Position numbers and translations under genes: made by a program
Notes under the pieces: model-generated
Told to the model about the DNA's origin: nothing
Databases searched by the model: none
The model's input: only the letters and a program-made list of their open reading frames with translations
Shown: piece after piece, positions 1-56,869 of the stretch
Layout: the number at the start of each line of letters is the position of its first letter
Position numbering within the stretch: the first letter of the stretch is position 1
From: an uncultured Clostridia bacterium
Lineage (GTDB): Bacteria > Bacillota > Clostridia > TANB77 > CAG-508
DNA length: 56,869 nt
Assembly (NCBI GenBank): GCA_944392445.1
Contig: CALXWT010000003.1
Location: 1 to 56,869 of the forward strand
Direction of reading: 5' to 3'

Positions 1-246
1 CTAATTTTTAATTTCTACTAAAATTTTGTCTGAATCTTCTTTTCTAATGGCAAGAATAATATTTCTAACTTCATAGGCCATTGGGTCACCAGAAACACTT
101 TCCATTATAGGGGTTATTTCGGTATTAGGTATTAAGCCTAAATCTAACAAACGTCTTTTAATATTACTTTTACAATTTATTTCTTTTATAACACCAGTAG
201 AATTAAGTTTTAAGTTAGATAAGGGAATAATTTGCATAGCAATCAT
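1..246 (-). CDS. feoA: FeoA-family ferrous iron transport protein
   Basis: Complete 81-aa ORF with its stop at 1-3 on the reverse strand. The small protein carries the FeoA-like pattern ...TGVIKEI...RRLLDLGLIPNTEI... Confidence 0.7.
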   Translation of the reverse strand: MIAMQIIPLSNLKLNSTGVIKEINCKSNIKRRLLDLGLIPNTEITPIMESVSGDPMAYEVRNIILAIRKEDSDKILVEIKN

Positions 247-344
247 CTCACTTTCATTTGGGTTTATATGAGTATAATATGATGAGTTTTTTTATTTGTT
301 TAAGAAGTAGTACGAATTTTTTATTAAAAATATCGTTACTAAAT

Positions 345-590
345 AAAGACTTTTTAGGTTCTAAACCTAGGTAATATGTATAATTAGAGAATTTTTGTAG
401 TGACGCGTAAGCGACCAAACGAGCTTCTTTGAAGCGAGTGCGATTTGGAGCACCTTTCCTGAGATAAAAAGAAAAACTTATTTTTCTTTTTATCATAAGA
501 GAGGTGCGACACCAAGGAACAAAAAAATTTGATAAATATACATATACCTAGGTTTTTTATCATATTATAAAACTATTATCTAGTAACTCA
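345..590 (-). repeat. MITE-like structured repeat, copy A (core 366-552 bounded by CCTAGG-containing terminal inverted repeats)
   Basis: The reverse complement aligns with 45265-45505. I count about 8 differences over the ~188-nt core. It contains a perfect 14-bp A/T hairpin and a CCAAA...TTTGG hairpin. Confidence 0.85.
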
Positions 591-605
591 ACGTTGTCTA
601 AACTC

Positions 606-633
606 TTGACAAACTCAAAAACTATAATATAAT
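606..633 (+). promoter_or_regulatory. Putative sigmaA promoter of dut
   Basis: TTGACA (606-611), 16-nt spacer, TATAAT (628-633). Confidence 0.5.
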
Positions 634-675
634 GAGCCTAAAACAAAAAATACAAATTGAAAGGATGATATACAA

Positions 676-1137
676 ATGGAAAGAAAAAGAGGATTTGAAA
701 TAGCAAAAGGTTGGGAAGATAAGGAAATAAACTTACCTATTAGAAAAACAAAATTTTCTGCAGGCTATGATGTAGAAGCAGCAGAAGATACAGTAGTACC
801 AAGTTTTAAAAAAGGTATGGCACCTACTCTTGTTAAAACAGGAATAAAAGCATATATGCAAGATGATGAAGTTCTAATGCTATATAATAGAAGTTCTAAT
901 CCAAAGAAAAAAGGTTTGATTTTATCAAATAGTGTTGGAGTTATAGATAAAGACTATTATGGAAACCCAGATAATGACGGACATATTATGTTTGCATTTT
1001 ACAACATAAAAGATGAAGATACAGTTATAAAAAAAGGAGATGCAATAGGACAAGCAATATTCCAAAAATATTTAGTTACAGATGATGACAAGGCAGAAGG
1101 AGAAAGAAAAGGTGGATTTGGCTCAACTAGTAAATAA
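676..1137 (+). CDS. dut: dUTP diphosphatase
   Basis: 153-aa ORF with dUTPase motifs (SAGYDV, NSVGVIDKDYYG, C-terminal GGFGSTSK) and an upstream SD (AAAGGA). Confidence 0.9.
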   Translation: MERKRGFEIAKGWEDKEINLPIRKTKFSAGYDVEAAEDTVVPSFKKGMAPTLVKTGIKAYMQDDEVLMLYNRSSNPKKKGLILSNSVGVIDKDYYGNPDNDGHIMFAFYNIKDEDTVIKKGDAIGQAIFQKYLVTDDDKAEGERKGGFGSTSK

Positions 1138-1348
1138 TGTTCTAAATATTAAATATTCGACCAATAAGTAAAAATAAAAAACAAAAATGAAGAAACAAGA
1201 AATGGCTTAAAAATCAGGCAATACAAAGAATTGTATACATAACTTGTACAAAAATGGACAAAAAATCCGAAAAAATTTTTAAGCTTTTAAAACCCACTAG
1301 TTTCAAGCTTTTGGACTACAAATTACATAAAAACAAATGGTAAAAGTT

Positions 1349-1377
1349 TTGACTTTTGCCATTTTTTGTAGTATAAT
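1349..1377 (+). promoter_or_regulatory. Putative sigmaA promoter of the CarD-like gene
   Basis: TTGACT (1349-1354), 17-nt spacer, TATAAT (1372-1377). Confidence 0.5.
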
Positions 1378-1459
1378 AGAAATGTAGTTGAAAAAGAGAA
1401 ACAAAACCCTTTCTTTAACTTCATATATAGAAAAATTTACTTTAGAAAGGAGGACCTAT

Positions 1460-2038
1460 ATGTTTAACATAGGTGACAAAATAGTATATCCAATGCACGG
1501 AGCAGGAACCATAGATGCAATCGAGGAGAAGAACATATTAGGAGAAAAACAAAATTATTATATAATTAAAATGCCAGGAGAAGTAAAGGTAATGGTACCA
1601 ACAGACAAAGCGGAAGAAGTTGGTGTTAGAAATATAATAGGTAAAGACGAAGCTGCAAAAGTAATGTCTGTATTAGGACAAAATGAAACAGAAATGTCTC
1701 AAAACTGGAACAAAAGGTATAGAGACAATATGGACAAGATGAAAAGTGGAGATATATATGAAGTGGCAGACGTAGTTAGAAATTTAAGCTTTAAACAAAA
1801 AGAAAAAGGACTATCTACAGGAGAAAAGAAAATGCTTAATAATGCTAAACAAATATTAGTGAGTGAATTAGTACTTGCAGAGCATGCATCACAAGAAGAG
1901 GTAGAACAATTAGTAGAAAATAAAATAAATATATCTTTTGATGAATATAAATTACCACAAGAACATATAGACATAAATCAAGATATAGTAAGCAAGTTTA
2001 TACCATTTAATGGAACAGGAACAAGCGAAAATTTATAG
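1460..2038 (+). CDS. CarD/CdnL-family transcriptional regulator
   Basis: N-terminus MFNIGDKIVYPMHGAGTI.. is typical of the CarD_TRCF RNAP-interacting domain. An AAGGAGG SD at 1447-1453 supports the ATG at 1460 over the TTG at 1388 in the ORF track. Confidence 0.85.
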   Translation: MFNIGDKIVYPMHGAGTIDAIEEKNILGEKQNYYIIKMPGEVKVMVPTDKAEEVGVRNIIGKDEAAKVMSVLGQNETEMSQNWNKRYRDNMDKMKSGDIYEVADVVRNLSFKQKEKGLSTGEKKMLNNAKQILVSELVLAEHASQEEVEQLVENKINISFDEYKLPQEHIDINQDIVSKFIPFNGTGTSENL

Positions 2039-2229
2039 TATGTACAGAAATAAAGGTCGTATCGGAAAGGTACGACTTTGTTGTTGCCTTTGGTTTAAAA
2101 AAATTCAGTAGCATAAAAAAATGAAATATTAAAAAGTAATAGAAGTAGGTGAAAACTGTAAAATCATAAGAAGGAATTAAAGACTTTATGTCGAATAAAA
2201 TAAGTATATGAAAGAAAGGTTAGAAAAAA

Positions 2230-4017
2230 TTGGTAAGGTATAGTGAAGAATTAATAGAAGAAATAAGAAGTAGTAACGATATAGTTGATGTAATATCTCA
2301 ATACGTAATATTAAAAAGAAGTGGAAGAAACTTTTTTGGACTATGTCCATTTCATAAAGAAAAGTCACCTTCTTTTTCTGTGTCACCAGACAAGCAAATT
2401 TTTCATTGCTTTGGTTGTGGCGTTGGAGGTAATGTTATACATTTTGTTAGTAAAATAGAGAACTTAGATTTTAGAGAAACCCTAGAACTATTAGCTAATA
2501 GGGCCAATATTACACTACCTACACTAGATAATAGTTACCAAGATAATAAAAAAGCTATACTAAAATCTAAAGTTTATGAAATAAACGAAATCGCTGCAAA
2601 ATTTTATCATGAAAATCTATACAAACCAACCTCAAAACCAGCACAAGAATATATAAAAAAGAGAAAACTAGATAATAGAACATTAAAATCATTTTTAATA
2701 GGATATTCTGGTAATTTTGATGAGTTATATAATCTATTAAAGCAAAAAGGATTTACAGAAGAACAAATTTTAGCATCTAGCTTAGTTAATAAAGCAGACA
2801 ATGGAAAATTTATTGATAGATTTAGAAAAAGACTTATGATACCAATTCAAGATACATCAGGAAAATTTATTGCATTTGGTGGAAGAGTATTAGATGATAG
2901 CAAACCTAAATATATAAATTCTCCAGAAAACATAGTATATAGTAAAGGAAGAAATCTATTTGGATTAAATATTGCTAAAAAAGGCGATACAAAAAAGTTA
3001 ATAATAGTAGAAGGCTATATGGATGCAATATCTCTTTACCAAAGAGGTATTACAAATGTAGTGGCTTCGCTTGGAACAGCACTTACAGAACAGCAAGGAA
3101 GGCTCCTTAGAAAAAATAGCGAGCAAGTAATAATAGGATATGATGCTGATGGTGCAGGACAAGCAGCAACTTTAAGAGGACTCGAAATACTCCAAAACAT
3201 GGGATGTGATATTCGTGTACTTCAAATATATGGAGCAAAAGACCCTGATGAATTTGTAATAAAATACGGACCAGAAAGATTTCAAAAATGTGTAGATTCA
3301 GCTATATCACTTGTTGAATTTAAAGTAAAAATTTTAAAGCAAAATTTAAATATTGAAAATGTAAATGACAAAATAAAATTTTTAAATGAAATTGCTAGAA
3401 TATTATCAAAAGTAGACAACAGCATGGAAAAAGAAATTTATATAGACAAAATATCAAAAGAATATGGAATATCTAAAGAAGCTATATATGGTGAGGTAAA
3501 TAAACTAGTATATAAAAAAGATAATGATAAAAAGGTTTTGGAAAGCACACCAATAAAAAATCTTTTAAGAAAAGAAAACACAGAAAAAATTGACGAATCT
3601 ATAATAAAAAGAGAAAAAATGGTTATATATATATTAGTTAATTATCCACAAGAAAGCTATGAAAAAATAAAAGACACAATATTGGTAGATAATATAAAAG
3701 CAGAAATAAATAAAAAAATAATTTCTAAAATTTATGAGCTATATGCCCAAGGAAAAACAAGCAATATTTTAGATAGCTTTGACGATGAAGAAATAATAAA
3801 TTATTTATCTGGAATAATGGCAGATGACTTTGGAATACTAGATATAAACAAATGTATAGAAGACTTACTTACTACATATAATAAAGAAAAATTAGTAAAT
3901 AGAAGAAATGAAATAATAAAAAAATTGGAAAACACAGATAATATGACTAAGGAAGAAATACATGAACTCGAAGAGAATTTAAATGATGTAATACTAAAGC
4001 TAGCTAAGGTTAAATAG
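2230..4017 (+). CDS. dnaG: DNA primase
   Basis: 595-aa ORF with the zinc-finger motif CPFHKEKSPSFSV...FHCFGCGVGG, the Toprim EGYMD motif, and the dnaG-rpoD gene order. The start codon is TTG. Confidence 0.95.
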   Translation: MVRYSEELIEEIRSSNDIVDVISQYVILKRSGRNFFGLCPFHKEKSPSFSVSPDKQIFHCFGCGVGGNVIHFVSKIENLDFRETLELLANRANITLPTLDNSYQDNKKAILKSKVYEINEIAAKFYHENLYKPTSKPAQEYIKKRKLDNRTLKSFLIGYSGNFDELYNLLKQKGFTEEQILASSLVNKADNGKFIDRFRKRLMIPIQDTSGKFIAFGGRVLDDSKPKYINSPENIVYSKGRNLFGLNIAKKGDTKKLIIVEGYMDAISLYQRGITNVVASLGTALTEQQGRLLRKNSEQVIIGYDADGAGQAATLRGLEILQNMGCDIRVLQIYGAKDPDEFVIKYGPERFQKCVDSAISLVEFKVKILKQNLNIENVNDKIKFLNEIARILSKVDNSMEKEIYIDKISKEYGISKEAIYGEVNKLVYKKDNDKKVLESTPIKNLLRKENTEKIDESIIKREKMVIYILVNYPQESYEKIKDTILVDNIKAEINKKIISKIYELYAQGKTSNILDSFDDEEIINYLSGIMADDFGILDINKCIEDLLTTYNKEKLVNRRNEIIKKLENTDNMTKEEIHELEENLNDVILKLAKVK

Positions 4018-4035
4018 AAGAAAGGAGTTATAAAA

Positions 4036-5325
4036 ATGAAAAATTCAGAAAATGATGCAGTAAAAGAAGTAGAGAAAAAAGCAAAAGACGTAAAAGTAGT
4101 AGCTGATAATAAAGAACAAGAAAAAAATAATAAAACAGTACAGGATGAAAGAAAAATAGATAAACCAGTAAAAGCAGAAACAAAGTCAAAAAAGAATTCT
4201 GATAAAGTTGAAAATAAGCTTACAAAAGAAGAAAAAGAAGATAGCGATTCAACAATAAACAATGATAAAGTTCAAAAAATCATAGAAAAGGCAAAAGAAA
4301 GTGGAAAAATTACTTATGGAGAGTTAGCAACAGAACTAGATGATACTGATCCAGAAGAAATTGATAAAGTATTTGATGCTTTTGAGGATTTGGGTGTAGA
4401 CCTAAATGATGATATAGAAGAGCCAGACATAGAAGACTTAGAAAATGTAGAAGAAATTAAACTAGAGGATATGGATGTATCTAACATAGAAGGTGTTAGT
4501 GTAGACGATCCTGTTAGAATGTATTTACGAGAAATAGGAAAAATACCACTTCTAAGCTATGAAGAAGAGGCAGAACTAGCACAAAGAATATTAAAAGGTG
4601 ACGAGGAAGCAAAACAAAAATTAGCTGAATCAAATTTAAGACTAGTTGTAAGTATAGCAAAAAAATATGTTGGTAGAGGAATGCTTTTCTTAGACTTAAT
4701 TCAAGAAGGAAATATGGGACTAATAAAAGCAGTAGAAAAATTTGACTATAACAAAGGATTCAAATTTAGTACGTACGCAACTTGGTGGATAAGACAAGCC
4801 ATCACAAGAGCTATAGCAGACCAAGCTAGAACCATAAGAATACCAGTACACATGGTAGAAACAATAAATAAATTAATTCGTACCTCAAGACAATTATTAC
4901 AACAAAACGGACGTGAACCAACTCCAGAAGAAATTGCAAAAGAAATGGAAATAAGCGTTGAAAAAGTTATGGAAATACAAAAAATAGCACAAGACCCAGT
5001 ATCATTAGAAACACCAATAGGAGAAGAGGACGATAGCCATCTAGGAGACTTTATACAAGACGAAGATAGCCCAGCACCACAAGATTCTGCAGCACATACA
5101 CTTTTAAGAGAACAACTAGAAGAAGTAATGGATACACTAACACCAAGAGAGGCAATGGTATTAAAACTAAGATTTGGCTTAGAAGATGGAAAAGCAAGAA
5201 CACTTGAAGAGGTTGGAAAACAATTTGATGTAACAAGAGAAAGAATAAGACAAATAGAAGCAAAGGCATTAAGAAAACTAAGACATCCTAGCAGAAGCAA
5301 GAAATTAAGAGATTATATGGGATAA
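4036..5325 (+). CDS. rpoD: RNA polymerase primary sigma factor
   Basis: 429 aa. Regions 2-4 are readable ([45 protein letters not shown]). The N-terminal extension is acidic and Lys-rich. SD is AAAGGAG. Confidence 0.95.
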
Positions 5326-5416
5326 GGCTTGATTTTTCTGTAAAATTATGTTAATATAGAAATAGAGTTTTAAAATTAGGGTAAAACAGTAGTTTTACTA
5401 AATCGAGGTGAATATA

Positions 5417-5731
5417 ATGGACAGAGAAGTGAAGCTTAGCTTTTGGCAAATACTAGCATCTCCATTTGTAAGTATAAAAAATATGGTAACAAGTGAAAAT
5501 GATATAGAACCAGATGTAGAATTAAGTGTAGATTCTACAGATGCAACAGAAAAAGCATTAGCAGAAAGTTCAAGAACTATAGATAGCAAAGTAGATGCTT
5601 ATGGAAATTCTGGTAAAGCACAAAGAAGAGAAACATTAAAAGCTGTAAAAGTGGAGAAAAAGGATTTAACTAAACCACAACCAGTAAAGAAAGTGGAAAA
5701 AGAGCAAAGAGAAGAAGATAGAAGTAGATAG
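5417..5731 (+). CDS. Hypothetical protein (charged, Lys/Glu-rich C-terminus)
   Basis: A GAGGTG SD lies 7 nt before the ATG at 5417. I see no recognisable motif. Confidence 0.5.
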   Translation: MDREVKLSFWQILASPFVSIKNMVTSENDIEPDVELSVDSTDATEKALAESSRTIDSKVDAYGNSGKAQRRETLKAVKVEKKDLTKPQPVKKVEKEQREEDRSR

Positions 5732-5751
5732 AACATTAAATAAATTTTATA

Positions 5752-5785
5752 GGGGCTGTAAATTATAACAGCCTTTATTTTTTTC
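5752..5785 (+). terminator. Intrinsic terminator after the rpoD-downstream ORF
   Basis: GGCTGT...ACAGCC stem followed by a T-run. Confidence 0.6.
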
Positions 5786-5845
5786 ATAATTTAATTATAG
5801 CAAAGTATAAAATCACATTTATGTGTAAATAATAATATAATATTG

Positions 5846-5874
5846 TTGACATTGTAAATACAATGTGTTACAAT
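5846..5874 (+). promoter_or_regulatory. TA-module promoter with an embedded palindromic operator
   Basis: TTGACA (5846-5851), 17-nt spacer, TACAAT (5869-5874). The spacer holds the perfect palindrome ACATTGTA-AA-TACAATGT (5849-5866). Confidence 0.6.
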
Positions 5875-5916
5875 ATTACCGTAAGATAATATATGAATAT
5901 AATTGGAGGTGGAAAA

Positions 5917-6201
5917 ATGGCTAAGACTGATACTTTAAATATTAGAATTGAACCTGAATTAAAAAAAGAAGTAGAAAAAACTTTAAATGATTTGGGCTTG
6001 AATATTGCTGATGCAGTAACAGTGTTTTTAAAACAAGTAGTGATGACAAATAGTATTCCATTTATGATAAAAAAACCAACATTTAATAAAGAAACAATTG
6101 AAGCAATAAAAGAGGCTGATGCAATAATGGAAAAACCTGAAGACTATAAAAGCTATGATAATGTTTATGACATGATTGAGGAGATAGACAATGAAAACTA
6201 A
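5917..6201 (+). CDS. relB: RelB/DinJ-family antitoxin
   Basis: MAKTDTLNIRIEPELKKEVEKTLNDLGLNIADAVTVFLKQVV.. matches the DinJ/RelB ribbon-helix-helix N-terminus. SD is GGAGGTGG. It overlaps the downstream toxin ORF by 11 nt. Confidence 0.8.
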   Translation: MAKTDTLNIRIEPELKKEVEKTLNDLGLNIADAVTVFLKQVVMTNSIPFMIKKPTFNKETIEAIKEADAIMEKPEDYKSYDNVYDMIEEIDNEN

Positions 6202-6479
6202 TAAGTACGAAATAAAGATAACAAGTCAATTTAAAAAAGATTTAAAAATTATACAAAAAAGAAAACTAGATATTAAGTTACTAGATGAAGTTATACAAAT
6301 GTTAGCAAATGACATTCCCTTACCATCAAAATATAGAAATCATTTATTAGAGCCAAAAGAAATACGGATTATGGGAATGCCATATCAAACCAGATTGGTT
6401 ACTTGAGTATAAGAAAAATAACGTAAATTTAATCTTGGTATTAACTCGTACAGGTTCACACTCTGATTTGTTTGAATAA
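6191..6479 (+). pseudogene. yafQ: YafQ/RelE-family toxin gene interrupted by a +1 frameshift
   Basis: The first frame reads MKTNKYEIKITSQFKKDLK...YRNHLLE. The conserved C-terminus QKKYGLWECHIKPDWLLEYKKNNVNLILVLTRTGSHSDLFE continues in the next frame from 6354 to the stop at 6477-6479. Confidence 0.75.
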
Positions 6480-6495
6480 AATAGTGACATTATAC

Positions 6496-6524
6496 TTGAC
6501 AAATGAAATAAAAACCTGTATAAT
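6496..6524 (+). promoter_or_regulatory. Consensus sigmaA promoter of the tRNA gene
   Basis: TTGACA (6496-6501), 17-nt spacer, TATAAT (6519-6524). Confidence 0.65.
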
Positions 6525-6561
6525 TTAATTCGTGCTACAAAAAACAACATATAAATAAAAT

Positions 6562-6638
6562 GGCGAGATAGCTCAGTTGGCTAGAGCAACTGGTTCATAC
6601 CCAGTGGGTCGAGAGTTCGAATCTCCCTCTCGCTACCA
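6562..6638 (+). tRNA. tRNA with CAT anticodon, most like elongator tRNA-Met (tRNA-Ile2/lysidine not excluded)
   Basis: 77-nt cloverleaf: acceptor GGCGAGA/TCTCGCT, D arm GCTC-AGTTGGCTA-GAGC, anticodon stem ACTGG/CCAGT with loop TTCATAC, T loop TTCGAAT, encoded CCA end. Confidence 0.85.
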
Positions 6639-6644
6639 AGAAAG

Positions 6645-6672
6645 GCAAGCTTTTAAAAGCTTGCTTATTTTT
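6645..6672 (+). terminator. Intrinsic terminator after the tRNA
   Basis: GCAAGCTT-TTAA-AAGCTTGC palindrome followed by TTATTTTT. Confidence 0.7.
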
Positions 6673-6726
6673 GTACCTATATAGCCTTTGGCATTTTTTT
6701 AATTGAATAAATCATTAAAAAACATT

Positions 6727-6963
6727 TTACTCCCTCGAACCTCTTGAACTTTCATTCCTACTTGAAGTACCACAGAGCTTATCATACTCTTTACACTTTA
6801 TCTTATATTCCACTTGTTGCGTCAAATATTTGTAGTACATATATGCCTGTTCATACTGCATTATTGGGTTAAACATTGGATTATCTCCCATGCCACCATC
6901 AAAGTTATTATCATAATTATATGGAGGCATACCATAAAAATTGTTCATATTCTCTCTATCCAT
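6727..6963 (-). CDS. Hypothetical small protein (Asn/Tyr/Met-rich)
   Basis: 78-aa ORF with an AAGGAG SD. No family recognised. Confidence 0.5.
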   Translation of the reverse strand: MDRENMNNFYGMPPYNYDNNFDGGMGDNPMFNPIMQYEQAYMYYKYLTQQVEYKIKCKEYDKLCGTSSRNESSRGSRE

Positions 6964-6995
6964 AAATAAATCAACTCCTTATAAAATATATTCAA

Positions 6996-8228
6996 TTAGT
7001 TTTCTTTTATGAGTTTATATACATTATTAAATACTTTAAATATAAAAATTACTAAAATAATAGCAATAACAAATATACCAAAGTCGTAGAAAAACGAGTA
7101 AATTCCATTAAACGCATTATTTAAATTCGATGAGCCATCTAGTAAAGAACTAGTTTGAACAACATCTAAGTTTAAAAAAGGCAAAAACTTTAAAGCTAGA
7201 AAAGTATATATGCCAGCTATAATTCCTTGTAAGAATTTTCCAACTAAGTATTTTTTCATAGATAAGTCTGTTTTGGACACAATACTATAAACTTGTAATA
7301 ATACAGAAAAACCACCAAAACCTAGTAAAAAAGCACTTAAAACTATATTTTGAGAAATAAGCTTTGTTGGTATATTTGCAACTAAATTAACTCCATTGGT
7401 TAATTCTAATATGCCAGAAAGCAATGGCTTTGCAAATTCTAAATCAATATTAAGAAAATTTAAGATAGGATATAGTAAAGTGCTTAAATTATTTAAAATA
7501 TTGGTTTGATTTAGAATTGAAATAATTACAGAAAATATAACTACAAATCCACCTATCAATAAAATAGTAGAGATGCTACTATTTATACTAGTTGTTAAGA
7601 CCTCTCCAAGATTTTTAAAAGTAATATTTTCACTATTGCAAGATTGGCTATCGTTTTTTCTTTCAAATTTATTTTTGATTGTATCATAAGAATTTTCAAA
7701 TTTATTTTTCTTAGAAAACCTTGCTAAAATTATTCCAACCGTTATACATGCAAGAATGTGAGTACCAAGAAGCAATAAACCAGTTTTTGTATCACCAAAT
7801 AAAGCAATACCTACACTACTTAAAATAAATAGTGGTCCAGAATTATTAGTAAAAGCAAGCAATCTTTCTCCTTCGTCTTGTGTAACTAATCCTTTTTCTC
7901 TAAAATCTGCTACTATTTTAGCACCAACAGGATATCCACTAATAAGCCCCATAACAAAAGCAAAGCCACCAATTCCGGGTACATTAAAAAGAGGTCTCAT
8001 AAATTTGTCTAATAGTTTACCAATAACGCTAACAACCTTGGTGTGCGAAAGTAGATTAGTAATTACGAAAAAAGGAAAAAGGGACGGAACAACGCAAGTT
8101 GCCCATAGTGTTAGTCCATTTTTGGTGGCTGTAAGGTTAGAACTAGAAAACACAACTAAACAAATAGTAAATAGGACTAAGGTAAATGGCAAAATATTTC
8201 GTCTAAAGGAAAGAAAAATAAATTTCAT
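6996..8228 (-). CDS. ylbJ: Sporulation integral membrane protein YlbJ (nucleoside-recognition-domain family)
   Basis: 410-aa polytopic membrane protein. The N-terminal region ...GLTLWATCVVPSLFPFFV...GLISGYPVGAKI...NNSGPLF matches YlbJ-type proteins. Confidence 0.7.
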   Translation of the reverse strand: MKFIFLSFRRNILPFTLVLFTICLVVFSSSNLTATKNGLTLWATCVVPSLFPFFVITNLLSHTKVVSVIGKLLDKFMRPLFNVPGIGGFAFVMGLISGYPVGAKIVADFREKGLVTQDEGERLLAFTNNSGPLFILSSVGIALFGDTKTGLLLLGTHILACITVGIILARFSKKNKFENSYDTIKNKFERKNDSQSCNSENITFKNLGEVLTTSINSSISTILLIGGFVVIFSVIISILNQTNILNNLSTLLYPILNFLNIDLEFAKPLLSGILELTNGVNLVANIPTKLISQNIVLSAFLLGFGGFSVLLQVYSIVSKTDLSMKKYLVGKFLQGIIAGIYTFLALKFLPFLNLDVVQTSSLLDGSSNLNNAFNGIYSFFYDFGIFVIAIILVIFIFKVFNNVYKLIKEN

Positions 8229-8397
8229 GTAATCACCTATTAAAATGTATGCAGTGTTGAAATTAGATATGAAGCTTTTTATTTATAGAATTAGGAAAAA
8301 GTATGTATTTTTTATTTATATTTAAATAAAAAAGCATAGCTTAGCAAAAAATGTGCATAATATTACAAATAGTTTTATTTGAGAGGAATTGATAGTA

Positions 8398-9402
8398 ATG
8401 AAAGATTTTATTCCAGATGCAATATATTATGAAGAAAAGGCGAAGGAATATGAACTTGGCAAAGAATTGCTTGAAAAATATAAAAACGTGCCAAAGTTTG
8501 TAATAGAAAATCATAACAACATTGAAGAAATGAGGAAAAAAGAAAATAAAGAATTTCCGAAGATGAAGAGAAATTTAATTATTGGAATACGAAAAACGCA
8601 CAAGTTTGTACCAAACAATAAAATATCAAATTATTTAGTACCATATACTTCATCTGGTTGTATAGCAATGTGCTTGTACTGCTATTTGGTTTGTAATTAT
8701 AATAAATGTGCATACCTTCGAATTTTTGTAAATAGAGAGGAAATGTTAAACAAAATTATTAAGGTAGCAAATGAAAGTGAGGAAGAGCTGGTTTTTGAGA
8801 TAGGGAGTAATAGTGATTTAATACTTGAGAATAGTATTACTAATAACTTAAGATGGACAATAGAAAACTTTAAAAGAGCAGAAAAGGGATATATAACATT
8901 TCCTACTAAATTCGATATGGTAGATGATATACTTGATGCAGAGGGAAAAGAAGGAGTAATTATAAGGATGAGTGTTAATCCCAAGGAAATTATTCAAAAA
9001 GTTGAGATGGGGACCTCAAGTTTAGAAAATAGAGTAAAGGCAATAAATAAATTGGCAGATGCTGGATATAAAGTAGGAATACTAATAGCTCCAGTTATTT
9101 TTGTAGAAAACTGGCAAGAGCTATATAAGGAGTTAGTTATATATTTAAAAGATAATCTAAGTGATAAAGTAAAACAAAGTACATTTTTCGAAGTGATTTT
9201 TATGACATATAGCTATGTTCATAGAAAAATAAATGAAGAGGCATTTCCAAGTGCAATTGATTTATATAATAAAGATTTGATGACAGGAAGAGGGAAAGGC
9301 AAGTATACCTACAAGCAAGAACAAAGGAAGATAGGCGAGCAATATATAGGAAAATTATTAAATGAATATTTTCCAGAAAATAAAATTGTGTATTTTAGCT
9401 AA
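8398..9402 (+). CDS. splB: Spore photoproduct lyase (radical SAM)
   Basis: CIAMCLYCY radical-SAM CxxxCxxC motif, ~335 aa, general SplB architecture. A GAGAGG SD favours the ATG at 8398. Confidence 0.75.
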   Translation: MKDFIPDAIYYEEKAKEYELGKELLEKYKNVPKFVIENHNNIEEMRKKENKEFPKMKRNLIIGIRKTHKFVPNNKISNYLVPYTSSGCIAMCLYCYLVCNYNKCAYLRIFVNREEMLNKIIKVANESEEELVFEIGSNSDLILENSITNNLRWTIENFKRAEKGYITFPTKFDMVDDILDAEGKEGVIIRMSVNPKEIIQKVEMGTSSLENRVKAINKLADAGYKVGILIAPVIFVENWQELYKELVIYLKDNLSDKVKQSTFFEVIFMTYSYVHRKINEEAFPSAIDLYNKDLMTGRGKGKYTYKQEQRKIGEQYIGKLLNEYFPENKIVYFS

Positions 9403-9427
9403 GGATTATAAAAGAAAAATTTGTTGT

Positions 9428-9710
9428 AAAATAATATCTTTATATTTTACAATTATTGTAATTCTAGTAATAGGTTAGAGTAGGCTTATAAAAAAAGTAT
9501 CTCAAATATGTCGGTCAAGCTACTTTTTCATAGAAATTCTAAAATAATTTTATGGCACCCTTCCATCAGAGATGAACTCTTTCCATAAATTTATTTAAGA
9601 ATTTCTAATTCAAAGTACTTTCCATTCCATATTTTCATACTTTTTTTATAAGTCTACTCTAACCTAATAAAATACTTTTACAAATTGTAAAATATAAAGA
9701 AATTATTTTT
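9428..9710. repeat. ~280-bp nested imperfect palindrome (foldback element) upstream of mgtA
   Basis: Arms at 9428-9500 and 9640-9710 are reverse complements, including the near-perfect 27-mer AGGTTAGAGTAGGCTTATAAAAAAAGTA / TACTTTTTTTATAAGTCTACTCTAACCT. Inner arms at 9533-9550 and 9590-9608 are also complementary. Confidence 0.85.
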
Positions 9711-9858
9711 AATTTTTTAGAAAAAATTAAAAATAATGATTGAATTATAAAAAATTGTGGTATAATTTTTAAGAAATAATAAAACGTAAATTTTAATTAG
9801 ATTAAATAGTTGTACAAAAGATTAGGGTAAATTCCATTTTAAGGGGGAGAAAAATAAT

Positions 9859-12432
9859 ATGTACGAAAGAGAGTGTACAAGCAGTGTTGAAGAGTTTCTA
9901 AAAGAGCATAATTTTAAAAAAAGAGGTTTAAACTCATCAGATGTTAAGAATAATCTAAGTAAGTATGGCAAAAATGTAATGAAGCAAAAAAAACCGAAAC
10001 AATGGTATAATTATCTATTAGAGAGTTTATTTAGTACCTTTAATTTAATATTATTAGGAATTGTTTTTGTATTATTTTACACAGATGTAATTTTAACTAC
10101 TCCTTCAAATTATGCAAATATTATTGTAATTTTAGTATTAATTATAGCAAGTACATTATTGGAGTTTTTTGAGGTATATAGGTCAAATAAATCTGCAGAA
10201 AAATTAAAAAATTTAGTTTCTGTTAAAACCACAGTATTACGAAATGGAAAGGTAACGAAAGTACCATCAGAAGACATTACGGTTGGTGACGTGGTTGTTT
10301 TATCAGCAGGGGACCTAATTCCAGCAGATTTAAGAATAATCGAGTCAAAAGATTTATATGTGGTTCAATCTTCTTTAACAGGAGAAAGCGACTCTGTAAA
10401 AAAGGTTGCAGAATCTGAGCAAAAAGGAAAAATAGAGGATATAACTGATTTAGACACAATTTGTTTTATGGGAACAAATATTATGAGTGGCTCTGCACGA
10501 GGTGTGGTTATAAGTATAGGAGATAGCACATACTTTGGAAAAGTGGCAGACAATATAACGGACGAAAAGCCAAAAACTGCTTTTCAAAAAGGAATTGAAA
10601 ATGTAAGTAAGCTTCTTATTAAATTTATGTTAGTTCTTATACCAATAACCTTCATAGTAAATGCAGCAAAACATGGAACAATAACGGCATTTACTTTTGC
10701 AGTTGCAATAGCTATAGGAATAACACCATTACTTTTACCAGTAATATTATCGTCAAGCTTAGCAAAAGGTGCAACTAGGATGTCTAAAAAGAAAACTATT
10801 GTTAAAAGGTTAGACAGTATTCAAAGCTTTGGAGCAATGAATATTTTGTGTACAGATAAAACAGGAACTCTAACAGAAGACAAAATTGTACTAGAAAAAT
10901 ATTTGGATATAAAGGGCGATGAAGACAAAAGAGTACTAAAACAGGCATTTTTAAATGCATACTTTCAAACTGGGTTAAAAGGTAATATAGATGAGGCAGT
11001 TATTGCAAGAACTGCTAAAACGGAATTAAAAGGTATAGAAGAAAAATATGAAAAAATAGATGAAATACCATTTGATTTCTCTAGAAGAAGACTATCTGTA
11101 ATAGTATCAGATGGAAAAAAGAAACAACTAATAACTAAAGGAGCTGTAGAAGAAATACTAAGTATTTGCACAATGGTTGATTACAAAGGAGAGGTTTCTG
11201 AAATAACAAGAGAAATTAAGCAAAATATTTTAAATATAACTAAAGACTTAAATAAGCAGGGATTAAGGGTCGTAGCTGTTGCACAAAAAAATGATGTAGA
11301 AGATGTAAAAAACTTTTCTGTTAAAGATGAATCAAAAATGCTCCTAATAGGATTTATAGGTTTTCTAGATCCACCAAAAGAAAGTGCAAAAGACGAAATT
11401 GCAAGATTAAACAAAGATGGAATTAGAGTAATTGTTCTTACAGGAGATAATGAATATGTTACAAAAGCAATATGTGATAAAGTAGGAATAAATACAGATA
11501 AAATAATACTAGGAAGCAAAATTGATAAATTATCTGATACTGCACTAAGAAGACAGCTAAAAAAGACTAATGTATTTGCAAAACTTTCACCTATACAAAA
11601 GGCAAGGATTGTAAGAATTCTAAAAGATGCAAAAAATGTCGTTGGCTATATGGGGGATGGTATAAATGATGCACCATCAATGAATAATGCAGAAGTTGGA
11701 ATATCTGTGGATACAGCAGTAGATATAACCAAGGAAACAGCAGATATAATATTATTAGAAAAAGACTTAAATGTGCTAACAGATGGTGTAATAGAAGGAA
11801 GGAAAACATTTGGAAATTTACAAAAATATATAAAAATGGCTGTAAGCTTCAATTTTGGAGAAGTGCTATCTGTTTTAATCGCAAGTGTGTTACTACCATT
11901 TTTTCCAATAACACCAATACAATTACTAGTTCAAAGTTTAATTTATGATTTAGGACAATTATCAGTACCGTATGATAATGTAGATAAAGAATACTTAGCA
12001 AAACCGCGTAAATGGAATATGAAGAGTATAAAGAGATTTATGCTACACATGGGCCCTGCAAGTTCTGTATTTGATTTAATGGTATTTGCAATTCTATGGT
12101 TTGGATTTGGACTAAGGCTACCAGATGCAGCATTATTCCAGTCAATATGGTTTTCATATGGAGTAGTATCAAATCTAGTAGGTTTGCATGTAATTAGAAC
12201 AGCTAAAACACCATTTATAGAAAGCCATAGTTCAAAAGCAGTATATGCTACATCCATTGGACTAAGCATTGTTGCAATATTAATACCATTTACTTTTATA
12301 GGAAAATATATAGGACTAGTTCCAATACCACTTAAATATTTCTCTATAATTTTGCTAGTACCAATTTTATATTGTTTCCTAGCAACTATTGTAAAGAAGG
12401 AATATATTAAAAAGTATAAAGAATGGTTATAA
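9859..12432 (+). CDS. mgtA: Magnesium-translocating P-type ATPase
   Basis: 857 aa with the P-type motifs CTDKTGTLT, TGDN and MGDGINDAPS. The C-terminal segment ...LLVQSLIYDLGQLSVPYDNVDKEYLAKPRKWN... is characteristic of MgtA/MgtB. Confidence 0.85.
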   Translation: MYERECTSSVEEFLKEHNFKKRGLNSSDVKNNLSKYGKNVMKQKKPKQWYNYLLESLFSTFNLILLGIVFVLFYTDVILTTPSNYANIIVILVLIIASTLLEFFEVYRSNKSAEKLKNLVSVKTTVLRNGKVTKVPSEDITVGDVVVLSAGDLIPADLRIIESKDLYVVQSSLTGESDSVKKVAESEQKGKIEDITDLDTICFMGTNIMSGSARGVVISIGDSTYFGKVADNITDEKPKTAFQKGIENVSKLLIKFMLVLIPITFIVNAAKHGTITAFTFAVAIAIGITPLLLPVILSSSLAKGATRMSKKKTIVKRLDSIQSFGAMNILCTDKTGTLTEDKIVLEKYLDIKGDEDKRVLKQAFLNAYFQTGLKGNIDEAVIARTAKTELKGIEEKYEKIDEIPFDFSRRRLSVIVSDGKKKQLITKGAVEEILSICTMVDYKGEVSEITREIKQNILNITKDLNKQGLRVVAVAQKNDVEDVKNFSVKDESKMLLIGFIGFLDPPKESAKDEIARLNKDGIRVIVLTGDNEYVTKAICDKVGINTDKIILGSKIDKLSDTALRRQLKKTNVFAKLSPIQKARIVRILKDAKNVVGYMGDGINDAPSMNNAEVGISVDTAVDITKETADIILLEKDLNVLTDGVIEGRKTFGNLQKYIKMAVSFNFGEVLSVLIASVLLPFFPITPIQLLVQSLIYDLGQLSVPYDNVDKEYLAKPRKWNMKSIKRFMLHMGPASSVFDLMVFAILWFGFGLRLPDAALFQSIWFSYGVVSNLVGLHVIRTAKTPFIESHSSKAVYATSIGLSIVAILIPFTFIGKYIGLVPIPLKYFSIILLVPILYCFLATIVKKEYIKKYKEWL

Positions 12433-12543
12433 GAAAAGTGGCTTCGCTTTTTGTAGCGTTTTGCTTCGTAAATACGCACGGCCAAAAGAAACTTAACCTT
12501 GTTGTATAGTCAAAATCTTCGATTTTTCCTATACAATAAGAAA

Positions 12544-12580
12544 AGCGTGGACAAAGGGACTACTGCCTTTTGTCCACGCT
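12544..12580. terminator. GTGGACAAAGG...CCTTTTGTCCAC hairpin between convergent mgtA and deoD
   Basis: Inverted repeat AGCGTGGACAAAGGG-ACTACT-GCCTTTTGTCCACGCT. It overlaps the deoD stop codon. A near-identical hairpin occurs at 46927-46959. Confidence 0.6.
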
Positions 12581-13282
12581 TTCTAAAGCTAATTTAATCA
12601 TATCGTTTAAAGAACGTTCTCTCTCTTCTGGGGTACTAACTTGGTTTTTGTAATGAGAATCTACAACAGTTAAAAGACAAGCAGCCTTCTTATTAAAATA
12701 TTTAGCTATATAAAATAAAGCAAAAGCTTCCATTTCGCAAGCTATAATATTTAAATCTTTAGGAAATCTAGCAATAAAGCTATCAATATCATCTAAATAA
12801 CCATCAAAACAATCATTACACAAAGTATTTCCTTTAATATAAGGAATATTTATTTTGCTTGCAGTTTCTTCTAACTTAGAATTAAGCTCACTATCGGCCT
12901 CGGCAATATGGCATTCTTTTTCACTCCACTCGTAAGCAAAATTCCCTTCGGTGTAGCTCTTGTCAACTAATATGGTATCAAATAAATTTAAATCTTCGTT
13001 ATATGCACCACATGAGCCAATTCTAATAATATTTTCTACATCATAGAATTTAAAAAGCTCATAAGAATAAATTCCCATACTTGGCATTCCCATACCAGAA
13101 GAAAATACGGTAACAGGCTTTCCTTTGTAAGTTCCTGTATATGCTAACATATTTCTTACTGTATTTACTAATCTAGCATTTTCTAAAAAATTCTCGGCAA
13201 TGTATTTTGCTCTTAATGGGTCACCAGGCATAAGAACAGTTTTCTCAATATCTTCTTTTCTTGCGTTACAGTGTATAGACAT
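12560..13282 (-). CDS. deoD: Purine nucleoside phosphorylase, DeoD type
   Basis: 240 aa. MSIHCNARKEDIEKTVLMPGDPLRAKYIAENFL...YTGTYKGKPVTVFSSGMGMPS matches the PNP/UDP-1 family. SD is AAGGAGG. Confidence 0.85.
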   Translation of the reverse strand: MSIHCNARKEDIEKTVLMPGDPLRAKYIAENFLENARLVNTVRNMLAYTGTYKGKPVTVFSSGMGMPSMGIYSYELFKFYDVENIIRIGSCGAYNEDLNLFDTILVDKSYTEGNFAYEWSEKECHIAEADSELNSKLEETASKINIPYIKGNTLCNDCFDGYLDDIDSFIARFPKDLNIIACEMEAFALFYIAKYFNKKAACLLTVVDSHYKNQVSTPEERERSLNDMIKLALESVDKRQ

Positions 13283-13297
13283 ACAGTTTCCTCCTTA

Positions 13298-13591
13298 TTA
13301 TTTATACCAGCTAGGTATTACAAATAAAGATACATCCAATACTTGTAAAAATAAGAATAGTAAAAATGTAATTACTATAGATATTATACCTAGTATTAAA
13401 CCGGCTTTTCCTAATTTGTCACCTTTTTTCATGGCTATAAATCCAAAAACGATTGCTAGAACTGCAGATAATATAGATATAATAATAAAGCATAAAGATA
13501 CAACAGATATTATTCCAAATATTAGTGCAGCAATTCCGTAACCTACACTTGAGTTAGTTTTTTCTCGAACTTCTTGTTCGTTTGATTCCAT
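13298..13591 (-). CDS. Small membrane protein (DUF4190-like)
   Basis: 97 aa with two to three TM helices and the pattern G.ALIFGIIS...AIVFGFIA.KKG. SD is AGGGGGAA. Confidence 0.5.
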   Translation of the reverse strand: MESNEQEVREKTNSSVGYGIAALIFGIISVVSLCFIIISILSAVLAIVFGFIAMKKGDKLGKAGLILGIISIVITFLLFLFLQVLDVSLFVIPSWYK

Positions 13592-13883
13592 TATTATTCC
13601 CCCTTTCCAAGGATATTATGCCATTTTTAATAAAATATGTCAAGTTTGAAGGATATTTATGACATAAAGATATTAATGATATGTTTAGTTAAGTAAAAAG
13701 TTAAATGTACGATTAACATAAGAAAAATATGTTTAACAATAGATAACATAAGAAAAATTGTGAATGAAAGAAAGGTTGAAAAATCGATTAAAATAAAATA
13801 TAATATTGTGAAATAAAAACAATTTTATATATGAAAGGAGATAATGATTATTAAATAAAAAAATAATAATCATATAAAGAAGA

Positions 13884-14570
13884 ATGCAAAATTTAAAAGT
13901 AATATTTGAAGATAATCATATAATTGTAGTAGAAAAACCAGTAAATATACCATCACAAGGAGATAAAACCGGAGATGTAGATATGCTTACTATTATAAAA
14001 GAATATTTAAAAGAAAAATATAATAAGCCAGGCAATGTGTATTTGGGCTTAGTACATAGGTTGGATAGGCCAGTTGGTGGAGTTATGGTATTTGCAAAAA
14101 CTTCAAAAGCAGCAGGTAGGTTAAGTGAGCAAGTAAGAGAAAAGGTGTTTCAAAAAACATATTTAGTTATAGTAAATGGAAAAATGGAGCAAGAAAAAGG
14201 TGTATTAGAGGATTATTTGCTAAAAAACGAAAAAAACAATATGAGTAAAGTGGTAAAAGAAGGTACTAAAAATTCTAAATTTGCGTCATTAGATTATGAG
14301 GTCTTAAAATATAATGAGGATATAGACTTGTCTTTGCTAAAAATAGACTTACATACAGGTAGGCATCATCAAATTAGGGTGCAACTTTCTAGTAGGAACC
14401 ATAGTATATATGGAGACCAAAAATATGGTGGAAGAGGCCATGGGAAGCAAATTGCTCTTTGGGCATATAAATTAAAAATATTACATCCAATAACAAAAGA
14501 AGAGATGGTTTTTAAATCAATTCCAGAGCCAATAGGTAGTTGGAAAATTTTAGAGGGGATGGAATTATAG
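13884..14570 (+). CDS. RluA-family pseudouridine synthase (no S4 domain)
   Basis: Catalytic motif HRLDRPVGGVMVFAKT and downstream HTGRHHQIRVQL. Confidence 0.75.
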   Translation: MQNLKVIFEDNHIIVVEKPVNIPSQGDKTGDVDMLTIIKEYLKEKYNKPGNVYLGLVHRLDRPVGGVMVFAKTSKAAGRLSEQVREKVFQKTYLVIVNGKMEQEKGVLEDYLLKNEKNNMSKVVKEGTKNSKFASLDYEVLKYNEDIDLSLLKIDLHTGRHHQIRVQLSSRNHSIYGDQKYGGRGHGKQIALWAYKLKILHPITKEEMVFKSIPEPIGSWKILEGMEL

Positions 14571-14571
14571 T

Positions 14572-14649
14572 AATAGTATGTATTTTTTATTAGTGCAAGA
14601 GTTTCTAAGATTGTGGGAACGTAAACAGCAATAAAAAATACATACTATT
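14572..14649 (+). terminator. Long hairpin after the pseudouridine synthase gene
   Basis: Perfect 20-bp arms AATAGTATGTATTTTTTATT (14572-14591) and AATAAAAAATACATACTATT (14630-14649) around a 38-nt loop, followed by ATTTT. Confidence 0.45.
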
Positions 14650-14795
14650 ATTTTGAGTTTATGTAAATTTTATGAAAAGGCAAAAATATTATTCGAAAAT
14701 TAAAAAAATGCTTTTCGTAAAATACTAGCAATTATTTGTAAATAAAACAAAAAATATGTCGCAAAAAGTATTATTATTATCTCAGAACAAATGAG

Positions 14796-15425
14796 GTGAG
14801 CAAATTGATTGAAAAAATTTGTGACATAATACTTAAGAAAATGAAAAAAGAAATGCCAGACATTACAGAAGAAAAAGAAGAGGTAATAGAATATGGATTA
14901 AAATTAATTATAGGTGAAATTCCTAAAATGATATTATTATTCGGAGTTAGTTTCTTACTGGGCTTTGGATGGTATATGGTATTTGCCTATATAGCAATTA
15001 TGCCATACAGAACCGTATCGGGTGGATTCCACTTGCATACACATATAGGATGCATTATAGGTAGTGTAGTATTTTACTATGGAACAATAATAATTAGTAA
15101 ATTTCTAGTAGTAGATAATTTACTAAGATATATTTTAATAGGTTTAAGCTTGGTATTTGGAATGTTAATGATAAGCATGTACGCACCAGCAGATACAGAA
15201 AATGTACCTATCATAAGCAAAAAGGAAAGAAAAATTAAGAAAATATTATCATATATAATACTTAGTATAACTTTAATAGTAGCAGTATTTATAAAAGACA
15301 GTATGCTATCAAATATACTAATTGTTGGAACTATTATACAATCTTTATTCATATCTAGAATTGCCTATAAAATAACGAATAACAAATATGGACACGAAGT
15401 TTATAAAGAACAAACAGAAAACTAA
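14796..15425 (+). CDS. agrB: AgrB-family accessory gene regulator (AgrD-processing peptidase)
   Basis: 209-aa polytopic protein with the catalytic-type motif RTVSGGFHLHTHIGC (His...Cys spaced 7 apart). The start may be the TTG at 14805, 6 nt after GAGGTG. Confidence 0.85.
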   Translation: MSKLIEKICDIILKKMKKEMPDITEEKEEVIEYGLKLIIGEIPKMILLFGVSFLLGFGWYMVFAYIAIMPYRTVSGGFHLHTHIGCIIGSVVFYYGTIIISKFLVVDNLLRYILIGLSLVFGMLMISMYAPADTENVPIISKKERKIKKILSYIILSITLIVAVFIKDSMLSNILIVGTIIQSLFISRIAYKITNNKYGHEVYKEQTEN

Positions 15426-15494
15426 ATTGGATAATAAAAGCATTAGCCGGCAATGTTTTATTATATAAATTAAAAAAACAGGGGAGGAATTTAT

Positions 15495-15614
15495 ATGTTA
15501 AAAACTTTAGCAAAGATGGCAGAAAAATATGCAAAATCAACCAATACTGCATGTATTTTAATGGGCATGTTTCATCAACCAAAAATGCCTGCATCTTTAG
15601 TAAAAAAAGATTAA
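15495..15614 (+). CDS. agrD: AgrD-type autoinducing peptide precursor (39 aa, absent from the ORF track)
   Basis: ATG lies 7 nt after GGGGAGG. The product is MLKTLAKMAEKYAKSTNTACILMGMFHQPKMPASLVKKD: an amphipathic leader, a single Cys, then a Pro-containing charged tail. It sits immediately downstream of agrB. Confidence 0.8.
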   Translation: MLKTLAKMAEKYAKSTNTACILMGMFHQPKMPASLVKKD

Positions 15615-15686
15615 TTAAAACAAAAAATCTAACAAATAGGATAACAACTATTTTCCTTATAATAAAATATAAAAATCGACAAACTA

Positions 15687-15715
15687 AAAATAGCCTCTAT
15701 ATAGAGACTATTTTT
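15687..15715. terminator. Bidirectional terminator between convergent agrD and the sensor kinase gene
   Basis: AAAATAGCCTCT-ATAT-AGAGACTATTTT hairpin flanked by A/T runs. Confidence 0.6.
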
Positions 15716-15727
15716 AGTGCCCAAAGT

Positions 15728-17080
15728 TTATTTAAATATTTCAAATTGTTGTGTAAAGAATTCATCATTCTTAGTAGTAAACAAATTTAAGTTATTATTA
15801 CGCATTAAAATTTGCCTAATTTTCCATAAGCCAAGTCCACTATGGTTCTCTTTACTACTTACACCCTTTTGATAAATTGTTTCTGTGTCTACATCTTTGT
15901 TGTTGTATGTGTTTTGAATAATTACTGCTATCATATTATTACTAATTTCTTTTCTAAATGTAACATTAATAATTTTCTTATTACATTCTACTGCTGCATC
16001 AATAGCATTATCTAATAAAATGCCAAGTATTCTGGTAAAGTCATAAATTTTCATACGTTCCTCAATTTCATTTAAATCTAAGAATACATCTAAGTTAATT
16101 TGTATATTTTTATGGTCTGCTTCATAATATTTAGTTGCAAGTAAATGATAAATTGCAGGATGATTTATAACAGCAGGAGATAAAGCATATAAATTATTAG
16201 TTTTATTACATTCTTCCAATAATTGATTATAATATTTCTTAAGTCCAGCAATATCCTCATTTACTACATAACCACCAATACTGTTTACCATATTATCAAA
16301 ATCGTGTTTAAAAGATCTAACTTGGTCATGCAAAATTGTTAATGAATGAATAGTATTGTTGGCATTTTCTAAATCTATTTTAGTATTTTCAAGTTTAGAA
16401 ACATTAATCATACTGTATAGACTTACAGAAAAATATGCAATTAAACCTATAATACTTATAAAAGTAATGATAGTTGGCATTGTGGTACTATAAAATCTTA
16501 ATAAATAAAATTGCATTGCAAGAACTAATACAATTAGTAATGCATTTATAATTAGTAAAATTTTTGTTTTAATACTCATATTATCAAAGATTTGAACATT
16601 AACTTTAAATGTATTAATTAATTTCGTAAGTAGAAACATTATTAGATATATGCTAAAAATAATTATTAATCTATAAGCAGGAACTACCATTATCATTGCA
16701 GAAGTAATATTAAAAATATTCAAGAAAGCATTAGCAAACAAAAGCTCAAGAGTAGAAGTGATTAATAAAGTTATTATTTCTGCTAATAGCGACTTTATAA
16801 TTGTAGTTTTCAATACAAAAAATATAATAATTGGCCATACAATAATATTAATGAAGACAGTGTAAGATGTTGGAACTACAAAATTTAAAATATTGCCTAT
16901 CGAGGCATAAAGTAAAACATAAACTATTTTTTGCTTTTTTGTAACATTAATATTTAAAAGAGATGTAAAGAATAACATACCAATATATGCATCTAAATAT
17001 GCTATTGGAACCGAAAGCACTTTTACTAAAATCTCATTTGGCACAGTCAATGCTGACCATATTGTTTGTAAAGTATTCAT
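15728..17080 (-). CDS. agrC: AgrC-like membrane sensor histidine kinase (GHKL ATPase, HPK10 type)
   Basis: 450 aa. A multi-TM N-terminal half is followed by ...FKHDFDNM... (H-box) and a C-terminal ATPase region (LLDNAIDA, GLGLW). GGAGG lies 9 nt before the ATG. It overlaps the upstream regulator gene by 47 nt. Confidence 0.8.
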   Translation of the reverse strand: MNTLQTIWSALTVPNEILVKVLSVPIAYLDAYIGMLFFTSLLNINVTKKQKIVYVLLYASIGNILNFVVPTSYTVFINIIVWPIIIFFVLKTTIIKSLLAEIITLLITSTLELLFANAFLNIFNITSAMIMVVPAYRLIIIFSIYLIMFLLTKLINTFKVNVQIFDNMSIKTKILLIINALLIVLVLAMQFYLLRFYSTTMPTIITFISIIGLIAYFSVSLYSMINVSKLENTKIDLENANNTIHSLTILHDQVRSFKHDFDNMVNSIGGYVVNEDIAGLKKYYNQLLEECNKTNNLYALSPAVINHPAIYHLLATKYYEADHKNIQINLDVFLDLNEIEERMKIYDFTRILGILLDNAIDAAVECNKKIINVTFRKEISNNMIAVIIQNTYNNKDVDTETIYQKGVSSKENHSGLGLWKIRQILMRNNNLNLFTTKNDEFFTQQFEIFK

Positions 17081-17774
17081 CTTTTAAAACCTCCATAAAA
17101 TCATTTTTATACTTAGGACCAATATAGCATTTATCATTCTTACTAAAAGAAATCTCATTCTCAGATAAATCTATATCGGTTATTTTAGAAACATTTACTA
17201 TATAAGATTTATGGCATCTGACAAAATTATAAGGTAACATACCAGACAACTTATTAAATGAGCTATATGTTTCATAATCCCTTGTATCTGTGTGAAATAT
17301 TACCTTCATACCTTCCTTTTTTATAAACCTTATACTATTTTCCTTTATTACAGTTTTGTCATTATCAAGCCTTATATATCTTGATGAACTACCGAATATA
17401 TCGGAATAAAGACGTAAAATAGTTTCTTCGAATCTTTCCTTTGTCAAAGGCTTTTGTAGGAAATCAAAAGTTTTATATTTATAAGCAACCATACCAAATT
17501 CAAAATGTCCAGTTACGAAAATAATATAAATATTTTTGTCTATTTCTCTAATTTGCTCAGCAATTTGCAAACCAGTAGTACTAGATTTTAAATCAATATC
17601 TAATAATAATACATCTGTTGGATTATCTTTTAAGTATTGTAATAAATCGTTTGGATTATTTGTAGTATATGTTATTTGAGCCTTCAAATTATGAGAAATA
17701 ATAATAGAATTTAACATTTTAGATAATTTGTCAATGGCGCCGTAATTGTCATCACATAAAACAAAACTTAACAT
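17034..17774 (-). CDS. agrA: LytTR-family response regulator (AgrA-like)
   Basis: 246 aa. Receiver domain (LLLDIDL...) plus a C-terminal LytTR-type DNA-binding domain (...FVRCHKSYIVN...). Confidence 0.85.
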   Translation of the reverse strand: MLSFVLCDDNYGAIDKLSKMLNSIIISHNLKAQITYTTNNPNDLLQYLKDNPTDVLLLDIDLKSSTTGLQIAEQIREIDKNIYIIFVTGHFEFGMVAYKYKTFDFLQKPLTKERFEETILRLYSDIFGSSSRYIRLDNDKTVIKENSIRFIKKEGMKVIFHTDTRDYETYSSFNKLSGMLPYNFVRCHKSYIVNVSKITDIDLSENEISFSKNDKCYIGPKYKNDFMEVLKDEYFTNNMVSIDCAK

Positions 17775-18036
17775 TTATATCCTCCATCTAATAAAATAAA
17801 AATCTGAAATAAAATCCAAAAAAAGGAAAAACACAACCAAATTTTTCCAATTTCCTTAAATAATATAATCTAAAAATTTAAGCTTGTCAATATAAAATTT
17901 CTAGAAAAATAAATTTATTTGTCGAAATTTTTATGAAAAGGATGTATTTAAGATGTTTATGGAAACTATCTTTTTTTATTCTTACTAGGAATAATTATAC
18001 TACTAAAGAATAAATTTAGTTAAAGAGGTGTATTGT

Positions 18037-18846
18037 ATGAAGATAAATATAAATAAAATGACTACTTTTTTAATTTGTTGTTTAGTAATAATTTTTACAG
18101 TATCTGTAATAAATGTAAATGTAGATACTGTTCAAACAAGCTCAACAGGGCTTGTAAGTAGTAAAAAAATAGAATGGGGAATAAAGAGAGCAGATAATCA
18201 TGACCAGCCAGAGCTAGGAGCAGAGAATAAGAGGATAATTGATGCATATAATGGAATAAGTATGGGAAATAGTGAAAAACCATACATATATTTAACATTT
18301 GACTGTGGGTATGAAGCAGGTTATACAGAAAAAATATTAGAGGTACTAAAGCAAAATGATGTAAAAGCCACTTTTTTTATAACAGGCCATTACTTAAATT
18401 CTAGGCCAGACCTAGTACAAAGAATGATTGAAGAAGGACATATTATAGGAAATCATACAGCAGACCATATATGTATGCCGGAATCTACAGAAGAAGAAAT
18501 TAAAGAGGATGTTATGGAGCTTCATACAGCTCTATATGATAAATTCGGCTACGAAATGAAATATTTAAGACCACCAAAAGGAGAATATAGTGAGGCAAGT
18601 GTAGCATATACAAATACATTAGGATATACAACTGTAATGTGGTCATTTGCTTATGATGATTGGGATGAGAATAAGCAAGGAAGAGAAGAATATGGAAAAC
18701 AAAAAATATTAGACAATGTGCATAATGGAGAAGTAATGCTTTTGCATAGTACCTCAAAAGATAATAGCAATATTTTAGACTATTGCATAAAAGAAATTAA
18801 AAATATGGGATACGAGTTTAAGTCCTTAGATGAATTTGAAAAATAG
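18037..18846 (+). CDS. pdaA: Polysaccharide deacetylase, delta-lactam-biosynthetic de-N-acetylase type
   Basis: Signal anchor, then WGIKR..NH.QP and the NodB motifs TFDCGYE and HIIGNHTADH. SD is AGAGG. Confidence 0.75.
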   Translation: MKININKMTTFLICCLVIIFTVSVINVNVDTVQTSSTGLVSSKKIEWGIKRADNHDQPELGAENKRIIDAYNGISMGNSEKPYIYLTFDCGYEAGYTEKILEVLKQNDVKATFFITGHYLNSRPDLVQRMIEEGHIIGNHTADHICMPESTEEEIKEDVMELHTALYDKFGYEMKYLRPPKGEYSEASVAYTNTLGYTTVMWSFAYDDWDENKQGREEYGKQKILDNVHNGEVMLLHSTSKDNSNILDYCIKEIKNMGYEFKSLDEFEK

Positions 18847-18962
18847 ATTAAGATAAAAACCTGTTAAAGCTAGAGGCAGTAGCATATAAACCAAATTTTA
18901 AAATAAAAAATTTGCAAAATAAGCCCGTCCCCAATTGCAAAAAAGAGAGGAAAAGTGAGTAT

Positions 18963-19250
18963 ATGAGAAAGAAGGCAAGAAAGTTTGATGAAATATTTGA
19001 AATTCCAGTTGAGCTTAGTACTAATGAGCCAAAACTTACAATAACTGGTTTCGAAAGGTTGCTTATAGAAAATTATAAAGGAATATTGGAATATCAAGAA
19101 TATTTTGTTAGAGTAAATACCCATATTGGAATAATAAATATAAATGGTTTTAATCTAAATTTAGAAGAGATGACCTCAGATGATTTGTTGGTAACTGGAA
19201 AAATTGAAGGGATTGATTTTGAAGAAGTTTCAGATGAAGCTGAGGCTTAA
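18963..19250 (+). CDS. yqfC: Sporulation protein YqfC (YabP family)
   Basis: ...FEIPVELSTNEPKLTITGFERLLIENYKGILEYQEYFVRVNT... is the typical YqfC sequence. It lies directly upstream of yqfD. Confidence 0.85.
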   Translation: MRKKARKFDEIFEIPVELSTNEPKLTITGFERLLIENYKGILEYQEYFVRVNTHIGIININGFNLNLEEMTSDDLLVTGKIEGIDFEEVSDEAEA

Positions 19251-19331
19251 GAAGTAAAGATTTATTTAAAATCTGAGCTTTAAACCGAATAAACACAAAG
19301 TAAATTATATAAAATATGAGGAGGAAAAGCC

Positions 19332-20513
19332 TTGAAATCAAATAAGCTTTTAGAATATGTAACAGGATATGTAGATATTGTAATTGAAGGTTACTATATA
19401 GAGCAATTTATTAATATTTGCAATACTAGGCAGATTAACTTGTGGAATATAAAAAAAGAGAACTCTATAAAGGTATTTGCAAGTATACAGATAAGTGATT
19501 TTAGAAAATTAAAACAAATTTGCAAAAAGACAAAGTGCAAAATAAAAATTCAAAACAAAAAGGGCTTACCTTTTATTATAAAAAAATATAAAAAAAGAAA
19601 GTTCTTTTTCCTCTTTTTACTATTAATAGTTTTAACTATAATTATTTTATCAAATTTTATTTGGAATATAGAAATTGAAGGAGAAACAGACATACCAAAA
19701 GAAGAAATACTAGAACTTGTAAAAAGTGAAGGCTTGGAGATAGGAAAGCTAAAAAGAACAATCGATACAAAAGAAATAATAAATAAGATAAGATTAGAAA
19801 GAGATGATATTTCATGGGTTGGTATAGAAATAGAAGGAACAAATGCAACAATTAAGCTAGTTAAAGCAGATGAAAAACCAGAGATTATAAATGATAGTGA
19901 ATATTGTAGTATAGTAGCAGATAAAAATGCAATGATTCTAAAAGTAAGTGCTCAAAACGGTACTCCCCTAGTAAAGGAGGGGGATATTGTAACAAATGGA
20001 GATATTATAGTTGCGGGATGGATGGAAGGAAAATATACTGGGAAGCAATATGTCCACGCACAGGCTGAAGTTCAGGCAAAAGTTTGGTATACAACTACAG
20101 AAAAAGTCTATTTGAAGGAAACGGAAAAAGTAGAGACAGGGCAGACTGAAAATAGCTATTCCGTAAAGATAAATAATTTTCAAATAAATTTGCCGAAAAG
20201 TCTTCCAAAATTTCAAAAATATGATACAATAGAGGAGAATAAAAAATTAAAACTATTTTCAAACTTTTATTTACCACTTGAACTTGTAAAATATACATAT
20301 AAAGAATATGAAGAAATACAACTTATACATAGTATTGAAGAGGCTAAACAAATTGGAATAGATAGGGCAAAAGAAAGCCTACAAGAAGAAATAGATGGTA
20401 AAGAAATTTTAGATAAGCAAGTAAAAGTAAGAACAGAAACAGACTATATAGAAGTAGAAGTTACATATGAAGTAAAAGAAAATATTGGTATAAAAGAAAA
20501 AATAGTTTTTTAA
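19332..20513 (+). CDS. yqfD: Sporulation protein YqfD (stage IV)
   Basis: 393 aa with a GYV.I.IEG.Y.E.FIN N-terminus and a single central TM. TTG start lies 7 nt after GAGGAGG. Confidence 0.85.
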   Translation: MKSNKLLEYVTGYVDIVIEGYYIEQFINICNTRQINLWNIKKENSIKVFASIQISDFRKLKQICKKTKCKIKIQNKKGLPFIIKKYKKRKFFFLFLLLIVLTIIILSNFIWNIEIEGETDIPKEEILELVKSEGLEIGKLKRTIDTKEIINKIRLERDDISWVGIEIEGTNATIKLVKADEKPEIINDSEYCSIVADKNAMILKVSAQNGTPLVKEGDIVTNGDIIVAGWMEGKYTGKQYVHAQAEVQAKVWYTTTEKVYLKETEKVETGQTENSYSVKINNFQINLPKSLPKFQKYDTIEENKKLKLFSNFYLPLELVKYTYKEYEEIQLIHSIEEAKQIGIDRAKESLQEEIDGKEILDKQVKVRTETDYIEVEVTYEVKENIGIKEKIVF

Positions 20514-20562
20514 AACAAACTTACAATCTAAGAAACACGAATGAAGAGAAAGGAAGGATAAA

Positions 20563-21789
20563 ATGGAAGAAAGAAGTTTAAGAATTTATAATTCAGAAAA
20601 GACATTTTTCTCTAAAATTACTAATACAATAAACAAATTATTTATACCAACAAGAATTGGAATAAATGGTATGTTAATATCAATAAAAAGGAACAACATA
20701 CTAAAGTCATATGATAATTTGCAAGAAGCAAAAGAACAAGAAAAAAAGGAAGTTCTATCTAAGAAATTAGACGATACTTATGCCTTATATTTAGAGGCTA
20801 TAGATAAATATATAATGGATTCAATATATAAAAAGGTAAGAAACGATGTAGCAACAGAATTTGAAAAAGAAGCTTTGTCACAATATTATGTTGTTACTCA
20901 TTTAAAAGAAACAAATTATACAGAATATAAATATAGAAAACAGCTATATTTAATTGGACTAGATTATCAAAATGTATTAACAGAAAAAGAAAAATTAGTA
21001 GAGAGATATAAAAGATTTTATTGTACAGAAACAGAGTCTTTATACAAAGGACTATTAAAACATTATTCAATAAGATTAGCTGACAATATTACAGATGCAG
21101 AAAAACAAGATGTATATGATAAAATTTTTAAAGTATTAGAAGAGTATATATCTAATATTCTACCTATAAAATTCGAAGTTGAACAAAACGAAACATATAA
21201 AGATATTTTAGATGAATTTGATAATTTTGACAGATTTTCAGTAGGAAAATTAGACCAAAATGATGTAATAGAAAAGAATTTGATTCTTTTAGGATTAAGT
21301 AGAAAATTATTTACGCATAGTCTTCCTCTTGTAGTAGCAGAGCAATGTTATATAAAACTTTTAAAAGATGCAAGAAGCTTAATTGTGGATACAAAGGTAT
21401 TGCGTAAACAAGAAAAAGCATATTCACTTTTAATAAGAATAATAGAAGAATATAATGTTAAATTATTAAGCACAAAAATCTATTGGGAGAAACCTGCACA
21501 AAGAGAAGAATACAAAAAATTCTGGGATAAATATAAAAAAGTTGAAGAACTTAAAGACAAAGATTACGACGAATATGTAAAACAAAAAGAAATTTTATTT
21601 ATAAGAAGCGATTTAGAGAAAGTTTCTACAAATGAAAATAAATATTTTAAAATAATAGCATTTTATAAACACAAACTAGTAGAACTAGGTGTTATGAGAA
21701 ATTTACGTAACTCATACGTATCAGAGGGGAAATATACTAAAATAGCAAAAGAAAAGAGACTAGAGAAGGTAAAACAAGAAGCAGTATAA
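20563..21789 (+). CDS. Hypothetical helical protein, 408 aa, no recognisable motif
   Basis: Clean ORF with a GAAAGGAAGGA SD. It occupies the position where phoH/pgpH normally sit between yqfD and ybeY. Confidence 0.6.
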   Translation: MEERSLRIYNSEKTFFSKITNTINKLFIPTRIGINGMLISIKRNNILKSYDNLQEAKEQEKKEVLSKKLDDTYALYLEAIDKYIMDSIYKKVRNDVATEFEKEALSQYYVVTHLKETNYTEYKYRKQLYLIGLDYQNVLTEKEKLVERYKRFYCTETESLYKGLLKHYSIRLADNITDAEKQDVYDKIFKVLEEYISNILPIKFEVEQNETYKDILDEFDNFDRFSVGKLDQNDVIEKNLILLGLSRKLFTHSLPLVVAEQCYIKLLKDARSLIVDTKVLRKQEKAYSLLIRIIEEYNVKLLSTKIYWEKPAQREEYKKFWDKYKKVEELKDKDYDEYVKQKEILFIRSDLEKVSTNENKYFKIIAFYKHKLVELGVMRNLRNSYVSEGKYTKIAKEKRLEKVKQEAV

Positions 21790-21806
21790 AATAAAAGGAA
21801 TTTGGT

Positions 21807-23117
21807 ATGAAAGAGAATTGCGAAATAATATATAAAAATTTAGAAAAAAAACAAAAATATGAAAGTACAATCAAACAGGTCGTGGATGAATGTTTTAAAA
21901 AAGAAAAATTAGATAAAACTAATTTGTATATGAGTGTGACTTTAACAAATCCAGAGGAAATAGAAAAGATGAACAGACAATATAGGAACATAGATAGACC
22001 AACTGATGTGCTTTCTTTTCCTATGTTTGAAAAAAACGAACTAGATAATTTTATAAAAGAAAATTTTAAAAATAATGATGTAAATGAAGAGGGAGATATT
22101 TTAGGAGATATAGTTATATCTATTCCAAGAGTATATGAGCAAGCCGAAGAATATGGACATAGCTTTGAAAGAGAACTTGCATATATGGTAGTACATGGAT
22201 TTTATCATTTAATGGGCTATGATCATATTGAAGAAGATGATAAGAAAGTTATGAGGGCAAAAGAAGAAGAAATTCTAAGTGTACTTGGAATTAAAAGAGA
22301 AACAAGTCAAAAAAAAAGTGAAGAAGAATTAGAAAAAATAGAAGAGCAAGAAAAAACAGAAGAAAATAAAACGACAAATGGAAATTTCTTAGATGCTTGG
22401 AAAAATGCAATAAATGGAATAATATATGCTACAACCACACAAAGAAATATAAAAATACAATTAGTACTTGCTGTTTTAGTTGTTATAGTTAGTTTGTTTT
22501 TTGACTTAAATAGAGCAGAATTTTTATGCTTTCTATTCACGATTATTTTAATATTGTTTGCAGAAATGGTTAATACTGCAATTGAAACAGTTGTGGATTT
22601 ATATGTAGACGTTTATCATCCAAAAGCGAAAATTGCAAAAGATGTTGCAGCTGGCGGAGTAGTAATAACTGCAATAAATGCTTTAATTGTAGCATACTTC
22701 TTGTTCTTTGATAAAATTAGTGATATTGGATTGAATTTTATAAATAATGTAATAAATTCACCTGTACATTTAGCATTTTCTGTAATAGTAATTGTTGTAG
22801 TAGCGATAGTTGCTTTAATAGCAATGGCAAGAACAAATAAACATAGAGGATTAAATCATAAATTTATTCCAAGTGGATTTACAACACTTGCTTTTGCTGC
22901 AAACACAATTATTTGGATAGTTACACAAAGCTCTAGAAACATAGTAAACACAATAATTATTACGTTATCATTGGTACTTGCTATACTAGTTTCTGCGAGT
23001 AGAATAGAAGCAAAAGCACATAAACTTTCAGAGGTGATTTTTAGTGCTTGTGTGGGGATTATTTTAGTTTTATGCTTATATGGTATTGCATATGGAATTA
23101 CAAGAATGCAAATGTAA
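21807..23117 (+). CDS. ybeY: Fusion protein: YbeY endoribonuclease + DgkA-type lipid kinase + degenerate PAP2-like membrane domain
   Basis: The N-terminus carries HGFYHLMGYDH (YbeY zinc motif). The centre carries ...EMVNTAIETVVDL...AKDVAAGGV (DgkA motifs). The C-terminus carries PSGF and SRIEAKAHKLSE (PAP2 motifs C2/C3, degenerate). It is one uninterrupted 436-codon frame. Confidence 0.75.
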   Translation: MKENCEIIYKNLEKKQKYESTIKQVVDECFKKEKLDKTNLYMSVTLTNPEEIEKMNRQYRNIDRPTDVLSFPMFEKNELDNFIKENFKNNDVNEEGDILGDIVISIPRVYEQAEEYGHSFERELAYMVVHGFYHLMGYDHIEEDDKKVMRAKEEEILSVLGIKRETSQKKSEEELEKIEEQEKTEENKTTNGNFLDAWKNAINGIIYATTTQRNIKIQLVLAVLVVIVSLFFDLNRAEFLCFLFTIILILFAEMVNTAIETVVDLYVDVYHPKAKIAKDVAAGGVVITAINALIVAYFLFFDKISDIGLNFINNVINSPVHLAFSVIVIVVVAIVALIAMARTNKHRGLNHKFIPSGFTTLAFAANTIIWIVTQSSRNIVNTIIITLSLVLAILVSASRIEAKAHKLSEVIFSACVGIILVLCLYGIAYGITRMQM

Positions 23118-23209
23118 CTTAACTTTGTTGTATATTAAGAAATAAGTATATTTTGAATATACAATAAAAAACAATGCTATTAAACATGAAAATAGGGAGT
23201 GAACAAAAA

Positions 23210-24247
23210 GTGAAGGGAACAAAAATATTTGTTGTTATACTTATACTTTTAATATTAATAGCCGCAGGTCTACTGCTATTAAAAACATTCAGAAATAATT
23301 TAGTACAAGAAGCTAATACTGATGTTGCAAATGAAGAGTTGGAAGAAGAGCCAATAGTTGTGCAAGAGCCAAAAACTCTATCTGGAGATTCTAGACCAAT
23401 AGCAGTAATGATAGATAATAATATTAATGCGATGCCACAGGCAGGATTAATTGAAGCAGATATTATATATGAAATAATTGTTGAGGGTGGAGAATCTAGA
23501 TTGATGTTAATCCTTCAAGACAAAGATTTAGACAAAATTGGGCCAATAAGAAGTGCAAGACACTATTTTTTAGATTATGCTTTAGAAAATGATGCAATTT
23601 ATGTACACTACGGCTGGAGTCCACAAGCACAAGCTGATATTACATCACTTGGAGTAGATAATATAAATGGAATTTATGAAAGCTCAACTTCATTTTGGAG
23701 AGTCGACGATAAATATGCACCTCATAATGCAGTAACTAGCACAGAGAATATTTTAGAAATTGCAGATAGAAAAGGATACAGAGTAGATAGAGAAAAAGAC
23801 AATGTGTTAAACTATGTGGTAGACGAGGTTGAACTTGATGATGGAGAAGTTGCAAATACTGTAACAATACCATATTCATCTGGAAATGTAGTAGAATACG
23901 AATATGATGAAGATTTAAAAGAATATGTGCGTTATTCTAGAGGAGAAAAGCAAGTTGATTGGGACACAGGAGAAACAGTAACAACCAAAAATATAATTAT
24001 AGAAAAAGCAAGAAATTCAACATTAGATGATGGATCAGGTAAAGGTAGACAAACTTTAGATAATCTAGAGGAACTTGATGGATATTATATTACAAATGGT
24101 AAAGCGATAGAAATTACTTGTGATAAAACCTCTAGAAGTGGTCAAACAGTTTATAAGGATTTAGAAGGAAACGCGATAGATGTAAATGATGGAAAAACAT
24201 TTATACAAATTTGTCCATTAGATGCAGAAATTACATTTGGTGAGTAG
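23210..24247 (+). CDS. DUF3048-family secreted/anchored protein (YerB-like)
   Basis: Signal anchor, then RPIAVMIDN...GL.EADIIYE..VEGG.SRLM.I and IGPIRSARHYF. The GTG at 23210 lies 10 nt after AGGGAG. The ATGs at 23174 and 23186 lack an SD. Confidence 0.7.
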   Translation: MKGTKIFVVILILLILIAAGLLLLKTFRNNLVQEANTDVANEELEEEPIVVQEPKTLSGDSRPIAVMIDNNINAMPQAGLIEADIIYEIIVEGGESRLMLILQDKDLDKIGPIRSARHYFLDYALENDAIYVHYGWSPQAQADITSLGVDNINGIYESSTSFWRVDDKYAPHNAVTSTENILEIADRKGYRVDREKDNVLNYVVDEVELDDGEVANTVTIPYSSGNVVEYEYDEDLKEYVRYSRGEKQVDWDTGETVTTKNIIIEKARNSTLDDGSGKGRQTLDNLEELDGYYITNGKAIEITCDKTSRSGQTVYKDLEGNAIDVNDGKTFIQICPLDAEITFGE

Positions 24248-24283
24248 TAATATCTTAGCACAACCAGAAACATACAAACAGAA

Positions 24284-24327
24284 AAACGAGAGTTGAAAAG
24301 GCTAATAGCCTATTTCAACTCTCGTTT
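24284..24327. terminator. Bidirectional terminator
   Basis: Perfect 15-bp arms AAACGAGAGTTGAAA / TTTCAACTCTCGTTT around a 14-nt loop, between convergent genes. Confidence 0.75.
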
Positions 24328-24331
24328 ACGG

Positions 24332-24742
24332 TTAAACAGGTAGCTCTAAGTATTGTTCAACCATGTTATGGTTGGAATCATATACTTGATGCAAGGTTAT
24401 ATTGATTATACTACCAACCTCTACTTGATTATAGAGAGTTATTGAATCTATTGTGGTAGTTATATCGCCATAACCTATAGTTATATGGTTGTACTCGGGA
24501 ATTACCTGAGGGACTGAGCGAGTTCCGCCAAAGGTCCAATGTTCTTTATGGACTACCTCCAAATCCTTATGTTCTTTAGAAAGTACAGTACCCTGAACTT
24601 GGGTATACTCGTGAGTATACTGAGTTGTATCCGAGTACTTTTCTGAATCGGGGATAGCTACATAGTTAGAGTAAGTAATTACAGGTACGATAAGAACTAG
24701 TACAATAACAATGCTAAGAGTTAACCGTTTTACAATTTTCAT
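24332..24742 (-). CDS. Orphan membrane-anchored protein, 136 aa, GC-shifted
   Basis: N-terminal TM (LTLSIVIVLVLIVPVI), then a His/Thr/Tyr-rich domain. SD is AAAGGAGA. Hand counts give 20, 29 and 26 G+C per 60 nt inside the gene. Confidence 0.6.
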   Translation of the reverse strand: MKIVKRLTLSIVIVLVLIVPVITYSNYVAIPDSEKYSDTTQYTHEYTQVQGTVLSKEHKDLEVVHKEHWTFGGTRSVPQVIPEYNHITIGYGDITTTIDSITLYNQVEVGSIINITLHQVYDSNHNMVEQYLELPV

Positions 24743-24839
24743 AACAATCTCCTTTCGCTTGAAAAAGCCATGACAAAGATTGGCGCGTTATCCCACAATT
24801 AGTAGGATAGCATGAAATATAAATTAATACTACGATATT

Positions 24840-24868
24840 ATTATAACACGGTAAACATAATGTGTCAA
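24840..24868 (-). promoter_or_regulatory. Perfect consensus sigmaA promoter of the 136-aa orphan gene
   Basis: On the minus strand: TTGACA (24868-24863), 17-nt spacer, TATAAT (24845-24840). Confidence 0.65.
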
Positions 24869-25009
24869 ATTGAAAAAATGTCGAGAATTCATTGTACAAA
24901 ATCAATCTATTTGATATAATACAGGCATATAATTAAGAGATTAAAATATGGCAGTGTATTTAATTGTATAATTATGAAAATAATAAAAAAAGAAAGGAAG
25001 TTGTACAGA

Positions 25010-25486
25010 ATGTGTGAATGTGTGGAAAACAAAATTAAAGAAGAAGTAAGAAAAATAATGGAACCATATAAACAGGAAAAAGATAATCTTATACCAATAC
25101 TAAATGAAGTACAAGAAAAATATGGATATATTCCAAAAGTTGCTCAAATGGAAATATCAAAATATTTAGAAATTCCAATGGCAGAAATATATGGTGTAAT
25201 TACTTTTTATGCAAGGTTTACATTAGAACCTAAAGGAAAGTATAATATTTCAGTTTGCTTAGGAACAGCTTGCTTTGTGAAGGGTTCGCAATCAATACTA
25301 GATAGATTAAAAGAAAGATTAAACTTAGAAGAGGGAAAAACAAGTGCAGACGGAAAATATTCTATAGATACAACAAGATGTGTAGGAGCTTGTGGAATTG
25401 CCCCAGTATTTACAGTAAATGATGAGGTTTATGGGCATGCTACGGTGAAGAAGCTTGATGAGGTTTTAGATGAACTTGAAAAATAA
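25010..25486 (+). CDS. hydC: NuoE-like [2Fe-2S] subunit of a multimeric [FeFe]-hydrogenase
   Basis: ...VCLGTACFVKGS...TTRCVGACGIAPV... is the NuoE/HndA cysteine pattern. SD is AAAGGAAG. Confidence 0.85.
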   Translation: MCECVENKIKEEVRKIMEPYKQEKDNLIPILNEVQEKYGYIPKVAQMEISKYLEIPMAEIYGVITFYARFTLEPKGKYNISVCLGTACFVKGSQSILDRLKERLNLEEGKTSADGKYSIDTTRCVGACGIAPVFTVNDEVYGHATVKKLDEVLDELEK

Positions 25487-25490
25487 TCAG

Positions 25491-25578
25491 CATATTGCGT
25501 TGTTGAAATTTAACAAAAAATCCTCATCATACACAAAGTACGATTCCGATGTTTTTGTTAAATTTCGCCTAGCAATAT
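25491..25578. repeat. Palindromic intergenic repeat unit, family B, copy 1
   Basis: ATTGCGTTGTTGAAATTTAACAAAAAATCCTC...GTAC...TTCCG...TTTTTGTTAAATTTCGCCTAGCAATAT. The arms GAAATTTAACAAAAA / TTTTTGTTAAATTTC are perfect complements. Confidence 0.75.
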
Positions 25579-25648
25579 ATTAATTATTTTTCAAGTTAAG
25601 TATGATAAAAAAGATTTTGAATACTAGTAAATCAAAAGGAGGTCTTAA

Positions 25649-27505
25649 ATGAAGACTATAGAAGAATTAAATAAAATTAGATCGGAAAAAAGAATTGAAT
25701 TAGATTTAAGAAGAAACACAAATGTAGACACAAGAGAAAAACACATTTTGGTTTGTAATGGAACAGGATGTACATCTTCTAAATCACCACAAATATTAGA
25801 AAATTTTAAAAGATTAGTTAAAGAAAATAATTTAACTAATGTACGTGTTATAAAAACAGGTTGCTTTGGGCTTTGTGCAAAAGGACCTATTGTAATAATT
25901 CGTCCAGAAGATACCTTTTATGCAATGGTGAAGCCAGAAGATTGTGAAGAAATTATAAAATCACATATAATGGAAGGCAAAGTAGTAGAAAGACTATTGT
26001 GCAAAGATATAGACGGAAAAAAAGTTACGAAATTAGACGAATTAAATTTCTATAAAAAGCAAAAAAGAATTGCACTAAAAAATTGTGGAGTAATAAATCC
26101 AGAGGATATAGATGAATACATAGCTTTTGATGGATATAGAGCTTTAGCTAGAGTGTTAATGGAAATCTCACCAGACGAAGTAATAGAAATAGTAGATAAA
26201 TCAGGACTTAGAGGAAGAGGAGGAGCCGGATTCCCAACAGGTAAGAAATGGAAAGCTACCAAGGAGGCAAAAGGAGATACAAAATATGTAGTTTGTAATG
26301 CAGATGAGGGAGACCCAGGAGCATTTATGGATAGAAGCATTTTAGAGGGAGATCCACATGCTGTGTTAGAAGCAATGGAAATAGCAGGGTATGCAATAGG
26401 AGCCGAGAAGGGATACATATATGTAAGAGCTGAATATCCAATAGCAGTTGAAAGACTAAAAATAGCAATAAACCAAGCACGAGAATATGGAATACTTGGA
26501 AAAAACATATTTGGAACTAACTTTAATTTCGATATAGAAATAAGACTAGGAGCAGGAGCCTTCGTATGCGGAGAGGAAACAGCACTTTTAGAATCAATAG
26601 AAGGACGTAGAGGTCAACCAAGAGTAAAACCTCCATATCCAGCACAATCTGGGTTATGGGGTTGTCCAACCTTAATAAATAATGTGGAAACATATGCAAA
26701 TATTGCTCAAATTATATTAAAAGGTGCAGAATGGTATTCATCAATAGGTACAGCAAATTCGAAAGGAACGAAAGTATTTGCACTAGGTGGAAACGTAAAT
26801 AATGTAGGCTTAGTTGAAGTTCCAATGGGAACAACTTTAAGAGAAATAGTATTTGACATTGGTGGAGGAATACCAAACGGTAGAGAATTTAAAGCAGCAC
26901 AAACAGGAGGACCATCAGGAGGATGTATACCAAAAGAGCATCTAGACACACCAATAGATTATGAATCATTAAAAGAAATAGGTTCAATGATGGGCTCAGG
27001 TGGCTTAATTGTAATGGATGACACGAAATGTATGGTATGCTTAGCAAAATTCTATTTGCAATTTACAGTAAGCGAGAGTTGTGGAAAATGTACACCTTGT
27101 AGAATTGGAACCAAAAGAATGTTAGAAATATTAGAGAAATTGACTAGCGGTGAAGGTAACGAATACGATATATACAGATTAGAAAAATTAGCTGTAAACA
27201 TTAAAAAAGCTAGTATATGTGGACTAGGTCAAAGTGCACCAAATCCAGTAATAAGCACATTAAAATACTTTAGAGAAGAGTTTAGGCAACATGCTATAGA
27301 AAAAGAATGTAAAGCAATGGAATGCAAGGCACTATCTAGAATAGAAATAGATGAGGAAAAGTGCAAAGCTTGTGGATTATGCCAAAAAAATTGCCCAGTA
27401 AATGCAATAGAAGGAGAAGGAAGAGAGAAAAGACATATAAATCAGGATAAGTGTATTAAGTGTACGACGTGTATTAGGTCTTGTCCATTCCACGCAATAG
27501 GCTAG
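25649..27505 (+). CDS. hydB: NuoF-like NAD(P)H/FMN/Fe-S subunit of a multimeric [FeFe]-hydrogenase
   Basis: 618 aa. N-terminal thioredoxin-like 2Fe-2S domain, GRGGAGFPTGKKW FMN site, SCGKCTPCR, and C-terminal 2x[4Fe-4S] ferredoxin motifs. Confidence 0.9.
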   Translation: MKTIEELNKIRSEKRIELDLRRNTNVDTREKHILVCNGTGCTSSKSPQILENFKRLVKENNLTNVRVIKTGCFGLCAKGPIVIIRPEDTFYAMVKPEDCEEIIKSHIMEGKVVERLLCKDIDGKKVTKLDELNFYKKQKRIALKNCGVINPEDIDEYIAFDGYRALARVLMEISPDEVIEIVDKSGLRGRGGAGFPTGKKWKATKEAKGDTKYVVCNADEGDPGAFMDRSILEGDPHAVLEAMEIAGYAIGAEKGYIYVRAEYPIAVERLKIAINQAREYGILGKNIFGTNFNFDIEIRLGAGAFVCGEETALLESIEGRRGQPRVKPPYPAQSGLWGCPTLINNVETYANIAQIILKGAEWYSSIGTANSKGTKVFALGGNVNNVGLVEVPMGTTLREIVFDIGGGIPNGREFKAAQTGGPSGGCIPKEHLDTPIDYESLKEIGSMMGSGGLIVMDDTKCMVCLAKFYLQFTVSESCGKCTPCRIGTKRMLEILEKLTSGEGNEYDIYRLEKLAVNIKKASICGLGQSAPNPVISTLKYFREEFRQHAIEKECKAMECKALSRIEIDEEKCKACGLCQKNCPVNAIEGEGREKRHINQDKCIKCTTCIRSCPFHAIG

Positions 27506-27672
27506 AAGCAATGAAAAGCTTCGAATTACGTCGTTAAATTTCAAAATATAATCCTCAGCGTACACCAAGTACGCTTCCGGTTATATTTTGAAATTTGCCT
27601 AGTACTTCTCGCTTTTGCTTGCTTCTAGGAAATTGTTATATTGCGTTGTTGAAATTTAGATAAAAAATCCTA
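27501..27672. repeat. Family B palindromic repeat, copy 2 (27501-27629), plus a left-half partial copy (27636-27672)
   Basis: Outer arms GCTAGAAGCAATGAAAAGC / GCTTTTGCTTGCTTCTAGG, inner arms AAATTTCAAAATATAA / TTATATTTTGAAATTT, core AGCGTAC-ACCAA-GTACGCT. The partial copy repeats ATTGCGTTGTTGAAATTTAGATAAAAAATCCT. Confidence 0.75.
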
Positions 27673-27690
27673 AAAAATGGAGTGATGGAA

Positions 27691-28269
27691 ATGAAATACT
27701 TTAAAAAATTAGTAGGAGATAAAATATACCTTTCTCCTAGAAATATTGAAGATGCAGAAATATATGTAAAATGGATAAATGACTTCGAGGTAACTGACTT
27801 TACAGGATATAGTTCAAAGATGATGGACATAGAAGGAGAAAAGGAATACTTGAGTTCTACAGCTAAAAAAGCTAATAATATATCATTTGCTATAGTAAAA
27901 CAAGAAAATGATGAGCTTATTGGAACAGCTGGCTTCGATAAACTAGATTATATAAATAGAGTTGGTACTATAGGAATAATGATAGGAGACCAAGAAAATA
28001 GAGAAAAGGGTTATGGAACAGAAACAATAAACTTGTTATTAGACTATGGATTTAATTATTTGAATTTGAACAATATAAACTTGTACGTAATGGAATTTAA
28101 TCCAAGGGCAATAGCATGCTATAAAAAATGTGGTTTCAAAGAAATGGGAAGAAGAAGAAAAACAGCATTCATTAATGGAAAATATTATGATAAATTGTAT
28201 ATGGACATTTTAAAAGAAGAATTCGATGAGAGAGGAAAAACATATATAAAAAATAAAAATATAAAATAA
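27691..28269 (+). CDS. GNAT-family N-acetyltransferase (RimJ/RimL-like)
   Basis: ...GTIGIMIGDQENREKGYGTE...LNNINLYVMEFNPRAIACYKKCGFKE. is the GNAT A/B motif pattern. GGAG lies 8 nt before the ATG at 27691. Confidence 0.8.
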   Translation: MKYFKKLVGDKIYLSPRNIEDAEIYVKWINDFEVTDFTGYSSKMMDIEGEKEYLSSTAKKANNISFAIVKQENDELIGTAGFDKLDYINRVGTIGIMIGDQENREKGYGTETINLLLDYGFNYLNLNNINLYVMEFNPRAIACYKKCGFKEMGRRRKTAFINGKYYDKLYMDILKEEFDERGKTYIKNKNIK

Positions 28270-28270
28270 A

Positions 28271-28328
28271 CCTGTCCCTAAAAGTGCCAAATGGCTACTT
28301 TAGTGACAGGCACCAAGGTGCCAAGAAG
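28271..28328 (+). promoter_or_regulatory. Conserved ~55-nt leader element abutting the hydA SD (paralogous to 50290-50340)
   Basis: CCTGTCCCTAAAAGTGCCAAATGGC...GTGACAGGCACCAAGGTGCCAAG, followed directly by AAGGAGG. It contains overlapping GTGCC/GGCAC inverted half-sites. Confidence 0.5.
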
Positions 28329-28338
28329 GAGGAAAGTG

Positions 28339-30078
28339 ATGGTTAATTTAAAAATAGATGATAAAAATGTTGTAGTGCCAGAAGGCACAACTATACTAGA
28401 TGCAGCAAAACAAGCAGGTATAGATATTCCAACTTTATGCTTTTTAAAAGATATAAATGAGGTTGGAGATTGCAGAATGTGTATTGTAGAGGTAGAAGGA
28501 AGAAGAGGTTTTGCAACATCTTGTATTCAAACTGTAGAAGAGGGAATGGTGGTACATACTCATACACCAAATGTACTAGAAGCAAGACATGCAATCTTGG
28601 ACTTAATTATATCTAACCACTCAAAAGATTGCTTAACTTGTACACGTTCTGGAAATTGCGAGCTTCAAGATTTAGCTATAAAATTTAATGTACTAGATAT
28701 AGAGTTTAAGGGAGAAAGAACCGAGCATAAAATTGATGATAAATCTCCTTCAATAGTAAGAGATTTTAACAAATGTATCTTGTGTAGAAGATGTGTTGCT
28801 ACTTGTAAAAATGTGCAAAATATAGGTGCAATAGATTGCATAGAAAGAGGTTTTGAATCTTGTATTTCTACAACATATGACCATAGTTTAAATGATGTAA
28901 ACTGTACATTTTGTGGACAATGCATTGAGTCTTGTCCAACAGGAGCTTTACACGAAAAAGAAAATATAAATGATGTATGGGCAAAATTGAAAGACCCAGA
29001 TACATTTGTTGTTGTACAAACCGCACCATCAATTAGAGTGGCATTAGGTGAAGAATTTGGTATGGAGATAGGTTCAAATGTTACAGGAAAGATGGTATCA
29101 GCATTAAAAGCACTTGGCTTTGATAAAGTATTTGATACAAATACAGGTGCTGATTTTACAATTATGGAGGAAGCAACAGAGTTTGTAAAAAGATTTAAAG
29201 AAAACGATAATTTACCAATGACTACTTCGTGTTGCCCTGGATGGGTACGCTTTGCAGAAATGGAATATCCAGAGAATTTAGCTCATTTATCGAGTTGTAA
29301 ATCTCCACACCAAATGTTTGGAGCAATTATAAAATCATATTATGCAGAGAAAAATAATATAGACCCTAAAAAAATATATGTAGTTTCTGTAATGCCTTGT
29401 ATTGCTAAAAAATATGAAAGACAAAGAGAAGAAATGAAAGTAAATGGCTTATGGGATGTTGACGCAGTAATAACCACTCGTGAGCTTGCAAGAATGATAA
29501 AACAAGCAAACATAGAATTTGACAAATTAGAAGATGAATCATTTGATAATCCTATGGGAGAAGCAACTGGTGCAGCAGCAATATTTGGTGTAACTGGAGG
29601 AGTAATGGAAGCAGCACTTCGTACAGCATATGAGTTAATTACAGGAGAAGAATTAAAGAAATTAGACTTTGAAGAAGTTAGAGGAGCAAAAGGAATAAAG
29701 AAAGCAACTGTACAAATAGGAGATAAAGAAATTAAAGTTGCAGTTGCACACGGTTTAGGAAACGCAAGAAAAATAATGGAAGAAATAAAAAATGGAACAG
29801 CAGACTATAGCTTTGTAGAGGTTATGGCTTGCCCAGGAGGATGCATAATGGGTGGAGGTCAACCAATTAAAAGTTCTAAAATAAGAATGACTACAGATGT
29901 AAGAGGAAAACGAGCTGCAGCAATGTACTCAATAGATGAAAGAAGCACACTAAGAAAATCACATGAAAATCCTATACTAAAAGAAATATATAAAGAGTAT
30001 ATAGGAGAGCCAGGAGAACATAAAGCACACGAACTTTTACATACACATTATACTCCAATGGAAGAATATAGAATATAA
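28339..30078 (+). CDS. hydA: [FeFe]-hydrogenase catalytic subunit (NuoG-like N-terminus + H-cluster domain)
   Basis: H-cluster motifs TSCCPGW, MPCIAKKYE and EVMACPGGCIMGGGQP, plus N-terminal 2Fe-2S and 4Fe-4S Cys motifs. An AGGAGG SD lies 6 nt before the ATG at 28339. Confidence 0.95.
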   Translation: MVNLKIDDKNVVVPEGTTILDAAKQAGIDIPTLCFLKDINEVGDCRMCIVEVEGRRGFATSCIQTVEEGMVVHTHTPNVLEARHAILDLIISNHSKDCLTCTRSGNCELQDLAIKFNVLDIEFKGERTEHKIDDKSPSIVRDFNKCILCRRCVATCKNVQNIGAIDCIERGFESCISTTYDHSLNDVNCTFCGQCIESCPTGALHEKENINDVWAKLKDPDTFVVVQTAPSIRVALGEEFGMEIGSNVTGKMVSALKALGFDKVFDTNTGADFTIMEEATEFVKRFKENDNLPMTTSCCPGWVRFAEMEYPENLAHLSSCKSPHQMFGAIIKSYYAEKNNIDPKKIYVVSVMPCIAKKYERQREEMKVNGLWDVDAVITTRELARMIKQANIEFDKLEDESFDNPMGEATGAAAIFGVTGGVMEAALRTAYELITGEELKKLDFEEVRGAKGIKKATVQIGDKEIKVAVAHGLGNARKIMEEIKNGTADYSFVEVMACPGGCIMGGGQPIKSSKIRMTTDVRGKRAAAMYSIDERSTLRKSHENPILKEIYKEYIGEPGEHKAHELLHTHYTPMEEYRI

Positions 30079-30146
30079 TGTCGGAAAAGAGCCTGTCCCC
30101 AAACCCGACATAAATGTCGGAAAAGAGCCTGTCCCTAAACCCGACA
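30079..30146 (+). repeat. Tandem pair of 32-nt hairpin repeats (period 36), CCTGTCCC core
   Basis: TGTCGGAAAAGAGCCTGTCCCCAAACCCGACA (30079-30110) and the same sequence with one substitution (30115-30146). Each is closed by a TGTCGG/CCGACA stem. They fill the hydA-era spacer. Confidence 0.9.
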
Positions 30147-30160
30147 AAAGGAGAAAAGAT

Positions 30161-31060
30161 ATGTTTAAATCAGGTTTTGTTTCCATACTTGGTAGAACCA
30201 ATGTGGGAAAATCTAGTATAATAAATAGTTTAGTAGGAGAAAAAGTAGCAGCTATTGCAAACAAACCACAAACTACAAGAACAGTTATAAGAGCAATAGT
30301 AAATAGACCAAATTCTCAAATAATTTTTATAGATACACCAGGAATTCATAAACCTAAGTCTAAACTTGGAGATATTATGGTAGAAAATGCTTTTGAAGTG
30401 GCAAAGGACGTTGATGTGGTAGTTTTTGTAATAGAAGCAACTTCAGATGAAATTGGCAAAGGCGACAGACTAATTCTAGATAAAATTAAAGAAGCAAAAA
30501 AGAGAACCATACTTGTAATAAATAAAGTAGATTTAGTAAGCAAAGAAAAAGTAGCTAAATTGATTGATTTATATAAAGATGAATATGATTTTGCAAGTAT
30601 TATACCAGTATCTACAGTAAAAAATACAAACTTAGAAGTTATATTAGATGAAATAGAAAAGAACTTAAAAGAAGGTCCAGCATACTATAATATAGAAGAG
30701 TATACAGACCAGACAACAAGAAACTTAGTAGAAGAGACTATTAGAGAAAAAGCATTAAAACTTTTAAATGATGAAGTACCTCATGGGATTTTAGTTGAGG
30801 TAGATAAAATGAAGAAAAGAAAAACAATGGAAAACGAACCAATATATAATATAGATGCTACAATATATTGTTTAAGGGAATCTCATAAAGGTATTATTAT
30901 CGGAAAAAATGGTAGTATGCTTAAAAAAATAGGAACTTATGCAAGAGAAGATTTAGAAAAAATGCTAGGAATAAAGATAAATTTGAAATTGTGGGTTAAG
31001 GTTAGAGAGGATTGGATTAATAATGACAAGTTTATTAAAAACTTTAAATTGCAAAAATAA
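30161..31060 (+). CDS. era: GTPase Era
   Basis: GRTNVGKSS (G1), DTPG (G3), NKVD (G4) and a C-terminal KH domain. 299 aa. Confidence 0.95.
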   Translation: MFKSGFVSILGRTNVGKSSIINSLVGEKVAAIANKPQTTRTVIRAIVNRPNSQIIFIDTPGIHKPKSKLGDIMVENAFEVAKDVDVVVFVIEATSDEIGKGDRLILDKIKEAKKRTILVINKVDLVSKEKVAKLIDLYKDEYDFASIIPVSTVKNTNLEVILDEIEKNLKEGPAYYNIEEYTDQTTRNLVEETIREKALKLLNDEVPHGILVEVDKMKKRKTMENEPIYNIDATIYCLRESHKGIIIGKNGSMLKKIGTYAREDLEKMLGIKINLKLWVKVREDWINNDKFIKNFKLQK

Positions 31061-31280
31061 ACATCGCATTACGTCGTTAAAATTTAGATAAAAAATCCTC
31101 GACGTACTATATGTACGCCTCCGGTTTTTTACTAAATTTTGCCTAGTACTGCTCGTTTCTTTTTGCAATTATATAGAGGAAATTGCTGTGTCAATCTGCG
31201 AAAAAATTCTCTCGATGTACAAATGTACTATCTCGACAATTTTTTCTTGATTTCCTTGCACTACTTGTTTCTTTTGACAA
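31049..31280. repeat. Family B palindromic repeats, copy 3 (31049-31168) and diverged copy 3' (31176-31280)
   Basis: CGCATTACGTCGTTAAAATTTAGATAAAAAATCCTCGACGTAC-TATAT-GTACGCCTCCGGTTTTTTACTAAATTTTGCCTAGTACTGCTCG, with outer TTGCAAAAA/TTTTTGCAA arms. A second unit has GTCAA...TTGAC arms. Confidence 0.7.
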
Positions 31281-31399
31281 TTACAAAAAAGAAATAAACT
31301 TCGCATAAAAAATGCATAAAACTTAAAAAATTGCAAATGATAAAATAAAGAAATGTATATAAAAACTTACATTATCTTTATGATTGGAGATGGTTTAGC

Positions 31400-31609
31400 A
31401 TGATAAAGCAAATAGCTTGGAATACTTTTAAAAATACAGGAGATATTAACACTTTTTTAGAACTATTAGAAGTTAAAAATTTAGAAAGCAACATAAAAAA
31501 CAATTCAGAAGGGAATATAGAAAAAAACATATTAGAGGCGGAAAAACAGAATGGGAATATTGAAGTTAAAGGGAATAGTAATAGCAGAACACAATATGAG
31601 CGACTATGA
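31400..31609 (+). CDS. yqzL: YqzL-family small protein
   Basis: MIKQIAWNTFKNTGDINTFLELLEVK.. resembles YqzL, which sits between era and recO in Bacillus. Its 3' end overlaps the recO start. Confidence 0.6.
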   Translation: MIKQIAWNTFKNTGDINTFLELLEVKNLESNIKNNSEGNIEKNILEAEKQNGNIEVKGNSNSRTQYERL

Positions 31610-32280
31610 TAAAATGGTTACAATATTAACTCCAAATCGGTAAAATTGGGTGTGCTGCCAAGGGAGCAAGACGACCTAAAAGTAGTCTCATGGCAGCAAC
31701 TCAATATTTATGTTTTGGAGAATATTTAATATACCAAGGCGTTAGCTCATACAATATAAATTCGTGTGAAGTAACAGAAATTTTTTATAACCTAAGAATG
31801 GATGTAGAAAAGTTGCAATATGCAGCACATATCACGAAAATAATAAATGATGTTACAGATGAAAACCAAAATACATATAAAATTTTACAATTACTTCTAA
31901 ATACTTTGTATGTGCTTTCAGAAACAGATAAAAATATGGACTTAGTTATGGCTATTTTTAAAATAAAGTTAATGTGTTTACTAGGTTTTACGCCAATAAT
32001 AGACAAGTGCTCAAATTGTAAAGAAAGCAATGCTATGCTAAATCATTTTAGTTTTAGAGATAATGGATTTAAGTGCGAAAATTGTAGCAGGCAAGATAAA
32101 GGGGCAGTAGAAATATCAGAAGCAACAGCAAATGCGATAAAATACATAGTATTAGCCCCACCAAAGAAATTATTTTCTTTTAATTTATCTGAACCAAATA
32201 TAAAAGAACTTGAAATTATAGGAAAAATATATTTAAATGAAAAATTAGACAAAGAGTATAAGTTTGAGAAAATGTTTTAG
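31551..32280 (+). pseudogene. recO: DNA repair protein RecO, interrupted by a +1 frameshift near codon 30
   Basis: ATG at 31551 (SD GAGGCGGA) reads MGILKLKGIVIAEHNMSDYDKMVTILTPNR, then a stop at 31641. The conserved continuation GKIGCAAKGARRPKSSLMAATQYLCFGEY... runs in the next frame from 31639 to 32280. The zinc-finger CSNC...CENC is present. Confidence 0.75.
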
Positions 32281-32369
32281 TTTTCACTGCAGAGAAAATA
32301 AAATAACAATACTCGACAAAATAAAATAATAATGATATAATAGGCAAAAATGAGATAGGAGTAAGTGAA

Positions 32370-33170
32370 ATGGATAATATAAGATTTAGTATTATAATTC
32401 CATCATATAATTCTGTACAAGAAATAGGAAGAGCTATTCAAAGTGTTAGAGAGCAAACCTTTAAAAATTATGAAATAATTGTAGTAGATGATTGTTCTAC
32501 AGATAATACTTATGAAGTCTTATCTAAACAACAGGATATTATACTAATTAGAAATAGTACAAATTTAAGGGCTGGAGGAGCAAGAAACAAAGGTATAGAA
32601 AAGGCAAAAGGAGAGTATGTTATATTCTTAGATGCTGACGATTATTTAGCAGAAAAAGAGACACTTCAAAAAATAAATGAAGTAATAGGAAGTGAAAAAA
32701 CAGATATTGTATACTTAGGATTTGAAATAGTTGGTAGAATTCAAGAAAAATGGATACCAACAGATGAAAATTCCAGCCTATCCCAAAGAGCACAAAATTG
32801 GAAATATGAAAATGTATGGGATGTTTGTTGGAATAATAAATTCTTAAAAGAAAATAATATGAAATTTTTGGAAAATAGGTATTTTGAAGATTTTGTATTC
32901 TATTATAAGGGAATAATAAGAGCAAAAACATACAAAGTAGCTAGTTTTGTAACACATATATATACTACATTCAAGTCAGATAGTATGACATCAAGTGTAT
33001 CAGAACAGAAATTGCAAGATTTATACATAAACGTAATACAATTCCTAGAAGAATTAAAAAATATTCCACCATCTAAAGAAAAAGCAGACATAGTGTATGC
33101 TGTATATAGAGTGGTAGAATATTCAACTAGATTACTAAAACAATTTGAGGATAGCCTTAGAAAAGAATAA
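32370..33170 (+). CDS. Family 2 glycosyltransferase
   Basis: FSIIIPSYNS...VVDDCSTDNT...FLDADD is the GT2 (GT-A) signature. Confidence 0.85.
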   Translation: MDNIRFSIIIPSYNSVQEIGRAIQSVREQTFKNYEIIVVDDCSTDNTYEVLSKQQDIILIRNSTNLRAGGARNKGIEKAKGEYVIFLDADDYLAEKETLQKINEVIGSEKTDIVYLGFEIVGRIQEKWIPTDENSSLSQRAQNWKYENVWDVCWNNKFLKENNMKFLENRYFEDFVFYYKGIIRAKTYKVASFVTHIYTTFKSDSMTSSVSEQKLQDLYINVIQFLEELKNIPPSKEKADIVYAVYRVVEYSTRLLKQFEDSLRKE

Positions 33171-33237
33171 GCAAATACCTAAGGAATGGTTTAAATAAAG
33201 CAAAATACATACTTGTAAAAAATAGGAGAAGAAAAAT

Positions 33238-34113
33238 ATGAAGCTAAGTCATAAAAAATATAAACTTAAAGCAAATATATCTGATATATTAGGAGGATTT
33301 AAAATTGCGACTCCAGAAGATACTTTAGATAAAATTATAAATGATAAATGTTCAATCTCTAGACTTGGAGATGGAGAATTTGACTTGATATTGGGAACGG
33401 GTATAAGATATCAAAAAGTAGATGCTCGATTGACTAAAAAACTTATGCAAATCTTAAGAAGTGGTGAAGAAAAGCTATTGATAGGAATTGGCAATGCTCT
33501 TGACTTTGATTACTTAAATAAATATAACGACTTTTCAAAAAAATTCTGGAAAGGTTGGCTTTTTGATAATAGATTTAAAATATTAAAATTATTATCAAAA
33601 AGAAGACAGTATTATTCGGCACAAATATCTAGATTCTATATAGATTACCAAGACAAATCTAATGCAGATGAATATGTAAGAAAACTAAAAGGATTGTGGG
33701 ATAAAAAAGATGTCTTAATAGTAGAAGGAAAATTTAGTAGAATGGGAGTCGGAAATGACTTATTTGATAATATGAAATCAAAACAAAGAATTATATGTCC
33801 TGCAGAAAATGCTTTTGATATATATGACGAAATTCTAAAAGAAGTACTTAAGTATGGAAAGAACAAATTGATATTATTGGCATTAGGACCAACGGCAACA
33901 GTATTAGCTTATGACTTATATAAAGCTGGATACTGGGCTATTGATATAGGTCATGTAGATATAGAATATGAGTGGTTTTTAAGAAAAGCAACTGAAAAAA
34001 TAAAAATTGAGACTAAATATGTTAATGAAGCAAAAGATGGCTCAAAAGATATACATGATATACATGATGAAAAATACGAAAGTGAAATATTAATAAATTT
34101 ATCAAAAGAGTAA
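33238..34113 (+). CDS. GT-D-type glycosyltransferase (DUF1792 / SP_1767 family)
   Basis: ...CSISRLGDGEFDLILG... and ...LALGPTATVLAYDL..GYWAIDIGH.DIEYEW are characteristic of DUF1792 enzymes. Confidence 0.7.
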   Translation: MKLSHKKYKLKANISDILGGFKIATPEDTLDKIINDKCSISRLGDGEFDLILGTGIRYQKVDARLTKKLMQILRSGEEKLLIGIGNALDFDYLNKYNDFSKKFWKGWLFDNRFKILKLLSKRRQYYSAQISRFYIDYQDKSNADEYVRKLKGLWDKKDVLIVEGKFSRMGVGNDLFDNMKSKQRIICPAENAFDIYDEILKEVLKYGKNKLILLALGPTATVLAYDLYKAGYWAIDIGHVDIEYEWFLRKATEKIKIETKYVNEAKDGSKDIHDIHDEKYESEILINLSKE

Positions 34114-34259
34114 AAATATGGAGAAAATCCATATTTTTTTGAGAGTAATATAGCTAAAAAAGCTTACTCTCGCAATTAAAAACAAGATTTGACATAAAAC
34201 GCAAACTATGATATACTTAACCGGTCAGAAAATGAGGTTTTCTAAAGGAGAGGAAGATT

Positions 34260-35501
34260 ATGAACGACACAATAAAGTTTGGTATAGGATTTGTAACAGG
34301 AAGACCAAACGTATGTAAGATAATAAATAGTACGTATGAAAGATTAATAAATCAATTTAAGGATTTGGACAAAAAAGTTGAATTAACAGCATATATATTA
34401 TTTGATTTAGGTTACCAATTTACTACAAGAGTAGATTTTTATGGCATTATACCAAACGTATACAGAGATTTAACAATAAGATATATAACACCTGAGGATA
34501 TAGAAGAAGAAAAGAAAAAATTAATAGGAAGAGAAGATTTTTCTAAATCCGATGTGGATTTATTTTTTGGGCATGGACATGCTAAGGGAAGAAATTCTTT
34601 AATGTATTATGCATTGAAAGATAAAATAGATTATTTATTATTTTGGGATGATGATGAATACCCAGTAGCATGTATAAAAGATGAAAATACAAATGAAGTA
34701 ACATGGAAAGAGCAAGATAATATAGCAAGACATTTACAATATATAGAAGATGCAGACGTATCAATTGGATACCATTGTGGATACATTTCTCCAATACCGT
34801 ATGTAGAACTAAATGAAGATGTTGATGAGAAAAAATTCAGTTGCCTAATCGAAGCGTTAGGAAATGAAGTTGTTTCATGGGATTCTATTAGAGAAAAATT
34901 CGTTAAAGATAAAGGAATAACTTATGCAAATTCTAAAATAGCTAATGGAGAAGGTGCTTATGAAATAAAGAGTGACGGAATTGGAAAATGGGTGGTTGGT
35001 TCAACATTATGCTTGAATTTAAGACATATTGATAAAATACCAGCATTTTACAATCCAGAAGGAGCTAGAGGAGAAGATGCTTTCTTTTCTACAAATTTAA
35101 ATGAGGCTAAAGTAATTAAAGTACCTGTATATCATTTTCACGACGGATTTTTAAAATATACAAATGTAGCTAGAGGAATATATCCAAAAACATTAAGACA
35201 AATAAAATCAACAGAAGAACAAATAGAGCACAGGTTTTTTCAAGCTTCTAGAGGTTGGATAAAATATAAACCACTTTATGAATATGTTACAGATAAGGAA
35301 CATTATCAAGAAAAAATGGATGAAACAATTGAAAATTTAAAAAAGGGTATACCTGAGGTAAATAAATTATTTGATAATACTGATTTTAATGCACTTTTGA
35401 CTGATATACAAGAGTATGATAAAAATGTTAAAAAACATTATAACGAATATAATAAAACAAACGAAATATGGAATAAACTAAAAAAATTAAAAACAAAATA
35501 G
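34260..35501 (+). CDS. Uncharacterised protein, possible glycosyltransferase-like (DxD-type motif)
   Basis: 413 aa. LLFWDDDEYP resembles a DxD motif. The gene is co-oriented with two GT genes. No firm family call. Confidence 0.45.
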   Translation: MNDTIKFGIGFVTGRPNVCKIINSTYERLINQFKDLDKKVELTAYILFDLGYQFTTRVDFYGIIPNVYRDLTIRYITPEDIEEEKKKLIGREDFSKSDVDLFFGHGHAKGRNSLMYYALKDKIDYLLFWDDDEYPVACIKDENTNEVTWKEQDNIARHLQYIEDADVSIGYHCGYISPIPYVELNEDVDEKKFSCLIEALGNEVVSWDSIREKFVKDKGITYANSKIANGEGAYEIKSDGIGKWVVGSTLCLNLRHIDKIPAFYNPEGARGEDAFFSTNLNEAKVIKVPVYHFHDGFLKYTNVARGIYPKTLRQIKSTEEQIEHRFFQASRGWIKYKPLYEYVTDKEHYQEKMDETIENLKKGIPEVNKLFDNTDFNALLTDIQEYDKNVKKHYNEYNKTNEIWNKLKKLKTK

Positions 35502-35647
35502 AAAAAAAATATATTTTGTATTAGGAATGAAAAAATCCTAACAAAAAAGATTGGAGTTGAAGGGTAAGTGCAATTTTCTTGGGCACTATATTAAATAATA
35601 GTGTTACCAAGAAATTGCCAATTATGTAAAAGATAAGGGTGATTTAA

Positions 35648-36103
35648 ATGTATATAATTAAAGAGTTTGATGATAGATATAATGAAAGAGTTAACGACTT
35701 CATTATATCAGTATTTGTTGAGGAATATGGATTCGAAAAATTTAGAAAAGGACTAGAACAAGAAAATAATCAAGAATATATAGATAATGGCGGAAATCTA
35801 TGGATAGCAATAGATGAAAAAGATGATGTAATAGGAACAATAGCTCTAAAAAAACATAACAATAACGAAGCAGAAATAAAAAAATTATATGTAAGAAATG
35901 ACTATAGAGGTACAGGTCTATCAAAAGAGTTATATTCTAAAGTTATGGAAACAACTAAAAATCGTCATTTTAAAAGAATTTTTCTTGGAACTTATGATAA
36001 ATTAGAAAGAGCAATAAATTTTTATCAGAGAAGAGGATTTACACAAATTAATGAGCTATATGATGAAGAGGAAGGTGCAAGATATTTTGAATTATATGTA
36101 TAG
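35648..36103 (+). CDS. GNAT-family N-acetyltransferase
   Basis: ...IKKLYVRNDYRGTGLSKELY...INFYQRRGF is the GNAT motif A/B pattern. 151 aa. Confidence 0.8.
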   Translation: MYIIKEFDDRYNERVNDFIISVFVEEYGFEKFRKGLEQENNQEYIDNGGNLWIAIDEKDDVIGTIALKKHNNNEAEIKKLYVRNDYRGTGLSKELYSKVMETTKNRHFKRIFLGTYDKLERAINFYQRRGFTQINELYDEEEGARYFELYV

Positions 36104-36160
36104 AATGAAAGTATATGTATAATTCAAAGTATATTATGCAAAATAAGGGGAAAGGACAAA

Positions 36161-36727
36161 ATGTATATAATAATAGGTTTAGGAAATCCAGAGCCGGAAT
36201 ACTCTAACACAAGGCATAATATGGGGTTTGATGTTATTAATAAATTAGCTAAAGAATACGATATAAGTTTAAATAGAACAAAGTTTAATGCAATATATGG
36301 TACGGGAATTATAGAAGGGGAAAAAGTGATTTTAATTAAACCACAAACTTTTATGAATAATAGTGGAGAATCAGCAATAGAATTTGTTGACTTTTATAAA
36401 GAATCATTAAAAAATATTATAGTAATTTATGATGATATGGACACAGAGGCAGGAACAATTAGAATAAGAGCTAAAGGTGGACCTGGTTCTCATAATGGAA
36501 TGAAATCAATGGTTAATTGTTTGAACTCTGAGGATTTTTCACGTATTAGAGTTGGAATAGGAAGACCAAGTGGAGAGTATGATAGGATTGATTATGTAAT
36601 TGGTCAAATAGATGAACAAGAAAGGAAAACTCTTGAAAAAGGCCAAAATGAAGCTGTTCAGGCAATAAAATTTTGGATAAAAGATGGAATCGATAATACT
36701 ATGAATAAGTATAATATAAAAAGTTAA
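36161..36727 (+). CDS. pth: Peptidyl-tRNA hydrolase
   Basis: IIGLGNPEPEYSNTRHNMGF...GGPGSHNGMKS is canonical Pth. Confidence 0.95.
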   Translation: MYIIIGLGNPEPEYSNTRHNMGFDVINKLAKEYDISLNRTKFNAIYGTGIIEGEKVILIKPQTFMNNSGESAIEFVDFYKESLKNIIVIYDDMDTEAGTIRIRAKGGPGSHNGMKSMVNCLNSEDFSRIRVGIGRPSGEYDRIDYVIGQIDEQERKTLEKGQNEAVQAIKFWIKDGIDNTMNKYNIKS

Positions 36728-36743
36728 TCTAGAAAGGGAATGT

Positions 36744-37937
36744 ATGCAGGAATTATTAGTAAGTACTAATGCCGAAGAAACAAAAATATTGTTAGTAGAA
36801 AATGGAAAATTAGTTGAAAAATATGAAGAAAAACCAGAAAAAGAAAAAATAGAAGGAAACATATATCTAGGAATAGTGGAAAACGTATTACCAGGAATGC
36901 AATCTGCATTTGTTAATATTGGGCAAGAGAAAAATACATTTATACATATACGAGATATAATTCCAAAAGCAAGTGATGAAACAGGAAATAAAAATGAAAA
37001 ATTTTCTAAATATAATATTAAAGATTATTTAAAACAAGGTATGCCAATTTTAGTACAAGTACGAAAAGATAGTACTAGTATTAAAGGAGCTAGAATTTCA
37101 ACTCATTTAAGCTTGCCTGGAAGATTTATAGTACTAATGCCAAGCCAAAATTTTATAACAATATCGCAAAAGATAGATAATAAAAATGAAAGAGAAAGAC
37201 TAAAAAGTATAGCACAAAAACATCTGCCAGAAGGTTATGGAGCGATTATTAGAACTTCAGCAGAAGGAAAAACGGACGAAGAAATTAAAGTGGATTTAAA
37301 TAAAATAATAGAAAAGTATAAAAGGGTAGAACAAGAATATAATAATGCAAAACAGAATAAAAACTTAAAGCCTAAGCTAATATATAAGAGTGAAAGTATC
37401 TTAGAAAGAATGCTTACAGATTTAATAGATCAAGGCTTAAATAGAATCTGTGTAGATGATGAAAAAATATATACTGAAATTTTAAATAGACTAAAAGAAG
37501 AAAACAAAAAAATAGAGGTTTGTGCCGTAAAGAATATATTAGAGATGTATGACATAGAAAAACAACTAGAACAGTTAAAAAATAGAAAAATATGGCTTAG
37601 ATGTGGAGGCTTTATTACTATAGATAAGACTGAAGCATTAACTGCAATAGATGTAAATTCTGGAAAATACATAGGAAAGCAAGATTTAGAGCACACCTCT
37701 TTTGTGGTAAATAAAGAAGCAACTATTGAGATTGCAAAACAGCTAAGATTAAGAGACATTGGTGGAATAATTATTATAGATTATATAGATATGCAAGAGA
37801 AAGAAAATGAAGAAAAAATAATTGATTTGCTTAGAGAAAACTTAAAAAAAGATAGGTCAAAAACACAAATAGTTGGCTTTTCTAAATTAAATCTATTAGA
37901 AATGACTCGTAAACATATGTGTAGTAATGATGATTAA
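36744..37937 (+). CDS. rng: Rne/Rng-family ribonuclease (RNase G-like, short form)
   Basis: S1 domain GNIYLGIVENVLPGMQSAFVNIG, catalytic region ALTAIDVNSGKY and IGGIIIIDYIDM. Confidence 0.8.
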   Translation: MQELLVSTNAEETKILLVENGKLVEKYEEKPEKEKIEGNIYLGIVENVLPGMQSAFVNIGQEKNTFIHIRDIIPKASDETGNKNEKFSKYNIKDYLKQGMPILVQVRKDSTSIKGARISTHLSLPGRFIVLMPSQNFITISQKIDNKNERERLKSIAQKHLPEGYGAIIRTSAEGKTDEEIKVDLNKIIEKYKRVEQEYNNAKQNKNLKPKLIYKSESILERMLTDLIDQGLNRICVDDEKIYTEILNRLKEENKKIEVCAVKNILEMYDIEKQLEQLKNRKIWLRCGGFITIDKTEALTAIDVNSGKYIGKQDLEHTSFVVNKEATIEIAKQLRLRDIGGIIIIDYIDMQEKENEEKIIDLLRENLKKDRSKTQIVGFSKLNLLEMTRKHMCSNDD

Positions 37938-37981
37938 AAGCTCAAGTGCTTGGTGGATACTCCTCTAAGCACTTGAGTTTT

Positions 37982-39706
37982 CTATGCTTCGCCTAAAATT
38001 ACCTTCAATTCTTCATGTCTTTTCACTTTTTGAGTAGTAGTTTTTATTAAAGGCGTGTCGGTTAAAATAATTTCTCTAATATACTTATATGCTGGCATTT
38101 TGTGATTAACATTTTCCTTTATATCATCCCAAACCTTTTTATGTAAATCTTCTTTAGAAATATTAGGAAACATTTCATTTATTACATCTTTATTATATAC
38201 AATCTTAGCACAAATCTTATAATCGCCATCTTCTAAAGGACGACCAAATACCATACTTTCAGATACGTAAGGCAATTTATTTATCAAAATTTCTATTTCT
38301 TCTGGGAAGATATTTTTACCGTTTTTAAGCACTATTACATCTTTCTTCCTACCTGTAATAAATAAGAATCCATCTTTATCAAAATATCCTAAATCACCTG
38401 TATAAAACCAATTATCTTTTAAAACTTCATTTGTTGCTTCTGGATTGTCTACATATTCAAGCATTACTGTTGGAGCTTGTACAGCTATTTCACCAATTCC
38501 ATCTTTATCTGGATTATCTATTTTTACATTTATCCCTGGAAGAGGGAAACCTACAGAACCACATCTTTTACATTTATCATTTTCTCCAGCAACAACAGGT
38601 GAGGTTTCTGTTAATCCATATCCTTGTAATAGGTTAATTCCTAAATCTAAGAACCCTTGAATTGCGTCTTTGCTCATAGCTGCACCACCAGCAATTAATA
38701 TTCTAAGTTTTCCACCTAAATTGTCTAGTATTTGCTTAAATACTTTTCTACGTATATCAATGCCCATTTTTAGCAAACCATTGCTTATTTTAGATATTGT
38801 AGCTACAAGTTTTGTTTTGCCTTGTTCTTCAATACCTTTTTTAATTTTTTTATACATAATTTCAAGCATTAAAGGCACACATACAAAACCAGTTACTTTA
38901 AACTCTGCTAGATTTTTTTGCACATATTTTAAACCATCACAAAACGCAACTGTAATTCCAGAAAATGTTCCGTACAGGAATGTACAAGTAGATTCAAAAG
39001 TGTGATGTAATGGTAAAAACGATAAAAATGTATCATCTTTTCTAATATCAGTCATTTGAGCTAAGGCATATATATCCTCACAAATGTTAGACTGAGAGAG
39101 AGCAACTGCTTTTGAAATTGAGGTAGTACCAGACGTGAAAAGCATAATAGACATTTTTTTATTATCTATTACAACATTATCATATTTAGTATCACCATTA
39201 ACCAATAGAGAGTGACCTTTTTGGATTAAGCTAGAATAAGTAGTAAATTCATCTATATTGTCCATACATATATATTGAGATAAATTAGATTTTTTCTCTT
39301 TTGCAAGTTTAGAAAAAACTTCGGTATATTTTTTATCAAAAATAACTGCTTGTGCTTTGCTTCTAACAATAAGGTCTTCAATTTCATTATCTGGCAATGC
39401 TCTATCAAGAGGAACAACAACCATATCTGATGTTGTTATAGCTAAATAACTAACACACCACTCATATCTGTTAGGAGAAATTATAGCTACTTTCTTTTTG
39501 GAAAGTCCAGTATTTATTAAAGCCGTACCAAGCGATTTAATATCACTTGCAAATTGAGAATAAGTAATTTTTATATGGCTCTCTGAACTTGGGTTTTCTT
39601 TGTATTCAAAAGCTATTTCGTCAGAATATTTATCGGAATATCTTTTAACCAATTCTCTAAAATCATTTATTTTATCGGCATCATATAATTTTCTTTTATA
39701 CTTCAT
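37982..39706 (-). CDS. AMP-binding long-chain acyl-CoA ligase
   Basis: MLFTSGTTSISKAV (AMP-binding motif I), GYGLTETSP, YTGDLGYFDKDGFLFITGRKKD. Confidence 0.8.
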   Translation of the reverse strand: MKYKRKLYDADKINDFRELVKRYSDKYSDEIAFEYKENPSSESHIKITYSQFASDIKSLGTALINTGLSKKKVAIISPNRYEWCVSYLAITTSDMVVVPLDRALPDNEIEDLIVRSKAQAVIFDKKYTEVFSKLAKEKKSNLSQYICMDNIDEFTTYSSLIQKGHSLLVNGDTKYDNVVIDNKKMSIMLFTSGTTSISKAVALSQSNICEDIYALAQMTDIRKDDTFLSFLPLHHTFESTCTFLYGTFSGITVAFCDGLKYVQKNLAEFKVTGFVCVPLMLEIMYKKIKKGIEEQGKTKLVATISKISNGLLKMGIDIRRKVFKQILDNLGGKLRILIAGGAAMSKDAIQGFLDLGINLLQGYGLTETSPVVAGENDKCKRCGSVGFPLPGINVKIDNPDKDGIGEIAVQAPTVMLEYVDNPEATNEVLKDNWFYTGDLGYFDKDGFLFITGRKKDVIVLKNGKNIFPEEIEILINKLPYVSESMVFGRPLEDGDYKICAKIVYNKDVINEMFPNISKEDLHKKVWDDIKENVNHKMPAYKYIREIILTDTPLIKTTTQKVKRHEELKVILGEA

Positions 39707-39814
39707 AATTACATCCTTTCATAAAAATATCTTGCTATATTTTATAACACTTACAAAAATTATTCAAGGAAAAAATTGGAAAAAATATAAATTAGAAAAA
39801 ATTTCCAAAAACTA

Positions 39815-39843
39815 TTGCAATTACTTGAAAAGTAATGTATAAT
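39815..39843 (+). promoter_or_regulatory. Putative promoter of the rimP-nusA-infB operon
   Basis: TTGCAA (39815-39820), 17-nt spacer, TATAAT (39838-39843). Confidence 0.5.
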
Positions 39844-39861
39844 AGTATTGACATAAAGAGA

Positions 39862-39890
39862 AGAAGAGTGGAAGCAAATTCCACTCTTCT
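39862..39890 (+). promoter_or_regulatory. Leader hairpin of the rimP-nusA operon
   Basis: Perfect 11-bp stem AGAAGAGTGGA / TCCACTCTTCT with loop AGCAAAT. It lies between the promoter and the rimP SD, and no U-tract follows. Confidence 0.45.
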
Positions 39891-39918
39891 GTACGTATTA
39901 AAGAAAAAAGGAGAAATT

Positions 39919-40404
39919 ATGGCAAATATTGAAGAAAAAATAGAAAATCTAGTAAAGCAAAAAATAGAAGATTTGGGCTATGAACTTTATGATGTACAAT
40001 ATGTTAAAGAAGGCCAAAACTATATTCTACGCATATTTATAGAAAAGCCAAATGGCAGTATAGACCTAAATGACTGCGAAAAAGTAAATGATGGTATAAA
40101 TGATTTACTAGATGAAGCAAATTATATAAAAGACCAATACTTCTTAGAAGTGTCTTCTACAGGAGTAGAAAAAATATTAAGAAAAGATAAACATTTAAAA
40201 AGTAATATAGGAAACGAAGTGCAAGTAAACCTATTTAAACAAATCGAAATTTTAGAAAAGAAACAAAAAGAAATAGTAGGAACATTAAAAGACTTCGATG
40301 AAAACAAAATTATATTACAAATTGAAGACAATAGCCAAATATCATTAGAGAAAAAAGATATTTCACAAATAAAAACTGTATTTGACTGGGATAGTTTGAA
40401 TTAA
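39919..40404 (+). CDS. rimP: Ribosome maturation factor RimP
   Basis: ...GYELYDVQYVKEGQNYILRIFIEKPNG.IDLNDCEKV... is typical RimP. SD is AAGGAG. It lies upstream of nusA. Confidence 0.9.
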   Translation: MANIEEKIENLVKQKIEDLGYELYDVQYVKEGQNYILRIFIEKPNGSIDLNDCEKVNDGINDLLDEANYIKDQYFLEVSSTGVEKILRKDKHLKSNIGNEVQVNLFKQIEILEKKQKEIVGTLKDFDENKIILQIEDNSQISLEKKDISQIKTVFDWDSLN

Positions 40405-40422
40405 AGGGAGGAATTAAGAAAA

Positions 40423-41580
40423 ATGAAGAAAGTATCTAAAACAAATAACCAAGCAATAGATAGTAGTGAACTTATAATAGCAATGGAAGAACTAGAAAAA
40501 GAAAAAGGTATAAAAAAAGATTATTTACTAGAAGCAATAGAAACTGCATTAGTTACAGCATATAAAAGAAATTTTGATTCAGCAGAGAATGTTAGAATAA
40601 CAATGGACAAAGAAACTGGAGAAATACATGTGTATGCAGAAAAAGATGTTGTAGAAAAGCCAGAAGATGTAGAAAATAATAAATTACAAATAAGCTTAGA
40701 AGATGCAAAAAGAATAAATAGTAAATTAGAAGTTGGAGATAAAGCAGAAATTGAACAAGTTCCTAAAAACTTTGGAAGAATTGCAGCACAAACAGCAAAG
40801 CAAGTAATAGTACAAAAAATAAGAGAAGCTTCAAGAAACTTTTTATTTGATGAATTTAATGAAAGAAAAGGTGAAATTGTTTCTGGTATAATTCAGAAAG
40901 CAGATGGTGGAACTGTTGTTTTAGATTTAGGAAAACTTGAAGGTATTATGCCTGTTAAAGAGCAAATACCAACAGAAAAATATAAAGTAAATGATAAAAT
41001 TCGTGCATATATTGTAGATGTAGAAAGAGGTACAAAAGGTGCACCACAAGTTATAGTATCAAGAGCACATAACGATTTTGTAAGAAAATTATTCGAACTT
41101 GAAATACCTGAAATATATGAAGGCCTAATTGAAATAAAAGGTGTTTCAAGAGATCCAGGAAATAGATGCAAGGTAGCAGTATATTCATCTAATGAAAATA
41201 TAGACCCTGTTGGTTCTTGTGTGGGACAAAAAGGAATACGTATACAAAATATAATAAATGAACTAAATGGAGAAAAAATAGATGTTATAGAATGGTCAGA
41301 AGACCCTGCAACATATATATCTGCAGCATTACTTCCAGCAGAAGTTATGGCAGTTGATGTAAAGCCAGAAGAAAAGTTTGCACAAGTAATTGTTAGAGAT
41401 GACCAATTATCATTAGCAATAGGAAAAGCTGGACAAAATGCAAGATTAGTAGCAAGACTTACAAATTGGAAAATTGACATTAAGAGTGAATCACAATTTA
41501 GAGAGATGCTTGCAAACTTAAGCAAAAATGCAGAAATAGAAGATGTAGAAGAAGTTTCAAAAGATTCTAATGAAGAATAA
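40423..41580 (+). CDS. nusA: Transcription termination/antitermination factor NusA
   Basis: 385 aa with S1 and KH domains (CVGQKGIRIQNIINEL.GEKIDV, AIGKAGQNARLVARLTNWKIDI). Confidence 0.95.
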   Translation: MKKVSKTNNQAIDSSELIIAMEELEKEKGIKKDYLLEAIETALVTAYKRNFDSAENVRITMDKETGEIHVYAEKDVVEKPEDVENNKLQISLEDAKRINSKLEVGDKAEIEQVPKNFGRIAAQTAKQVIVQKIREASRNFLFDEFNERKGEIVSGIIQKADGGTVVLDLGKLEGIMPVKEQIPTEKYKVNDKIRAYIVDVERGTKGAPQVIVSRAHNDFVRKLFELEIPEIYEGLIEIKGVSRDPGNRCKVAVYSSNENIDPVGSCVGQKGIRIQNIINELNGEKIDVIEWSEDPATYISAALLPAEVMAVDVKPEEKFAQVIVRDDQLSLAIGKAGQNARLVARLTNWKIDIKSESQFREMLANLSKNAEIEDVEEVSKDSNEE

Positions 41581-41619
41581 TATGGGGCAAGCTGAATAAA
41601 ATAGAAAAGAGGGATTTTA

Positions 41620-41880
41620 TTGAAAAGTTTACCGCAAAGAACCTGTATGGGGTGTAATTCTAAAAAAGATAAAAAAGACTTAATACGCATAGTAAAAAAT
41701 AAAGAAGGGGTTATTAGTATAGATAAAACAGGAAAAGCAAATGGAAGAGGGGCATATATCTGTAATAATATATCCTGCCTAGAAAAAGCTGTTAAATCTA
41801 AAAGGTTAGAACGAGTATTTGAAACAAAAATATCAGAAGAAATTTATGAAAGCTTAAGAGGTGTAATTATTGATAGATAA
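41620..41880 (+). CDS. ylxR: YlxR-family RNA-binding protein (DUF448)
   Basis: PQRTCMGCNSKKDKKDLIRIV...GRGAYIC is canonical YlxR. TTG start lies after AGAGGGA. Confidence 0.9.
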   Translation: MKSLPQRTCMGCNSKKDKKDLIRIVKNKEGVISIDKTGKANGRGAYICNNISCLEKAVKSKRLERVFETKISEEIYESLRGVIIDR

Positions 41881-42190
41881 AAAAATTTGTGGATTATTAG
41901 GCTTAGCAAGAAGAGCTGGAAAGTTAATATTTGGAACAGAGGCTTGTAAGCAAGAATTAGAGAGTAAGAAAGTTAAACTAATAATTATTGCGACAGATGC
42001 AGCAGAAAGGACAAAAATGAATTTTAAAAATATTTGTAAGGAAAAAGATGTACCAATTTTTGAAATTTTAAATATAGATGAATTAAGTAAAGCGATAGGA
42101 CAGTCTAACAAAGCTATTATAGGCATTAAAGACATAAATTTTTCAAAAGAAATTATAAAAATAATAAATGGGGGTGAAGCTATTGGGTAA
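41870..42190 (+). CDS. ylxQ: L7Ae-family ribosomal-protein-like protein YlxQ
   Basis: [18 protein letters not shown].....[12 protein letters not shown] is the YlxQ/L7Ae pattern. TTG start lies after AGAGGTG. Confidence 0.85.
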
Positions 42191-45100
42191 GATAAAAATA
42201 CACGAAATAGCAAAAGAAGTAGGGATAACAAGTAAAGAAATAATAAAAATAGCAAATGATTTAGGAATGGATGTAACTAGCCATTTAAGTGCTGTTGATG
42301 AAGAACAAGCTAAAAGAATAAAAGAAAGTATTTCAGGAAAGCAAAAAACTGGAAAGAAAGAGGAAAGTAATCAAAATTCTAGGAACTCAAAAAAAGATAC
42401 TACTTCTTCAAATACTAAAAAAAGTGAGACTCCTGTTATTATTAGACGTGAAGTTATAATTTCGGAGGAAGAAGAAAAAAAGGCCGAAAATGAGAATAAA
42501 ATCCATGAAAATAATAAAAAAGATGTTGGATTTGTGGAAAGAAGAAATAAAAACGACTACAATATTGTATATAGAAACAAACAAACAAAACCACTTACTG
42601 TTAGCGAACTTTTTGGACTAAAACCAAAAGAAGAGCCTAAAAAAGAAGAACCAAAAAAGGAAGAGCCTAAAAAAGTTATAGTAGAAGAAAAGAAAGATGA
42701 AGAACCTAAAGTAGTTAAGCAAGAAACAAAGCCAGAAAAAATTGAAGAAAAAGTAGAAATAAAAGAGGAACCAAAGGAAAAAGTAAAAGAAACTAAACCT
42801 GTAGAAAAAGAAGAAAATAAAGAAAGTAAGCAGGTAGTTACATCTAAAGGAAATATTAGTACTCCTAAAAAAGAATTTAGAGAGAATAATTACCAAAACA
42901 GAAATAATACTAATAATAGATATAATAATGAGAGAGGAAACAATAGAAATCAGAATTTTAGGAATAATAATATGAGAAATGACAGAAACCAAAATTATAG
43001 AAATAATAATCAAAACAACGAAAAGTTTAATAGAAATGGTCAAAACGGAAATAATAACTTTAGAAATAATCAAAATAATAGATTTGGCAACAATAATAGA
43101 AGACCATTAGATGAAAAGGGAATAGACAAAAATATTAAAAATATAATGACAACTGAAATTGTAGAAAAAGAAAGTCAAAGAGATTATAGTAGTAAAGCAA
43201 TTGATAAGCAAAAAGCAAGTCGTCAATATGATGAAGCAAAATCAATTAAAAAAGCTAATAAATCAAGAAGAAGCAGTCAGTTTGAAGAATTTGATACAGG
43301 AAAGCTAAAAGATTTAAAACAAGTTGACAGCTTATCAAATATGTTTACAGAGCAAGATGGAGGAATGCTTGAATACTACGACTTAACTACAGCTAGAGGA
43401 AAAAAGAATAAAAAGAAAATTCAAAAAGACGATGAGTCAAGAAACAAACAAAAAATATTTGAACTTAAAGAAATTACTATTCCAGAAAATATTACAGTAA
43501 AAGACTTAGCACAAGAAATGAAAAAGACTACAGCTGAAGTAATTAAAAAATTATTCACTTTAGGAATAATGGCTACAATAAACAATACTTTGGACTTTGA
43601 TACTGCATTTTTAGTTGCTAGTGAGTTTGGAATTACTGCTAATAAAAAGGCTGAAGTAAAAGAAGAAGACATTCTATTTGACGATACAGAAGACGCACCA
43701 GAAGACTTAGAGCCACGTCCACCAGTAGTTGTTGTTATGGGACACGTTGACCACGGTAAAACATCATTACTAGATGCTATAAGAAGCACAAATGTAATAG
43801 AAGGTGAAGCTGGAGGAATTACACAACACATTGGTGCATATATGGTAAATGTAAATGGTAGAGAAATTACATTCTTAGATACACCAGGACATGAAGCATT
43901 TACAAGTATGAGAGCAAGAGGTGCTCAAATAACAGATATAGCAATATTAGTTATAGCAGCAGATGATGGAGTAATGCCTCAAACAGTAGAAGCTATAAAC
44001 CATGCAAAAGCAGCAGAGATTCCAATTATAGTTGCTGTAAATAAAATAGACTTACCAGGAGCAAATGTAGATAAGATAAAACAAGAATTGATGGAATATG
44101 AGTTAGTACCAGAAGAATGGGGAGGAGATACAATATATGTTCCAATATCTGCTAAAAAGCATATAAATATAGAAAATTTACTTGAAATGGTACTTCTTGT
44201 AGCAGATGTAAAAGAACTTAAAGCAAACCCAAGAAAGCAAGCTAAAGGTACAGTTATAGAAGCAAGACTTGATAAATCTAAAGGACCTATAGCATCAATA
44301 TTAGTACAAAGAGGAACATTAGATGTAGGAGACACTATCGTTGTTGGAACTTCAATAGGTAGAATAAGAGGAATGAAAAACGATAAAGGTCAAAAAATTA
44401 AAAAAGCTGGTCCTTCTACTCCAGTTGAAGTAATGGGATTAACAAATGTACCAGAAGCAGGCGATACTTTCTATGAGGTAAAAGACGAAAAGATGGCAAA
44501 ACACCTAATAGAAAAGAGAAAACGTCAAGAAAGAGAAAAAGAATTAGCAGAACAAAGCAAAGTAACTTTAAGTAATCTATTTGAAAAAATGGAAAGCGAA
44601 AACTTAAAAGAACTTGCAATAATTGTTAAAGCAGATGTTCAAGGTACAGCTCAAGCACTAAAACAGTCATTAGAAAAATTGACTAATGAAGAGGTAAAGG
44701 TAAGAGTTATACATTCAGCAGTTGGAGCTGTTTCAGAATCTGATGTACAACTAGCAAAAGCAGCAAAAGCAATAATTATAGCATTTAATGTAAGACCAAG
44801 CTTAGCAGCAAAGGACATGGCAGAAAAAGATGGAATAGAAATAAAACAATATTCTGTAATATATAATGCAATAGAAGATGTTGAAGCTGCAATGAAAGGA
44901 ATGCTTGCACCAGTATATGAGGAAAAAGTAATAGGAAACGTAGAAGTAAGACAAACATTCAAACTATCTAGTGTTGGAACTATTGCAGGTGCTTATGTAT
45001 TAGACGGAAAAGTAGAAAGAAATGCTGGAGTAAGAGTAATTCGTGACAATGTAGTAATACATGATGGAAAACTTGCATCATTAAAACGTTTTAAAGATGA

Positions 45101-45212
45101 TGTTAAAGAAGTTACAAAAGGTTTTGAATGTGGTATTCAAATTGAAAACTATAATGACATTAAAGAAGGCGACATTATTGAGGTTTATGTTATGGAGGAA
45201 GTCAAGAGATAG
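42183..45212 (+). CDS. infB: Translation initiation factor IF-2
   Basis: GTPase motifs [22 protein letters not shown] start at 42183 gives (M)[13 protein letters not shown], matching Firmicute IF-2 N-termini, 6 nt after GGGGGTG. The ORF-track ATG at 42168 is an alternative. Confidence 0.95.
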
Positions 45213-45229
45213 GTGCATTTTGAAGATAA

Positions 45230-45271
45230 TTCCATTCCATATTTTCACACTTTTTTAGAAGCCACTCTAAC
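45230..45271 (+). repeat. Partial copy of the right arm of the 9428-9710 foldback element
   Basis: TTCCATTCCATATTTTCACACTTTTTTAGAAGCCACTCTAAC compared with 9620-9663 TTCCATTCCATATTTTCATACTTTTTTTATAAGTCTACTCTAAC. Confidence 0.75.
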
Positions 45272-45505
45272 GTTACTGGATAATATTTTTTGTTGATACC
45301 CCTAAGTACTATGTATATTTATCAAATTTTTTTGTTCCTTGGTGTCGCACCTCTCTGATGATAAAAAGAAAAATAAATTTTTCTTTTTATCGCAGGAAAG
45401 GTGCTCCAAATCGCACTCGCTTCAAAGAAGCTCGTTTGGTCGCTTACGCGTCACTACAAAAATTCTCTAAATATACATAGTACCTAGGGTGAAGACCTAA
45501 ATTAT
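45265..45505 (+). repeat. MITE-like structured repeat, copy B (core 45301-45488), inside the infB-rbfA spacer
   Basis: See copy A. Terminal arms CCTAAGTACTATGTATATTTA / TAAATATACATAGTACCTAGG. Central hairpin GATAAAAAGAAAAA-TAAA-TTTTTCTTTTTATC. Confidence 0.85.
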
Positions 45506-45569
45506 TACAAAAACCATTATCTTAATAACATAAGATTAGATATAAAATAATAAAAAGGAGGAGATAATA

Positions 45570-45929
45570 GTGCCTAAGAATGAAGCAAGATTAAATAGAA
45601 TAAACGAGGAGTTAAAAAAAGAATTAAGTCAAGTGCTTAACTATGAACTTAAAAATCCAAATGTTACAGGTATGCTTAGTGTAACAAAGGTAAAAATAAC
45701 TCCAGATTTTAAGTATGCTAAAGTATATGTAAGTATACTAAATTCTAAAAACGTAAATAAAACAATGGAGGGCCTAAAGGAATCCTCTGGTTTTATAAGG
45801 TCAAGACTAGCTAAAACAGTAAATTTAAGAATTACACCAGAGTTGGTTTTTGAAATAGACGACTCATTGGAGTATGGAGCTAGAATAGACTCAATATTAA
45901 AAGAACTTAATGTAAATAAAGAAGATTAA
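45570..45929 (+). CDS. rbfA: Ribosome-binding factor A
   Basis: ...RINEELKKELSQVL...VTKVKITPDFKYAKVYVS... is canonical RbfA. GTG start lies after AAGGAGGAG. Confidence 0.9.
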   Translation: MPKNEARLNRINEELKKELSQVLNYELKNPNVTGMLSVTKVKITPDFKYAKVYVSILNSKNVNKTMEGLKESSGFIRSRLAKTVNLRITPELVFEIDDSLEYGARIDSILKELNVNKED

Positions 45930-45972
45930 ATATGATAGATTATTAATAAATAAAAGAGAAAGAGGAAAGTAA

Positions 45973-46923
45973 ATGAGCACATTAGATAATATTTTAGAAG
46001 AAATAAATAATGCTGAGACTATAGCAATATTAACACATGAAAATCCTGATGGAGATGCTATAGGTTCAGCCTTAGCATTATATAATTCACTAAAACAAAT
46101 AGGAAAAAATCCAGATGTAATTATACCAGAATATCCACGTACTTTTGAGTTTTTGCCAAGTACAGACGAAATAAAGAAAGAATCTAATATAGAAAAATAT
46201 GATTTAGCAATTTCTGTGGACTGTGCTACAATAAAAATGCTAAATGGATTTGCTAAGTACTTTGAAGATGCAAAAGTAAGAATAAACATAGACCATCATA
46301 GTTCAAATACTATGTTTGGAGACTATAATTACGTAAGTCCTGATGCACCAGCATGTGCACAAGTACTTATAGTAGTGCTAAGATATCTTAAAGTGGATAT
46401 TACTAAAGAAATAGGAACATGCCTATTAACAGGAATAATAACAGATACAGGAGGATTTAAATATTCGGGTGTAACAGCCGAAACTTTTGAATTTGTTGCA
46501 TGGCTTTTAAATATGGGAATAAATGTTTCGAAAATATATAGAAGAGTGTTACAAATAAAAACAAGACCAAATTTTGAATTAAATAGAATAGCTGCAAACA
46601 GGTTAGAATTTTATGAAGATGGAAAAGTGGCATTTACATATATAACTAAAGAAGATGCAGAAAAAGTTGGGGCTCAAAGTGGAGATCATGAAGGAATAGT
46701 TGAGACTGGCAGAGATATAGAAGGAGTAGAAGTATCTATATTTTTACGTGAAACAGATAAAGGTTGTAAGGTATCTATGAGGTCAAACGAATATGTAAAT
46801 GTATCTGATGTGTGCATATTGCTTGGCGGTGGAGGTCATATACGTGCAGCAGGAGCGTCAATGCAATGCAATATAGAACAGGCTAAGGAGAAAATTTTAA
46901 GACAAATTAAGTCGGTTATTTAA
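45973..46923 (+). CDS. nrnA: DHH/DHHA1 phosphoesterase (NrnA-type oligoribonuclease/pAp phosphatase)
   Basis: HENPDGDAIGS, IDHH, GGGH motifs. 316 aa. Confidence 0.8.
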   Translation: MSTLDNILEEINNAETIAILTHENPDGDAIGSALALYNSLKQIGKNPDVIIPEYPRTFEFLPSTDEIKKESNIEKYDLAISVDCATIKMLNGFAKYFEDAKVRINIDHHSSNTMFGDYNYVSPDAPACAQVLIVVLRYLKVDITKEIGTCLLTGIITDTGGFKYSGVTAETFEFVAWLLNMGINVSKIYRRVLQIKTRPNFELNRIAANRLEFYEDGKVAFTYITKEDAEKVGAQSGDHEGIVETGRDIEGVEVSIFLRETDKGCKVSMRSNEYVNVSDVCILLGGGGHIRAAGASMQCNIEQAKEKILRQIKSVI

Positions 46924-46926
46924 GAG

Positions 46927-46964
46927 GCGTGGACAAAAGGAACAGTCCTTTTTGTCCACACTTT
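46927..46964 (+). terminator. GTGGACAAAAGG...CCTTTTTGTCCAC hairpin after nrnA
   Basis: 12-bp stem, loop AACAGT, followed by CTTTTT. It is near-identical in sequence to the hairpin at 12544-12580. Confidence 0.6.
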
Positions 46965-46979
46965 TTGGAAGGATTTGAA

Positions 46980-47867
46980 ATGGACGGAATTATACTAATA
47001 AATAAAGAGAAAAACTGTACCTCAAATAATGTTGTAAATAAAGTAAAACATATTCTAAATGAAAAAACCGGACATATAGGAACTTTAGATCCAAATGCAA
47101 CAGGTCTCTTGCCAATCTTAGTAGGAAAAGGAACAAAACTATCACAATATTTAATAAATCACGATAAAGAATATGAAGTAGAACTAAAATTAGGTATCAA
47201 AACAGATACAGCAGATTTAGAGGGAAAAATAATAGAAGAGAAAGAAGTGGCAGATAATCTCTTAGAAAAAGAAAAAGTTTTAGATGTACTAAATGGATTT
47301 ATAGGGAAGCAGAAGCAAGTACCGCCAATGTATTCTGCTATAAAAGTAAACGGTAAAAAACTATATGAGTATGCAAGAAAAAATGTCCAAATAGAACTAG
47401 AAGCAAGAGAAATAGAAATTTACGAAATTAAATTGGGAACAATTAACCAAAAAGAGAATATAATTACTTTTACGGTGCATTGTTCTAAAGGTACATATAT
47501 AAGAAGTCTATGTGAAGATATTGCACAAAGACTTGGAACAATAGGATATATGAAAGAATTAAATAGAACCAAGGTTGGAATATTTAATATAGAGAATAGT
47601 ATAAGCGTAGAGGAGCTAGAGCAAAACAAAAATAATCCAGAGGAGTTAAATAAATACATAATACCGATAGAAAGAATATTTATAAATATATATGGGAATA
47701 ATAATTGCATAAGTTTAAATGACAGAAAATTAGGGTTGTTTTCTAATGGAGTTAAATTAACTTATGGCTTGTCAGAAGGATTATACAGAATATATAATAG
47801 CAAAGGTGTATTTATTGGAATTGGTAGTGTAAAAGATAAAACATTGAAAAGAGAGATTGTGCTATAA
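46980..47867 (+). CDS. truB: tRNA pseudouridine(55) synthase
   Basis: MDGIILINKEKNCTSNNVV...GHIGTLDPNATGLLPILVG is canonical TruB. The ATG at 46980 follows GGAAGGA. The upstream extension in the ORF track reads through the hairpin. Confidence 0.9.
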   Translation: MDGIILINKEKNCTSNNVVNKVKHILNEKTGHIGTLDPNATGLLPILVGKGTKLSQYLINHDKEYEVELKLGIKTDTADLEGKIIEEKEVADNLLEKEKVLDVLNGFIGKQKQVPPMYSAIKVNGKKLYEYARKNVQIELEAREIEIYEIKLGTINQKENIITFTVHCSKGTYIRSLCEDIAQRLGTIGYMKELNRTKVGIFNIENSISVEELEQNKNNPEELNKYIIPIERIFINIYGNNNCISLNDRKLGLFSNGVKLTYGLSEGLYRIYNSKGVFIGIGSVKDKTLKREIVL

Positions 47868-47973
47868 AACTACAACTCATAGTTACATAAAAAAATACAT
47901 TGATAGTGAAGATTGAAAAAAATGAATTGTAAATATTTTGTGTGAACATCTTGTAAAAAAACAAAAAAGTACT

Positions 47974-48002
47974 TGAAAAAGATTTGTTAGTGTGGTATCA
48001 TA
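47974..48002 (+). promoter_or_regulatory. Promoter of the candidate small RNA
   Basis: TTGAAA (47974-47979), 17-nt spacer ending in a TGg extended -10, TATCAT (47997-48002). Confidence 0.5.
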
Positions 48003-48008
48003 TAAGTA

Positions 48009-48226
48009 CATTAAAGATAAAGTAAATATTTTAATTCCCTGCGTAGTGCGTGTAGACTGGAATTTTAGAACCAACAATAGATTAAAGGGAGTCCGCCTTT
48101 GGATGTGGCGTGTAAGCTTACATTTTTCAATAGTAAGAAACCCAGGAGCATTCAACAAGACACCCACCTGTGAAAACAGGCTCTTAAAATTTCATTCATC
48201 TTGCGGCTAATGTGGGGTATTTTTTG
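48009..48226 (+). ncRNA. Candidate structured small RNA, 6S (SsrS)-like
   Basis: A GC-enriched ~215-nt stretch lies in an otherwise AT-rich 460-nt gap with its own promoter. The 5' segment UUCCCUGCG..CUGGAAUUUUAGAAC can pair with the 3' segment GCUCUUAAAAUUUC..UUGCGG..GGGG. It ends in a T-run. The only ORFs here are mutually overlapping and lack an SD. Confidence 0.45.
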
Positions 48227-48326
48227 TATATAAAGAATAAAAAAATTGGCATTTGGAACCGAAATAAAAGTTTATAGAATAAAAAAAGAAGTAGTATATG
48301 AATAAATGTTTTAGGAGAATAAAAAA

Positions 48327-49193
48327 TTGGACATACAAAAATTAAGAAATTTTGGAAGAAAAAAGTTAATAGAAAATAATGTAGAAGATTCTAATTTTAA
48401 ATCAGAGATACTACTACAGTATATACTAAATATGGATAAAACTGAACTCATAATAAATAGTAAAAAAGAAGTTCAACATGACTTAGAACAAAGATATATA
48501 TCATATTTAGATAAAATAATAGAAGGAAAGCCAATACAATATATTACACATAAACAAGAATTTATGGGCTTATATTATTATGTTGACGAAAATGTTCTAA
48601 TACCTCAGCCTGATACTGAAATATTGGTAGAGAAAACAATAAGAATAGTAACTGCAAATAACAAACTGCTAAGTCAAAATATAAAAATTCTAGATTTGTG
48701 CACAGGAAGTGGAGCAATAGCAGTTTCTTTAGAGAATTACTTGCAAAACAAATGCAACATAGAAATATATGCATCAGATATAAGTGAAAAAGCAATAGAT
48801 GTAGCTAAAAGAAATGCTAAAGAAAATAATGCAAAAGTAAAATTTATAATATCAGATATGTTTCAAAATATTGAAGAAAATAACTTTGATATTATAGTGT
48901 CAAATCCACCATATATAGAAAAAGCGACAATAACCACGTTATCAAAAGAGGTGCAAAATGAACCACATCTAGCCTTAGATGGAGGAATAGATGGATTAGA
49001 TTTCTATAGAATAATAGCGAAAGAAGGCTATAAACACCTAAAGAGTGGAGGATACATATTAGTAGAAATAGGATACAATCAAAAAGAAAGTGTAAGTAAC
49101 ATTTTTAAAGAATATGTTGATAAATATATAGAAATAAAATGCGTTAAAGATTTAAATGGACAAGATAGAGTTATTGAAGTAAAAAGGAGGTAG
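48327..49193 (+). CDS. prmC: Peptide chain release factor N5-glutamine methyltransferase
   Basis: ILDLCTGSGAIAV (SAM motif) and IIVSNPPYI (NPPY). TTG start lies after AGGAG. Confidence 0.9.
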   Translation: MDIQKLRNFGRKKLIENNVEDSNFKSEILLQYILNMDKTELIINSKKEVQHDLEQRYISYLDKIIEGKPIQYITHKQEFMGLYYYVDENVLIPQPDTEILVEKTIRIVTANNKLLSQNIKILDLCTGSGAIAVSLENYLQNKCNIEIYASDISEKAIDVAKRNAKENNAKVKFIISDMFQNIEENNFDIIVSNPPYIEKATITTLSKEVQNEPHLALDGGIDGLDFYRIIAKEGYKHLKSGGYILVEIGYNQKESVSNIFKEYVDKYIEIKCVKDLNGQDRVIEVKRR

Positions 49194-49195
49194 TA

Positions 49196-50161
49196 ATGTC
49201 ATTTTCTACGGATGTTAAAGAAGAACTAAGTAAATTATCTAATTTAGCTAATAAAAATTGTGTAAAAGCAGAAATGTATGGATACTTGAATAGTAATAAT
49301 GTGTCTGCTACATTAGCTTCTACATTAGCTTCTACAAGTACAGGAAAATCTTGTATAAAATTTTCTACAGAGAGCGAGTACAACATAAATAGATTTGCAA
49401 AATTGCTAAATAATTTAAGTATACAAAAGTATAACATTGATATTGTAGGAAAGAATTTTACAATAACAATACAAAAAGAGCAAAGTATATTTATTAAATA
49501 TATGTTTGAAGAATATAAAATAGAAGCAAATGAAAACGAAGAAAAGGCATTTGTGAGGGGGACTTTTTTAGGAGGAGGAACAATAAACAACCCTAAAAAT
49601 AAGTACCATATAGAAATTGCATTAAAAGGAGAAAATGTAGCAAAAGAAGTTATAAACATATTAGAAAAATATGGTATAAACTTTAAAATGCTAAACACAG
49701 AAAAAGTACAGAAAGCAGAAAAAACAGAAAAGGTAGAAAAAACAGAAAAAGAAATAGAATTAGCTAAATCAAAAAAAGCATCAAAATGCATAATATATTC
49801 GAAAGATGGAGAAGAAATATCTAAATTCTTGGCATTTGTAGGTGCAAGTAATTCTGTGCTTAAATTTGAAGATATTAGAGTTTATAGAAATATGAGAAAT
49901 AATGTTAATAGAATAGTAAACTGCGAAACAGCAAACTTATCAAAAACAGTAGGCGCAGCAGTAAAACAAATAGAAGCAATAAACAAATTAAAGAAGGAAG
50001 GAAAATTCAACAAACTGCCAGACAACTTAAAAGAAATAGCAGAACTAAGAATAAAAAATCCAGAAGCATCTTTAACAGAACTAGGCAAAATGTTAACAGA
50101 ACCAGTAGGAAAATCTGGTGTGAATTATAGACTACAAACAATAGTAAAAATGTCATCTTAG
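49196..50161 (+). CDS. whiA: DNA-binding sporulation/cell-division regulator WhiA
   Basis: MSFSTDVKEELSKL...FVRGTFLGGGTINNPKNKYHIEI... and a C-terminal HTH (ELRIKNPEASLTELGKML.EPVGKSGVNYRL). Confidence 0.9.
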   Translation: MSFSTDVKEELSKLSNLANKNCVKAEMYGYLNSNNVSATLASTLASTSTGKSCIKFSTESEYNINRFAKLLNNLSIQKYNIDIVGKNFTITIQKEQSIFIKYMFEEYKIEANENEEKAFVRGTFLGGGTINNPKNKYHIEIALKGENVAKEVINILEKYGINFKMLNTEKVQKAEKTEKVEKTEKEIELAKSKKASKCIIYSKDGEEISKFLAFVGASNSVLKFEDIRVYRNMRNNVNRIVNCETANLSKTVGAAVKQIEAINKLKKEGKFNKLPDNLKEIAELRIKNPEASLTELGKMLTEPVGKSGVNYRLQTIVKMSS

Positions 50162-50167
50162 GGATTT

Positions 50168-50224
50168 TGTCGGGTTTGGGGACAGGCTCTTTTACGACAA
50201 AGATGTCGGGTTTGGGGACAGGTC
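50168..50224 (-). repeat. Inverted-orientation copies of the 32-nt CCTGTCCC hairpin repeat (one full, one truncated)
   Basis: The reverse complement of 50168-50199 differs from 30079-30110 at one position. A second copy at 50204-50224 is truncated. Confidence 0.9.
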
Positions 50225-50289
50225 TAAATGAAACAGGTCAATCATCAATTAGGGCAGCTCTTCAAAATTATAAAAGATAATTTGTGCAA

Positions 50290-50340
50290 CCTGTACCCAT
50301 AAGTGCCAAATGGCATTTTGGTGCCAGGCACAAAGGTGCC
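50290..50340 (+). promoter_or_regulatory. Conserved leader element abutting the hemW SD (paralogous to 28271-28328)
   Basis: CCTGTACCCATAAGTGCCAAATGGC...GTGCCAGGCACAAAGGTGCCAAA, followed directly by AAGGAG. Confidence 0.5.
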
Positions 50341-50354
50341 AAAAAGGAGTAGAA

Positions 50355-51674
50355 ATGGGAACAAAGAATATTGGAATTTATGTGCACATACCATTTTGTA
50401 AGAAAAAATGTGAGTATTGTGATTTTAAATCATACACAGGAAAAGAAAGCTTAATTGAACAGTATATAAAATGGGTTAAATACGAATTACAGGAAGTAGG
50501 AGAAGGCAATAGAAAGGACTATGAAGAGGGCAGAGACGATTTAGTAATAGTAAAAAGTATATACATAGGTGGTGGAACTCCATCAATTATACCATCTAAA
50601 TATATTTCTGAAATTCTAGAAACTATAAAACAATATTTTGTATTAGGTGATATAGATAATTTAGAAAAAAATAATATTATGAATGATGAGCTTATAAAAC
50701 AATTATTCAATCATCAAAGTATTGATAATACAAATAACAATATTGCAAATTTAGCTAATAATATAAAAACTACTGAAGATGTTGCAAATAAAATTGGAAA
50801 TACAGAGATTACAATTGAAGTGAACCCTGGTACAGTAGACGAAGCAAAATTAAAAGAATATAAGAAATGTGGAATAAATAGATTAAGCATCGGGCTACAA
50901 TCAACTAACGATAGAATTTTAAAAACTCTTGGAAGAATACATACATATACCGATTTTTTAAATACATATAATACTGCTAGAAAAATTGGATTTGAAAATA
51001 TAAATGTGGATTTAATGTTAGGAATTCCTAATCAAACTATAGAAGATGTAGAAGAAAGTATAAACAATATTATTAAGCTGTCACCAGAGCATATTTCAAC
51101 ATATTCGCTAATTTTAGAAGAAGGAACTCCTCTTTATAATAAACTAGAAGCAAATGAAATTACACTGCCAAGTGACGAGATAGAAAGAAAAATGTATTGG
51201 CTAGTAAAAACAAAACTAGAAGAGGCGGGATATACACATTATGAAATATCTAATTTCGCAAAAAAAGGATATGAATCTAAGCATAATTTAGCTTGTTGGA
51301 ACCAAGAAGAGTACATTGGAATAGGCGCAGCAGCACATTCATATACAAATACTGTAAGATATTCTAATGCAGATACAATAGAAGAATATATAAACAATTA
51401 TGAAACAGGAAATGAAGTAGATAATATTATATTTCACGAAAAACAAAATAAAACTAGCAAGATGCAAGAATTTATGTTACTAGGACTACGCAAGATTGAT
51501 GGTGTTCATATACAGGATTTTAAGAATAAGTTTGGAGAAAATCCAATATTTTTATATAGGAAAGAACTTGAAAAACTAGTAAATGAAAATTTAGTAGAAA
51601 TAGACGGAGATACAATCAAACTAACAAATCAAGGTTTAGATTTAGCGAATTTGGTTTGGGAAGAGTTTGTGTAA
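50355..51674 (+). CDS. hemW: Radical SAM heme chaperone HemW (HemN-like)
   Basis: IYVHIPFCKKKCEYCDF radical-SAM motif. The ATG at 50355 lies 5 nt after AAGGAG. An Asn-rich low-complexity insert is present. Confidence 0.85.
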   Translation: MGTKNIGIYVHIPFCKKKCEYCDFKSYTGKESLIEQYIKWVKYELQEVGEGNRKDYEEGRDDLVIVKSIYIGGGTPSIIPSKYISEILETIKQYFVLGDIDNLEKNNIMNDELIKQLFNHQSIDNTNNNIANLANNIKTTEDVANKIGNTEITIEVNPGTVDEAKLKEYKKCGINRLSIGLQSTNDRILKTLGRIHTYTDFLNTYNTARKIGFENINVDLMLGIPNQTIEDVEESINNIIKLSPEHISTYSLILEEGTPLYNKLEANEITLPSDEIERKMYWLVKTKLEEAGYTHYEISNFAKKGYESKHNLACWNQEEYIGIGAAAHSYTNTVRYSNADTIEEYINNYETGNEVDNIIFHEKQNKTSKMQEFMLLGLRKIDGVHIQDFKNKFGENPIFLYRKELEKLVNENLVEIDGDTIKLTNQGLDLANLVWEEFV

Positions 51675-51766
51675 GATATGATAGCACAAAAAAAGTTATC
51701 CACAAAAAATCAAAAAATGTGGATAACTTTTTTTGCTCAAATATAATTCTGAAAAGCTTAAGCACA

Positions 51767-52507
51767 TTACTCAGTTGCCAATAATTCGCTTAAATCATCA
51801 TAATACTCATCTAAACTATTAATCAAACTATCTGCATCTGTTTCAGAAAGATAGTTATATTCTACCATAGAAGAAATTACTTTCTCCTGACGGTCTCTTG
51901 TTAAATCTGGATTGGCGGTAGGAGCATATACACTAGGTGCATTTGGAATACCAGCCATCATAGTGCAATCTGCTAGAGTCATCTCAGTAGCATCCTTGTT
52001 TAAATATCCCTGACAAGCTTCTTCAATTCCGTAATAGCCATCTCCAAAGTAAATTGTATTTACATATAATTCCAAAATATCGTTCTTAGTATAGTTATTT
52101 TCTAAATCGAATGCAGTAAGTACTTCAGCCGATTTTCTTACAACAGGATTATCTTCAGTTATATAAAAAATATTTTTAGCAACTTGTTGAGTTATTGTGC
52201 TTCCGCCCTCACGAAGAGAAAAGGTACTTATATTAACATATATTGCCCTTGCAATTGCAACTAAATCTATTGCACCATGTTCTCTAAATCTATGATCTTC
52301 TACCGCAATTACAGCATTTATATAATTCTGAGGTAAATCCTCGTATTCTATATAATTAGGATCCGATTGTATTTCTTCTATTACATCTTCTAATGTACTT
52401 CCTGCTAGAGCATTCTTATACATGTTATCTCCTGCAATGTATAAAGTAAGTCCAACTATTAGAATAATTGCTAGAATAATTATTAGTACGTTTCTTAAAA
52501 TTTTCAA
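51767..52507 (-). CDS. Monofunctional peptidoglycan glycosyltransferase (GT51)
   Basis: Signal anchor, then AVIAVEDHRFREHGAID and GGSTITQQVAKN motifs. No transpeptidase domain. Confidence 0.85.
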   Translation of the reverse strand: MKILRNVLIIILAIILIVGLTLYIAGDNMYKNALAGSTLEDVIEEIQSDPNYIEYEDLPQNYINAVIAVEDHRFREHGAIDLVAIARAIYVNISTFSLREGGSTITQQVAKNIFYITEDNPVVRKSAEVLTAFDLENNYTKNDILELYVNTIYFGDGYYGIEEACQGYLNKDATEMTLADCTMMAGIPNAPSVYAPTANPDLTRDRQEKVISSMVEYNYLSETDADSLINSLDEYYDDLSELLATE

Positions 52508-52583
52508 ATGCTACCACCTCAATAAAATTATAACATAAATATTAAAGCAAAGCTATTAACATTTTCTTAAATAATTAGATGTA

Positions 52584-53975
52584 CTAATTTACTTCTTGCT
52601 CAACAAGCATAGGCCCTATATTTGTAACTGTTCCTGCTCCTAAAGTAAGGACAATATCGCCTGGCTTTGCATTCTCTTTTACGTATTTTACAATTTTGTC
52701 AAAATCTTGAATATATAAAGCTTTACGACCTAAAGAGGTAATTCTATCTACTAAATCCTTAGAAGATATATTGTAAGTATTGCTTTCTCTAGCTGCATAA
52801 ATATCTGTAACTATTATGTTATCAAAATTTATTAGAGCTTTTGCAAAATCGTTTAGTAAATTTTTAGTTCTACTATATGTATGAGGTTGAAAAATTACCC
52901 AAGATTTATTGTATTTTTTTTGCTTTAAAGCATTTGAAGTAGCGATAATTTCAGTAGGATGATGGCCATAATCATCATAGACATTTACATCATTGAAACT
53001 ACCTTTATACTCAAACCTTCTATGTGCACCTGTATATTTTAATAATGCATTTTTTATATCTTCCCTTTCCAAACCGTAATTATAACATACTGCAATACAA
53101 GCAAGTGCGTTCATAACATTATGCATTCCAGGAATAGACAATGTTATTGTTTTATAGAATGTATTGTTATAATATACATCAAAAGTAGGAAATCCGTTAT
53201 TATTAAAAACAATATTTCTAGCAACAAAATTTGCATTTTCATTTTTGATGCCATATGTTAATACTTTAGCATTAGTATATTTGGCAATCTTTCTGCAATT
53301 ATCATCGTCCCAGTTTATAACTAAAAGTCCATCATCGGGTATAAGCTTTATGTAATTACTAAATGATGTAACAATATTTTCTAAGCTTCCAAAATAATCT
53401 AAATGATCATTGTCTATGTTTAAAATAACTTCAACTTTTGGAAATAGTTTTAAATAACTTTCTACATATTCACAAGCTTCTATTATAAAGTAGTCACTTT
53501 TTCCAACTCTATAATTTGCATCTAATTGTTTTAAATAAGCACCTACTTGGATAGAGGGATCTTTTCCAGCTTCCAAAAAACATAACGAAATCATAGAAGT
53601 TGTAGTTGTTTTTCCATGTGTACCAGAAATACAAATAGTATTTTTAAAGGATTTTGTTAGTATTCCTAAAAAAGTACCTCTTTCTATCATAGGAATATTT
53701 AATTCTTTAGCTCTAACTAATTCTACATCGTCTTTTTTTATAGCAGCACTAAAAACAACTAAATTAGCTTTTTCCAAGTTCTCTAAATCATGACCTATTT
53801 TAACAGGAATATGGTTTTTTATAAGTCTATCTGTATTCTCTGATTGAGAAGCATCAGAACCTGTAACTATAAAGCCACAAGCATGTAAAATTTCTGCAAT
53901 ACCGCTCATGCTTACTCCACCAATTCCTATAAGGTGTATGTGTTTATATGGTTTTAAATCTTCAATTTCTATCAT
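52584..53975 (-). CDS. murC: UDP-N-acetylmuramate--L-alanine ligase
   Basis: HLIGIGGVSMSGIAE, ISGTHGKTTTTSM. The ATG at 53975 lies 9 nt after GGGAG. Confidence 0.95.
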   Translation of the reverse strand: MIEIEDLKPYKHIHLIGIGGVSMSGIAEILHACGFIVTGSDASQSENTDRLIKNHIPVKIGHDLENLEKANLVVFSAAIKKDDVELVRAKELNIPMIERGTFLGILTKSFKNTICISGTHGKTTTTSMISLCFLEAGKDPSIQVGAYLKQLDANYRVGKSDYFIIEACEYVESYLKLFPKVEVILNIDNDHLDYFGSLENIVTSFSNYIKLIPDDGLLVINWDDDNCRKIAKYTNAKVLTYGIKNENANFVARNIVFNNNGFPTFDVYYNNTFYKTITLSIPGMHNVMNALACIAVCYNYGLEREDIKNALLKYTGAHRRFEYKGSFNDVNVYDDYGHHPTEIIATSNALKQKKYNKSWVIFQPHTYSRTKNLLNDFAKALINFDNIIVTDIYAARESNTYNISSKDLVDRITSLGRKALYIQDFDKIVKYVKENAKPGDIVLTLGAGTVTNIGPMLVEQEVN

Positions 53976-54218
53976 TTTGAACACTCCCTATACTTATATA
54001 AAGCCTAAATCATACCTATTATATACTTTTTTTTGAATATTTTCAATATAGTATATGATAAAAGTGGGATTTTGTGAAATAAATAATTTGTAGAAAAATA
54101 TAAAAAATAGAAGGAAAAAAAATGTTTTTGGAGAATAATATAGTAGTACATAGAAAATAGTCACAAATGACAACTAATGTACAAATATTTTTAAAACTTT
54201 AAGAAAGAGGTGCGCAAT

Positions 54219-54494
54219 ATGCAAATAACAGATGTACGTTTAAGAAAAGTAAATTCAGAGAACAGAATGAAAGCTGTTGCTTCTGTAACATTCGATAATG
54301 AGTTCGTTGTACACGACATAAAAGTTATCGAGAGCCAAGATGGATTATTTATAGCTATGCCTAGCAGAAAAACTCCAAACGGAGAATTCAAAGATATAGC
54401 TCATCCAATAAATCCAGAGACAAGAGAGAAAATTCAAAAAGCTATATTAGAAGCTTATGAAGCTCCTGAAGCTGAAAACAATTCAGCAGAATAA
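54219..54494 (+). CDS. spoVG: Septation/sporulation regulator SpoVG
   Basis: [38 protein letters not shown]...[23 protein letters not shown] is canonical SpoVG. Confidence 0.95.
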
Positions 54495-54512
54495 TAAATA
54501 TAAAAATTAGAG

Positions 54513-54542
54513 CCACCATACTATGAAAGTATGGTGGTTTTT
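54513..54542 (+). terminator. spoVG intrinsic terminator (left edge of the GC-rich island)
   Basis: CCACCATAC-TATGAAA-GTATGGTGG followed by TTTTT. Confidence 0.8.
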
Positions 54543-54581
54543 CGGGCGCTTAAACTAATAAGCTACCGGGTGAACAGAGAT

Positions 54582-55064
54582 TCAGCTGAGGACCTTAAAC
54601 AGGTTGTCGACAGCCATAGACAAGGCCAATACCTTTGTCTCAAAAATGACGGTTAATATGGCTTTCGCCTTTGGGTACTTCCCCTCATTTTCGAGGGTGA
54701 TTTCGGTAATTCCGATTCGGAAGATGCACTTCCGGCTTCTTCGAGCTCCCACCACTGATGAGAGCATGTTGAATTTCGTCGCGAACAGGCTGATTTGCTT
54801 TCTCTCCCTAACAGTAGGAAGTTTCAAGTTGTTACATAACATTCTGACAGGTATTGATGCCTTTTTTAGCTTTTCGTCAGCCGTGCTGAGAAACGGATAG
54901 AACGTCAAACGTTCTTCACCTTTTGTGGTGGTTTCAAACTTGACCATGTAATTGGCCAAGTTGCAGAGCTCTACATCGGATTTGGAGAGTTCGGAGATGA
55001 AACTCCGAAAACTCCGAGGAACGTCACGATACAAGGGTAGCTCAATTTTGTAAGTTTCACTCAT
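54582..55064 (-). CDS. Orphan protein, 160 aa, GC-rich island gene 2 (no family recognised)
   Basis: ATG at 55064 with GAGGT 8 nt upstream. Hand counts give 25, 30 and 30 G+C per 60 nt at 54601-54780. I found no TM segment or catalytic motif. Confidence 0.7.
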   Translation of the reverse strand: MSETYKIELPLYRDVPRSFRSFISELSKSDVELCNLANYMVKFETTTKGEERLTFYPFLSTADEKLKKASIPVRMLCNNLKLPTVRERKQISLFATKFNMLSSVVGARRSRKCIFRIGITEITLENEGKYPKAKAILTVIFETKVLALSMAVDNLFKVLS

Positions 55065-55134
55065 TTTGTTTTACCTCGTTTCCTTGTTTGTTGTTTCTGT
55101 TCACGTTACAACTATAAAAATATAGCATACATAT

Positions 55135-55163
55135 ATTATACTACTAAAAGGGGAAAAAGGCAA
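55135..55163 (-). promoter_or_regulatory. Promoter of the 160-aa island gene
   Basis: On the minus strand: TTGCCT (55163-55158), 17-nt spacer, TATAAT (55140-55135), followed by a ~65-nt leader. Confidence 0.55.
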
Positions 55164-55235
55164 ATTACAGGGCTTTTAGACAAATTTTATTTGATGTGAA
55201 TTTAGCTTTATAGATAGAAAACGGATATAAAAGAA

Positions 55236-55261
55236 GGCAGGCGCAGAAACCTGCACCTGCC
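55236..55261 (-). terminator. Intrinsic terminator between the two island genes
   Basis: On the minus strand: GGCAGGTGCAG-GTTT-CTGCGCCTGCC (one G-U pair), then TTCTTTTAT. It lies 10 nt after the 104-aa gene stop. Confidence 0.75.
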
Positions 55262-55270
55262 AAGACAGAG

Positions 55271-55585
55271 TTAGCCGTTATACAATGTCCTGAAGAGGAT
55301 GATATCCTCATCTTTCTCCAAGTACATCTGCATTCTCTGCGTAATGGCGACAGAGTCGTTATCTACGTAGAGTGGGCAGTCGTTCCCAATCAGCTTCCTG
55401 GTCAAATCAATGATCTCAGTGAGGTCACGCCAAATGACCTTGTTAAGGAATTCCTTAACCTGCCAAGACCTAGTACCGTCCTGTTTAGTAGTGTGGTACT
55501 TTTCGAGGACTACACCAGTGCTAGTTTCCCGCAATAGGTAACCTTCAGGGGTTTCACGGCAAGAGATGAATGTTACGTTTTTCAT
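55271..55585 (-). CDS. Orphan protein, 104 aa, GC-rich island gene 1 (no family recognised)
   Basis: ATG at 55585 with AGGAG 6 nt upstream. Hand count gives 29 G+C per 60 nt at 55321-55380. Soluble, with no motif recognised. Confidence 0.7.
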   Translation of the reverse strand: MKNVTFISCRETPEGYLLRETSTGVVLEKYHTTKQDGTRSWQVKEFLNKVIWRDLTEIIDLTRKLIGNDCPLYVDNDSVAITQRMQMYLEKDEDIILFRTLYNG

Positions 55586-55622
55586 AATGTACTCCTTTTC
55601 TGTCTTTTATAAATACATAAAA

Positions 55623-55651
55623 AATATACTCTGTTAATCGTATTATGTCAA
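55623..55651 (-). promoter_or_regulatory. Promoter of the 104-aa island gene
   Basis: On the minus strand: TTGACA (55651-55646), 17-nt spacer, TATATT (55628-55623). Confidence 0.6.
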
Positions 55652-55688
55652 ACAAAAAAAGTAATGGAGCAGAAAATATCTGCCCCAT
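55652..55688 (-). terminator. asnS intrinsic terminator
   Basis: On the minus strand: ATGGGGCAG-ATATTTT-CTGCTCCAT, then TACTTTTTTTG. It is preceded by an (AT)7 run at 55699-55712. Confidence 0.7.
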
Positions 55689-55725
55689 ACTATAAATTAT
55701 ATATATATATATCAAATTTTTAACA

Positions 55726-56869
55726 TTAGAATTCGCAATTCTTTGGTGTCCTTGGGAAAGGTAGTACATCTCTAATATTTTGAATACCTGTTAAATACAT
55801 CATCATTCTTTCAAATCCTAAACCAAAACCTGAATGTGGACAACTACCATATTTACGTAAGTCTAGGTACCACCAATAATCTTCTTCTGATAAATTTAAT
55901 TCTTTCATTCTCTTAGATAGTTTTTCAAAGTCATCTTCTCTTTGGCTACCACCAATTATTTCTCCGATTCCAGAAACAAGTAAATCAGCTGCTGCAACTG
56001 TTTTTCCGTCTGGATTTTGTTTCATATAAAAGGCTTTAATCTCAGTTGGATAATCTGTAACAAATACAGGGCGCTTAAATACAACTTCACTTAAATACCT
56101 TTCATGCTCTGTTTGAATATCAGTTCCCCAGTGAACAGGAAACTCAAATTTATCGTTTACTTTTTCTAGTTCTTTAATTGCATCAGTATATGTAATTCTT
56201 CCAAAATCAGAATTTACTACATTATCTAATTTTTCAAATAATCCTGTATCAATAAATTTATTAAAGAATTCCATTTCCTCAGGAGCATTTTCTCTAACAT
56301 AAGTAATAATGTACTTAATCATTTCTTCTGCTAAATCCATTGCATCTTTTAAATCTGCAAAGCATATTTCAGGTTCTATCATCCAAAATTCTGCAGCATG
56401 CTTTACAGTATTTGAGTTTTCAGCTCTAAATGTAGGTCCAAATGTATATACATTTCTAAATGCATGTGCAAAAGTTTCTACATCAAGTTGTCCACTAACT
56501 GTCAAATGAGAAGATTTTCCAAAAAAGTCTTGAGAAAAATCTACACTTCCATCTTCTGCTTTAGGTAGGTTGTCCATATCTAATGAAGTAACTCTAAACA
56601 TTTCTCCGGCACCCTCACAGTCACTACCTGTAATTATTGGAGCATGAACATATACAAATCCTTTTTCTTGAAAGAATTTGTGTATTGCATAAGAAAGTAC
56701 AGACCTTACTCTAAATACGGCATTAAATGTATTTGTTCTTGGACGCAAGTGAGCAATAGTTCTTAAGTATTCAAAAGAATGTTTTTTCTTTTGAAGTGGG
56801 TAATTTAAATCTGCTAGATTTACCACTTGGACTTTGCTAGCTTTTATTTCAAAAGGTTGTTTCGCATTT
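55726..56869 (-). CDS. asnS: Asparagine--tRNA ligase (C-terminal ~380 codons; N-terminus lies beyond the window end)
   Basis: Class II aaRS motifs FRAE, GSQRE, and C-terminal [34 protein letters not shown]. The frame stays open to position 56869. Confidence 0.9.

Follow-up and report, generated by a model that had tools for sequence, protein, structure and literature searches.

Two short genes, here called A and B, lie on the minus strand between the core genes asnS and spoVG in the 56.9-kb window (the whole stretch of DNA that was analysed). We read them as two unrelated coding orphans, each transcribed independently, and neither as a mobile island nor as a system of two components, with a synonymous composition that selection on the mRNA would maintain, be it through stability, structure or translation rate. 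Our probability for this reading is about 0.6. The initial annotation had seen in the pair the best candidate for an undescribed system, and since that view fails, the locus should have no priority in a search for defence or toxin loci. Gene B is a testable case of selection (or of biased conversion) on the synonymous sites of a single gene: it keeps a GC3 three to four times as high as in the neighbouring genes, in lineages with synonymously saturated core genes. It also represents an unannotated family of common gut Clostridia; the predicted fold is confident, and the structure libraries searched gave no neighbour for it.

Layout of the locus and nature of the two genes

The two ORFs, and their promoters and terminators as consensus matches, are found where the initial annotation had placed them (Table 1), and each gene, with a predicted promoter and terminator of its own, makes a separate transcription unit. 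The A module starts immediately past the T-run of the asnS terminator. A 17-nt deletion, seen in the window sequence only, has changed in the A promoter the perfect TATAAT of other alleles. Upstream of B, an alignable promoter (TTGCAT-17-TATAAT) precedes the 46%-identical orthologue of L016, and sigma-A-like or extended -10 promoters are predicted in L024, L028, L031 and L035. The neighbours of the block (asnS, spoVG, murC and the S10 ribosomal operon) are housekeeping genes and do not make a defence island. SpoVG is 96-100% identical across the clade.

Table 1. Features of the asnS-spoVG interval, in window coordinates
Feature	Position	Strand	Remark
asnS intrinsic terminator	55664..55688	-	10-bp stem and T-run; kept in all species-group alleles
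Gene A promoter, TTGACA-17-TATATT	55623..55651	-	predicted, consensus match
Gene A Shine-Dalgarno, AGGAG	55592..55596	-	read from sequence; GGAG/GAGG in other alleles
Gene A ORF, 104 aa	55271..55585	-	dN/dS 0.07-0.11
Gene A terminator, GC-rich intrinsic	55236..55261	-	11 pairs, 8 of them G-C; kept in all A alleles
Gene B promoter, TTGCCT-17-TATAAT, then ~65-nt leader	55135..55163	-	predicted, consensus match
Gene B Shine-Dalgarno, GAGGT	55073..55077	-	read from sequence; kept across clades
Gene B ORF, 160 aa	54582..55064	-	dN/dS 0.07; hairpin-rich CDS
Bidirectional terminator common to B (-) and spoVG (+)	54513..54537	.	minus-strand hairpin; palindrome then TTTTT on + strand
spoVG, convergent neighbour	54219..54494	+	Pfam SpoVG on orthologues

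A and B are real protein-coding genes. Both evolve under purifying selection, with dN/dS values (Table 1) that leave no place for diversifying selection, their indels are in frame (multiples of 3) and their codon positions are asymmetric in composition. Both products are soluble (GRAVY -0.44 for the 104-aa protein, which is acidic, and -0.08 for the 160-aa protein). Gene A is the younger orphan, with the asnS terminator on one side and the B promoter on the other. Its homologues form 9 clusters only, all at least 78% identical, seen only in the species group of the window and always between asnS and B or spoVG.

The family of B is wider. An HMM search of 1.84 billion representatives gave 26 clusters at 50% identity, unannotated proteins of about 140-160 aa without conserved catalytic residues, and the family appears not to extend beyond a single clade of uncultured, low-GC Clostridia of the gut. 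Gene B evolves several times faster than the neighbouring genes. Its AF2 model, built with 10 sequences, is confident (pLDDT 83, pTM 0.83) and predicts a soluble alpha/beta protein of topology beta-alpha-alpha-beta3-long alpha-beta2-alpha. Foldseek found no match to this model at E<0.1 in PDB and BFVD, and the predicted fold is apparently unmatched in the libraries of solved or viral structures that were searched; the AF2 model of A (pLDDT 49) was too poor to serve as a query. The best PDB match of B has E=0.12, with TM-scores of 0.27-0.33, and several of the top ones are SRPBCC proteins (3ijt, 6ies, 5ygv, 3e85). The B model resembles the SRPBCC, or Bet v 1-like, fold in being a small alpha/beta structure with an antiparallel sheet packed on long helices, but membership was rejected: that E value is not significant, the topology differs, and there is no Pfam or PDB profile match.

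That neither gene has a nameable family, as first noticed, is borne out by the sequence searches. Pfam, PHROGs, PADLOC and NCBIfam gave no match at E<0.01 to A or B, the PDB, searched by sequence and by profile, nothing below E=0.2, and Pfam on all 28 members of the B family only scattered, single, weak and mutually inconsistent matches. A literature search found no account of an orphan adjacent to spoVG, nor of AT-rich bacteria that maintain GC-rich genes.

Third-position GC and folding of the transcripts

The sharp shift in composition reported at the outset is real (GC is 0.42-0.48 within the block and 0.26-0.33 in its surroundings). In 200-nt windows, GC is 0.435-0.48 at 54500-54900, 0.42 at 54800-55100 and 0.435-0.46 at 55200-55600, against 0.255-0.33 in the flanking sequence. 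Nowhere else in the window does it reach 0.47, and ORFs with GC3 above 0.35 are confined to the block. The description as a GC-rich block must, however, be corrected in one respect: the excess is not uniform. It lies in the third codon positions of the two ORFs, while the A-B spacer is AT-rich and host-like. With GC1/2/3 of 0.44/0.32/0.59 in A and 0.41/0.37/0.56 in B, almost the whole excess sits at codon position 3 (0.56-0.59 against 0.16; native genes range from 0.09 to 0.24). GC1 and GC2 are host-like, and the amino-acid composition is therefore native-like. The codons that are rarest in the host dominate in A and B: CTC makes 33% against 1% in the host, GTC 44% against 1%, ATC 50% against 3% and CGG 22% against 0%. 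Atypical GC and codon usage is the standard flag for horizontal transfer. Both genes carry it, and their composition does look foreign.

This anomaly persists. In seven lineages, B orthologues have a GC3 of 0.32-0.56 against 0.09-0.20 for host genes, and the core genes of these lineages have reached synonymous saturation (dS of at least 1.1); the elevated GC3 has been kept by the orthologues in each clade sampled. The initial annotation had envisaged that relatives might carry the block with the composition of their core genes; their B retains its anomalous composition. The GC excess is a persistent property of the synonymous sites and not the fading trace of a foreign donor. As GC3 of B differs between clades over the range just given, unequal decay could account for part of the pattern. 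Among alleles within the species group GC3 is 0.43-0.56. Polarised singletons in A and B show a balanced flux (21 GC-to-AT, 17 AT-to-GC), with P=3e-6 against the theoretical equilibrium expectation and P=0.11 against the empirical native control, itself skewed by an unexpected AT-to-GC excess that is probably a parsimony artefact in biased sequence.

The transcripts also fold in excess. Against dinucleotide shuffles, the B transcript has z=-8.05 and the A transcript z=-4.96. When only synonymous codons are shuffled, z for B in five lineages is -4.54, -3.50, -4.40, -2.37 and -1.89, against a mean of -0.61 (sd 0.94, minimum -2.66) for 26 native genes; two of the B lineages and both A alleles, at z of about -1.9 to -2.4, still fall in the tail of the native genes. 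Compensatory double changes affect 17 base pairs (shuffles give 5.1 +/- 1.7, slid controls 2-6), for a structure derived from the same alignment and with about 7 of the 17 pairs in misaligned UTRs of one allele (L117). Some lie in hairpins within the CDS, as when TTG/GTC becomes TTA/GTT. Individual hairpins are not kept between clades. In the species group of the window only, the 5'UTR and 3'UTR of both transcripts are complementary over 8-9 nt, with no covariation. Rfam 15 at gathering threshold found 6S RNA and a tRNA elsewhere in the window only, and on 54300-55900, with E up to 5, no family (best 25.6 bits, against a gathering threshold of 45). No antisense promoter of note and no antisense RNA gene was seen at the block.

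If selection does act on these messengers, A and B would each be transcribed from their own sigma-A-type promoter into a monocistronic, GC-rich, strongly folded mRNA. In a cell tuned to A/U-ending codons such an mRNA would probably be long-lived and slowly translated, and its product, a small protein that would bind rather than catalyse, would be made in amounts that are low or vary with conditions.

Independence and descent of the genes

The initial annotation had seen in the adjacency of A and B a possible two-gene system, but A-only, B-only and A+B arrangements all occur. Comparison of the spoVG-asnS junction in relatives, one of the checks it proposed, finds each gene variably present. Gene A stands alone in L001-6 and L119, B stands alone in L015, L016-23, L028, L031 and L024, and all three arrangements lie at the asnS/spoVG site. 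The length of the asnS-spoVG interval is 680 bp where A stands alone, 823 or 652 bp where B does, and 1231-1260 bp where both are present. Deletion or insertion junctions fall at the edges of the modules, and the deletion junctions carry only short T-rich or TTCA microhomologies. A deletion of B defines L001-6, the most frequently sampled lineage, whose A allele was met on 140 contigs: B is dispensable in some lineages. Among the relatives, only L009 has insertion sequence elements there. Profile-profile comparison of A with B, which could have revealed a diverged duplicate, found no relation.

Co-occurrence of the pair in unrelated genomes, defence islands or prophages had been proposed as a check; it was never found, PADLOC, IMG/VR, INPHARED and PLSDB being empty, and by the refuting conditions of the initial annotation itself the candidate system falls. 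Toxin-antitoxin partners co-occur obligately as neighbours, usually in one operon. A and B have separate promoters, separate terminators and solo occurrences, with no homologue among known families (Pfam, NCBIfam, PADLOC, PHROGs, PDB). For anti-phage defence likewise, there are 0 PADLOC matches, the neighbours are housekeeping genes, and no viral or phage copies exist in the collections searched.

The proposal of horizontally acquired cargo does not survive the comparison of clades either. Every B family member with enough flanking sequence, which covers about 8 of the 26 clusters, is convergent with spoVG in murC-transglycosylase-hemN-whiA synteny, and orthologues remain tail-to-tail with spoVG down to about 25-30% identity. 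Identity of B (87/52/43/35/29%) tracks that of murC (99/87/84/84/77%), and the B promoter and leader align between clades. Among the 80 spoVG loci listed for GTDB species representatives, where the species of the window is absent, B is clear in L035 and weak in L042. Neither IMG/VR (both alignments) nor tblastn against INPHARED phages and PLSDB plasmids gave copies of A or B. As first described, the block has no integrase, transposase or flanking direct repeat, and it has no tRNA or att target; nor is its distribution patchy over unrelated taxa, B following murC and A being confined to its site in one species group. Gene B is thus vertically inherited and older at the site than the species. 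This is the reason why the compositional flag is wrong here; it misleads, and it calls for caution in island-calling on AT-rich metagenome-assembled genomes.

Within the species group, alleles form a mosaic. Between the window and L007, dS is 0.04 for asnS, 0.53 for A and 1.25 for B, with murC at about 98% identity and mid-B at 70-74%; between the window and L013, A and B are 99-100% identical and murC about 88%. In L015 the allele type switches near the B 3' end. The genes murC, asnS and that of the transglycosylase are equally mosaic, and their GC3 stays at 0.13-0.19. A synonymous rate in A and B of 10-30 times that of the flanks was considered and rejected: the flanks are mosaic, and matched comparisons give about 2-3.5 fold.

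The fixed place of B beside spoVG, the gene of an RNA-binding regulator, suggests by position that B may act in the regulatory surroundings of spoVG, those of growth phase or of the envelope.

Competing explanations and comparison with known systems

A recently acquired island, bearing a toxin/immunity, sensor/effector or anti-phage pair, would explain the foreign-looking composition and codons of two orphans with their own predicted promoters, alleles that diverge more than some flanks (the dS values against L007) and a site that tolerates insertions, such as the elements of L009. It is largely refuted by the finding of A and of B, each alone, in close and distant relatives. Moreover, B keeps its synteny with spoVG throughout the clade and diverges as its hosts do, the searches for PADLOC, phage, plasmid and viral matches and for an integrase, att site or direct repeats came back empty, and housekeeping neighbours and a dN/dS of 0.07, with no diversifying selection, fit such a pair badly; we hold it highly improbable. 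Acquisition may also be imagined as a process without end, homologous recombination in the conserved flanks replacing the genes again and again with copies from a source richer in GC that has escaped sampling, such as a phage, a plasmid or a sister taxon, before their composition can decay. Allele divergence far above that of the flanks in some strain pairs, a GC3 that varies among alleles of the species group and an ancestor of A that is detectable nowhere would all fit. Yet the exhaustive search of 1.84 billion representatives found only the 26 clusters, chromosomal and beside spoVG wherever the context can be read. Viral and plasmid copies are missing, B divergence follows that of the host, and GC1 and GC2 are host-like, which makes this account quite improbable.

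Could GC-biased gene conversion, at a recombination-prone and allele-rich locus, produce the same outcome with no selection on mRNA? The mosaic pattern is clear (window against L013, window against L007, L015), matched comparisons put the synonymous divergence of A and B at 2-3.5 times the value of the flanks, and an anomaly common to two unrelated genes is what a regional process predicts. However, the three equally mosaic neighbours keep their low GC3, the spacer between A and B remains AT-rich, and conversion does not predict that synonymous codons be arranged into folds stabler than their own shuffles. We think this explanation unlikely. The folding itself might indicate that structured RNAs are the functional molecules, alone or beside the proteins, the ORFs being spurious or secondary as in dual-function RNAs. 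Indeed, GC-rich segments of a 29% GC genome are usually structured RNAs, and both dinucleotide-shuffle scores, the extreme codon-shuffle scores of B, the compensatory changes within CDS hairpins and the complementary UTRs point that way. An RNA-only version is excluded by the dN/dS of 0.07-0.11, the GC excess specific to third positions, the in-frame indels and the confident fold of B; with hairpins not kept between clades and no Rfam match up to E 5, the proposal as a whole is distinctly unlikely. Two independent coding orphans whose composition would be held by selection on the mRNA remain our preferred reading. A bolder version, unlikely and offered tentatively, is that B, a member of a novel-fold family, and perhaps A, have had their synonymous sites held off the genomic equilibrium by selection on the transcript, beside spoVG, across the history of the clade. 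If true, the locus would offer a natural case in which an AT-rich bacterium has been selected over the long term for the structure of an mRNA and the rarity of its codons; the stability or translation rate of the transcript, or a second role as RNA, would be the selected property, and the gene might serve as both RNA and protein.

How do A and B compare with known systems? They recall genomic islands and 'morons' by the sharp compositional step at the terminators, by a predicted promoter and terminator of their own and by their place between the terminators of two core genes. They differ in that the block lacks integrase, tRNA/att site, repeats and phage or plasmid copies, B is syntenic throughout its clade rather than patchy across unrelated taxa, and only the synonymous positions are atypical. 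The likeness to hok-type type I toxin mRNAs lies in the monocistronic transcripts, predicted to be strongly folded, and in a 5'UTR that, just upstream of the Shine-Dalgarno sequence, complements the 3'UTR just past the stop in both A and B. In hok-type systems a small hydrophobic peptide is paired with an antisense RNA; here the two genes encode soluble proteins (104 and 160 aa), a gene for an antisense RNA was not seen, and the end pairing of 8-9 nt, devoid of covariation, is absent from B in other clades.

Host-rare codons in a compositionally extreme genome bring to mind the bldA/TTA genes of Streptomyces, and by analogy they could couple translation to tRNA supply or growth phase; the neighbours spoVG and whiA are developmental regulators. 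The bldA system involves one specific codon and one tRNA, whereas in A and B the whole synonymous profile is shifted. Finally, the two genes resemble the taxonomically restricted orphans of bacteria: short, fast-evolving, familyless, restricted to a narrow clade, dispensable in some lineages, and single monocistronic units in a gap between core genes. Orphans are usually AT-richer than their host or similar to it, and decay toward its composition. B, in contrast, keeps a GC-shifted third position and host-rare codons across synonymously saturated species, and it does so as a gene under strong purifying selection, with a confident and apparently novel predicted fold.

Composition, coding status and nature of the two genes

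The compositional step described in the initial annotation is confirmed: in windows of 200 nt, GC is 0.435-0.48 at 54500-54900, 0.42 at 54800-55100 and 0.435-0.46 at 55200-55600, against 0.255-0.33 on both sides of the block, and a value of 0.47 is attained nowhere else in the 56.9-kb window. The two minus-strand reading frames (A, upstream, and B) were found with the coordinates and lengths claimed for them, and a consensus scan retrieved both promoters and the GC hairpin terminator 3' of A. The GC excess is located at third codon positions (GC1/2/3 of 0.44/0.32/0.59 in A and 0.41/0.37/0.56 in B); GC3 stays within 0.09-0.24 in the other plausible-gene ORFs of at least 90 aa of the window, with a single exception at 0.32, and the A-B spacer is as AT-rich as the host. 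Codon choice falls on the rarest codons of the host: CTC makes up 33% of leucine codons in A/B versus 1% in native genes, GTC 44% versus 1%, ATC 50% versus 3% and CGG 22% versus 0%. With these codons and a GC3 of 0.56-0.59, the block does indeed look foreign, as had been proposed.

Features of the A/B locus, of the window and of related loci in other assemblies (L-numbers)
Feature	Sequence	Coordinates	Strand	Remark
A	window	55271-55585	-	104 aa
B	window	54582-55064	-	160 aa
B transcript	window	54513-55128	-	
spoVG	window	54219-54494	+	
Predicted promoter of A	window	55651-55623	-	TTGACA-17-TATATT; consensus scan
Predicted promoter of B	window	55163-55135	-	TTGCCT-17-TATAAT; consensus scan
GC hairpin terminator after A	window	55261-55236	-	consensus scan
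asnS terminator	window	55688-55664	-	consensus scan
Hairpin ending B on one strand, spoVG on the other	window	54537-54513		consensus scan
17-nt deletion, promoter/leader of A	window	55605-55625		window allele only
5'UTR segment of A	window	55599-55606		AAGACAGA, just upstream of SD
Its perfect complement, 3'UTR of A	window	55262-55269		right after stop
5'UTR segment of B	window	55096-55104		GTGAACAGA, just upstream of SD
Its perfect complement, 3'UTR of B	window	54570-54578		right after stop
ORF antisense to B	window	54604-54900	+	98 aa
Orphan	window	24332-24742	-	136 aa
Promoter of this orphan	window	24868-24840		perfect TTGACA-17-TGnTATAAT
6S RNA gene	window	48033-48222	+	106.9 bits; just upstream of prmC-whiA
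tRNA	window	6562-6635	+	
ISL3 transposase and two IS256-type (Transposase_mut) genes	L009	88-4039		
RelA/SpoT-like gene	L024 (also L025-L027)	233-988		251 aa
murC in two ORFs	L028 (also L029)	2721-4101		
hemN in two ORFs	L028 (also L029)	5021-6194		
Raised-GC3 ORF downstream of spoVG	L036	4386-4634		
Raised-GC3 ORF downstream of spoVG	L039	4460-4711		
Raised-GC3 ORF downstream of spoVG	L042	3680-4060		B profile, E=0.03
Raised-GC3 ORF downstream of spoVG	L063	5058-5513		
Raised-GC3 ORF downstream of spoVG	L070	4379-4756		

GC-rich patches in a genome of 29% GC are often structured RNAs, and coding status was therefore tested directly. Between alleles, dN/dS (Nei-Gojobori) is 0.07-0.11 for A and 0.07 for B; length differences among alleles and orthologues are in frame, and composition is asymmetric over codon positions. 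Both are real protein-coding genes. Rfam has no match in the block and, at gathering score, retrieves only a 6S RNA gene and one tRNA in the whole window. Pfam, PHROGs, PADLOC and NCBIfam gave no match to either protein with a meaningful E-value, which bears out their description as orphans of no nameable family, and comparison of the two reveals no relation between them. Homologues of A form nine clusters at 90% identity, each at least 78% identical, and those of B ten. Searched exhaustively against 1.84 billion representatives, the B-alignment profile returned just 26 clusters at E<1e-3, named in no source; in 24 of them the protein has a single domain and about 140-175 aa, the two exceptions being a chimera (111 aa) and a multi-stretch match (1069 aa). 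In the 111-aa protein (P0008, from an ENA contig of 2099 bp), an N-terminal cation-efflux-like segment (PF01545) is joined to the last 63 residues of B, through either a rearrangement or a chimeric assembly.

An AlphaFold2 model of B, built from just ten sequences, reached a pLDDT of 83 and a pTM of 0.83, with the topology beta-alpha-alpha-beta-beta-beta-long alpha-beta-beta-alpha. Searched with Foldseek, it gave nothing significant against BFVD or against the PDB (best E=0.12, TM about 0.3), scattered SRPBCC proteins being among the top non-significant PDB matches. The alignment of 28 family members retains the motifs LPLYxEPSxxFxxF, RLxFxP, SIP, ISxFATKFNMLxS and DNLFKVL; the positions that vary little or not at all carry Phe, Pro and Asn, and it holds no conserved Cys/His/Asp/Glu constellation suggesting catalysis. 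Isoelectric points span 4.8 to 9.9, hence no conserved charge for nucleic-acid binding, and the family has no signal peptide or membrane segment. We thus read B as a non-enzymatic binding protein, small and soluble, whose fold is absent from the PDB and BFVD. The sole functional lead would be its position, convergent with spoVG and sharing its terminator throughout the clade, and a link with the growth-phase, division and envelope genes around it (spoVG, whiA, murC, a transglycosylase) can be envisaged. A is an acidic soluble orphan, its model so poor (pLDDT 49) that no structural statement is made.

Several observations concern the window itself. A 17-nt deletion, present in its A leader and in no other A allele, removes ATATAAATTAGGTACAT and turns a perfect -10 TATAAT into TATATT. 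The ORF antisense to B has its third codon positions in common with it and is most likely not a gene, just a by-product of GC-rich third positions, which leave few antisense stops. The 136-aa orphan, on the strand opposite to its neighbours, has an N-terminal membrane or signal segment and no Pfam match; only A and B exceed its GC3 of 0.32 in the window, and codon shuffling (see below) gives it a z of -2.06.

Distribution and descent

Close relatives (the species group) show three versions of the asnS-spoVG interval: A only (L001-L006 and L119; 680 bp), B only (L015; 823 bp), and both (window, L013/14, L007/8, L012, L115 and L117; 1231-1260 bp). Its alignment resolves A and B into separate modules, each bounded by a promoter and a terminator of its own, as expected of the independent transcription units initially annotated; they are lost or gained at module edges, where only short T-rich or TTCA microhomologies are found. 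The lineage most often sampled, with its A allele on 140 contigs, has A only, and B is therefore dispensable. The idea of two genes kept side by side as a system does not hold, each being found alone in close relatives, and by the initial annotation's own reckoning the candidate two-gene system is refuted. No defence-island or prophage context was seen at the locus. In L009, insertion sequence genes lie directly upstream of B, in the place of A, which makes the asnS-B gap a permissive insertion site.

More distant lineages carry B without A, always at one site and convergent with spoVG, in the conserved order S10 operon ... asnS - B - spoVG - murC - transglycosylase - hemN - whiA. Identity of B to the window's copy (87, 52, 43, 35 and 29%) drops in step with host divergence (murC, 99, 87, 84, 84 and 77%), and its promoter and leader can be aligned between the window and L016, though the proteins are just 46% identical there. 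IMG/VR contigs, INPHARED phages and PLSDB plasmids contain no match for A or B. On these sequence comparisons, B predates the species at the spoVG site; it behaves as a fast-evolving gene that is passed on vertically and restricted to the clade, so that the claim of horizontally acquired cargo is abandoned as far as B is concerned. A is known from the species group only, at this site only, and no relative was detected anywhere else.

In the most distant B-bearing lineage (L024), a gene resembling small alarmone synthetases replaces asnS upstream of B, and spoVG is longer (119 aa). Several GTDB relatives have, on the opposite strand downstream of spoVG and sometimes directly convergent with it, ORFs of 82-151 aa with raised GC3 (0.36-0.43). 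That of L042 alone is weakly similar to the B profile; the other four may be very divergent relatives of B or unrelated orphans. The split murC and hemN of L028 and L029 could be frameshifts, pseudogenes or assembly errors in two independent assemblies.

Transcript folding and persistence of third-position GC

The B transcript folds at -200 kcal/mol versus -145 +/- 7 in dinucleotide shuffles (z=-8.05; A, z=-4.96). Such shuffles mix AT-rich UTRs with GC-rich coding sequence, and the test was therefore redone on coding sequence alone, permuting synonymous codons with protein and codon usage held fixed. For B, z is then -4.54 in the window, -3.50 in L007, -4.40 in L016, -2.37 in L024 and -1.89 in L031, against a mean of -0.61 (sd 0.94, minimum -2.66) for 26 native window genes. 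Synonymous codons of B thus pair beyond chance in at least three lineages; A, at about -1.9 for the window and L001 alleles, lies no further out than the tail of native genes. An RNAalifold consensus of seven B alleles retains most local hairpins, with 17 pairs showing compensatory double changes (such as TTG/GTC to TTA/GTT in the stem AACTTGGCCA...TGGTCAAGTT) versus 5.1 +/- 1.7 in shuffles and 2-6 in slid controls, a count of which about seven pairs fall in non-homologous UTRs of one allele, and which comes from a structure derived from the same alignment with only about four independent lineages. Single hairpins are not conserved from clade to clade. Such a signal suggests selection for transcript folding in general rather than for any particular structure. 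In both transcripts a short stretch of the 5'UTR is complementary to the 3'UTR; this complementarity is kept in all A alleles and most species-group B alleles (not in L117), is absent from B of other clades and shows no covariation.

An ancestral B should by now have lost its foreign-looking composition, which is not what is observed: GC3 is 0.56 in the window, 0.44 in L007, 0.35 in L016 and L028, 0.51 in L031, 0.50 in L024 and 0.32 in L035, with host genes at these loci at 0.09-0.20. Between B-bearing lineages asnS and murC are saturated (dS 1.0-1.2). Under a two-state decay model of our own (dS of 1.1 between two lineages, equilibrium GC3 near 0.15), only about a tenth of any initial excess would remain; the values observed argue for maintenance or repeated re-seeding. 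This argument rests on persistence across clades, not on polarised singleton synonymous changes in A and B, where a balanced flux of 21 GC-to-AT and 17 AT-to-GC is far from the roughly 7:1 expected under host-bias decay (P=3e-6) and native controls show an unexpected AT-to-GC excess, probably a parsimony artefact in biased sequence (A/B versus controls not significant, P=0.11).

Alleles of A and B diverge more than their surroundings, with a synonymous excess of about 2-3.5 fold at matched comparisons, which is roughly the expectation for GC-rich synonymous sites under AT-biased mutation. An excess of 10-30 fold was rejected, the whole region being a recombination mosaic: identity of window and L013 is 99-100% in A and B and about 88% in murC; that of window and L007 is about 98% in murC and 70-74% in mid-B. 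In spoVG, dS lies far below that of its neighbours in all comparisons (0.00-0.02 versus 0.04-0.38 in the species group, 0.09-0.11 versus 1.0-1.2 between clades), which points to strong synonymous-site constraint, from expression level or RNA-level function.

Explanations and known systems

Our account as a whole, to which we give a probability of about 0.6, is mixed. Its descriptive core, two independent orphan genes with B ancestral and syntenic, neither a recent island nor a pair, is held with good confidence. That selection on mRNA maintains the composition is put forward tentatively, as possible rather than probable. A and B would each be transcribed alone from a sigma-A-type promoter, into GC-rich, strongly folded transcripts full of host-rare codons; selection on the transcript, for stability against AU-directed RNases, for translation rate or for both, would keep this composition, and the outcome would be a small binding protein in low or conditional amounts.

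GC-biased gene conversion might also maintain GC at an allele-rich recombining locus such as this mosaic, but the equally mosaic flanks remain AT-rich and the excess folding would be left unexplained, so that we find it unlikely. Somewhat less likely still is a dual-function or RNA-level role of A and B, the RNA-only form of which is excluded by dN/dS. Re-seeding would take the form of recurrent replacement from an unsampled GC-richer reservoir; the B tree, however, follows the host and the phage, viral and plasmid collections yielded no such copies, which makes it improbable. Least of all do we believe in an acquired toxin/immunity or defence pair, despite the foreign look of the block, the pair, transfer and defence parts of that reading being refuted. 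Selection on the transcript remains our preferred, if tentative, explanation.

Island calling from GC content has a clear counter-example in this locus, which also makes a concrete case that the synonymous sites of one gene have evolved non-neutrally over long times. The B family, unannotated, has a fold predicted with confidence and is without structural neighbours in the PDB or BFVD. With a genomic island or 'moron' it shares composition and a modular promoter-gene-terminator design, but not mobility signatures, patchy distribution or mobile copies. To rare-codon-gated developmental genes (bldA/TTA) and to stable end-paired type I toxin mRNAs, A and B bear a resemblance of analogy, not of membership; neither a small hydrophobic product nor an antisense RNA, which define type I toxins, was seen here. 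The closest category, to which the locus belongs, is that of lineage-restricted (taxonomically restricted) orphan genes, here with an unusual and testable compositional property.
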